Positions 1 to 32,000 of a DNA stretch of 32,000 nucleotides are shown one piece after another. The notes under the pieces were generated by a model. That model saw only the letters and a program-made list of their open reading frames with translations. It had not been told where the DNA came from and searched no databases. Origin of the DNA: Candidatus Heimdallarchaeota archaeon B3_Heim (lineage in GTDB: Archaea > Asgardarchaeota > Heimdallarchaeia > Hodarchaeales > Hodarchaeaceae); NCBI GenBank assembly GCA_003144275.1, contig NJBF01000030.1, positions 1 to 32,000 on the forward strand, read 5' to 3'. The number at the start of each line of letters is the position of its first letter. Within the stretch, counting starts at the first letter, position 1. The position numbers and the translations under genes are program-made.

Positions 1-1006
1 GAACCATCCGCTATGTCGGATTGCCCAGATTCAAGAAAAAAGGCAAGTGTAAGGACAGCTTTCGATTAACCGGAGTAATTCATCTCGTTCCAAAAGTAAA
101 ACAGATCCAATTACCTCGTTTGGGTAAATTACGGCTAAAAGAAAGACCAAATTTACTCTCGTCGGCACGAATACTGAGTGTCACGGTTTCTCGGACTGCA
201 AATCGCTGGTATGTGGCTCTTACCGTGAAAGAGGAACAACCTGATCGGAAACCAAACGGGGGCCCACTCGTTGCGTTGGATAAAGGATTATCTGTCTTTG
301 CAACCTTATCTTCTGGAAATCCAATCGCACGCCCTAAATTTCTCCTCCAGCAAGCTCGGAAACAGCGTCGCTTATCGAAGGCGCATTCGCGGAAACTTAA
401 AGGCTCAAATAATAAACGGAAGTCTACCCTCCGCTTAGGGCGATTCTATCGGCGAATCACCAACCAACGGCATAATTTTTTGCATCAAACCTCAACTTAT
501 CTGGCTAAAAACCACAGCGTGATAGTTACTGAGGATTTACATGTCAAAGGATTAATGCAAAATAAAAAGCTTAGTAAATATTGGGCCGATCTTTCACATG
601 GGACATTTCAACGTTTCCTAGCGTATAAGGCTCCTTTATATGGCTCTAAGGTGATTGTGATCGATCGCTGGTTTCCTTCCTCGAAATTATGCTCGAATTG
701 CCTGTATTACCGTCGGGATCTGACGTTAGCTGATCGAATTTTTCATTGCCCGTTATGTGGGTTGGTATTAGATCGCGATCAGAATGCCGCGTTCAATGTA
801 GCCAATTATTATACTATCTATCAGTTCCTACTCTTTCCGGTCGCCGAGAGTTCTGCGGAGACCCTAAATGCCTGTGGAGAGGTGGCAAGACCTGCATTTC
901 AGCAGGCACGCGTCGATGAATCAGGAAGAACAGCTCCAAGGACTGTTTGTAATAATTTTTCCTAATTATTCTTAACCGTCCAATTTGGGTAAGTCTATCA
1001 GAACGG
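1..1006 (+). mobile_element. IS607-type tnpB element, copy 1 (left part outside window); right end at ...TCAGAACGG
   Basis: Homology to the copy at 21537-22975 continues 41 nt past the stop codon (36/41 identical by manual alignment) and stops abruptly after GAACGG at 1006; a GG junction core is typical of the IS607 family. Confidence 0.8.
3..965 (+). CDS. tnpB: RNA-guided endonuclease TnpB (IS607-associated type), 5'-partial
   Basis: Frame is open back to position 3 (TIRYVGLPRF, matching TTRYVGLPKF in copy 2), so the TTG at 21 is not the real start. RuvC-I ALDKG, RuvC-II VTEDL, zinc finger CSNC/CPLC and RuvC-III DRDQNAA are all present. Confidence 0.95.
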   Translation, partial: TIRYVGLPRFKKKGKCKDSFRLTGVIHLVPKVKQIQLPRLGKLRLKERPNLLSSARILSVTVSRTANRWYVALTVKEEQPDRKPNGGPLVALDKGLSVFATLSSGNPIARPKFLLQQARKQRRLSKAHSRKLKGSNNKRKSTLRLGRFYRRITNQRHNFLHQTSTYLAKNHSVIVTEDLHVKGLMQNKKLSKYWADLSHGTFQRFLAYKAPLYGSKVIVIDRWFPSSKLCSNCLYYRRDLTLADRIFHCPLCGLVLDRDQNAAFNVANYYTIYQFLLFPVAESSAETLNACGEVARPAFQQARVDESGRTAPRTVCNNFS

Positions 1007-1026
1007 ATGTATTCACTCGTGACATC
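835..1026 (+). ncRNA. Predicted omega/reRNA of tnpB copy 1 (scaffold to 1006, guide about 1007-1026); 5' boundary approximate
   Basis: The tnpB 3' end and downstream 41 nt are conserved between copies and include the hairpin CCTGC-ATTTCA-GCAGG (891-906). TnpB guide RNAs are known to overlap the ORF 3' end and take the guide from the right flank. Confidence 0.6.
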
Positions 1027-1044
1027 ATTCTGAACGCGAGGCTT

Positions 1045-2481
1045 TCACTCCTCCATTACTATAGGGTCATGTGATTTTCTTAATAATGAGATACCAGCCC
1101 CAAGCAACGCAAAGAGAGCAAAAATTAAATAAGTTGACTCCAAGCTTTGATAATAGCTCGAAGTGAAAATCAGTCCACTAGAAATTTCATCAGGATTATG
1201 CATCAAATAAAACAAGCTAAAAAACGCTGATGTTAGTGTTGTACCCAGAGTAAATCCAATATTACGAGATAGACCTATTAAACCCGATACCACACTTACG
1301 TCTTTTGTTGGAGCAGCATTCATTACAGAGGTTCCATTAGAAACTGTAAATGTAGTTAATGCTCCAGCTGATAAAGCGACTAAAGGAACTACGATATATA
1401 GTTCCAAATTAATTGTTAAAGCTAAAAGAAAGACAAAAAAACTGAGAAAAAATGCACCAAAAGATGCTAACTTCCGAATATCTATTTTTTCTGCAAATAA
1501 ACCAGCAACAGGGCCCATAATTGCCATAGCAATCGGAGGTACAATCATAAGAATTCCTGTTTGGGATTGTGAAAACATTTGGACTTCTTGGTAAAAGAAG
1601 GGTAAGAGAAAAACCATTCCGTAATAGACCATATAACAGAGAAAAGAAGAAAATATACCTGCTAAGATCGTTCTATTCTTCATAATTTTTATTGAAATCA
1701 TGGGCTTAGGATTTCTTATTTCCAAATAAACGAATGCTACTCCAAAGAATATCGCGGTAATAATCAGAAATCCTCCAATTAAATTATCCTTAAAGATAAT
1801 TAAAACTCCACCAACAAAAGAGAATGCAGTGATAATGAAAAATATCATTCCTATGTAATCTATCTTTATATTTGGTTTGCGAGGTGTTTCTGGGATTTGT
1901 CGATGTACTAAAAGAATCCCGACTAACCCTATAGGTACATTGATTAGAAAAATACTTGTCCAACCAATGTATTCGGAAAGAAAACCTCCCAAGACAGGCC
2001 CGGATGAGAGCGCTGATGCAACTACTAATGAGTTTAATCCGATTGCCCGTCCTCGTATTGATGGTTCGACGTACGTAATAACCAACGCTAGCCCATTCGC
2101 AGTTAGTCCAGCCCCTCCTATAGCTTGAATGACCCGAGCAAAAACTAACATTTCCAAAGTGATTGATACGGCACATAATACCGAACCAAGAATGAATAAT
2201 CCCATACCAATCTGAAACACTATTTTACGTCCATAATTGTCTCCTAGCATACCAGCAATCCCGATAAAGCAAGAAATGACTAATAAATACGCAATAACAA
2301 TCAGACGTATCCCCTCCATATTTGTGTCCAAAGCATTCGCGATGGTTACTAATGAAACATTAACTATGGAACCATCCATCGCCGACATAAAAGTGCCAAT
2401 TGCAGTAATCGGCAAAATTAATTTTAATGGGATTATTGTCGATTCTGATTTATCTGAATCGGGATGAGGTTCTGTATGCAT
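1045..2481 (-). CDS. MFS transporter, DHA2 (EmrB/QacA-like) 14-TM drug:H+ antiporter family
   Basis: MSAMDGSIVNVSL motif D, GMLGDNYGRKIVF motif A, ARVIQAIGG motif B and GPVLGG motif C; about 14 hydrophobic segments. Confidence 0.9.
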   Translation of the reverse strand: MHTEPHPDSDKSESTIIPLKLILPITAIGTFMSAMDGSIVNVSLVTIANALDTNMEGIRLIVIAYLLVISCFIGIAGMLGDNYGRKIVFQIGMGLFILGSVLCAVSITLEMLVFARVIQAIGGAGLTANGLALVITYVEPSIRGRAIGLNSLVVASALSSGPVLGGFLSEYIGWTSIFLINVPIGLVGILLVHRQIPETPRKPNIKIDYIGMIFFIITAFSFVGGVLIIFKDNLIGGFLIITAIFFGVAFVYLEIRNPKPMISIKIMKNRTILAGIFSSFLCYMVYYGMVFLLPFFYQEVQMFSQSQTGILMIVPPIAMAIMGPVAGLFAEKIDIRKLASFGAFFLSFFVFLLALTINLELYIVVPLVALSAGALTTFTVSNGTSVMNAAPTKDVSVVSGLIGLSRNIGFTLGTTLTSAFFSLFYLMHNPDEISSGLIFTSSYYQSLESTYLIFALFALLGAGISLLRKSHDPIVMEE

Positions 2482-2666
2482 AGGTTGACCTTCGGTTTTA
2501 AACTAAAAAATGTGAAAAAGTTGATGATAAGCTTGGGAGTATAAAGTTTTCCTCTATTAGTGCTTGAGAGCAATTCAGTGAGAAAGCTTCCCGTCTTAAA
2601 TCAGAACATAGCTATTTTGAATGAAATATGAAGAACCATCCATTGTCTTAATCTGGGGCAAATCTT

Positions 2667-3572
2667 ATGTCTTGGTCCAAAGTAGAGCTACACGACTTAC
2701 AGTTGGCTGGTAAAATAGCCCATTTAACATTAGATCAAATTGAAAAGATAATCCAACCAGGTTTAGAAATTGCTAAGCTCTACGATTTGATTGAGTTATA
2801 TATCACCAAAAAAGCTGATCTTGCTTTTCCACCCAATATTTCAGTTGATCATTGTGCAGCTCATGATTCCGCCTCAATAAATGAAACGAGGGTTTTATCT
2901 AAAAAAGCTCTTGTTAAAGTTGATATTGGGGCGAATGTTAATGGTATGCTCTCTGATACCGCCCGAACTTTCAGTCTTGATGGTAAACATTCTCGTTTAA
3001 TCAAGGCCTCAAAAGATGCTCTACAAGCTGCAATTCAGATTATTAAACCTGGTTTACGAGTAAATGAAATTGGAGCTGCTGTCCAAGACACAATTGAGGC
3101 TTTGGGGTTCAAACCTATCGCAAATTTAACAGGTCATGAACTTGAAAAAGGTCATTTACATTCAGGACTATCTATTCCAAGCGTAATATCCATGCCATTT
3201 GCCAAAAGAGCCAAATTAAAACCAGGTATGATCTTAGCGATTGAACCTTTTGCGACAAATGGTAAAGGAATGAATTCTGGTTATGTTGAAGATGCGCCAA
3301 GTCCGCCTCTAATCTTCTCTGCAAGAGGAAACCCGAAAACAGCGATAGGTAAACTCCTCGTTAAACGCTATGAAAAGGTTCCATTCTCACTCCGAAGTGC
3401 AGCTCGTTACTTGCAGGGTCAAAAAATTAAATTTCCATCCGACTTGGGAACAGTATTGAGCGGAGATAACTTTCATGGATACAGACCATTGGTTGAACGA
3501 ACTGGTGGGTTAGTAAGTCAGGCAGAACATACCGTTCTTGTCACTTCTAATGGTGGACGCATTATAACTTAA
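2667..3572 (+). CDS. map: Methionine aminopeptidase, type II (archaeal/eukaryotic)
   Basis: FPPNIS..CAAH, KVDIGA..NG..SDTA, GHEL, AIEPF and QAEHT motifs carry all five metal ligands; the type II insertion is present. Confidence 0.93.
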   Translation: MSWSKVELHDLQLAGKIAHLTLDQIEKIIQPGLEIAKLYDLIELYITKKADLAFPPNISVDHCAAHDSASINETRVLSKKALVKVDIGANVNGMLSDTARTFSLDGKHSRLIKASKDALQAAIQIIKPGLRVNEIGAAVQDTIEALGFKPIANLTGHELEKGHLHSGLSIPSVISMPFAKRAKLKPGMILAIEPFATNGKGMNSGYVEDAPSPPLIFSARGNPKTAIGKLLVKRYEKVPFSLRSAARYLQGQKIKFPSDLGTVLSGDNFHGYRPLVERTGGLVSQAEHTVLVTSNGGRIIT

Positions 3573-3590
3573 CACAAGAGTGGTAAGTTT

Positions 3591-4490
3591 TTAAAATAAC
3601 TCGGACATTTTTTTGAGAGAAATAGCTGGAGTACCCTTTTCAGTGATCAGGAAGTCATAGACAGATTTCCAAATTTTGGACTCTGGACTCCATTTATTTT
3701 CAAAATTATTGATTCCAAACCATGCCTCGAGAGCATCATTTTCAGACTGGCCCCATTTATCCTTGGAGGAGGCTTTCAAATAACCTAAATTCGTTAAAAC
3801 TGACTTTATATTTAATTCCACTTCCCCATCTATCTTTAATAAATTCTCGGGATCTTCTCTTGTCAAGAAAATCATGTCATAAATATTAAAGATTCGCTGC
3901 AATTCCTTGATGGGTTCAACATGTTCATCCACGCGTATATCGACTAATCGGTCGGTATACCCTCCATAACTTCCCCCCTCACGCACAACGAGGAGTGACG
4001 CGGATTGTTTCCCACGACGATCGCCCATCCCTTCTGCTCCACCGGCACTAAGACTGGCAAGTAATTTATCCGATAAATCAGCTTTTGTTGTTTCATAGGC
4101 TTTGGCCATCGATTCTACTGTTTCTTCACTTATGAGAATATTTCCCTGTACACTATAAGAATCACCGACAATATGACCAGCCCATTCAAAGCATTCTTTA
4201 CCTGTAAAAGCGTCTACTCCTCCTTTCGTATCGATAATCGCGACCTGACGATGTTCTTTGTCTTCATCAGCATTAATTAGTTTCTGAAGAACTTCCTTGG
4301 CTCCTAATCCTGAATTTAATAAGTCTAATCCGTTTGATCCATAACTCATGTTTGCCATTGCTTGGGTAGCTATTGCACCAACATTTACATTTGCCCATGG
4401 GACGATAGCTCCGACACATATGAACTTACTTTGGACTGCGACTCCCAGATCCCCTGTATTCTCATCAAATGCTACTATCGAAAATGTCAT
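3591..4490 (-). CDS. DUF1028 family Ntn-hydrolase-like protein with C-terminal putative peptidoglycan-binding-like domain
   Basis: N-terminal MTFSIVA, GVAVQSKF..VGA.VPW, ATQA, GDRRGKQSA and DIRVDEH motifs; C-terminal LTNLGYL...ALEAW.GINNFE. Confidence 0.88.
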   Translation of the reverse strand: MTFSIVAFDENTGDLGVAVQSKFICVGAIVPWANVNVGAIATQAMANMSYGSNGLDLLNSGLGAKEVLQKLINADEDKEHRQVAIIDTKGGVDAFTGKECFEWAGHIVGDSYSVQGNILISEETVESMAKAYETTKADLSDKLLASLSAGGAEGMGDRRGKQSASLLVVREGGSYGGYTDRLVDIRVDEHVEPIKELQRIFNIYDMIFLTREDPENLLKIDGEVELNIKSVLTNLGYLKASSKDKWGQSENDALEAWFGINNFENKWSPESKIWKSVYDFLITEKGTPAISLKKMSELF

Positions 4491-4715
4491 TTAAATCTCT
4501 CCAAATGTATTTTTTAAGATAATCATTGCTTGAATTTGTCCTTGATATGTGAGATCAATTTTAATCTATCCCCCAGAATAGGTGAACATTGCCAATATAA
4601 TTGTACACTTATATGTGCGGGTTTCATTTCGCCTACCCTCTAAAGAGGAACATATCGGAATTATTTTTTCATCAACATGATTTTATGGCAACACAAAATA
4701 GTGTGAGGAATTTTC

Positions 4716-6023
4716 TTGTCAAATGGCACTCTCTCTGAATCGTTAAATCACTTAAAAGGATATCTTTTCTTTCTTACTGGCCAATGGGTGTCTATTCTTG
4801 GGTCTAATATCGTAAGATTTGGAATAATCTGGTATCTTACTGTTCAGACTGGAAGCCCATTAATCCTTGCCTTAGCTGCTTTTTTTGGTTTTGCTCCATT
4901 TATAATTGTGACTCCCATCTCTGGAGTATTCGTAGATCGATGGGATAGAAAAAAAATCATTATTTTCGTAGATTTCATGCAGGCATTTTTGACTGTAATT
5001 TTAATTTTGGCATTTGCTGGTTTATCGATACCAGAGTTCAATATTGCAATAAACTTCTCTGACAAAGAATTAATAGCCATAATTTTTGGAACAAGTATAA
5101 TTTTTGGGATATTTGGAGCATTCCATGCCGCAGCCGTTGATACGCTTCTCCCAATTATGGTTCCACAAGAGCATTTGAGTCGAGTAAATGGGATAAATTT
5201 TCTTGTGAATGGTGGCATCCAAGTAATTGGTCCCATTGTTGGAGCTTTTGCCTTGGGAATCATGCCGTTACAAGATTTATTTTGGTTAGATGTTATAACA
5301 TTCTTATTAGCAGTAATTCCAACTTTTCTTATATCCATTCCTAGCGTAAAACGTCAAAAAAAGCAAACAGAGGAAAAAACCTCTTTTAAAAGCGAATTTA
5401 ATGAGGGTGTTTCTTTTGTAAGGGCAACTAATGGGCTTTTAGCATTATTAGCGGTCTTTACTGCTGTCAATTTTTTCCTTTCTCCCGTCTTCTCACAGAT
5501 TCCTATCTTAGTATCAGAAATCCATCTTGGGAATGAGGAGGACCTGGCTTTTGTATTTGTTATGCAACAAATTGGTATGTTACTAGGATCGCTCCTCATG
5601 AGCTTTTGGAAAGGTTTTAAGAATAATGCAAAGGGTGTTGCTACAGGTTTATTCATAGGATATATGGGAATGTTTGCGATGGTGCTTGCCCCAATAGGAA
5701 ATTTCGTAGCATTAGGAGGAGGATTACTCATCACAGGTTTTGTTTTACCTCTGGCCAATGTTTCGAGTGAAACTATTTGGGCTAAGATTGTTCCCAAGGA
5801 TATTTTAGGAAGAGTGTACTCTGTCCGTAGAACTATTGCACAAATTTCTGCACCTGTGGGTATACTCCTCGGTGGACTGTTAGCAGAATTATTTGGTTTA
5901 GTGCTAATTCTTGGAATCTTTACAACGCTAGGGATCTTTCTTTTGATGTATGCATGGTTATTTACATCCTTTTCCCAAGTTGAACAATTAGCAGCAGAAT
6001 CTCCAACAGTTATGAATGAATAA
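4716..6023 (+). CDS. MFS transporter, DHA3/MefA-like (macrolide-efflux-type) family
   Basis: GQWVSILGS, GVFVDRWDRKKI motif A and GRVYSV; 12 TM segments; TTG start preceded by an SD-like GTGAGGA. Confidence 0.88.
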   Translation: MSNGTLSESLNHLKGYLFFLTGQWVSILGSNIVRFGIIWYLTVQTGSPLILALAAFFGFAPFIIVTPISGVFVDRWDRKKIIIFVDFMQAFLTVILILAFAGLSIPEFNIAINFSDKELIAIIFGTSIIFGIFGAFHAAAVDTLLPIMVPQEHLSRVNGINFLVNGGIQVIGPIVGAFALGIMPLQDLFWLDVITFLLAVIPTFLISIPSVKRQKKQTEEKTSFKSEFNEGVSFVRATNGLLALLAVFTAVNFFLSPVFSQIPILVSEIHLGNEEDLAFVFVMQQIGMLLGSLLMSFWKGFKNNAKGVATGLFIGYMGMFAMVLAPIGNFVALGGGLLITGFVLPLANVSSETIWAKIVPKDILGRVYSVRRTIAQISAPVGILLGGLLAELFGLVLILGIFTTLGIFLLMYAWLFTSFSQVEQLAAESPTVMNE

Positions 6024-6068
6024 GAAAGATAAAATAGTCCATCAAGAGTATGAAAAAAATGATGGTCA

Positions 6069-7220
6069 ATGTGTGATACTTTTGTAGCATTATCCCAAGC
6101 AACTACTGACGGCTCGGTAATATTCGGTAAAAATAGTGATCGTCCCTACTCTGAAATACAGAATATTACTTATTACCCCCATGATGAGCATAAAGAGACA
6201 GAGATTCAATGTACATATATTAAGATCCCACAAGTTGAAGAAACGAATGCAGTATTGCTTTCTCAACCTTATTGGATGTTTGGGGCAGAAATGGGTGCAA
6301 ATGAGCATGGAGTTGTTATTGGTAATGAAGCTGTTTGGACTCGTGAGCCACTTGGTCCACCCGCTCTCTTAGGAATGGATTTACTTAGACTTGCTCTAGA
6401 ACGTTCTCAAACTGCTAGTAATGCACTAGAGACCATTGTCGAATTATTGGAACGGTATGGTCAGGGAGGAGCATGTGCAGAAAATGATTCCTCCTTAAAT
6501 TATCATAACTCATTTCTATTAGCGGATCGATCAGAAGCTTGGGTATTAGAAACAGCTGGAAAATGGTGGGTGGCAGAGCGAGTTAAAGAACCAACAAGAA
6601 ACATTTCCAACAATTTATCTATTAGGACAGATTATGATTTAGCTGCAGCTGGACTTGTTGATTATGCAAGGGAGAAAGGCTTCTCTGAAACAACTAAACC
6701 TTTTGATTTTGCTAAAGCATTTGAGATCAACTGGAGAGAATGCAGTCCATATTCTCGGGAAGGAATAGGAAGGAGAATATTACAAGATAAGGCTGGAAAC
6801 ATATCTCCTTTAACTATAATGAAATTATTACGGAACTGTGAAGCAGGTATCTGTATGCATGGAGGTTTTAGGAGTACTGCATCCATGGTTTCCCAGCTAT
6901 TTTCTTTAGAAATCGATATCCATTGGATGACTGGAACACCTCATCCATGTAAGAGTATGTTCAAGCCAATTACTTTTCCCATATCTTCACTCACGCCTTA
7001 TCAGCCAGCAACAAATTCTCCTGACCAAAACTCAATATGGTGGGCTCATACACAATTATCAGAAACAAAACCAGCCAGATTGCCAAATTGGGAAAAAAAG
7101 GAAATGGAAATTCATTCAAAGATTCAATCTGCAAACGATGAACAATTTAAAGCCATTAGTAAACAAGCTTTCACGATAGAACAAGAAAAGTATCTGTCCC
7201 TAATTCAAAATTCCTTCTGA
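6069..7220 (+). CDS. Secernin-like peptidase family C69 (Ntn hydrolase, N-terminal Cys)
   Basis: MCDTFVA N-terminus, FGKNSDRP, WMFGAEMGANEHGVVIGNEAV and YHNSFLLAD..EAWVLETAG. Confidence 0.9.
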   Translation: MCDTFVALSQATTDGSVIFGKNSDRPYSEIQNITYYPHDEHKETEIQCTYIKIPQVEETNAVLLSQPYWMFGAEMGANEHGVVIGNEAVWTREPLGPPALLGMDLLRLALERSQTASNALETIVELLERYGQGGACAENDSSLNYHNSFLLADRSEAWVLETAGKWWVAERVKEPTRNISNNLSIRTDYDLAAAGLVDYAREKGFSETTKPFDFAKAFEINWRECSPYSREGIGRRILQDKAGNISPLTIMKLLRNCEAGICMHGGFRSTASMVSQLFSLEIDIHWMTGTPHPCKSMFKPITFPISSLTPYQPATNSPDQNSIWWAHTQLSETKPARLPNWEKKEMEIHSKIQSANDEQFKAISKQAFTIEQEKYLSLIQNSF

Positions 7221-7299
7221 GAATCATATGAAAATGAGAATTCGAATTTACATCAAGGATAAGGTCAAATTTTAAAAGGGAGGTATTAAAGTTTAATTC

Positions 7300-8118
7300 A
7301 TGGTTACTTCTGATTTCATCCCGTTTCTCTCTCCATCTCGGCCATTTGTCATGGCTCATCGAGGTGACCAAACTGTATCACCAGAAAACTCCTTATTGGC
7401 ATTAAAAAATGCCAGTTTATTGGAAATTGATTTTATTGAAACAGATATCAGATTAACCAAAGATCAAGAATTGATACTTTTTCATGATGATACTTTGGAT
7501 CGTACTACAAATGCCTCTGGTCGCATGATTGATTTTACTCTTGATCAGCTAGAAAAAAAGGTTGACTTAGGATATCGTTTCACTCTTGATGAAGGAAAAA
7601 CTTTTCCTTGTCGGGGAAAAGATTGGCGTGTGGTTACGCTACGGCAAGCATTTAGAATATTTCCAGACGTGCGTTTCAATCTAGACATAAAAAACTCCGA
7701 ACCTGAAGCTCCTTGCTTATTAGCAGAATTAATTACTGAATTCGGCCGTGAGAGTAGTATTCTTGTGGGATCTTTTCATCATGAGCAAATTGTGAAATTT
7801 AGAAAACTTTTACCTAATGTTCCAACTGCTGCATCTCCTAAAGAGGTAAAGAATTTTGTTTTACGCCATAAATTTCGAATAAATCGACTAATCTCTCCAA
7901 AATATCTAGCACTTCAGGTTCCTGTTCACTATAATGGAAATCGTATAGTTACTCCCTCTTTGATTAAAGATGCTCATATGGGGAATATTGCCGTCCATGT
8001 CTGGACAATTAATGATCGACCGACAATGGAGTGGTTAATCGGGCTGGGAGTCGATGGAATATTTACTGATGATCCTTGGTTACTTTTAGAAGCCTTACAG
8101 GAGAAGAGCTTAATCTAA
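7300..8118 (+). CDS. Glycerophosphodiester phosphodiesterase (GDPD family)
   Basis: AHRG, PENS, IETDIRLTKD, HDDTLDRTT, VHVWTIND and GVDGIFTDDP. Confidence 0.92.
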   Translation: MVTSDFIPFLSPSRPFVMAHRGDQTVSPENSLLALKNASLLEIDFIETDIRLTKDQELILFHDDTLDRTTNASGRMIDFTLDQLEKKVDLGYRFTLDEGKTFPCRGKDWRVVTLRQAFRIFPDVRFNLDIKNSEPEAPCLLAELITEFGRESSILVGSFHHEQIVKFRKLLPNVPTAASPKEVKNFVLRHKFRINRLISPKYLALQVPVHYNGNRIVTPSLIKDAHMGNIAVHVWTINDRPTMEWLIGLGVDGIFTDDPWLLLEALQEKSLI

Positions 8119-8138
8119 AACGTAATATTCAAGGGATT

Positions 8139-8903
8139 TTACTGAGAATCAGGAATACTCTGCAAAAAATCAAGTAGTAACGTATTGAATTCATCCGTAC
8201 GCTCATTAGCGATACCATGATCTCCATCATAACTATAATATTGGGTATGAGTAGGTAGATGATCTCTAATCGTCTTAAAGACCATCTGAGGGGTCACAGT
8301 ATCCTTTAATCCATAGATCATTAAGATAGGGGCTTTAATTTCCGTCATTTGACGTAGATAGTCTTTATTTCTTCTTTTTTGGATTGCTGTACTGATGTAT
8401 GTAATGTCTTTTTGAAATCGTTTAACAATCGACCATGTGAGGGAGCTGGCAGATTTTTTCTTCTCCTCAGTCCGTTTTTCTTTTGCTAGGAAGTTCCATG
8501 AGCGAGTTGTCTTATGAATAAATGGACGAGGGCCGACTAACACTAATCCTTGAACGTTCTCAGGATACTGCAGACAATACTCAATGCATAGCGAAGCTCC
8601 AACCGAATAGCCAATCAGTACAGGTTTACTTTTGAGCTTAAGAACATCGGTTACCAAGTAGTGGATATCGTTAAGAATATCCTCGGTTTTGTTTTTTTCA
8701 ACGAATTTCCCCAGACTTGACTTGGCAAAACCGCGTAAATCAGGAGCAATCAAATGATAAATTGAATTTAATTTCGGATCATCTAGTTGCATCCCCCAAT
8801 GAGAACGAGAACTACCTAAATACCCATGTATAAACACAATCGGGGAACCTTTCCCACTTTCCTCATAAAATACTTGATAACCGTCACGAGTGAAGTAAGG
8901 CAT
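8139..8903 (-). CDS. Alpha/beta-fold hydrolase
   Basis: IHGY oxyanion motif, PDLRGF, nucleophile elbow GYSVG, acid in GLKDTV and His in GDHGI. Confidence 0.88.
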   Translation of the reverse strand: MPYFTRDGYQVFYEESGKGSPIVFIHGYLGSSRSHWGMQLDDPKLNSIYHLIAPDLRGFAKSSLGKFVEKNKTEDILNDIHYLVTDVLKLKSKPVLIGYSVGASLCIEYCLQYPENVQGLVLVGPRPFIHKTTRSWNFLAKEKRTEEKKKSASSLTWSIVKRFQKDITYISTAIQKRRNKDYLRQMTEIKAPILMIYGLKDTVTPQMVFKTIRDHLPTHTQYYSYDGDHGIANERTDEFNTLLLDFLQSIPDSQ

Positions 8904-9182
8904 ATGATAGTGATTCCTTATCTGGTAACTGATGAAATAACTAGTAATTCTCCTTTTTTTTATATCTTTTTTTTTTCTTGGGGAGAGGAATCATTCTCCG
9001 ATTATGTTAGATAATCTTTAGTAGGTCAACAAGCTGATCGATTCTTAAATTCTCCTTTTTAGAAATACTTTTTAATGTGTAAAGCAGAGTACTCAGTAGT
9101 ATAGCACAAAAATACAGTCCTCTTACACTACAAGAATTAGAAGAAGTATCCAGTACCGATCTTAATCCCCCTTTGTGATACT

Positions 9183-10892
9183 ATGTTCCTATCTACTGTG
9201 AAACTGAAAAATTTCCGTAGTATTACTGCTCTTAACTTAGAAAATCTTAAAAATTTAAACTGCTTTATTGGGAGTCATAATTCAGGAAAAACAAATATTC
9301 TAGATGGAATATCCGTTTTCTGGGATCCTCAAATTCGTACTCATAGTCAACAAAGGCAATTTCAAGCAGATACAACTCCTTTGAAGGAAGATTTCGATCG
9401 TAGCATATTATCATACCTGGATACTCATCATACACATGGAAAATTTAATTTCATTCTTGATCAACATCAGGGATTGCTTCCATGGAAAGAAAATGAGTCG
9501 TTAAAACAAAATTTTGTCCAAACTGCATTTAAATACAAGATCATAAATCCATTTGACGTTTACGATATATTTCTGGATGATTTGAGTTCAATTGTGGATT
9601 TAATGAAAATTAAATCCCTAGATTTTGATTTATCCTTAAATCCTAGTTTTTTAGAATTCCTCGAAGAGTCATTATTTCTTCGATTACGATCAGATGAGAT
9701 AATTAAATACGAATCAGTAAACGTACCTGTACCTATGATCCGAGATGCGCTCGGGACTACTTTTATTCGTCGATTTCATAATATGAATTTAGAATACGAA
9801 GTGCTACGAGCTAATTTGTTGAATGTTCTCCAAGGGAAGGACTACCAATCTATCACTTCCATAGAAAAATTCCTAAAGGATGTAATTGACCAAGATTTCG
9901 TATTCCGAGTTGGGGGAATCTCTCCTGATGGAAAACCTCAGATTGATGTTACTATTGAACGTAGTTTCTCTAGTCCATTATGGCGTATCTCAAGCGGGAC
10001 AATTAGATTGATTGCGCTTGCAAGTTTATTAACTACGGATCCTGTAAACGGACAGATAATTATCATTGATAATCCTGACCTTTTTTTACATCCGCGGGGA
10101 GAAAGAGAGTTAGCAAGAAAATTGGAATCATTTGCTAAAACTAGGCAATTCTTTTTTTCTACTCATTCCTCACGGTTATTAATTGGACAAGCTCATCTTG
10201 TTGAGCTAAGGAATGGATGGACCAACATCGAACGCATTCGGGGCCGTAAATCCATGAGAAAGGTTGTTAAACTTTTAGGGATTAGACCCTCGGACTCCCT
10301 AGGATCCGACATCGTTGTTTTTGTAGAAGGAAGAACGGACTCACGAGTATTTCGAGTATTCGAAGATAAAATATGTCATATCTATCCTGAATTATCAAAA
10401 GTACGTGTTTCGTATGTTGGGGTCGGAGGATGGACAAATATGAAATATGTCTTATCAATCGAATTGTTGAAAAGTAAATTTGTTCGAAGTAGAGCTCTCG
10501 CAATTACTGATGGGGACATTGTTAGCACCAAATCTTATGAAAAAGTTAAACAAAACTGGCAAGATGTTTTCCAAAAGGATGGTGATTTCTTTTCTTTGCA
10601 AGAGGAGTGTATCGAATCACTCTTTCTTAACAATCCAAGGGTTTTTGTTGGCATAATCAGACAAAAAGAAAGACCTAGTCCTTCTTTAGCCGAAATCAAT
10701 CAATTCATTCATCAAAAGCGTAATCATGGGTTATCAGATAAGACTATTACGCGTGAAATTGTAATAAAATACAATATAGGGAGAAAATATTCTTCCTCCA
10801 TTGCAGAGAGACTTGCAAACCAATTTAAAGAGGAGGAAATTCCAACCTATTTGGCTGAATTCTATAAATCCCATATTTTACAATACGAATAA
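9183..10892 (+). CDS. OLD-family ATP-dependent nuclease (ABC-type ATPase + TOPRIM domain)
   Basis: LKNFRSI start, Walker A GSHNSGKT, signature SSGT, Walker B variant IIIIDNPD, STHS H-loop; TOPRIM FVEGRTD and TDGD, plus EECIE. Confidence 0.85.
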   Translation: MFLSTVKLKNFRSITALNLENLKNLNCFIGSHNSGKTNILDGISVFWDPQIRTHSQQRQFQADTTPLKEDFDRSILSYLDTHHTHGKFNFILDQHQGLLPWKENESLKQNFVQTAFKYKIINPFDVYDIFLDDLSSIVDLMKIKSLDFDLSLNPSFLEFLEESLFLRLRSDEIIKYESVNVPVPMIRDALGTTFIRRFHNMNLEYEVLRANLLNVLQGKDYQSITSIEKFLKDVIDQDFVFRVGGISPDGKPQIDVTIERSFSSPLWRISSGTIRLIALASLLTTDPVNGQIIIIDNPDLFLHPRGERELARKLESFAKTRQFFFSTHSSRLLIGQAHLVELRNGWTNIERIRGRKSMRKVVKLLGIRPSDSLGSDIVVFVEGRTDSRVFRVFEDKICHIYPELSKVRVSYVGVGGWTNMKYVLSIELLKSKFVRSRALAITDGDIVSTKSYEKVKQNWQDVFQKDGDFFSLQEECIESLFLNNPRVFVGIIRQKERPSPSLAEINQFIHQKRNHGLSDKTITREIVIKYNIGRKYSSSIAERLANQFKEEEIPTYLAEFYKSHILQYE

Positions 10893-10965
10893 AACCCGTA
10901 AAAATTGGACTTACGAATCATTCATACATTATAATTTATAAAACGCAGTATTTGTATCAGTTAAA

Positions 10966-10989
10966 CATGATCAAATTTGTCTGACAACT
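10966..10989. repeat. Left imperfect inverted repeat (CATGATCAAATTTGTCTGACAACT) with palindromic core TTGTCTGACAA
   Basis: 20/24 identical to the reverse complement of 12360-12383; inner 15 bp match 14/15. Confidence 0.7.
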
Positions 10990-11069
10990 AGCATTTATTA
11001 GGCCTGAACAGAGAAAAATGGTCAATTTCGTCGTATTCGTCATTTTCGCCGCTCTCTCTCTGTTACATG

Positions 11070-11077
11070 CTTATAAG
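11070..11077 (+). promoter_or_regulatory. Candidate archaeal TATA box for tnpB (CTTATAAG)
   Basis: TTATAA core about 27-33 nt upstream of the ATG at 11104. Confidence 0.4.
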
Positions 11078-11103
11078 AGGGAATATGCTAGAAAGGGGTA
11101 GGA

Positions 11104-12357
11104 ATGCGCACCAAGAAACACCCTCAACCCCAGTTATCGATCCGCATGCAAATGAAACCACGGCCCATATTTACTGATTTGTGTACCTGTGCCAAAAATC
11201 TCTACAATCGCGCGACCTATGAGGTCCGGCAAGAATTCTTCCAGACAGGGAAATGGCTCCAGTATACGGCGCTCTATCATCGGCTCAAGCACGAACCCGT
11301 CTATCTCGAATTAAAAGCCATCTCGGATAGCTATTTACCCCAGCAAGTCTTACGCCAGATAGAACAGGTCTGGCGCGGCTTTTTTAACGCCTTGAAGGCC
11401 TGGAAAAAAGATTCCACTAAGTTTCAAAACCGGCCCCGAACCCCGCACTATAAACCCAAGAATGGGCGGCATATGCTGAGCTTTCCTCGGCCCCGCGTTC
11501 GTATCCGCAATAATCGAATATTATTTGCCCGGAATCTCATGATCCGCGGCTTTCCAGCCTTTCCAGTAGGCGCTCTTCCCTTGACAGCGGAAACATGTGT
11601 GGGGGCGCGGCTAGTCCCCTTTTATGACCGTTTTGTGGTCGAACTAATTTATGAAGTGCAGGTGCACCCTTTTCCTTCCTCTGATTTTCCCTCCCGTGCT
11701 ATGGGAATTGATCTCGGGCTTACCAACCTCGTAACTACGTCAGACGGCTTACTCGTCAAAGGCGGGATTGTGAAGACCATAAATCAGTGGTATAATAAGC
11801 AGCTGGCACACTATCGATCCAGGGCTTCTCTCTGCAACCACCCGCTGATTACTCAGCGCATTCTGCGCCTCCATCGGGTACGGACGAACAAACTCCGAGA
11901 TTTCTTCCATCAAACCACACGGCGCCTCATCACTTATTGTTTAACACACAATATTGAAACCTTAGTCATTGGGTATAATGCAGGATGGAAACATCAGTGC
12001 AACCTCGGAAAACGCACAAACCAATCGTTTGTCCAACTTCCCTTCTTGCAGTTGGTTCAGATGCTTGAATATAAGGCGAAACTTGTTGGTATGACAGTAG
12101 TTCGCGTGAAAGAGGCGTACACCTCCCAGCAATGTAGTAAATGTAGTCACACGGAAAAAAAGAATCGAAAATCCCGTGGTTCCTTTTCCTGTCTACGGTG
12201 TGGGGTTCATCTGAATGCTGATTATAATGCAGCATGTAATATTCTTCAGCGTTGTCTCAATCCCTCCCAAGTAGTCCCCACGGAAAGCATACATTCTCAT
12301 GTTGCTAACCTGCCGGATAGCGGATGTGTGATTCATCCTGTCCAGAACTCTTTTTAA
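11104..12357 (+). CDS. tnpB: TnpB (IS200/IS605-type) with rearranged RuvC-II site
   Basis: KNLYNRATY N-terminus, RuvC-I MGIDLG, VIGYN.GWK in place of the canonical Glu motif, VKEAYTS, zinc finger CSKC/CLRC and RuvC-III NADYNAA. Confidence 0.93.
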   Translation: MRTKKHPQPQLSIRMQMKPRPIFTDLCTCAKNLYNRATYEVRQEFFQTGKWLQYTALYHRLKHEPVYLELKAISDSYLPQQVLRQIEQVWRGFFNALKAWKKDSTKFQNRPRTPHYKPKNGRHMLSFPRPRVRIRNNRILFARNLMIRGFPAFPVGALPLTAETCVGARLVPFYDRFVVELIYEVQVHPFPSSDFPSRAMGIDLGLTNLVTTSDGLLVKGGIVKTINQWYNKQLAHYRSRASLCNHPLITQRILRLHRVRTNKLRDFFHQTTRRLITYCLTHNIETLVIGYNAGWKHQCNLGKRTNQSFVQLPFLQLVQMLEYKAKLVGMTVVRVKEAYTSQQCSKCSHTEKKNRKSRGSFSCLRCGVHLNADYNAACNILQRCLNPSQVVPTESIHSHVANLPDSGCVIHPVQNSF

Positions 12358-12359
12358 AG

Positions 12360-12383
12360 AGTTGTCTGACAAATATAGTCATG
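12360..12383. repeat. Right imperfect inverted repeat (AGTTGTCTGACAAATATAGTCATG)
   Basis: Reverse-complement match to 10966-10989; begins 2 nt after the tnpB stop and ends on the ATG of the next gene. Confidence 0.7.
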
Positions 12384-13073
12384 AAATTCAACAAAGTATC
12401 AAAATCAACGACTATTATTGTACTAACAGGTTTAGTTTTATTTAGTAGCAATCTATCAATAATTCCAGCTTCACTTACAACCATGCAACTCACTTTAACG
12501 GGTAATGTAACTGGTGTACTTACCGAGGCTGAAATAAAACAAGTCTTACCAACGGTAACTGGATATGGAGGCTACGAAAAATCAACTGGTATTATTATTA
12601 CTGGATCTATATGGAAGGGAATTCATATTCCATTGTTTCTATCATCAATTTTAGGTGATTTAGACTATAATCTCAGTGTTATAGCTGCTGATTTGTACAG
12701 TAGAAACTTCACTCGTGATGAAGTAGAAGGAGGACTAAGAGGGTTTGATGAAGATAATAATACTCTCTCAATAAAAGTCATTCCCGTACTAGCATACGAG
12801 GAAAACAATACTGCATTATCAGATGACGATGGTCCTCTCAGAATAGTATTTATTGGTGAGAACAATCAAAGTATTCTTACAATTAGCAAATACTGGGTAA
12901 GACAGGTTGATACTCTCCGTGTTTCTTTAAATACAGGAGAAGCCATAACTCTAACAAGCAATAGCATTCCTGATTCAACTACTTCAAATGCTTCTTTTAG
13001 TGTTTCAATTCTTATGCTCGTCCTAACTAGTACCCTTATTGTAGTAATACGGAGAAAAAAAATTCTCAAATAG
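12381..13073 (+). CDS. Secreted, C-terminally membrane-anchored protein with molybdopterin-oxidoreductase-like domain
   Basis: Likely start is the ATG at 12381 (MKFNKVSK + hydrophobic signal), not the 12324 start inside tnpB. WKGIHI..FL, IAADLYS, LAYEEN, GPLRIV and YWVRQV resemble the Oxidored_molyb pattern. Ser/Thr linker, TM helix and RRKK tail (CTERM-like). Confidence 0.65.
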   Translation: MKFNKVSKSTTIIVLTGLVLFSSNLSIIPASLTTMQLTLTGNVTGVLTEAEIKQVLPTVTGYGGYEKSTGIIITGSIWKGIHIPLFLSSILGDLDYNLSVIAADLYSRNFTRDEVEGGLRGFDEDNNTLSIKVIPVLAYEENNTALSDDDGPLRIVFIGENNQSILTISKYWVRQVDTLRVSLNTGEAITLTSNSIPDSTTSNASFSVSILMLVLTSTLIVVIRRKKILK

Positions 13074-13084
13074 AAGAATTCCGA

Positions 13085-13166
13085 GATGAGAGCTAGCTAC
13101 TTGGTTCTACCTAGTTCATCACCTCATTCTTTAGGATTTGAATGGGGTAAACTCTTTAAAGGGTTT
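13085..13166. other. Structured intergenic element: three back-to-back hairpins
   Basis: Stems 13085-13096/13111-13120 (bulged), 13121-13129/13140-13148 and the near-palindrome AAACTCTTTAAAGGGTTT at 13149-13166. Confidence 0.4.
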
Positions 13167-13267
13167 CAGAGAGAGCGAGAGATAAGTGAGAATGAGTCTG
13201 AATAATTATCCGACAATATTGATCATGTATTAAACGCTAAATCAAAAGAAATTGGAATGAACTCACT

Positions 13268-14224
13268 ATGAAATCCTTCTTAGTCAATCTCTTTCCTTCA
13301 TTTATGGTTAAATTCTTTGCTCGAGCATATGTCGCTGGAGTAGGTATTGATTGTGGAATTAAAAAAGCTCGAGAGCTTTGGGAAGAACAAAAAATCGCCT
13401 CAACTATTGACATGCTTGGTGAGGAGGTTACGAATCGGGAGGACGTTGACAAAATTGTTCAAATATACCTATCACTCATTGAAAAACTACATGGAGAATC
13501 CTTTCCAAAGCATGTCTCTATAAAACCTACCAGTCTTGGAATAGATATTGATAAGAACCTATGTCTTGATAATCTAGAGAATATTCTAAAACGTGCAGAA
13601 GAAGAAAAAGTCATTGTTACCTTAGATATGGAAGATTCTACTTATACTGATATAACACTCGAGTTGTATAAGACTTTGAAACCTAAATATGAGTTTGGAA
13701 CCGTGTTACAAAGTCGACTGCACAGGACTAAAGATGATATACTAAATTTAACAGGCTTTAATGCTCGAGTACGTATGTGTATTGGTGTTTATAATGAGGA
13801 TAAAAGTATTGCACACGTTAAAAAGCGTGAAATGAAGAAAAAATTAGTAGAATATACAGGATTATTGTTAGATAATCAGCATAAAGTTGATGTGGCTACT
13901 CATGACCATAAGTGCATTGTTGAAGCTCTTAAGCAAATAGAAGAGCGAGGACAAGGAAAAGATGATGCCGAATTCCAATTTCTCCTTGGTGTCCCCAGGC
14001 AACGGATTCAAACTGAATTGATAAGAAGAGGGTACACTGTTCGCTTATATGTTCCATTTACAATCGAATGGAAATGTGCAATTGCGTACTTAAGAAGACG
14101 TTTAATCGAGAACCCATCTATGATTTATCTCGGAGGATTAGATTTCATTGGTCGTATTATCCAACCAATTACGAATAGAAAAAGAAAGCCAATTCTCCCG
14201 CCACAACCTAATCCTTCTTCCTAA
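13268..14224 (+). CDS. Monofunctional proline dehydrogenase
   Basis: YVAG, SIKPTSLG, LDMED, LQSRLHRT, VATHD, EFQFLLG, LYVPF and YLRRRLIENP. Confidence 0.9.
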   Translation: MKSFLVNLFPSFMVKFFARAYVAGVGIDCGIKKARELWEEQKIASTIDMLGEEVTNREDVDKIVQIYLSLIEKLHGESFPKHVSIKPTSLGIDIDKNLCLDNLENILKRAEEEKVIVTLDMEDSTYTDITLELYKTLKPKYEFGTVLQSRLHRTKDDILNLTGFNARVRMCIGVYNEDKSIAHVKKREMKKKLVEYTGLLLDNQHKVDVATHDHKCIVEALKQIEERGQGKDDAEFQFLLGVPRQRIQTELIRRGYTVRLYVPFTIEWKCAIAYLRRRLIENPSMIYLGGLDFIGRIIQPITNRKRKPILPPQPNPSS

Positions 14225-14259
14225 AAGAAATAATTTTTCTTCTAAACAACATAATTTAC

Positions 14260-14931
14260 TTATTCAGCATGCAAATTCTCATCTTCACATGTGTTTTCTG
14301 TGAGATGGGAATCATAAATATCCTCAAAGAAAATCAAGTATGTTGTGACACCAATAGCTCCAATAAGGAATAAAATCGGATGAGCTAGCCAAGCTAAAAC
14401 TGTTATCAAGTAAAATAGTCCACGAAGGCCAAAAGACCAATGATTCTGGGCACTTATCATTGTATCTTTTGTGAACTGAAGGCCAGTCATTCCACAAAAT
14501 TCAATTTTTTCTGGATTGGCCGAAATTAAAAGAGTAAATCGGACTAGCATTCGGATGGCTAAAACAAAATTAAAAAGGCAAAAGACGATTATTATCACCA
14601 TTACAACCATCTGAATAAATCCAAGTGAAATATCACTTCCTGGGATCATCTCGACAGAGAAAATTAGTTGGTAAAAGGCGAGTAACAATCCTAGTAGAAC
14701 TAATAATGAAGAAATAAAAGCTGTATTTGCCATGATTATATTTCTTATCGCTTGTACAGCTATTAAAGGAGATTCTTTTACTCTTTCATCCACGTAGTAC
14801 TCATAAATAAGATTTAATGATCCTTTTCTTGAAGTAGTAGGATGTCGAAGTCCATAGATGATCATAATACTATAAATAAGTATGCATATGACAAAAATAC
14901 CTAATGCAATAATATCATAAGTCAAATCCAT
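14260..14931 (-). CDS. DUF599 family membrane protein
   Basis: IAVQAIRNIIMANT and HWSFGLRGLFY motifs; four or five TM segments. Confidence 0.8.
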   Translation of the reverse strand: MDLTYDIIALGIFVICILIYSIMIIYGLRHPTTSRKGSLNLIYEYYVDERVKESPLIAVQAIRNIIMANTAFISSLLVLLGLLLAFYQLIFSVEMIPGSDISLGFIQMVVMVIIIVFCLFNFVLAIRMLVRFTLLISANPEKIEFCGMTGLQFTKDTMISAQNHWSFGLRGLFYLITVLAWLAHPILFLIGAIGVTTYLIFFEDIYDSHLTENTCEDENLHAE

Positions 14932-15064
14932 CAGGAATATCCTCGTAGAATGAATTTCTCAACATTATTTGCCTGATGAGAAGAATATATTAATTTTCGT
15001 AAATTACCCATTTTTATATTATTCTCTCCTTTGATCAGATGAAGGTTTCAGAAACAAAAATAGA

Positions 15065-15805
15065 ATGAGAAAGGAACCGAATAAAGTGAATATCAGTGAA
15101 ATCCTTGGTATTTGGATAATTACTGCATTTTTAGGGGTAACATTAGCTGCTCCTCTAGGCCCGATTAACTTAGAGCTGATAAAAAATGGTCTTAATACAT
15201 CAATAACGCGTAAGGCTGCATGGTTTTCAACAATCATTTTAGGGGTGGGTGCAATGACCGGAGATTTTATTATAGCACTTTCAGCTTTATCTATCGGCGG
15301 AGAAGTGCTAGAAACGTTTTTTAGTAATCAATGGATTAAGTTATTATTATTTGCAATAAATTTGATTATTTTAAGCTATTTAGGGGTTTCTACTCTATTT
15401 AAAGCACCAATAGATTATTCTAATTCTTTTAATTCAAATTTTCAATCTGAGGAGACTTTGAAACAAGTCAAATCGACTCAATTACTTAAGAAGTATTTCA
15501 CTGGACTTTCTATCGTTGTAACCTCGCCTTGGTCATATCTATGGTGGACCTCAGCTGGAACTATAATTCTATTTAGCGATTTTAGCTTACCAGATTTATT
15601 TTCAAGACTTATCGTTGTAGCGATGTTCATATCGGGAGTATTTTTGTGGGTGCTTTCTTTTAGTACCACATTGACTGTGATTGGAAAATTTCCACATCCA
15701 AAATTCTTTTCAATTATTACTAAGGGGACAACACTAATATTACTTTTATTTGCTCTAATTATTTTTAGAGAGATATTGATTACTTTGGGAGAAATACTAA
15801 ATTAG
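15065..15805 (+). CDS. LysE/RhtB family exporter
   Basis: LAAPLGPINLELIKNGL, GAMTGD and GLSIVVTSPWSYLWW; six TM segments. Confidence 0.85.
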   Translation: MRKEPNKVNISEILGIWIITAFLGVTLAAPLGPINLELIKNGLNTSITRKAAWFSTIILGVGAMTGDFIIALSALSIGGEVLETFFSNQWIKLLLFAINLIILSYLGVSTLFKAPIDYSNSFNSNFQSEETLKQVKSTQLLKKYFTGLSIVVTSPWSYLWWTSAGTIILFSDFSLPDLFSRLIVVAMFISGVFLWVLSFSTTLTVIGKFPHPKFFSIITKGTTLILLLFALIIFREILITLGEILN

Positions 15806-15830
15806 TATATAGGCCCTTTTCGGGATTACG

Positions 15831-15847
15831 AGTAAATTGCATTTACT
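15831..15847. promoter_or_regulatory. Candidate operator palindrome AGTAAAT-N3-ATTTACT
   Basis: Perfect 7-3-7 inverted repeat upstream of the regulator gene. Confidence 0.35.
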
Positions 15848-15920
15848 ACTCAAAAATTGCCGTTAAATGTTTCCTTTAATAGAATTCCCAGCATTCATTG
15901 TATATGAGATGACTTATTTA

Positions 15921-16958
15921 ATGCCAAAAGATATTACACGTAGTTTACAACTGACAGGAGCTAGAACTTATCTAGTTAGTCTCCCAAGAGAGTGGATTGA
16001 GCGAAATGGGCTGGAAGCTAAGGATGAAATAGGTATCCGTATTGAAAATGAAACGTACTTACTTTTATATCCCCGAAACCCCCGCTTAACTCCTAGAAAG
16101 ACCACAACAATTCCAGAATCCGAAAGTATTGAGTTAGAGCTACTCAGTCGATATATCACGGGCTTTGATACAATGGTAGTATATCCCAGCGAAGGTAAAA
16201 AAATTAAAGATCCAGATAAGATACGAGAGGAAATACGACATCAGATTGGTTTGGAAATAATTCGTGAATCCCCAAATCAATTAGAAATTCAATTTATTGC
16301 TACATCAGTACTAGATTTGCAAACTTTGGTAAGAAAAATCTACGCTTTATCTTTCAGTATGTTAGATGATGCGATTAGCGCAATTTTTTCTGGAGATGGT
16401 GAGAAACGGGAAAAAATCGTCAAAAGATACTCTGAAATAGACCGAGTTTATTATTTCATTGTTCGATTGCTACAAAAATCGTTTGAGGATCCACTAGAAG
16501 AAATTAATGAAAGTTTGTATCCGTTTGAGGGATTAAATTACCAGATAGTCGCTTATCAAGGAGAAGTACTAGGACGATCCTGCAAAGAGCTAGCAGAAAG
16601 GATTGGAAAATTTCAAAAATCGTTTTTAACTACAGAAACTGAATCTATGGTCAGGGAAATTGCTGAAAAACTCATTGAATTACTTGATACTGCAATTGAG
16701 GCGTTTTTGAATAAAGACACAGAAAAAGCGGCCATTACAGTCAAGGAAGTAAAGACTAAAAAGTACCAGGTACAACCATTGTTAGCGATTATCTCTGAAG
16801 AAGCGGCAGATGAGCCTACATGGTTTCTTGCACGATTACTATCGAGTTTACTTGAACAAGCAGATCAAGTTTGCTATCTCACAGATATCGTAACACGAGG
16901 ATTCAATGCTTTACATGAATATGATGCAAAACAATATTTGGAATCTGAACTCACTTGA
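15921..16958 (+). CDS. Archaeal AbrB-PhoU fusion regulator (phosphate-uptake-regulator family)
   Basis: RSLQLTGARTYLVSLPREW is an AbrB/MazE-type N-terminus; ELLSRYITGFD and IDRVYYFIVR lie in PhoU-like helical repeats. Start placed at the ATG at 15921 (the ORF extends to 15867). Confidence 0.85.
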   Translation: MPKDITRSLQLTGARTYLVSLPREWIERNGLEAKDEIGIRIENETYLLLYPRNPRLTPRKTTTIPESESIELELLSRYITGFDTMVVYPSEGKKIKDPDKIREEIRHQIGLEIIRESPNQLEIQFIATSVLDLQTLVRKIYALSFSMLDDAISAIFSGDGEKREKIVKRYSEIDRVYYFIVRLLQKSFEDPLEEINESLYPFEGLNYQIVAYQGEVLGRSCKELAERIGKFQKSFLTTETESMVREIAEKLIELLDTAIEAFLNKDTEKAAITVKEVKTKKYQVQPLLAIISEEAADEPTWFLARLLSSLLEQADQVCYLTDIVTRGFNALHEYDAKQYLESELT

Positions 16959-17150
16959 TTTCGCTATTTTTCGATGCACACAAAAGAAATATTGAGGTAA
17001 AATTCTTTCCTGTAGGGATGGACAAAACATTCTCCAGATTGGATTTTCAGAGAGTGAACAAAGAAAACAGTTTTTGTGTTACCATAATTACTAAACCATT
17101 TCTATGTGGTTTGAAAGATAATTCTTTGACAATCGGGTAAGGTAAGGTTT

Positions 17151-18386
17151 TTGGAAAAACCAGCTATAAATGGGGGAAAACGGACTAGAGAGAATGTTTT
17201 GCCACTTTTTGACGTGGATATCGGTGATGAAGAAGCCAAAAATGTTCTTGCGGTCTTAAAATCACGTGATTTGGTGCAAACACACGGAACATGGGCTAAT
17301 CAATTCGGAAAACTTGTTAAAGACTATTTAGGAAGTGGTAATATTGTTATGGCTAATAATGGAACATCGACGATGCATTTAGCCCTAATTGCGCTTGGAG
17401 TCGGGCCAGGTGACGAAGTAATATGTTCACCGCTTGGATGGATATCCAGTGGAACCCCAAGTTTATACCAGAACGCTGTACCAATATATGCAGATGTAGA
17501 TCCTGTTTATGGTTTTATTGATGTCGAGGATGTACGCAGTAAAATTACTCCCAGAACCAAAGCCATATGCGTAGTTCATCCATGGGGATTACCTGCAGAT
17601 TTAGATCCACTTCTCGAGTTGGGAGAAGAAAAAGGAATTCCAATTGTAGAAGACGCTGCTGAAGCTTTTGGTGCTACCTATAAAGGAAAAAAGGTTGGAT
17701 TATTCGGAAGTTTTGGTAGTTTTTCAACAGTCTGGAATAAGATTATTACAACAGGTGAGGGAGGCTTTCTGGTTACTGATGACGAAAACCTCGCTCAAGT
17801 TGCAGGACACTATGCAAGTTTTGCCAAAGTCCCTGGAAAGGGAGATTATTTCGATGGACTTGGCTATAATTATCGTATGACAGAAATGATGGGCGCTCTG
17901 GGAGTTGCACAAATTAAAAGAGTAGAAGAGGTTATTAAAAAGCGTCGTGCCAACGCAGATTACCTTCGGAAACAATTAAGCTCTTTAAATATTCAAGGAT
18001 TAAATTTACCGGAGGAACCGGAATGGGGACGGGGTGTTTGGTGGAAATTTACCGTTTTATTGGATTTAGATAAGTTTACAGATTCAAAAGATGAAATTCT
18101 AAAAGCAATTCAGGCTGAAGGAATAGGCGTTGCAGCACCTGTTAATCCTGATAATCTTCAACCGTTCTATTCTACTAAGCAAGTGTATGGCAATACTAGC
18201 TGTCCTTGGGATTGCCATTACTATAACGGTCCGAAAAATATTGATTATTCTCTAATGTGCCCAGAAGCAAAAATTTACTCGGATCGAGCACTTTGGCTAA
18301 CAGGGTGTGGACCAAGATTAACAAATCCCGATCTAGATTCTATTGTGGTTGCTGTGGATAAGATTTTGAATTGGTATAAAAAGTAA
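17151..18386 (+). CDS. DegT/DnrJ/EryC1/StrS family PLP-dependent sugar aminotransferase
   Basis: NNGTSTMHLAL, GPGDEVI, EDAAEAFG (PLP Asp), NKIITTGEGG (catalytic Lys) and GYNYRM. Confidence 0.93.
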   Translation: MEKPAINGGKRTRENVLPLFDVDIGDEEAKNVLAVLKSRDLVQTHGTWANQFGKLVKDYLGSGNIVMANNGTSTMHLALIALGVGPGDEVICSPLGWISSGTPSLYQNAVPIYADVDPVYGFIDVEDVRSKITPRTKAICVVHPWGLPADLDPLLELGEEKGIPIVEDAAEAFGATYKGKKVGLFGSFGSFSTVWNKIITTGEGGFLVTDDENLAQVAGHYASFAKVPGKGDYFDGLGYNYRMTEMMGALGVAQIKRVEEVIKKRRANADYLRKQLSSLNIQGLNLPEEPEWGRGVWWKFTVLLDLDKFTDSKDEILKAIQAEGIGVAAPVNPDNLQPFYSTKQVYGNTSCPWDCHYYNGPKNIDYSLMCPEAKIYSDRALWLTGCGPRLTNPDLDSIVVAVDKILNWYKK

Positions 18387-18398
18387 AAAAAAGTTAGG

Positions 18399-19073
18399 AT
18401 GTATATGAAATTCACAAAAGAGAAATTTGCAAAATATATAGATCACTCGGCTTTAAAACCTCACTTTGGTGAAAATGATATTATTAGAATGGCAAATGAA
18501 GCATTAGTATGGAAATTTGCTGCTCTTTCGGTAAATCCTGTTTACACTGACATTGCAGCAAGAGAATTACGCGGTGAGGATATCCATGTCAATCCCTGTA
18601 TAGCTTTTCCATTTGGTGCGATTACTCCAGAGTTAAAAGCTTTAATAACGGAGAATTGTATGAAGAAAGGAGCCACAGAAATTGATATGGTCGCAAATAT
18701 AGGTGCCATTCGAGAGGAAAAGTGGGAATTTGTGAAAAAAGACATAGAGGGAGTGGTGAAAGCTGCGAATGATAGGGAAGTAAAGGTAATTATTGAAACT
18801 GCCTATTTAACTGACGACTTAAAAGAAAAAGCGGCTGTTATCGTAGCTGATGCAGGTGCTGCATTTGTTAAAACGAGCACTGGATATGCTCCTTCAGGAG
18901 CAAGTATTCATGATATTAAACTGTTATATACAGCTGTTGGCAAAAGAATTAAAGTAAAAGCGGCGGGGGGTATCCGTCATTATGAAGATGCTGTTGTATT
19001 AATTGAGAATGGTGCAAGTAGAATAGCTTCAAGCTCCTCTATACAAATCATGAAAGAAGGAGGGTTCACATAA
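18399..19073 (+). CDS. deoC: Deoxyribose-phosphate aldolase (DeoC family)
   Basis: IDHSALKP, EIDMV, VKVIIET, FVKTSTG (Schiff-base Lys) and VKAAGGIR. Confidence 0.92.
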   Translation: MYMKFTKEKFAKYIDHSALKPHFGENDIIRMANEALVWKFAALSVNPVYTDIAARELRGEDIHVNPCIAFPFGAITPELKALITENCMKKGATEIDMVANIGAIREEKWEFVKKDIEGVVKAANDREVKVIIETAYLTDDLKEKAAVIVADAGAAFVKTSTGYAPSGASIHDIKLLYTAVGKRIKVKAAGGIRHYEDAVVLIENGASRIASSSSIQIMKEGGFT

Positions 19074-19079
19074 AATTCC

Positions 19080-19086
19080 TTTTTTT
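19080..19086 (+). terminator. Candidate archaeal oligo-T terminator after deoC
   Basis: T7 run 6 nt after the stop codon. Confidence 0.4.
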
Positions 19087-19281
19087 ATAAGTAACCAACA
19101 TACAATAAGCAGCAATAATCTTATAAAAGAAAAAAGGCCTATTTTTATTACTTCTTTTAAAATCGAATTTTTTGTCTGTATTCTAATATTTCGCTGTAAT
19201 ACAACGTAAACACTTTTCTCGATTATTTTTATACTAAATGGCAATCGGTACAGCCTTTTTTCCATGTTTTAAACAGATATG

Positions 19282-19289
19282 TTTATATA
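19282..19289 (+). promoter_or_regulatory. Candidate TATA box TTTATATA for PTS IIC
   Basis: Consensus archaeal TATA box about 85 nt upstream of the start; an identical box precedes IIB. Confidence 0.45.
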
Positions 19290-19372
19290 TGAGTGATTTA
19301 CTAAACCGAGACTTGTGATTTGAGAGAAAACAATCTCAAATTTCATTCAAAAAACATATACGGTGAATAATA

Positions 19373-20965
19373 TTGGCAATAATGCAAAATGATCTTGTTG
19401 ATAGTATAAATGAGCTGTTACAAGGTCCAATTGAGTGGTTGTTTAATGCCGGACCTATCATTATGTTTCCCATAATTATTATCATACTGGGGCTTATTTT
19501 TAGACAAAGCCTCTCAAAATCCGTCAGAAGTGGTATCCTTATTGGAATCGGCTTCATCGGTATCTTCACTTTCGCATTTGATGTGTTTATGGAAACAGTT
19601 GGTCCAGCAGCTTTCGCTTTTGTCGAAAATACTGGAGTTAAACTGACAGCAATCGATGTTGGATGGGGTCTCGCAAGCAGTATTACGTGGGCTATGCCGA
19701 CAGCTTTCGGTGTTATCGTTGTATGTTTCATAGTAAACCTAATAATGTTAGCATTAGGAAATAGAACAGTTACTGTCATAGGTAAGACATTTAAAATCGG
19801 CACTATGACATTAGATGTAGATCTATGGAACTATTGGGCGTTTGGATTTACTGCCGCTCTCACATACGTAGTAACTCAAAACTCTCTAGGTGAATTTCCA
19901 GCATACGTGTTAGCAATGCTATTTGCAGCTATACACGCAATCATGGCTTTCAAGATATCAGACTGGATTGCACCTTGTATGGCTGATCCTGAAAACTTTA
20001 ATTTACCAGGAATCTCGTTACCTCACGGAAATGCGATGATGGCACCATACGCGTTTGGTATTGACAAGGTCTTGCGAAAGATCCCCTTCATCGGGTCTAT
20101 CAAGGCCGATCCCGAATCAGTTCAAGAAAAACTTGGTCTAATCGGTGAACCAATCTTCATTGGTTTAGTTATTGGAGCATTTATTGGTACTCTCGGGTAC
20201 TATCCATTGATTGATACTGATTTCTGGGGACCAGAAGGTTTTCTGTTATTGGTTGCAAATGTAGCCATGACATCAGCAGCTGTTATGTATTTAATACCCA
20301 AAATGGTCGCTGTTCTTATGGAAGGGCTCATACCTCTATCCGAAGGCATTCGGGATTACATTACACAAAAATATCCTGGACGTGAGTTCATCATTGGAAT
20401 GGATATGGCTATTATCATAGGATATCCAGCTGTAATTGCTGTAGCTCTTATAATGATTCCAATTTCAATTTTCATGGCGGTTATACTTAGTAACCTCCCA
20501 ACACCATTTGGAATGATTGTATTACCTTATGCAGACCTAGCAGGTATGGTTTTCTATTCAGTATTGGCCATTATGCCCTCCAAGGGTAATCTTGTTCGCG
20601 GTGTTATATCTGGTACAATTCAACTTGTCGTCATATTGTACACTGCTGGAATAATGGCACCTCTGATGACTGTTGCTGGAACCACTGCAGGCTTCGATTT
20701 AACAGGTTTCTACTTTGGTGAAACAGGCCTGACAATCACATCTCTAGATGCTGGAAGTAATGCGGTCCATTGGATGCTTATTCTTTTGATTTTCCCATTC
20801 TTCCAAATGGCAGAATGGACTGCTATCTTTACAACTGGTGGTTATTGGATTTGGTTTGCTATAGATGTCGCATGGTGGGTTGGTTACATCCTATTATGGT
20901 ACTATCTAAGAAACGAACCAACGAAGATCTCAGAAGAGAAACTCCAGGATACAGCTGTTGCGTAA
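19373..20965 (+). CDS. PTS galactitol-family (Gat/Sgc) EIIC permease
   Basis: IGIGFIGI, IDVGW, VDLWNYW, ISLPHG, GEPIFIGL, PKMV.VLMEGL.PLSEG and LPYADLA are GatC-family motifs; SD-like GGTGA before the TTG. Confidence 0.9.
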   Translation: MAIMQNDLVDSINELLQGPIEWLFNAGPIIMFPIIIIILGLIFRQSLSKSVRSGILIGIGFIGIFTFAFDVFMETVGPAAFAFVENTGVKLTAIDVGWGLASSITWAMPTAFGVIVVCFIVNLIMLALGNRTVTVIGKTFKIGTMTLDVDLWNYWAFGFTAALTYVVTQNSLGEFPAYVLAMLFAAIHAIMAFKISDWIAPCMADPENFNLPGISLPHGNAMMAPYAFGIDKVLRKIPFIGSIKADPESVQEKLGLIGEPIFIGLVIGAFIGTLGYYPLIDTDFWGPEGFLLLVANVAMTSAAVMYLIPKMVAVLMEGLIPLSEGIRDYITQKYPGREFIIGMDMAIIIGYPAVIAVALIMIPISIFMAVILSNLPTPFGMIVLPYADLAGMVFYSVLAIMPSKGNLVRGVISGTIQLVVILYTAGIMAPLMTVAGTTAGFDLTGFYFGETGLTITSLDAGSNAVHWMLILLIFPFFQMAEWTAIFTTGGYWIWFAIDVAWWVGYILLWYYLRNEPTKISEEKLQDTAVA

Positions 20966-20994
20966 TAATATCAGCTACGTAACTTCTTCCCCCC

Positions 20995-21004
20995 TTTTTT
21001 TTTT
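20995..21004 (+). terminator. Candidate oligo-T terminator between PTS IIC and IIB
   Basis: C-run followed by T10, about 30 nt after the stop. Confidence 0.45.
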
Positions 21005-21023
21005 CCATTCGATTTTTAAGCGA

Positions 21024-21031
21024 TTTATATA
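21024..21031 (+). promoter_or_regulatory. Candidate TATA box TTTATATA for PTS IIB
   Basis: Consensus TATA box about 65 nt upstream of the ATG; SD GTGAGG at the start. Confidence 0.45.
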
Positions 21032-21095
21032 ATTTTAAACAACGTAAGAGATTAAAATGTAATCAAATTCTAAAGTTAATAAGTGAGGATTCTTA

Positions 21096-21416
21096 ATGGC
21101 AAAACTTGTATTAGTAGCATGTGGGACAGCAATCGCAACTGCGACTGTTGTAGCCTCAAAAGTGAAAGAGATAATGAAAGCTAATAAAATTCCAGGAAAG
21201 GTAGTTCAGTGCAAAGCTTTTGAAGTTAAATCAAAAGTTAACTACCAAAAATATGATTTAATTGTTTCTACAACAATGGTTTCTGGTGAAACAACAATCG
21301 AGGGAAGACGCGTTGTCGGTAATGATAAAGTAACGATTTTGGGTGGTATTCCCTTTCTTTCGGGTCGTGGTATGGAAGAACTCAAAGAAGAAATTGTTAA
21401 ATCTTTAAAAGAATAA
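21096..21416 (+). CDS. PTS galactitol-family EIIB component
   Basis: LVACGTAIATATVV phosphorylation loop with catalytic Cys; DLIVSTT and GIPFLSGRG. Confidence 0.9.
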   Translation: MAKLVLVACGTAIATATVVASKVKEIMKANKIPGKVVQCKAFEVKSKVNYQKYDLIVSTTMVSGETTIEGRRVVGNDKVTILGGIPFLSGRGMEELKEEIVKSLKE

Positions 21417-21516
21417 ATCTCACATTACGATTTACGACCTCTAATATCCATTTCAAATGTAGATATTGAGCGCGATCTATTCTGATTTCAGGCCAAAAAC
21501 ACCTGAACTTAATGTG

Positions 21517-21708
21517 TTATCTTTGTTGTATTAATACCGTTCTGAAAGACTTACCCAAATAGGACTGGTAAAAATAATTAGGAAAAATTATTACAAACAG
21601 TCTTTGGAGCTGTTCTTCCTGATTCAACGACGCGAGCCTGCTGAAATGCAGGTCTTGCCACCTCTCCACAGGCATTTAAGGTCTCCGCGGAACTCTCGGC
21701 GACCGGAA
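21517..21708 (-). ncRNA. Predicted omega/reRNA of tnpB copy 2 (scaffold to 21537, guide about 21536-21517); 5' boundary approximate
   Basis: Collinear with 835-1006, with the same CCTGC/GCAGG hairpin and GAACGG end. Confidence 0.6.
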
Positions 21709-22858
21709 AGAGTAGGAACTGATAGATAGAATAATAATTGGCAACATTAAGTGCAGCATTCTGATCACGATCTAATACCAACCCGCATAACGGGCAATGA
21801 AAAATTCGATCAGCTAACGTCAGATCACGACGGTAATAAAGGCAATTCGAGCATAATTTCGAGGAAGGAAACCAGCGATCGATCTCAATCACCATGGAAC
21901 CATATAAAGGCGCCTTATATTTTAATAACCTCTGAAACATACCATGTGAAAGATCGGCCCAATATTTACTCAGCTTTTTATTTTGCATTAATCCTTTGAC
22001 ATATAAATCCTCGGTAACTATCACACTGTGGTTTTTAGCGAGATAGGTGGAGGTTTGATGCAAAAAATTATGCCGTTGGTTAGTAATTCGACGATAAAAT
22101 CGCGCTAAACGGAGGGCTGATTTCTGTTTATTATTTGAGCCTTTCTCTTTCCGTGAATGAGCTTTCGCTAAGCGACACTGTTTCCGAGCTTGACGGAGGA
22201 GAAATTTAGGTCGTACGATTGGTATTCCAGAAGATAAGGCTGCAAAGACAGATAATCCTTTATCCAACGCAACGAGTGGTCCACCGTTGGGTTCACGATC
22301 AATTTGCACCTCTTTCACGGTAAGAGCAACATACCAGCGATCCGCAGTCCGAGAGACCGTGGCACTCAGTATCCGTGTCGATACAGGTAAATTTGATATT
22401 TCTTTTAGACGTAGTTTCCCCAAACGAGGCAATTGCACCTGTTTTACCTCTGGAAAAAGGCGAACCACTCCTGTCAATCGAAAGCTGTCCTTGCACTTTC
22501 CTTTTTTCTTGAACTTGGGCAATCCGACATAGCGGGTGGTTTGGTTCTTTTTTCTTTGTTGATGATTGGTGAAGAAATTCTGATAGCCACGATCTAAGTC
22601 GCGGAGTGCCTCTTGCGGGACACATTTCGAGACCTCATACATCCAGGGAAAATCAGTGTGTTTCAAGTTGTTTAGTTCTTTATGTTGTTTCATAGCATCG
22701 GTATAACGAGCTTCACCTGTTTGCGTTCGATAACGGTTTTTTCGATTGGCCAATCCCCAGTTCCAGGTAAATCGCGATATACCTGCACATTTGGTCAGAA
22801 GCGTCCGTTCTTTGTTATTTACACATAATTCATACTTGTATCCTCGCGTCCTGAGCAT
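21578..22858 (-). CDS. tnpB: RNA-guided endonuclease TnpB (IS607-associated type), full length
   Basis: HTH-like N-terminus (RFTWNWGL), FPWMYEVSKCVPQEALRDL, intact D/E/D RuvC triad, zinc finger and VAESSAETLNACG tail. Confidence 0.95.
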   Translation of the reverse strand: MLRTRGYKYELCVNNKERTLLTKCAGISRFTWNWGLANRKNRYRTQTGEARYTDAMKQHKELNNLKHTDFPWMYEVSKCVPQEALRDLDRGYQNFFTNHQQRKKNQTTRYVGLPKFKKKGKCKDSFRLTGVVRLFPEVKQVQLPRLGKLRLKEISNLPVSTRILSATVSRTADRWYVALTVKEVQIDREPNGGPLVALDKGLSVFAALSSGIPIVRPKFLLRQARKQCRLAKAHSRKEKGSNNKQKSALRLARFYRRITNQRHNFLHQTSTYLAKNHSVIVTEDLYVKGLMQNKKLSKYWADLSHGMFQRLLKYKAPLYGSMVIEIDRWFPSSKLCSNCLYYRRDLTLADRIFHCPLCGLVLDRDQNAALNVANYYSIYQFLLFPVAESSAETLNACGEVARPAFQQARVVESGRTAPKTVCNNFS

Positions 22859-22925
22859 CCCTGACCATCCTAACTAGTACCCTCGATCATAACATAGCAA
22901 TACGGATTGATTACTCGTTTTTCTG

Positions 22926-22933
22926 CTTATAAA
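22926..22933 (-). promoter_or_regulatory. Candidate TATA box (TTTATAAG) for tnpB copy 2
   Basis: About 70 nt upstream of the ATG, inside the inferred left end. Confidence 0.35.
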
Positions 22934-23204
22934 CCTACTAGGCCACGTGATCTAAATCAAAATTGCTAATTTTCCGTTATTTTGATATTAAAAGACTAAC
23001 TAGTTCATCGTTGGAACTATCATCTCATGAGATTCGCTTATTCCTCTATCAATTCAATATTTTAGTCTCTACTCGCTCCTCCTTTGTTGCCTTGCTTTTT
23101 GTTTCCCTTTTCCCCTTATAACTTACTTTTCCTATTTGTCTATAAATGTCTATATTTGGCTAATATTCAATAGATAGTTAACAACCCCTTTTTTTCTTTA
23201 AGGA

Positions 23205-24623
23205 CTAGATAGATTCAAATAATGATTCGATACCAGGTTCAATACCCTGCAATAAACTAAAACCGAATCGAGTTTCACGATTAGTAATTTCTCCAATGAA
23301 ATTTGTCTGCATTAGGGTCTTTACTTCTTCGAGACTTGACGGAGGGAAACCGGTATGTCCCAAAACATACGCCAATTTAGGGTAGGCTGCCTCAGGCAGC
23401 ATATTTCCTCCTTCAATAACACCCCGAGCTAACATTTCTCTTCCTGTTTCATACACACGTAAATGAGCAAATCCATAGAGAGGTTGAACGACCATTACGA
23501 TCGGAATACATTCTTCTTGCGCTCTTTCTAATACTGGATAGAAGTCCGAACTTACATGACCAAGACCAGTCCCTATCATAACTACTCCATGATATCCTAA
23601 ATCTATTACTGAATGGAGTAAGTCAGGATTCATACCTGGATAGAAGTATAAGATAGCCACTTTTTCATCGATTCGCGTATCTAAACGGAAATCCTCATGT
23701 TTTGCTCGACATTTGACAGGGGAAAAGTATGAAATTTCTTGAGTTTGCCAATCAATTTTACCGACAGGAGGAACTGACAAACTACGAAAAGTATCTCGTC
23801 TACTACTATGCATCTTTCTAACACGAGTTGGACGATGTAAATAATCCGCTTTATGGCTAGTTGAACCCATCATAGAAATTAATACTTCACCTATGTCCGC
23901 ATAACCAGCAACTGTTGTTGCGTTTAACAAATTGATTGCAGCGTCACTAGACGGACGATCTGAGGATCGTTGAGAACCCAGTATTATCACTGGAATAGGT
24001 AGATTATGCAAAAAGTACGATAGTGCTGACCCAGTATAGGCCATAGTATCTGTCCCATGTCCAATTATGATTCCATCAGCCCCGCTGTCCACTTCCTTTG
24101 CTATTTCTTCAGCAGTCTTAACCCAAAATTCAGGCTTGAAATTTTCAGAAAGAATTTCAAAAAGAGTTCGTGGAGTTAAATTGACACGAGATTGAATTTC
24201 AGGAACTGCAGCAAATAATTCTTCAGGAGTAAAAGCTGGGAGTACAGCGCCAGTTCGATAATCTAGTCGACTAGCTACCGTGCCACCAGTACCTAGTAGA
24301 ACTACATCGGGAAGAGATTCCTTACGCTTCACATTTATAGCAGGTAACTTATAATTACCTTTTGAATAGCCAAGAAGTTGAAAAATTGTTTTATCGGTAA
24401 TTTCTACTCCGATATTATATCCAGTATCCAACACTCTCAAAGTTATAAAATTGGGAGCGGTAAAAGCTGATCGAGGTAATAATATTCCCTGAAAATGGGC
24501 TCCATTTTCTTTTGTAACAACAATTTCAGACCATACCTTTATTTTCTCTATCGCCAAGATTTCACGTATTTTACCTTTATATCCAGGTAAAGTATCATTA
24601 TCTTCGTCCATATTACTGATCAC
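23205..24623 (-). CDS. gatD: Glu-tRNA(Gln) amidotransferase subunit D
   Basis: N-terminal GILLPRS/GYNIG domain, TGGTVASR, HGTDTMAY, GSQRSSDRPSSD and KMHSSRRDTF. Confidence 0.96.
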   Translation of the reverse strand: MISNMDEDNDTLPGYKGKIREILAIEKIKVWSEIVVTKENGAHFQGILLPRSAFTAPNFITLRVLDTGYNIGVEITDKTIFQLLGYSKGNYKLPAINVKRKESLPDVVLLGTGGTVASRLDYRTGAVLPAFTPEELFAAVPEIQSRVNLTPRTLFEILSENFKPEFWVKTAEEIAKEVDSGADGIIIGHGTDTMAYTGSALSYFLHNLPIPVIILGSQRSSDRPSSDAAINLLNATTVAGYADIGEVLISMMGSTSHKADYLHRPTRVRKMHSSRRDTFRSLSVPPVGKIDWQTQEISYFSPVKCRAKHEDFRLDTRIDEKVAILYFYPGMNPDLLHSVIDLGYHGVVMIGTGLGHVSSDFYPVLERAQEECIPIVMVVQPLYGFAHLRVYETGREMLARGVIEGGNMLPEAAYPKLAYVLGHTGFPPSSLEEVKTLMQTNFIGEITNRETRFGFSLLQGIEPGIESLFESI

Positions 24624-26559
24624 CGATTTTTCCTTCTTTGAGAAGGGTGGAAAGAATTTGCTCGCTAGTTAACATAGGAAAATGCGCTTTTAGAATTCCA
24701 AACAGCTTATCTAGGGTAATATTATTGGACTGCTTTTCTGAATCTGCAATTACGACTTTTATTCGTCGGTACATATCATCGTCTATATTTGTTATCTCTA
24801 TTAATCGTGTCTCTCTACTATATACACCTGAGCTACCAATTTCAATTAGAATTGCTTCCAGAAAATCTTTAGATATTTGGTTTGTTATCAAATCTGTCAG
24901 TAGTTGTCTGTAGATCTGACTATTCGTTTCTTTCTTTAGCTGATGCTTTTTCATATAGTGAGAAGCTTGTTGTACTAAACCTAACAATTTTCTACAGGCC
25001 TCTGGGTATTTTTGAATGATAAATGAAAACTCAGGATAGAAATTTACTTTTTCAATGAACATTAATTCCCTTACTGAGATAGGAAATTTCGAGGATATAT
25101 CCCAAGGAGGAATAATGTTAGGGGGAAGCAGTTCGGAGTAATCTAAAGAAATAGAAACAGGAGGAGTATCAGTATCGGAATACATTCTATCTTTTCCATG
25201 GATGACTCGTAAAAATTCACTATTGTGGGTGTTAGGGTTAATTCGTCTTGTTTCTTCTGGTACACCGTTCAGAGCCTTATTCATACGTTCAACTGTTCTT
25301 GATAATGCATGAATTACACTTTTTTGAGTTCCACGGATCACGACATAACTGTCATTATTTTTTAGATTAAGTATTTCTCGGACACGGTTGCTATTCAGCC
25401 ACTGTTGAGGAGTGTCAGATTGGCTCATTTTGTCCATTGACAATCCTGTGATTAATTCTATCCGATCAAAAAGTTCTTCAGAAAATAGCTTTCCCGGTTG
25501 CACGTCTATCAAGAATATACCTTTACATTTAGGTAATCTAACAGCTAAAGCTACTTCATTCTCACCGAGATTAGTAATCGCAGAAGAGACATCAATATAA
25601 TTCGCTTGGAAATCAGATTTTTTGATTCCTCTATCTTTTAATTCTCTCATAAGATCAAGTAGCGCCAATTGGCGAGTAACCTCATGATCACAGTATTGAG
25701 GTAGATCATTTATGTCCTGAATTCCTTTTAATTCAACTCGTGCTCCACCAGTTATTGAAATGTTAACATCTTGACGAACAGACCCAATCCCTCTTCGTGC
25801 AATCCCCAACACTCTAATTCCCAGGCCAAGCAGTAATCCTATATTCTGTAAAGCAAAAGGATCGTGACAATCTAAATGATTCGTAATAATTTCTGTTAAA
25901 GGAATTCCTAACCGATCAAGATTATAATAAACAGTACGAGACGCTCTATCATGGAAATTTACTCTTCGTGCAGCATCCTCTTCTATTAATACGTTATTAA
26001 TCCTAATTTTTTTGTCTTGGAAATTTATGAATCCATCACGAGCAATAATTGTTGTACGCTGAAAACCTGTTGTGATAGAGCCATCCAAGTATTGCTTTCT
26101 GTTAAATATCACTTCATTTACTGGAGATTCACAATTTAAGAACCTTGCAAGTAAAAATCCTTTGGTTATGATATTATGACACGGTGGGAAAGGAGGTGTC
26201 TCATCCATCTCATACGTACAAATATTATCTCCAAAAGTTTCATAAATTACACGATATTGCTTTTCAAACTCTACCAGCATCCCAGCATCGAAATCTCCAA
26301 GTTCACCAAGTACAGGTCGGAAGTATCGCTCAAAATGAAAGTCACTACGAGCTGTAGAAGGTACCAGAACTGCAGGACAATGGCAAAATAATTTTCGTTC
26401 AGACTGTAATTGTGCATGTATCTCCAAACCTGCACAAAAACCTAGTTCTTCATAATTATAATTGAAAGATTTTACTGACGGGGCTTGCACTATCTGTCCT
26501 ACCCAATTTTTGTACATTTTTAATATCGGATTGCTGCTGATTACCTGTAGCAAAATCAA
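24613..26559 (-). CDS. gatE: Glu-tRNA(Gln) amidotransferase subunit E (true start may be the ATG at 26517 or GTG at 26490)
   Basis: GLEIHAQL, RKQYLDGSITTGFQRT, EEDAAR, LDRLGIPL.EI, GIGSVRQDVNISI.GGARVELKG and RMYSDTDTPP. Confidence 0.94.
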   Translation of the reverse strand: MILLQVISSNPILKMYKNWVGQIVQAPSVKSFNYNYEELGFCAGLEIHAQLQSERKLFCHCPAVLVPSTARSDFHFERYFRPVLGELGDFDAGMLVEFEKQYRVIYETFGDNICTYEMDETPPFPPCHNIITKGFLLARFLNCESPVNEVIFNRKQYLDGSITTGFQRTTIIARDGFINFQDKKIRINNVLIEEDAARRVNFHDRASRTVYYNLDRLGIPLTEIITNHLDCHDPFALQNIGLLLGLGIRVLGIARRGIGSVRQDVNISITGGARVELKGIQDINDLPQYCDHEVTRQLALLDLMRELKDRGIKKSDFQANYIDVSSAITNLGENEVALAVRLPKCKGIFLIDVQPGKLFSEELFDRIELITGLSMDKMSQSDTPQQWLNSNRVREILNLKNNDSYVVIRGTQKSVIHALSRTVERMNKALNGVPEETRRINPNTHNSEFLRVIHGKDRMYSDTDTPPVSISLDYSELLPPNIIPPWDISSKFPISVRELMFIEKVNFYPEFSFIIQKYPEACRKLLGLVQQASHYMKKHQLKKETNSQIYRQLLTDLITNQISKDFLEAILIEIGSSGVYSRETRLIEITNIDDDMYRRIKVVIADSEKQSNNITLDKLFGILKAHFPMLTSEQILSTLLKEGKIGDQ

Positions 26560-26710
26560 ACTTGGTTTTTCTGAATAAAAGCATATAAAATTAAGCTTTT
26601 AAATCCATGAATACATCCTTCAATCAGATACTTACATCTTTCAATATTTCCAATCTTTTTACTTAAGATTTACAGCATAATATGTTCTGTCTCGGGAGAT
26701 ACACTTAATA

Positions 26711-27811
26711 ATGCCCAAAAGGAAACAAAAGTTTATTCATTTAGCTTTTACAACTGCGGAATGTAGACGAATAATTAAAAAAACAGGGATAAAACGTGTA
26801 TCACAGAATGCCGCTGTAGCTTTAAATAAACTACTCACATACAAAGCTAGAGAAATAGCTGCTGGAGCAGTTGCCAGAAGTGGTGAAAGAAATGCTCAAA
26901 CTGTTTCAGCTGATGACATTACTTATGCAGTTCGTATGGGATCTCCCGTAGCAGGATATGAAGTTGATAGTGCAGCTCCTGTGGTGCATTATGTTTGGTT
27001 TATATCGTCTGCTGGTACCTGCTTGCTTTCTCGCTCATATTCTGGATTAAAATTTCCTGATACTATTTTTGCTGGTCTGGTAACTGGTATAGTTGATTTG
27101 CTGGCTGAGGTTACTGGAAGATTGCTTGATAAAATTACTACAGACGAATTAGTTATTCATATCCGTAGAATAGGAGAAATGACTGTAGCAGTTATTTGTG
27201 ATAGTGAGCAAACCGAACCCATTGATGAATTAACGGATTTACTTGCGCTTCGATTTTCAGACGTTTTTACAGAAGAAATTAACCAAGAAGTAATAGATGT
27301 GGGAATATTTGAAGATTTTACACCAGTTTTAGACGCTTTAGTTTCTGGTGCAGGATTGAACATCCCCAAAGGAAGACTGAAAGTAATAGGTGAGCAGCAA
27401 CTACGTCTTACAGATAAACAACTTGAAGAAACTGTCGATGCTGCTGCTTTAAGGCAAGAACTACGTCGTGCGCACGAATCCATCCAAGATTTTGGATTAT
27501 TCAGGAGAGAAGTGGACGAAGAAGATTTAACGACTACTGATGTTGATTTGGATTTTGATGAGTCACCAGATGTGTCTGAAATAAAAGCTGTATTACGTCA
27601 AGCGTCGAAAGATATTCGACAAGAGATAAAATCCAATGACATTCCAGAAAATCACGAACTACCAAGTACAGAACAGGTAACTTCGAAAGACATTAGAGAA
27701 GAAGTGGCGAAGGATTTATCTGAAATTATTCAGCTGGAAAGCGAAGAACAGGTGATCAAAAAACCAACAAAGAAGAAAAAGAGAAAAAAATCACGAAAAA
27801 GACGTAAATAG
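26711..27811 (+). CDS. Histone-fold + longin-like domain fusion protein with acidic tract and polybasic C-terminal tail
   Basis: Residues about 11-76 align by eye with HMf-type archaeal histones (RIIK..G..RVS..A..AL...L.....EIA..AV........TV.A.DI..A). Residues about 91-212 show the longin pattern (YVWFISSAG.CLLSRSY...IFAGLVTGI....AEV...F.DVF...IF.DF...LD.L). Confidence 0.75.
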   Translation: MPKRKQKFIHLAFTTAECRRIIKKTGIKRVSQNAAVALNKLLTYKAREIAAGAVARSGERNAQTVSADDITYAVRMGSPVAGYEVDSAAPVVHYVWFISSAGTCLLSRSYSGLKFPDTIFAGLVTGIVDLLAEVTGRLLDKITTDELVIHIRRIGEMTVAVICDSEQTEPIDELTDLLALRFSDVFTEEINQEVIDVGIFEDFTPVLDALVSGAGLNIPKGRLKVIGEQQLRLTDKQLEETVDAAALRQELRRAHESIQDFGLFRREVDEEDLTTTDVDLDFDESPDVSEIKAVLRQASKDIRQEIKSNDIPENHELPSTEQVTSKDIREEVAKDLSEIIQLESEEQVIKKPTKKKKRKKSRKRRK

Positions 27812-27823
27812 AATTCAGTACGT

Positions 27824-30451
27824 TTATAGTAATTTTTCCCACTGTTTTTGCGTAATACCATAAATTTTGAAGACAATTTCATCCATAATTCTTTGATTAT
27901 GGTTAAGGAAAGCGTGATACTTTTCAAGATCTTTTAGGAGGAATGATAGGTTCATTCTAGTAGTTTTAGAAAGAGCTGAGAACTTTTCTGGATTTTTACA
28001 GAAATGGAACAATCTTTTTTGCGAACTAAAAGGGAATACTTCAGAATTGGATTTGACTAACTTCCATATTTTCTCATAAATATTAGAAACATTGCTCCCA
28101 ATTTGTATATTTTCTTGCGTTTTAACTTCTAATTGCTTAATTCTTTGAACTTGAAGGTTTGTACTATTTTTTAAGCTAATTATTGGAAAATGATTCATAT
28201 CCCTAATTCGAATTTGTGGATATCGATTTCCTTCAGTTCCCGATGTACGAATTATATTTAACTCTTCTCCCAACCAATTCCCAAGAGCTGATGTAAGTAT
28301 CCCAACTATCAAATATGGAGAATAAGGTGTTTGGATATTATAGATTGTATGGAGATTCCTCAATCCGAAAAACCCCTTTTCATCATAATTTACAATAAAT
28401 TTTGAAGCAGTTTGACGGACTAATATTTTTGGTTCAGTAAATCTTTCTTTCTCACCTGAAATTAAAAGGACTTCTTTATTTCCAACTTTTGAACGATTCA
28501 AGTTATTCATTCGAAGATAATCTTCATAATCCTTTGAGAATCTAACGAAGGAATTTTTCATTCCTGAAACCCAAAAAGTTACAAAAGACTGTGGTAATCC
28601 ATTAGCTCCATCTATCACTCGATACATATCACTAGATAGCGTATTGGATAGAAAATGAGATTTAAGCATACTTCCATATTCCAAACCACAGGAAATCTTT
28701 GAGATGTCTCCCAATTTAATGACTACACTATTGATTTGATTAAGAATTTCACGGGTAGCCACTTTTCGGTAAATCTTTAAGATAAAATTTGGGTGATCAC
28801 TAAAATGACTTGTGGATTCAATTTTAGGGTCATAATTCAGGTTCTTTTGGCCTAAAAATGATATAGAGTCCTTTTTATGATCCTTAGAGTTTTCTAATAT
28901 TAGAATAGATAAGTCTACTACTGCTTGTTTATATTTGTAATTTTCAAGCAAGTAGATCAAAGTATACTTCTCCAATAACGTTTTACGTATTTCAATGTAC
29001 GAAGATAGATCAAGAAAGGAATGATCAATAACAAAACTCACGATCCCATCATTTAAACGTGAAGAATAGCGTAATGCTAAACCAAGAAACATAATGTAAA
29101 GATTATCACGCTTTCCCATGAATTTGGGGATCATTTGTTTGAGGATTTTCCTAATATCAGGGGGTATAACCTTTTGTGAAAATCGTCCTGATAATGGAAT
29201 ATAGGGGGGATTTGAAAGAATTAAATCATATCTAGGATGAGGAATGTTATTCTTATAATTATTGGACATATGAAGTAAGAAATTCTTTTTCTGTAAATTA
29301 TTTAAATTTTCAGGCAAATCATTAGATAGATTAAGGTACAAATTAATAATATTTTTAGAAAAATTTATGATTTTTTCATCAATGTCAAATCCAAAGAAGG
29401 AAGATAAAAATAACTCTTTTCTGAGCTTTAAAAGTGAACTAAAGTGAAGTTGATCTTCGCGTTGGAGGACTTGATTAACTAGCCATTCCAATGCTACAAT
29501 AAGAATCAATCCAGTACCAGAAGCTGGATCTAGAATCTTCAATTTCTTGATGTTGTTGATTGAGGATATCTTGCTAGTTTTTATCTTATTAAAGGAGTGA
29601 GAAACCAATGGAAACGTAAGTTCTAAAGGGGTAAAATATTGACCTCTTAATTTGTCAATATTTAGCTGTAAGGGAGGATATTCAAGTAGGTGGATTAATG
29701 TGAGATCAAGAAGATCTACATAAGATAATTCAACGACTTGTTCAATAAGAATTTTCTTTTGTAGTAAGGCTAAAAAACGTGTAATGTCGATATTAGTTGG
29801 ATGTGTATCACTCTGAAGTTCAATCATTTCAAAATCGTTTAGAGTTTGTGAGTAACTCATAAAAAAGTCATTTGGAGAAGTAAATCCTCGTAAACGATCC
29901 AATTTAGGAGTATCACCGTTTTTATGTAAACTACTTTTTCGTACAAACTCAATAATCTTTAAAAATACGCTAAAGCCATTTTGATATGATTCTAAACGAA
30001 TTTTGTCATTATAAACCTCAAGAATCCCTGGGTTAATGAAAATTGAGGCAAGAAGCAGTGACACGAGGTTTTTAGGAATAATCGACCAGCAAATAATGAA
30101 GTCGTGTGACATTGAAAAGATTAGAGTCTCATTAGTTGAAATGACAATGATCCAATCAGGAATCCCCTGAGTGATCAATTTCTTTCTAAGAAACTGAATA
30201 ATTCTCAGATTTTTATAATTAAATAATTCTTGAGCAGAAATATTCGAAATGAGAATCCCCACATGTGATTTAATCCAAAAATTACCAATATTCTTTAGAT
30301 TTTCAGATGGAAAACCGAGTAAATTATTGAAGTTCTTAGCTTCAATATTCTGAATGGTTGCATGAAATTCTGAATTTTGTTCAGAATCTGGATTCTCTTT
30401 TTCTAATATTAACTGATCCTCAATGAGTTTAATCTGTGCGTTAAGAGGCAT
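27824..30451 (-). CDS. N6-adenine DNA methyltransferase, Eco57I/TaqI-like (type IIG-like RM protein; nuclease domain uncertain)
   Basis: GQYFTP motif X, ILDPASGTG motif I, LSNPPY motif IV, DNLYIMF, and a C-terminal TaqI-like TRD (KILVRQTA...YD). Confidence 0.85.
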   Translation of the reverse strand: MPLNAQIKLIEDQLILEKENPDSEQNSEFHATIQNIEAKNFNNLLGFPSENLKNIGNFWIKSHVGILISNISAQELFNYKNLRIIQFLRKKLITQGIPDWIIVISTNETLIFSMSHDFIICWSIIPKNLVSLLLASIFINPGILEVYNDKIRLESYQNGFSVFLKIIEFVRKSSLHKNGDTPKLDRLRGFTSPNDFFMSYSQTLNDFEMIELQSDTHPTNIDITRFLALLQKKILIEQVVELSYVDLLDLTLIHLLEYPPLQLNIDKLRGQYFTPLELTFPLVSHSFNKIKTSKISSINNIKKLKILDPASGTGLILIVALEWLVNQVLQREDQLHFSSLLKLRKELFLSSFFGFDIDEKIINFSKNIINLYLNLSNDLPENLNNLQKKNFLLHMSNNYKNNIPHPRYDLILSNPPYIPLSGRFSQKVIPPDIRKILKQMIPKFMGKRDNLYIMFLGLALRYSSRLNDGIVSFVIDHSFLDLSSYIEIRKTLLEKYTLIYLLENYKYKQAVVDLSILILENSKDHKKDSISFLGQKNLNYDPKIESTSHFSDHPNFILKIYRKVATREILNQINSVVIKLGDISKISCGLEYGSMLKSHFLSNTLSSDMYRVIDGANGLPQSFVTFWVSGMKNSFVRFSKDYEDYLRMNNLNRSKVGNKEVLLISGEKERFTEPKILVRQTASKFIVNYDEKGFFGLRNLHTIYNIQTPYSPYLIVGILTSALGNWLGEELNIIRTSGTEGNRYPQIRIRDMNHFPIISLKNSTNLQVQRIKQLEVKTQENIQIGSNVSNIYEKIWKLVKSNSEVFPFSSQKRLFHFCKNPEKFSALSKTTRMNLSFLLKDLEKYHAFLNHNQRIMDEIVFKIYGITQKQWEKLL

Positions 30452-30501
30452 TGCAGGTAGAAGAGGTAGTGCAATATAAGATTTAACTAGTAAAACCTCC
30501 T

Positions 30502-31998
30502 CTAATTAGTAGATACTTCTTTTTCTGTTTCAGTTTTAATTTTAGAATAGAAATTACTCGCCAGGTTTCTTATTGTCCTATCTGAATCGTGAAGAATAAT
30601 ATGCTCTAATACAGTAAGAATTTCTGCTTGTCTCTCTTCCTCTTCTAAACCTGCTTTCCCTAGTTGTTGAATTGCATCCATTCTTATTATATAATTCTTT
30701 GAGGTACTCGCTTGCTTCAGTAAATCAATTAAAATGGACCCATTTTCATTTATACTCAATTTTTCCTCAGGGGGTATCATTAAAGGTAAATCTATCGTTA
30801 CTTGACATCCTTGGTTGAATCCTTCAGATTCAATTTCGAACAAACCACCATGATCAGTTATTACTTGTTTTGCCAAGAATACTCCTAAACCTAGTTGACT
30901 GGCGGATGAGTGGAATGTCATGAAGGGTTCCCCTATATATTGTAGGTTCTCCTGATTAATTCCAACACCTGTATCCTTACAGGTTAATCTAATTATTTTA
31001 TCTTTTTCAATGTTTAATGCAATTTCCACTGTACCATGACCCGTAAATCTTATCGCATTTTCAAAAATATTCCTTAAAGCTTGTAACATGCGTATACGAT
31101 CGACATTGATAACAAAAGGCGTTGTCGGGTATTCAATAACCAAGTGAACTCGGTATCGTTTCAAAATAAATTCAAGTCCGTCAATTGCTTGTTGAACAAT
31201 TGGCACAAAATCCTCTAACATAAGTGTACATTTAAATTTACCCATTCTGACTGCAGCAATGTCATTTAAATCGTTGACAATGGTTTCTAATTGTGAAAGA
31301 TTTCGTCCAAACGCAGTTAACAGATTATTTTCCAATATCCCTTTTTCATCATCTGTAATACCATTTACTAATCGTGAATTGTAAAAATCCAGATGCCCAC
31401 GAAGATTGCTTATCGGTGTTCGAAGTGTATGCTGGGAAAGTGTAAGAAAGTCGAATTTCATATCTGTTAACTGTTTGACAGGAGTTAAATCTACCATAAT
31501 TCCTTGTACTATTGCGGTATTCCCAATATATAGTTTTTTAACGCTAGCCATGACAGGTATCCGAGTACCATCTTTACACAGTAATTCTAGCTCTGTTGTT
31601 TCATAAGGAGAAACAAACTGTGTATCAATCGTATCTTCATCGATTTTTCCTGTAATTAAATCTCTTTTTGTTTCTAACAAATAAGCAGCAATTTTAGCTC
31701 TGTGTTCGGGAGAAACGAAAAATGTAGGGAGGAACTTCCTCTCTTCAATCTCCTCTTCAGTATATCCTAATTTTTCAATGAATGCTTGACTATACCAATC
31801 GATTATCCCATTCTTGAAGATAAAGAGGAAGTTAGGAGATTTACTAAATAAATCGTGAAATTGTTTTTGTTGTGAATCGAGATCAGCTCTTATTTGCATA
31901 AGCTTCCCAATATGCCGTATAAGGAGTAGGTCATATCTTTCACTAATAGACGAAACTCTTACTTGAATCCAAGTCGTACTACCGTCTGGTAATAGTGC
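30502..31998 (-). CDS. Multi-PAS sensor histidine kinase with C-terminal HEAT-like helical repeat, 5'-partial
   Basis: The frame stays open from the ATG at 31899 to the window end and reads ALLPDGSTTWIQVRV (PAC-like). PAS/PAC (CKDGTRIPV), H-box QHTLRTP, N-box NIFENAIRFT, G1 DTGVGI and G2 LGLG are present. Confidence 0.9.
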   Translation of the reverse strand, partial: ALLPDGSTTWIQVRVSSISERYDLLLIRHIGKLMQIRADLDSQQKQFHDLFSKSPNFLFIFKNGIIDWYSQAFIEKLGYTEEEIEERKFLPTFFVSPEHRAKIAAYLLETKRDLITGKIDEDTIDTQFVSPYETTELELLCKDGTRIPVMASVKKLYIGNTAIVQGIMVDLTPVKQLTDMKFDFLTLSQHTLRTPISNLRGHLDFYNSRLVNGITDDEKGILENNLLTAFGRNLSQLETIVNDLNDIAAVRMGKFKCTLMLEDFVPIVQQAIDGLEFILKRYRVHLVIEYPTTPFVINVDRIRMLQALRNIFENAIRFTGHGTVEIALNIEKDKIIRLTCKDTGVGINQENLQYIGEPFMTFHSSASQLGLGVFLAKQVITDHGGLFEIESEGFNQGCQVTIDLPLMIPPEEKLSINENGSILIDLLKQASTSKNYIIRMDAIQQLGKAGLEEEERQAEILTVLEHIILHDSDRTIRNLASNFYSKIKTETEKEVSTN

Positions 31999-32000
31999 TT

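Follow-up and report, generated by a model that had tools for sequence, protein, structure and literature searches.

Five genes of a Heimdallarchaeota contig are the left arm of a 13-gene, probably laterally acquired galactitol-family phosphotransferase island

Background

The closest described systems are the bacterial galactitol-family PTS operons, such as gatYZABCD of E. coli, and the pentitol/arabitol Gat-type PTS of Listeria and Enterococcus. The D-glucosaminate (dga) system of Salmonella combines a PTS with a PLP enzyme that deaminates a phosphorylated amino sugar acid and with an aldolase; its PTS is of the Man family, and deamination is carried out by an ammonia-lyase resembling SelA and not by a DegT transaminase. 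The sgc operon of E. coli encodes Gat-like EIIC, EIIB and EIIA together with SgcQ, a member of the BtpA family, and is not known to contain a DegT gene. PTS-mediated sugar uptake has been regarded as almost exclusively bacterial (PMC8100219). The fructose PTS of Haloferax is an experimentally demonstrated archaeal acquisition of a bacterial-type, PEP-dependent system (Pickl et al. 2012; PMC12525153, PMC8100219). No description of a PTS in Asgard archaea was found in the literature searched.

The five-gene cluster and its neighborhood

The window analysed here is a stretch of 32,000 nucleotides of contig NJBF01000030.1 from Candidatus Heimdallarchaeota archaeon B3_Heim (G000), in which the following features were recognized:

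15921-16958, + strand: regulator with an AbrB/MazE-type domain and a PhoU domain (PF04014, PF01895; reading frame open from 15867)
17151-18386, + strand: DegT/DnrJ/EryC1-family PLP aminotransferase (PF01041, 283.7 bits)
18399-19073, + strand: DeoC, deoxyribose-phosphate aldolase, DERA (TIGR00126, 228 bits against a cut-off of 117.3)
19373-20965, + strand: PTS EIIC of the galactitol (Gat) family, 530 aa (PF03611, 198.6 bits)
21096-21416, + strand: PTS EIIB of the Gat/Lac type, phospho-acceptor Cys9 (PF02302, 37 bits)
21417-21535, no strand: unique 119-bp spacer, the island breakpoint, without homology to intact islands beyond the EIIB stop codon
21536-23194, - strand: IS200/IS605-type non-autonomous element with TnpB at 21578-22858 (NF040570, 252 bits against a cut-off of 100)

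An earlier note, made from the sequence of this stretch, had described five co-oriented genes with intact catalytic residues, and this was confirmed: all of them lie on the + strand, match their profiles and keep the key residues. Its remark that genes for NDP-sugar metabolism are absent nearby also held, with no nucleotidyltransferase, dehydratase or glycosyltransferase gene adjoining the cluster, which is flanked by ProDH, DUF599 and LysE genes upstream and by TnpB and then GatD/GatE downstream; the presence of GatD/GatE agrees with an archaeal host. Relatives of the AbrB/PhoU regulator align from its residue 19, and therefore 15921, rather than 15867, is probably its true start. This regulator was the most conserved gene of the locus (94-96% identical in G003 and in the related locus L133; dN/dS 0.013) and adjoined DegT in every species whose contig extends far enough.

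The same gene order was found again in six other species of this Hodarchaeum-like genus, with 60-94% protein identity, indicating that the arrangement is not due to chance. The earlier note had advised a search for conserved neighborhoods in other genomes: the combination of IIC, DegT and DeoC was seen in this genus only and was not found outside it among 80 loci of DegT relatives and 78 loci of IIC relatives. In these loci, drawn from GTDB genomes, PTS genes were near none of the 80 DegT relatives, and this DegT was near none of the 78 IIC relatives.

The complete island in sister species

A tblastn map revealed the same 13-gene order in five species (G003, G005, G010, G016 and G021), with DeoC absent in G016. 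The first part of the island runs from the AbrB/PhoU regulator through DegT, DeoC where present, EIIC, EIIB, a class II aldolase and a Zn-ADH to a membrane protein; EI, HPr, EIIA and YjbQ follow on the opposite strand, and a BtpA/SgcQ protein comes last. In all five species, EI, HPr and EIIA are located 3-5 kb past EIIB on the same contig, and each of these genomes contains the full set of EI, HPr and a cognate EIIA. The five genes of the window are the left arm of this 13-gene island and are not self-contained.

With a probability of about 0.6, the locus represents the left arm of a catabolic island with a bacterial-type galactitol-family PTS, which was acquired laterally and which, within a single Hodarchaeales genus, a minority of the species possess. 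The bacterial origin is suggested by the EIIC family, which is overwhelmingly bacterial, and by the long stem (1.78 substitutions/site) of the Hodarchaeum EIIC clade, placed among bacterial sequences in the tree; EIIC identity was 73-95% within Hodarchaeum and fell to at most 42% in bacteria. The search for a donor by phylogeny, proposed in the earlier note, led to a position among bacterial sequences but singled out no donor lineage. The rarity of PTS in archaea, which that note had mentioned, was borne out for this phylum, the EI N-terminal domain being above cut-off in 17 of 400 Asgard genomes.

Truncation of the island in B3_Heim

No match to HPr (PF00381), EIIA_2 (PF00359) or EI (PF05524) was found in the 94%-complete assembly of B3_Heim, where the set of components seen in the sister species is consequently not complete and the sole PEP-utilizer is an 816-aa open frame. 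Similarly, in this MAG of 103 contigs, whose breaks fall at IS copies, tblastn across 3.95 Mb recovered no ortholog of the right-arm proteins (class II aldolase, Zn-ADH, the 351-aa protein, EI, HPr, EIIA, YjbQ and BtpA), and only paralogs of at most 33% identity were present. The amino-sugar pathway that had been proposed for the five genes fits the island, but it is incomplete here, as EI, HPr and EIIA, required for the uptake and phosphorylation step, were not found in the genome.

The alignment of L133 to the window ends at 21415, at the EIIB stop codon, and this end of homology to intact islands places the breakpoint there; L133, with an EIIC 89% identical, retains the class II aldolase and the Zn-ADH after EIIB. 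The interval 18701-21561, junction included, is common at 95% to the window and to L132, an independent ENA contig that represents a strain from another metagenome. The TnpB element, a member of the IS200/IS605 group by its profile score, sits between the EIIB spacer and the GatD stop codon (23205), and its copies have common ends at 21536 and about 23194. Full-length copies of 85-90% identity were found in contigs C96, C38 and C82, besides a 79% copy in C48 and a partial 87% copy in C63. Because these other copies are no more than 90% identical, the contig carrying the truncated island is probably not chimeric.

A tentative but plausible explanation is that the right arm persists in this organism, having been moved by IS-associated rearrangement and lost at assembly or binning of the MAG, so that the PTS pathway would be complete but split. 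It is consistent with a genome 94% complete, in which many contigs are terminated by an IS copy or by a 128-bp repeat, the latter recurring with 98.5-100% identity at four other contigs' ends, with the selection still acting on EIIB, and with the presence of copies of the same IS on both sides of the ancestral rubrerythrin/gatD junction, which indicates a multi-step rearrangement. It is opposed by the empty tblastn search of the 3.95 Mb and by the expectation that assembly and binning would normally recover a unique piece of 8-25 kb; moreover, the 16-kb stretch that lies to the right of the island in G003 is missing from B3_Heim as well, as a larger deletion or replacement predicts.

The permease, the aminotransferase and the predicted pathway

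The PF03611 match of EIIC (198.6 against a cut-off of 24.2) covers residues 24-439, the whole permease domain, and assigns the protein to this family; it retains 48 of the 48 invariant columns of a 21-sequence alignment and, with 530 aa, exceeds its bacterial homologs in length. EIIB belongs to PF02302 (37 bits against a cut-off of 23.6) and carries the N-terminal Cys9 in a VACG motif. The galactitol-specific EIIC model (TIGR00827) scored 322 against a cut-off of 542, and GatB (NF007643) scored 57 bits against 95 for EIIB; therefore, the substrate should not be named galactitol. The other modules have bacterial precedents: of the 78 Gat-IIC loci, 47 include a Zn-ADH, 13 a class II aldolase and 7 a DeoC gene. 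A Gat-type PTS with a Zn-ADH and an aldolase is also the layout of a plain polyol pathway.

The aminotransferase is a member of the DegT family by its PF01041 match and by the presence of the Schiff-base Lys, and not of the His that replaces it in the ColD/E1 dehydratases. Lys197 and Asp168 were invariant in the subfamily alignment, and Lys197 aligned with the Lys of the perosamine synthetase FS....K motif. The subfamily is further marked by a C-terminal insert with a CPxxC...CP motif (Cys351, Cys355 and Cys370), which matched no solved sequence when used alone as query. The characterized NDP-sugar aminotransferase equivalogs (LegC, PseC, ArnB, RfbH, WecE and DesI) were all far below their NCBIfam cut-offs, the best score being LegC-like (221 against 420). 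Among the full-length matches to the subfamily profile are 2-deoxy-scyllo-inosose aminotransferases, enzymes with non-nucleotide substrates; perosamine synthetase, however, outscores the others over the core (339 bits), so that sequence does not assign the DegT substrate.

In the tree, a GntR-linked group from Chloroflexota was the sister of the window DegT (support 96). Its members are surrounded by divergently oriented GntR/UTRA regulators and by SDR, class II aldolase, sugar isomerase, AP_endonuc_2 and PIG-L deacetylase genes, and one of them adjoins a Gat-type PTS (IIB, IIC-GAT, Zn-ADH and EIIA). These catabolic-type clusters make it reasonable to predict that DegT would be a catabolic transaminase with a non-nucleotide substrate. 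The context of the Cys-motif subfamily as a whole is mixed, one member adjoining a cytidylyltransferase and another a GFO/IDH/MocA oxidoreductase.

For the whole island, a mechanism can be proposed that predicts what kind of substrate is taken up, which way the transamination runs and in what sequence the enzymes act. PEP would phosphorylate EI, from which phosphate would pass to HPr, EIIA and EIIB-Cys9, and EIIC would import a polyol-like compound with its phosphorylation, most likely an amino-polyol or an amino(deoxy) sugar. DegT would then transfer the amino group to a 2-oxo acid and leave a sugar phosphate in keto or aldo form, the Zn-ADH would adjust the oxidation state, and the class II aldolase, together with DERA where present, would cleave the product into a triose phosphate and a small aldehyde.

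It is unlikely that the island encodes instead an ordinary polyol pathway of the gat/arabitol type, fed by a pentitol, hexitol or deoxy-polyol and involving no amino compound, with DegT as a passenger or in a side role. The EIIA-IIB-IIC set with Zn-ADH is indeed the standard Gat-type layout (47/78 loci), class II aldolase and DeoC occur at Gat-type loci (13 and 7, respectively) devoid of DegT, and an Oceanobacillus locus reads IIC-ZnADH-DeoC-ZnADH-DeoR; nevertheless, DegT heads the island beside the regulator in every island-bearing species and is under strong purifying selection (dN/dS 0.06-0.07), and its sister clade is associated with sugar-processing genes that are controlled by GntR/UTRA regulators, in one case together with a Gat-type PTS.

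DeoC and selection on the left arm

DeoC, which starts 12 bp past the DegT stop codon, is a predicted deoxyribose-phosphate aldolase by both its TIGR00126 score and its motifs: it is about 48-50% identical to solved DERAs, matches both Lys residues (the Schiff-base Lys and the second one) and the Asp motifs, and aligns its VKTSTG, VKA(A/S)GG and E(I/V)DMV motifs with 8qps and 5dbu. The islands of two species (G016 and G001) have no DeoC and, consequently, its aldol cleavage is not an obligatory last step. DeoC is dispensable to the island, as seen from these two species and from a second deoC in the genome, for which the earlier note had advised looking. That note's placement of DeoC at the end of the pathway was not upheld, the conserved partners being the class II aldolase and the Zn-ADH.

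It is improbable that the five genes on their own make up a working pathway in which the PTS takes up and phosphorylates an amino or deoxy sugar, to be reverse-transaminated and cleaved by DERA. Their ORFs are intact with catalytic residues, DegT and DeoC are 12 bp apart, and in the lineage with the truncated island purifying selection acts on EIIC and EIIB, but the genome yielded no EI, HPr or EIIA, the cluster runs on into eight more genes in every other species, and the islands of two species do without DeoC.

Between the window and L132 (dS about 0.1), dN/dS was 0.24 for EIIC and 0.16 for EIIB, and EIIC accumulated 28 non-synonymous and 34 synonymous changes, against about 108 non-synonymous changes expected under neutrality. 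Purifying selection on both genes since the shared junction indicates that the left arm is still in use. Moreover, the selection on EIIB, whose sole known role needs EIIA~P, argues that the relay persists somewhere; either it is encoded on DNA that escaped assembly or binning, or the permease functions in its absence. A stronger combination, in which the Cys-motif DegT would act on a sugar phosphate in an undescribed PTS-fed amino-polyol or amino-deoxy sugar route and EIIC and EIIB would have been kept working, in the absence of EI, HPr and EIIA, while the DNA diverged by about 5%, is doubtful; if true, an Asgard archaeon would have a PTS permease that does without the PEP relay or draws on another phosphodonor. 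A functionless left arm, decaying since the loss of the relay, is very improbable: the right arm and relay were not found, IS elements have built up at the junction, among them a nested DDE element in L132, and the dN/dS measured against L132 is roughly double the long-term one, but all ORFs are intact in two lineages about 5% apart in DNA, and the EIIC changes are far from neutral expectation.

Significance

A complete Gat-family PTS of bacterial type is present in some Hodarchaeales, a lineage discussed among the close relatives of eukaryotes, and is connected there with an archaeal regulator and an unusual set of enzymes. This is a further concrete example of the movement of bacterial machinery for carbohydrate uptake into the genomes of Asgard archaea. 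The uncharacterized DegT subfamily with the CPxxC...CP motif spans many phyla, and its nearest members stand in catabolic, not glycan-biosynthetic, contexts, making it a candidate for a new step in amino-sugar or amino-polyol degradation. For the window itself, caution is needed, as the five genes alone cannot be read as a working PTS pathway.

Comparison with known systems

Like the bacterial Gat operons, the island encodes separate Gat-type EIIA, EIIB and EIIC, a Zn-dependent polyol-phosphate dehydrogenase beside the permease and an aldolase of the triose-phosphate-yielding kind. It differs in its EIIC, at most 42% identical and below the galactitol subfamily cut-off, in its aldolase, of the FucA/AraD/OtnC type and not GatY, in the addition of DegT, DERA, YjbQ, BtpA and the archaeal AbrB/PhoU regulator, and in its Asgard host. 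The uncharacterized EIIA-EIIB-EIIC(Gat)-ZnADH-DeoC-ZnADH-DeoR clusters of Bacillales and Selenomonadales, such as that of Oceanobacillus chungangensis (L163; DeoC TIGR00126, 243 bits), likewise link a Gat-type PTS to DeoC and Zn-ADHs, but have no DegT, a DeoC only about 41% identical and bacterial regulators (MtlR-like, SorC/DeoR).

The GntR/UTRA-DegT clusters of Chloroflexota (Anaerolineae; L054, L055 and L057, and metagenome contigs of P0018 and P0030), also uncharacterized, share the C-terminal Cys motif of the window DegT and have class II aldolase, dehydrogenase and sugar isomerase neighbors, to which the P0018 contig adds IIB, IIC-GAT, Zn-ADH, EIIA and YjbQ. However, their DegT is 38-40% identical, and they contain PIG-L deacetylases, which the Hodarchaeal island does not; their companion proteins share only 25-34% identity with the Hodarchaeal counterparts, which gives no obvious sign of joint inheritance of the modules. 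The transaminases with non-nucleotide substrates, BtrR/2-deoxy-scyllo-inosose aminotransferases (2c7t, 5w70/5w71), NtdA (4k2b) and KdnA (5k8b) have the same fold family as the window DegT. The BtrR-type enzymes and 8gyh match its subfamily profile over the full length, C-terminal region included, although 8gyh, a solved relative that spans the insert, does not have the three Cys.

The Haloferax fructose PTS is similarly a bacterial-type PTS that an archaeon has gained and that is linked to the catabolism of sugar phosphates; it belongs to the Fru and not the Gat family, comes from a different phylum and is not known to involve an aminotransferase. Finally, the BtpA/SgcQ-family protein at the right end of the island resembles SgcQ of the E. 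coli sgc operon.

The gene cluster in the window

The genes of the window were called by means of ORF listing and profile searches, which revealed a cluster of five co-oriented genes.

Genes of the cluster in the window
15921-16958, plus strand: regulator with AbrB/MazE and PhoU domains; the frame is open from 15867, and 15921 is the likely start because relatives align from residue 19
17151-18386, plus strand: DegT-family aminotransferase (PF01041, 283.7 bits)
18399-19073, plus strand: DeoC (TIGR00126, 228 bits against a cut-off of 117)
19373-20965, plus strand: Gat-family PTS EIIC (PF03611, 198.6 bits)
21096-21416, plus strand: EIIB (PF02302, 37 bits)

Lys197 and Asp168 were preserved in DegT, DeoC shared about 48-50% identity with solved DERAs and matched them in both Lys residues and in the Asp motifs, EIIB presented Cys9, and EIIC retained all columns that are invariant across an alignment of 21 sequences. 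The earlier note had described five co-oriented genes with intact catalytic residues and no NDP-sugar-type genes beside them, and both points were confirmed, the window annotation revealing no nucleotidyltransferase, dehydratase or glycosyltransferase gene near the cluster. The cluster is preceded by genes for a proline dehydrogenase, a DUF599 protein and a LysE-type exporter, and followed by TnpB on the minus strand and then gatD/gatE. Elsewhere in the window, an OLD-family protein (AAA_15/AAA_21 ATPase plus TOPRIM; 9183-10892), a type frequent in defence loci, adjoins another TnpB (11104-12357).

In four species a conserved (A/C)TACTAAA element precedes the DegT start by about 60 bp (window about 17089-17095; 60-62 bp in the sister species G003 and G021 and in L133, the relative with an 89% identical EIIC), and two further copies precede EIIC in the window. 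The TACTAAA core occurred 8 times in the island intergenic regions against 2.2 expected; half of these were the orthologous positions upstream of DegT, and the core was rejected as evidence of a shared operator or regulon. A promoter element, perhaps TATA-like, is the probable explanation.

A 13-gene island in sister species

Of the other species of the genus, 6 out of 21 have EIIC, which was not found in any of 19 genomes searched from other genera of the class. The gene order of the window cluster recurred in all six species, and a genus-wide search revealed HPr, EIIA and the EI N-terminal domain together in five of them and only there, on the same contig as EIIB and 3-5 kb beyond it. The complete island, defined from the annotation of G003 and a second sister species, G005, and from a tblastn map, comprises 13 genes in a conserved arrangement.

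Gene order of the complete island
Left part, plus strand: regulator, DegT, DeoC, EIIC, EIIB
After EIIB: class II aldolase (PF00596; best NCBIfam matches OtnC, AraD and FucA, all below cut-offs)
After the class II aldolase: Zn-ADH (Tdh/IolM/GatD-like, below cut-offs)
After the Zn-ADH: 351-aa membrane protein without a family
Next, minus strand: EI (TIGR01417, 581 bits), HPr, EIIA (Gat type), YjbQ
Island end, after YjbQ, plus strand: BtpA/SgcQ

The 351-aa protein (L018:12804-13859 in G003; orthologs in L016, L017, L020 and L021) is predicted to have two membrane helices, and its C-terminal domain is well conserved; it matched no Pfam family, and its atlas matches scored at most 0.87, with PLD-like leads that were weak only.

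Similarity along the island was discordant. The window shared 94% identity with G003 in the regulator, 86% in DegT and 88% in DeoC, 79% in EIIC and 62% in EIIB, and 89% and 91% with L133 in EIIC and EIIB, which suggests inter-species recombination inside the island (15867-21416).

DeoC was absent between DegT and EIIC in two of the six species (G016 and G001). Moreover, the check for another deoC in the B3_Heim genome revealed one on contig C10 (12364-13812; L010:715-2163), coding for a 482-aa protein (TIGR00126, 290 bits; 44% identical to the island DeoC) in which an N-terminal part of about 255 aa without an assigned family is fused to the DERA domain, with acetate kinase directly after it. 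With this second copy present, and with DeoC lost from two of the islands, the island DeoC is best seen as an accessory step and not the core of the pathway.

Truncation and rearrangement in B3_Heim

The B3_Heim assembly (3.95 Mb, 103 contigs, 94% complete), in which the window is contig C61, yielded no HPr, EIIA_2 or EI, its sole PEP-utilizer being an 816-aa open frame, and tblastn of all right-arm proteins of G003 against the whole assembly recovered only paralogs at no more than 33% identity. A self-contained PTS pathway of five genes, the earlier note taken literally, is thus not supported; only the left arm of the 13-gene island remains at this locus. Homology to L133 stops at the EIIB stop codon, where L133 continues into the class II aldolase and Zn-ADH, and in the window EIIB is followed by a unique 119-bp spacer, a 1.66-kb IS200/605-type element (21536-23194, with TnpB) and, about 10 bp further, the gatD stop codon. 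The same junction of EIIB, spacer and IS was found in an independent ENA contig (L132) of a strain with 95% DNA identity, with an extra DDE element nested in it. A chimeric assembly or a collapse across the repeat is unlikely because the other genomic copies of this IS are at most 90% identical, differing by at least 10%.

The genes that follow gatD in G003 lie on contig C63 in B3_Heim, next to a further, incomplete copy of this IS; beyond that copy come genes which G003 carries on a third contig. For the 16-kb stretch right of the G003 island, B3_Heim offered no counterpart until the start of contig C48, where the sequence opens with a different high-identity repeat. The history of the locus is therefore a multi-step, IS-associated rearrangement, reconstructed in part. 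Many contigs of this assembly end in IS copies (ends listed: C48, C69, C80, C100 and C101; C1, C24, C25, C59, C62 and C68), and a 128-bp terminal repeat, 98.5-100% identical, is common to five contigs. This IS-rich genome limits the absence claims that rest on the MAG.

Selection on the left arm and the relay missing from the assembly

Between the window and L132, two lineages with a common junction, dN/dS was 0.24 for EIIC and 0.16 for EIIB at a dS of about 0.1, and EIIC had accumulated about 28 non-synonymous changes against about 108 predicted under neutrality, with no frameshifts or stop codons. Selection has therefore continued after the truncation; against intact relatives, dN/dS was 0.07-0.12. 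Two options follow: the relay lies on DNA missing from the MAG, or the left arm has a relay-independent role. That the organism still has a relay elsewhere is a real but minority prospect.

This strain is partly represented in four cold-seep runs (X1-X4; sampled-word share of up to 0.52), whose contigs were aligned to the G003 island at 80% likeness. The matches covered both arms, including EI, HPr, EIIA and YjbQ, on contigs of 150-1500 bp at 2-5x and 82-85%, too short and shallow for strain assignment; judged by these matches, the samples contain such island genes. Contigs from X1 and X4 join the YjbQ-BtpA spacer to the interior of the regulator gene (L018 positions 17225 and 5601) with 33 other letters between, a match of about 80% likeness only, which may represent another organism's arrangement or a repeat. 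A set of 5.8 billion proteins was searched for a translocated right arm with the class II aldolase taken from the nearest intact relative; the best cluster was 86% identical, on an 881-bp contig without context.

A cysteine-motif subfamily of DegT

The island DegT was at least 67% identical within Hodarchaeales and at most 40% elsewhere. Its subfamily carries a C-terminal insert with the motif CPxxC...(about 14 residues)...CP at residues 351-370 (window 18201-18260), invariant in the subfamily alignment, whose three cysteines are candidate ligands of Zn or an Fe-S cluster. The motif was found in 20 of the 80 loci fetched as nearest relatives, distributed among Chloroflexota, Thermoproteota, Nitrospirota, Planctomycetota, Acidobacteriota, Pseudomonadota and other phyla. 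The solved relative 8gyh spans the insert and lacks the cysteines, and the insert alone gave no match among solved sequences.

In a maximum-likelihood tree, the Hodarchaeum DegT clade grouped with a Chloroflexota/Anaerolineae set (support 96*). The Leptolinea member of this set (L054) is surrounded by a divergent GntR/UTRA regulator, an SDR, a class II aldolase, a xylose-isomerase-like TIM barrel and two PIG-L de-N-acetylases, a core shared by the P0030 metagenome contig, which adds a glyoxalase and Ldh_2. Similarly, the P0018 contig carries GntR, IIB, IIC-GAT, Zn-ADH, EIIA, SDR and YjbQ beside its DegT relative, and the P0015 contig GntR, an M20 peptidase, an IF-2B-type isomerase and a Bmp-type ABC transporter. 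No NDP-sugar genes were found in the contexts examined for this set, whose layouts are catabolic and regulator-controlled and support a deaminating role of DegT, with an amino sugar or amino-polyol, free or phosphorylated, as substrate. The window DegT also scored far below the cut-offs of all NDP-sugar transaminase equivalog models, and its full-length profile matches included 2-deoxy-scyllo-inosose aminotransferases. The idea of a catabolic DegT thus gained support. The subfamily is not uniform, since more distant members with the motif adjoin other genes, for example a cytidylyltransferase in one case and a GFO/IDH/MocA oxidoreductase in another.

Origin, proposed pathway and comparison with known systems

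The nearest EIICs outside the genus were bacterial and 32-42% identical, and a bacterial origin of the gene is inferred. The phylogeny proposed for naming the donor lineage, run for EIIC, placed the Hodarchaeum clade on a stem of 1.78 substitutions per site with no supported bacterial sister. Among Asgard archaea, the EI N-terminal domain scored above cut-off in 17 of 400 genomes, with matches at E <= 0.001 in 8 of 85 genera. The other EI loci examined (G034, G047, G286, G290, G291 and G005:C329) were 32-38% identical, had no Gat-IIC or DegT nearby and were rejected as kin of the island, their unrelated context indicating independent systems. Several other Asgard genera carry their own EI/HPr loci, and G005 holds a second EI/HPr pair (C329:18800-20760, L217), 35-43% identical to that of its island and with no Gat-IIC nearby.

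Within 10 kb of 78 EIIC loci of GTDB species, EIIA was found in 73, EIIB in 73, Zn-ADH in 47, class II aldolase in 13, DeoC in 7 and the window-type DegT in none; the sole locus with any DegT, from Rubrobacter, encodes an unrelated PseC-like 367-aa enzyme 5.6 kb away. A plain polyol pathway in which DegT would be peripheral is the main functional alternative and appears unlikely. In the most likely account (probability about 0.6), the island is a Gat-family PTS system that was acquired laterally and serves a polyol-like amino compound, which would first be phosphorylated by the PTS and then transaminated by DegT; oxidation or reduction by the Zn-ADH would come next, followed by aldol cleavage by the class II aldolase, plus DERA where present. 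The uptake, transamination and aldol-cleavage pathway as proposed earlier is partly supported: the evidence favours a catabolic DegT, but not the self-sufficiency of five genes. Among the loci searched, the neighbourhood of IIC, DegT and deoC was seen within the genus only.

The PTS is described as almost exclusively bacterial, with characterised archaeal cases in haloarchaea only (PMC8100219, PMC12525153). The literature searched contained no description of an Asgard PTS, including Hodarchaeales, of the Cys-motif DegT subfamily or of DegT-linked PTS catabolism. EIIC with Zn-ADH and an aldolase has bacterial precedent, as does EIIC with DeoC, exemplified by the Oceanobacillus cluster EIIA-IIB-IIC-ZnADH-DeoC-ZnADH-DeoR; the unusual addition is DegT, and the full combination was seen in this genus only.

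Follow-up and report, generated by a model that had tools for sequence, protein, structure and literature searches.

Gene layout at the locus

The window, that is, the whole stretch of 32,000 nucleotides from Candidatus Heimdallarchaeota archaeon B3_Heim that was analysed, carries on its forward strand an open reading frame (ORF) of 366 codons, which fills exactly the interval given in Table 1 as a single frame uninterrupted by a stop or a frameshift. The encoded protein begins with a short basic tail and a histone fold, continues through a linker into a longin domain, and ends in a polybasic tail that is preceded by two conserved helices and by acidic segments. The sequence GGGAGA is located about 12 nt 5' of the ATG. 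Residues 261-290 carry a net charge of -10, and the last 30 residues hold 13-21 K/R in all 27 of the aligned members of the fusion family (the core clade). The helix of residues 235-260 is also found in divergent second-tier relatives, most of which lack the polybasic tail. No tRNA and no Rfam family was detected in the window.

Table 1. Positions of the fusion gene, of the segments of its product and of the adjacent gene in the window
Feature	Positions	Strand	Basis
AT-rich intergenic region, divergent from gatE; presumed promoter	26560..26710	+	sequence inspection only
Whole ORF, 366 aa + stop; histone fold-longin-polybasic tail protein	26711..27811	+	read from sequence
Basic N-terminal tail, residues 1-14 (MPKRKQK...), net charge +4	26711..26752	+	pLDDT <50 at residues 1-8
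Histone fold, residues 15-78	26753..26944	+	Pfam PF00808, HMfB/HMfA matches, AF2 helices, residue tally
12-residue linker, residues 79-90	26945..26980	+	pLDDT <50 at 79-85; bridged by Logan contigs
Longin domain, residues 91-215	26981..27355	+	AF2 models, structural alignment, profile
Conserved amphipathic helix, residues 235-260 (TDxQLEETVDAxALRxELRRA...IQD)	27413..27490	+	family alignment, AF2
Acidic linker, weakly conserved, residues 261-285	27491..27565	+	pLDDT <50 at 262-283
Second conserved helix, residues 286-308 (PDVxEIKAVLRQAS...)	27566..27634	+	family alignment, AF2
Acidic segment, partly helical, residues 309-347, net charge -9	27635..27751	+	AF2, charge tally
Polybasic C-terminal tail, residues 348-366	27752..27808	+	K/R 14 of 19 residues, acidic 0
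Eco57I/TaqI-type N6-adenine DNA methyltransferase, 875 aa	27824..30451	-	Pfam N6_Mtase, Eco57I, TaqI_C; DPASGTG and NPPY motifs

The methyltransferase gene lies tail-to-tail with the fusion ORF at a distance of 12 nt, and adjoins it in 15 of 19 congeneric loci, where the two are surrounded by a syntenic block with gatDE on one side and a PAS histidine kinase on the other. The enzyme was not accepted as a functional partner, as the pair is convergent, belongs to this larger block and is confined to one genus-level clade. The neighbourhoods of four homologues, compared in search of a linked partner gene, had nothing in common, and no conserved operon partner or GTPase neighbour was found among the congeneric loci and the divergent relatives. 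In LC_3, an Arf/Ras-type GTPase gene is located two genes upstream of the fusion homologue; this is taken as a coincidence, since genes of this kind are numerous in Asgard genomes and the linkage is not conserved.

Distribution and selection

The ORF encodes a real and strongly constrained protein that is restricted to the order Hodarchaeales. Full-length homologues (n=66) are labelled Hodarchaeales, and one of them is HeimC3_22820 of LC_3, a genome now classed in this order. The fusion is present in 18 of the 21 congeneric genomes and in both genomes of the sister family, and is absent from the remainder of the 400 Asgard genomes; outside Hodarchaeales, only stand-alone or differently fused longins occur in these. 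The two-domain architecture read by the earlier note is correct, and it is confined to Asgard archaea and, within them, to this single order. Fold searches of afdb_clusters and atlas revealed the same two-domain architecture nowhere outside Hodarchaeales, eukaryotes included, a result that does not amount to proof of absence.

Both the histone fold and the longin domain are under strong purifying selection (dN/dS ~0.03-0.06), and the value for the whole protein is 0.08-0.10 when compared to orthologues at a dS of ~1.2-1.7. In deep comparisons, the rate of evolution of the histone fold is two to three times that of the longin domain. Logan contigs from other runs cross the domain junction with no indels. 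The danger raised by the earlier note, a chimeric assembly or the read-through of separate histone and longin genes, has a negligible probability and was rejected on the homologues, their distribution over genomes, the bridging contigs and the dN/dS values, as the same single frame, free of stops and frameshifts, recurs in more than 60 independent assemblies (some of them single-contig genomes), independent contigs bridge the junction and purifying selection spans it, and nothing was found in favour of an artefact, though stand-alone longin paralogues and relatives without a histone fold do exist.

The histone fold

The N-terminal domain matches Pfam PF00808 (CBFD_NFYB_HMF) over residues 16-74 with an E-value of 5.5e-8 and 33.4 bits (cut-off 21.4), and phmmer aligns residues 16-75 with HMfB without a gap at E 6.9e-7, HMfA and HMfB both being matched at E ~1e-6. 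AF2 places the helices at residues 15-24 (alpha1), 32-59 (alpha2) and 67-77 (alpha3, of full length), which reproduces the a1-L1-a2-L2-a3 order of HMf-type histones. The profile match, the ungapped alignment and the modelled helices bear out the histone fold that had been proposed from the letters alone, and the boundaries then proposed for the two domains (residues 11-76 and 91-212) were essentially right. The alignment with HMfB and HMfA covers their whole fold, but these are proteins of ~68 aa when compared to the 366 aa found here.

In HMfB, we take R19 in L1, R52-K53-T54 ('RKT') in L2 and the R52-D59 clamp to be the residues that contact DNA, and H49, L62 and L46 to be the tetramerisation residues of the four-helix bundle that allow hypernucleosomes to form. 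The equivalent of RKT is A62-Q63-T64 (AQT) in the B3_Heim copy and R-[D/E]-E in most family members, with D or E at the K53 position in 21 of 27 and E at the T54 position in 14 of 27. The H49 equivalent is E or D in 24 of 27 members (E in B3_Heim), that of L62 is Q, R, K, Y, H or F across the family and polar in most, and that of L46 is R in the B3_Heim copy. The equivalents of G16, R19 (R29 in the B3_Heim copy), S21 and D59 are kept throughout (27/27), R52 is kept in 24 of 27, and the K13 equivalent is also retained. Judged by these residues, the fold-maintaining positions are kept, and the L2 'RKT' contacts and the tetramer residues are lost. Neither the L2 contact set nor the tetramerisation residues of nucleosomal histones are found in the fusion protein, the conserved R19 and D59 equivalents notwithstanding. 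The change of RKT to AQT, the acidic residues at K53 and T54, and the replacement of H49 by E and of L62 by Y or Q therefore mean that neither the L1L2 site for DNA wrapping nor the tetramer interface has been conserved.

The stand-alone histones of the same genome retain GRKT and ARH. The B3_Heim genome has 10 histone-fold loci, tailed and doublet forms included, and some members of the fusion family have tails with KKP/KKT-type repeats. The histone fold is normally an obligate dimer module. Of the two roles suggested earlier, a tether for DNA or partner histones and a pure dimerisation module, the AQT triplet and the lost H49 and L62 favour something close to the second, a module mainly for dimerisation, and leave of the first a weak contact with DNA.

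The longin domain

The AF2 model of the isolated domain (pLDDT 89.8, pTM 0.85) has the element order b-b-a-b-b-b-a-a, and the full-length model has the same order, with strands at residues 91-99, 104-109, 141-143, 148-154 and 157-163 (b1 to b5) and helices at 117-135, 169-192 and 198-213 (a1 to a3). In the numbering of the domain model, these elements are strands 6-14 and 19-24, helix 32-50, strands 56-58, 63-69 and 72-78, and helices 84-105 and 112-128. The modelled topology is that of longins, a five-stranded antiparallel sheet without an N-terminal helix and with two C-terminal helices on one face.

The best Foldseek matches are the longins of delta/zeta-COP, the sigma/mu adaptins, TRAPP Bet5/Trs23, Mon1/Ccz1, Fuzzy and VAMP7, with TM values up to 0.71 and E-values down to 7.8e-6. 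In VIA-align, longins occupy every one of ranks 1-27 (Z 10.9-14.6, 108-133 residues aligned), and the roadblocks (MglB, LAMTOR, Asgard RB) reach a Z of at most 10.7 over ~100 residues, which cover only residues ~3-107 of the model. A 58-sequence profile searched against PDB sequences recovered Bet5 (2.1e-4), TRAPPC1 (2.2e-4) and delta-COP (1.2e-3), followed by MON1 (0.02), VAMP7 and AP sigma at E-values of 0.02-0.3. A shallower profile built from the fusion family only had no match among PDB sequences, and a Pfam scan of the single protein found neither longin nor roadblock. The Pfam matches of the longin relatives are confined to the longin clan, namely Fuz_longin_1 (best 2e-6), Sybindin, Longin and Clat_adaptor_s, and Robl_LC7 was matched neither in the fusion protein nor in 77 relatives. 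A roadblock/LC7 identity was rejected because the topology differs, roadblocks align over a shorter range and Robl_LC7 was never matched; instead of the order a1-b1-b2-a2-b3-b4-b5 of that family, which has an N-terminal helix and lacks a second C-terminal one, the domain opens with a strand directly behind the linker and closes with two helices. By model and profile, residues 91-215 are a bona fide longin domain, and on this point structural alignment (Foldseek), topology (AF2) and profile all agree with the earlier note.

The domain shares the b-b-a-b-b-b-a-a sandwich with Bet5/Trs23, Mon1-Ccz1, Fuzzy/CPLANE, delta/zeta-COP and the sigma/mu adaptins, as well as with VAMP7/Sec22/Ykt6, SR-alpha SRX and the Lokiarchaeal 8yqg. 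It superposes on solved longins with an rmsd of 2.6-3.5 over 120-126 residues, but at an identity of just 10-18%, and none of the longins named here is fused to a histone fold. Conservation within the fusion protein is highest in the longin domain (mean column identity 82%).

A symmetric homodimer is predicted for the protein. The dimer score was 0.52 when compared to 0.00 for the best control, with at least 87% of contacts shared between runs and a partner pLDDT of at least 65, although this score may stem from solved dimers of longins, roadblocks and histones that the model has learned. Among proteins of solved structure, 20 of 30 that are pairs of one chain reached the mark set for the score, as did 1 of 23 that are single chains. 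The modelled interface is symmetric and is formed by residues 113-147; the histone fold is not in the listed interface. Helix alpha1 packs beside alpha1 and the edge strand beta3 beside beta3, which would produce a continuous sheet, the canonical longin/roadblock interface. Asgard roadblock and longin proteins dimerise via the central helix, and have been called dimeric small-GTPase platforms (PMC10933270), an arrangement with which the modelled dimer agrees.

Related fusions and earlier descriptions

A 2024 review, 'Nucleosomes at the Dawn of Eukaryotes' (PMC10919886), devotes one sentence and a figure panel to hodarchaeal proteins in which a histone fold is joined to a 'Roadblock/LC7 domain', and states that their function is not known. 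The present family likewise combines a hodarchaeal histone fold with a domain of the Roadblock superfamily, and as far as that description goes, the match in clade and architecture means that the two groups are almost certainly the same. The architecture is therefore already known, having appeared in print once as histone-Roadblock/LC7, and the earlier note erred in supposing that no such protein had been described. A full-text literature search found no archaeal paper that pairs a longin with a histone fold, and the prior mention came to light only under 'Roadblock'. Beyond the sentence and panel of the review, the present analysis adds the assignment of the domain as longin and not roadblock/LC7, the conserved helix, the polybasic tail and the degenerate DNA-contact and tetramer residues, as well as the homodimer model, the pattern of occurrence across 400 Asgard genomes and the methyltransferase synteny. 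A non-canonical family of hodarchaeal histones, 'HMpC', which may or may not be the present one, is named in a 2026 preprint (10.64898/2026.07.02.735847).

The Rab GTPase histones of Lokiarchaeota are another Asgard-only fusion of a histone with a trafficking/GTPase module, the function of which is unknown (Schwab et al. 2024, PMC11390915). They resemble the present protein in that a histone fold is joined to a module of a eukaryote-type trafficking/GTPase system in Asgard archaea only. However, in those proteins the N-terminal module is the GTPase itself, and the C-terminal histone is of the alpha3-truncated, face-to-face type (PMC11390915), whereas the present fusion, from another lineage, has an N-terminal histone fold with full-length alpha3 and a partner of the GTPase-regulator type, a longin. 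The nearest relatives of the fusion longin in sequence and structure are Asgard longin-wHTH and longin-GTPase fusions, which carry winged helices (TrmB, HTH_47, ArsR/HTH_5, HTH_9), TFIIB zinc ribbons, or Arf/Ras/Rag GTPases. Unlike the present protein, these usually have the longin at the N-terminus, and they bind DNA with a winged helix in place of a histone fold.

Possible functions

The reading preferred here, and held tentatively, is that the protein serves as a non-nucleosomal scaffold associated with chromatin or nucleic acid, and not as a DNA-wrapping nucleosomal histone. The histone fold would strengthen the pairing mediated by the longin domains, and its dimer, through the L1 arginine and the K13 equivalent, could together with the K/R tails bind DNA or hypernucleosome ends independently of sequence. 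The near-invariant longin dimer would offer a platform surface for a small GTPase or another protein partner, the same surface with which longin/roadblock dimers elsewhere bind and regulate small GTPases, and the acidic tracts may fold back on the basic tail and mask it. Such a scaffold would follow the logic of the Asgard longin-wHTH and Lokiarchaeal Rab-GTPase-histone fusions, in which a trafficking-type regulatory module is combined with a DNA-contacting module. Association with nucleic acid is suggested by the polybasic tail of the core clade, by the wHTH-fused longin relatives and, weakly, by the methyltransferase neighbour. Against it, the tail suits acidic lipids or RNA as well as DNA. 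The absence of the tail from most second-tier relatives means that tail-mediated DNA binding was not the ancestral function, and the acidic L2 of most members disfavours DNA contact by the histone fold itself.

In a rather unlikely alternative, the protein would be a membrane-side GTPase regulator with no role on DNA, and the histone fold would provide only a dimerisation handshake (as in TAFs or the SOS histone domain). Polybasic stretches bind acidic lipids, and on this account the tail would anchor the protein on anionic membranes, while the longin dimer would form a GEF/GAP platform for a GTPase resembling Arf, Rab or Rag. The acidic L2 and the missing tetramer residues are in line with such a role, as are the high conservation of the longin domain and its modelling as a canonical platform dimer, and longin dimers do work as GEF or GAP platforms (PMC10933270). 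A precedent is the histone domain of SOS, which is involved in lipid binding and in the regulation of the Ras GEF (PMC11390915). However, R19 and K13 persist in the histone fold together with the RD-clamp residues, basic residues also mark the N-terminus, as they do in tailed Asgard histones, and the basic tail is lacking in most second-tier relatives; moreover, no GTPase gene is linked, and no transmembrane or lipidation signal is evident in the fusion protein.

Unlikely as well is a histone variant incorporated into chromatin, where the protein would form heterodimers with one of the approximately nine other histone folds of the genome and enter or cap hypernucleosomes, adding to them a longin domain and a basic tail similar to that of linker histones. 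The idea that histone variants limit hypernucleosome growth has been raised (10.1101/2025.05.24.653377), and the loss of four-helix-bundle residues is what would be expected of a capstone. The full-length alpha3, the conserved residues of the fold core, the tailed and doublet histones encoded elsewhere in the genome and the KKP/KKT-type tails of some members point in the same direction, but against it stand the homodimer model, which passed its controls, the acidic L2 of most members, and the evolution of the histone fold, faster than that of the longin domain by the factor given above.

More doubtful still is a signal-responsive DNA-binding regulator, in which the longin would be a sensor or partner-binding domain that controls a DNA-binding head, making the protein a transcription factor instead of a scaffold, with a histone fold doing what the winged helix does in Asgard longin-wHTH proteins. 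Histone folds of the NF-Y and NC2 type are transcription factors, and Pfam family PF00808 is named for them; the winged-helix and zinc-ribbon fusions of the longin relatives also speak for a regulator. Nevertheless, the DNA-binding module precedes the longin in this protein, the reverse of the order in the longin-wHTH fusions; no pocket for a ligand is apparent, and there is no conserved neighbourhood of target genes.

A further reading, for which the chance is likewise slim, is a chromatin-tethered small-GTPase platform in the order of archaea nearest to eukaryotes. The dimer of histone folds, together with the basic tails, would rest on DNA or on hypernucleosomes, and the longin dimer would serve to recruit or switch a GTPase resembling Arf, Rab or Rag, the state of which would be set by closeness to the chromosome. 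Chromatin-bound RCC1 and Ran follow the same logic, which here would predate any nucleus.

Significance

Hodarchaeales are at present the closest known archaeal relatives of eukaryotes, and both modules of the protein are eukaryote signatures, histones on the one hand, and on the other the longins that act as platforms in trafficking and in the control of GTPases. A protein that couples them could show the first wiring of chromatin to GTPase signalling, or alternatively an early reuse of histone folds as plain dimerisation modules, comparable to TAFs, NF-Y and SOS. A hodarchaeon, Ca. Margulisarchaeum peptidiphilum HC1, has now been brought into culture, and its whole-cell and histone-enriched proteomes and its transcriptome are deposited (10.64898/2026.07.02.735847), which makes the question of function testable, and the domain boundaries, the interface at residues 113-147, the degenerate DNA-contact residues, the helix at residues 235-260 and the polybasic tail offer handles for this.

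Domain architecture of the fusion protein

The fusion protein (P0001) is encoded between the divergent gatE-gatD pair and a convergent gene for an 875-aa protein. Residues 16-74 match the Pfam family PF00808 (NF-Y/archaeal histone) with an E-value of 5.5e-8 and 33.4 bits (cut-off 21.4 bits), residues 16-75 align without gaps with the archaeal nucleosomal histones HMfB and HMfA (phmmer, E about 1e-6), and the AF2 model of the full-length protein, built from 27 homologues, places the histone-fold helices at 15-24, 32-59 and 67-77. A low-confidence linker follows, and then the elements β-β-α-β-β-β-α-α over residues 91-213. The positions of these matches and elements therefore agree with the boundaries drawn in the earlier note, whose reading of the two domains as a histone fold and a longin domain also stands.

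Coordinates of the fusion gene, its neighbours and other loci considered
Feature	Position	Strand	Remarks
AAA_15/AAA_21 ATPase	9183-10892	+	569 aa; OLD-like TOPRIM domain
TnpB/IS605 OrfB	11104-12357	+	OrfB_IS605, Cas12f1-like TNB domain
PTS EIIC-GAT family permease	19373-20965	+	530 aa; E 2e-58
TnpB/IS605 OrfB	21578-22858	-	OrfB_IS605, Cas12f1-like TNB domain
gatE-gatD	24613-26559 and 23205-24623	-	divergent from fusion gene
Fusion protein	26711-27811	+	single uninterrupted frame, 366 codons
Eco57I/TaqI-type N6-adenine methyltransferase	27824-30451	-	875 aa; convergent with fusion gene
PAS-HATPase_c histidine-kinase-like protein	30502-31899	-	directly downstream of methyltransferase
Histone doublet (L003/L008)	G000:C27:8590-8997		142 aa, two folds; same genome
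N-tailed histone (L004)	G000:C36:2589-2765		MAKKKVDKKPAKKAAPKK...; same genome
Arf/Ras-family small GTPase (L045)	MDVS01000037.1:3827-4378	+	183 aa; Hodarchaeales LC_3

Several comparisons identify the second domain as a longin. Modelled by itself from an alignment of 58 sequences, it reaches a pLDDT of 89.8 and a pTM of 0.85, with the element order of the full-length model. The top Foldseek matches in the PDB and Swiss-Prot models (E to about 1e-6, TM to 0.71) are almost all longin proteins, including δ-/ζ-COP, sigma/mu adaptins, the TRAPP subunits Bet5, Trs23 and TRAPPC1, Mon1, Ccz1, Fuzzy/CPLANE, BLOC-3, VAMP7 and SR-alpha. In VIA-align, a structural aligner independent of Foldseek, longins occupy ranks 1-27 (Z 10.9-14.6, 108-133 aligned residues), with Fuzzy at Z 14.6 (rmsd 2.6, 124 residues), VAMP7 at 14.0, Trs23 at 13.8 and the Lokiarchaeal longin 8yqg at 10.9, while the roadblocks (MglB, LAMTOR, Asgard RB) score at most 10.7 over about 100 residues, with the last helix left out. 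Furthermore, the 58-sequence profile matched Bet5 (2.1e-4), TRAPPC1 (2.2e-4) and δ-COP (1.2e-3), followed more weakly by MON1, VAMP7 and AP sigma, among 177,635 PDB sequences. Similarly, 77 more distant relatives matched only longin-clan families in Pfam (best Fuz_longin_1, 2e-6), and never Robl_LC7.

The longin domain is the best-conserved part of the protein (82% mean column identity), with a near-invariant stretch that begins Y110-S-G-x-x-F-P-D-T-I-F and runs on through helix α1. Downstream of it lie a conserved amphipathic helix (235-260) and, set apart by acidic linkers of poor conservation, a second helix (286-308). The C-terminal 19 residues include 14 K/R and no acidic residue; all 27 aligned members have 13-21 K/R in their last 30 residues, in some of them as KKP/KKT-type repeats.

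Conservation of the histone fold

Residues were tallied in 27 family members in HMfB numbering (fusion-protein position = HMfB position + 10, from the ungapped alignment). D59 is kept in all 27, G16 and R19 in 26, S21 in 25, and K13 and R52 in 24. In addition, K53 is replaced by D/E in 21 members, T54 by E in 14 and H49 by E/D in 24, and at L62 the family has Q, R, K, Y, H or F and no leucine. Judged by the roles of these residues in HMfB, the family keeps the fold and the handshake dimer; it does not keep the paired L1L2 site for DNA or the four-helix-bundle interface required for hypernucleosomes. P0001 itself has A-Q-T at the R-K-T positions.

The B3_Heim genome holds nine further histone-fold loci, 10 in all. 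The stand-alone folds extracted from them keep GRKT and mostly ARH. Among these loci are an N-tailed histone and a doublet with RKT in both of its folds.

Distribution and age of the fusion

A word-indexed search returned 66 full-length homologues (349-499 aa, 53-96% identity), all Asgard and mostly labelled Hodarchaeales or Heimdallarchaeota. When the longin profile was run against 400 genomes of the phylum, the genus-level group of B3_Heim contributed 17 other genomes with matches at E 1e-76 or lower, in open frames 364-416 aa long; in one further genome of this group the gene is divided between the ends of two contigs. The two genomes of a sister family within Hodarchaeales match as well (E 1e-37 to 1e-40, 351-361 aa), and beyond that order the scan gave only weak matches to longins that stand alone or have other fusion partners. 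The same tiers emerged when 1.8 billion cluster representatives were searched exhaustively with a profile. Most members of the second tier, which are 245-347 aa long and have E-values of 1e-21 to 1e-36, carry an N-terminal histone fold; HeimC3_22820, from the LC_3 genome of 2017 that is now classified in Hodarchaeales, belongs to this tier. Within this one order the fusion is old.

Compared with orthologues at a dS of about 1-1.8, the histone fold and the longin domain each show a dN/dS of 0.03-0.06, and in deeper comparisons replacements are two to three times more numerous in the histone fold than in the longin domain. In Logan, contigs assembled from other runs span 26790-28090 and 26842-27121 with no indels, and therefore cross the domain junction. 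The homologues, the dN/dS values and these contigs together exclude a chimeric assembly or a read-through of two genes, the artefacts that the earlier note had named as refuting its reading.

Most second-tier relatives end in acidic rather than polybasic C-termini; the polybasic tail is therefore a later addition to an older core of histone fold, longin domain and helix. The related proteins P0075 and P0080, which lack the histone fold, retain the longin domain together with the helix after it.

Dimer model and possible function

Residues 1-222 were modelled as a pair, alongside controls. The homodimer scored 0.52 and the best control 0.00; of proteins whose structures were solved as pairs of one chain, 20 of 30 attain this mark, and of those solved as single chains, 1 of 23. 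The runs shared at least 87% of their contacts, with a partner pLDDT of 65 or more. The confident contacts listed are symmetric and span residues 113-147 (142:142, 143:143, 123:123, 127:127), with α1 predicted to pack on α1 and edge strand β3 to pair with β3, the geometry described for roadblock/longin platforms, Asgard ones included (PMC10933270). This outcome may reflect likeness to solved structures rather than independent evidence, since longin/roadblock and histone dimers have already been solved.

On the most likely, though tentative, reading, the protein would be a dimeric, non-nucleosomal histone-fold protein whose remaining basic histone-fold residues and K/R tails could associate with DNA or chromatin, and whose longin dimer could be the platform on which a partner docks, a small GTPase being the most plausible one. 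The same parts might instead form a membrane-side GTPase regulator, with the histone fold acting only as a dimeriser and the tail binding lipids, which we consider unlikely. Similarly doubtful is a variant or capstone that heterodimerises with ordinary histones.

Relation to other Asgard longin fusions

By sequence and structure, the longin domain has its nearest relatives in Asgard proteins that join a similar longin to GTPases of the Arf, Ras or Rag type, V4R or MIT domains, response-regulator receivers or winged-helix DNA-binding domains (TrmB, HTH_47, ArsR/HTH_5, HTH_9). Because these relatives carry such modules, the histone-fold fusion is one case of a broader Asgard habit of joining longins to GTPase or DNA-binding modules. 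P0082, an Asgard protein of 221 aa, and Atlas clusters place a winged-helix domain of these four types after a closely related longin, and may represent a class of DNA-binding proteins under longin control. That the fusion protein is itself a longin-regulated DNA-binding transcription factor is improbable.

The earlier note knew of no described protein with this architecture; it is already on record under the superfamily name, as hodarchaeal histone folds fused to a Roadblock/LC7 domain (PMC10919886). Full-text searches found no paper combining longin, histone fold and archaea, and two prokaryotic histone surveys (PMC11390915, PMC13260811) mention no longin or roadblock fusion, the former describing Rab-GTPase-histone fusions in Lokiarchaeota. 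This analysis adds to that record the assignment of the second domain to the longins, a map of the domains, the degenerate residues of the histone fold, a model of the dimer, the limits of the phyletic range and the synteny, for an uncharacterised family in an evolutionarily important place rather than a new kind of protein.

Gene neighbourhood

The convergent methyltransferase is identified by Pfam N6_Mtase, Eco57I and TaqI_C and by DPASGTG and NPPY in its translation; roughly the first 260 residues have no Pfam match, and a nuclease domain was not detected. It lies tail-to-tail with the fusion gene at 15 of 19 loci of the genus-level group (gatE is upstream at 7), with an identity of only 38-43% in comparisons that give 53-59% for the fusion protein. 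It is not beside the gene in the sister family or in second-tier relatives, whose neighbourhoods have nothing in common. The synteny reads as conserved local gene order, with no more than a faint indication of a role connected with DNA. The enzyme looks like a conserved chromosomal, perhaps orphan, methyltransferase rather than part of a mobile restriction-modification system. In relatives (L010, L012), the histidine-kinase-like gene shares this conserved block with the methyltransferase gene.

In LC_3, a small GTPase gene lies two genes upstream of HeimC3_22820, a position not conserved in the other genomes examined. Elsewhere in the window, the first of two TnpB genes sits in the only GC-rich kilobase (0.49 versus 0.31-0.44), which suggests a recently acquired element. 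The ATPase has a nuclease architecture of the OLD/GajA type, as is typical of genes for anti-phage defence, and the permease belongs to the PTS, components of which are uncommon in archaea.
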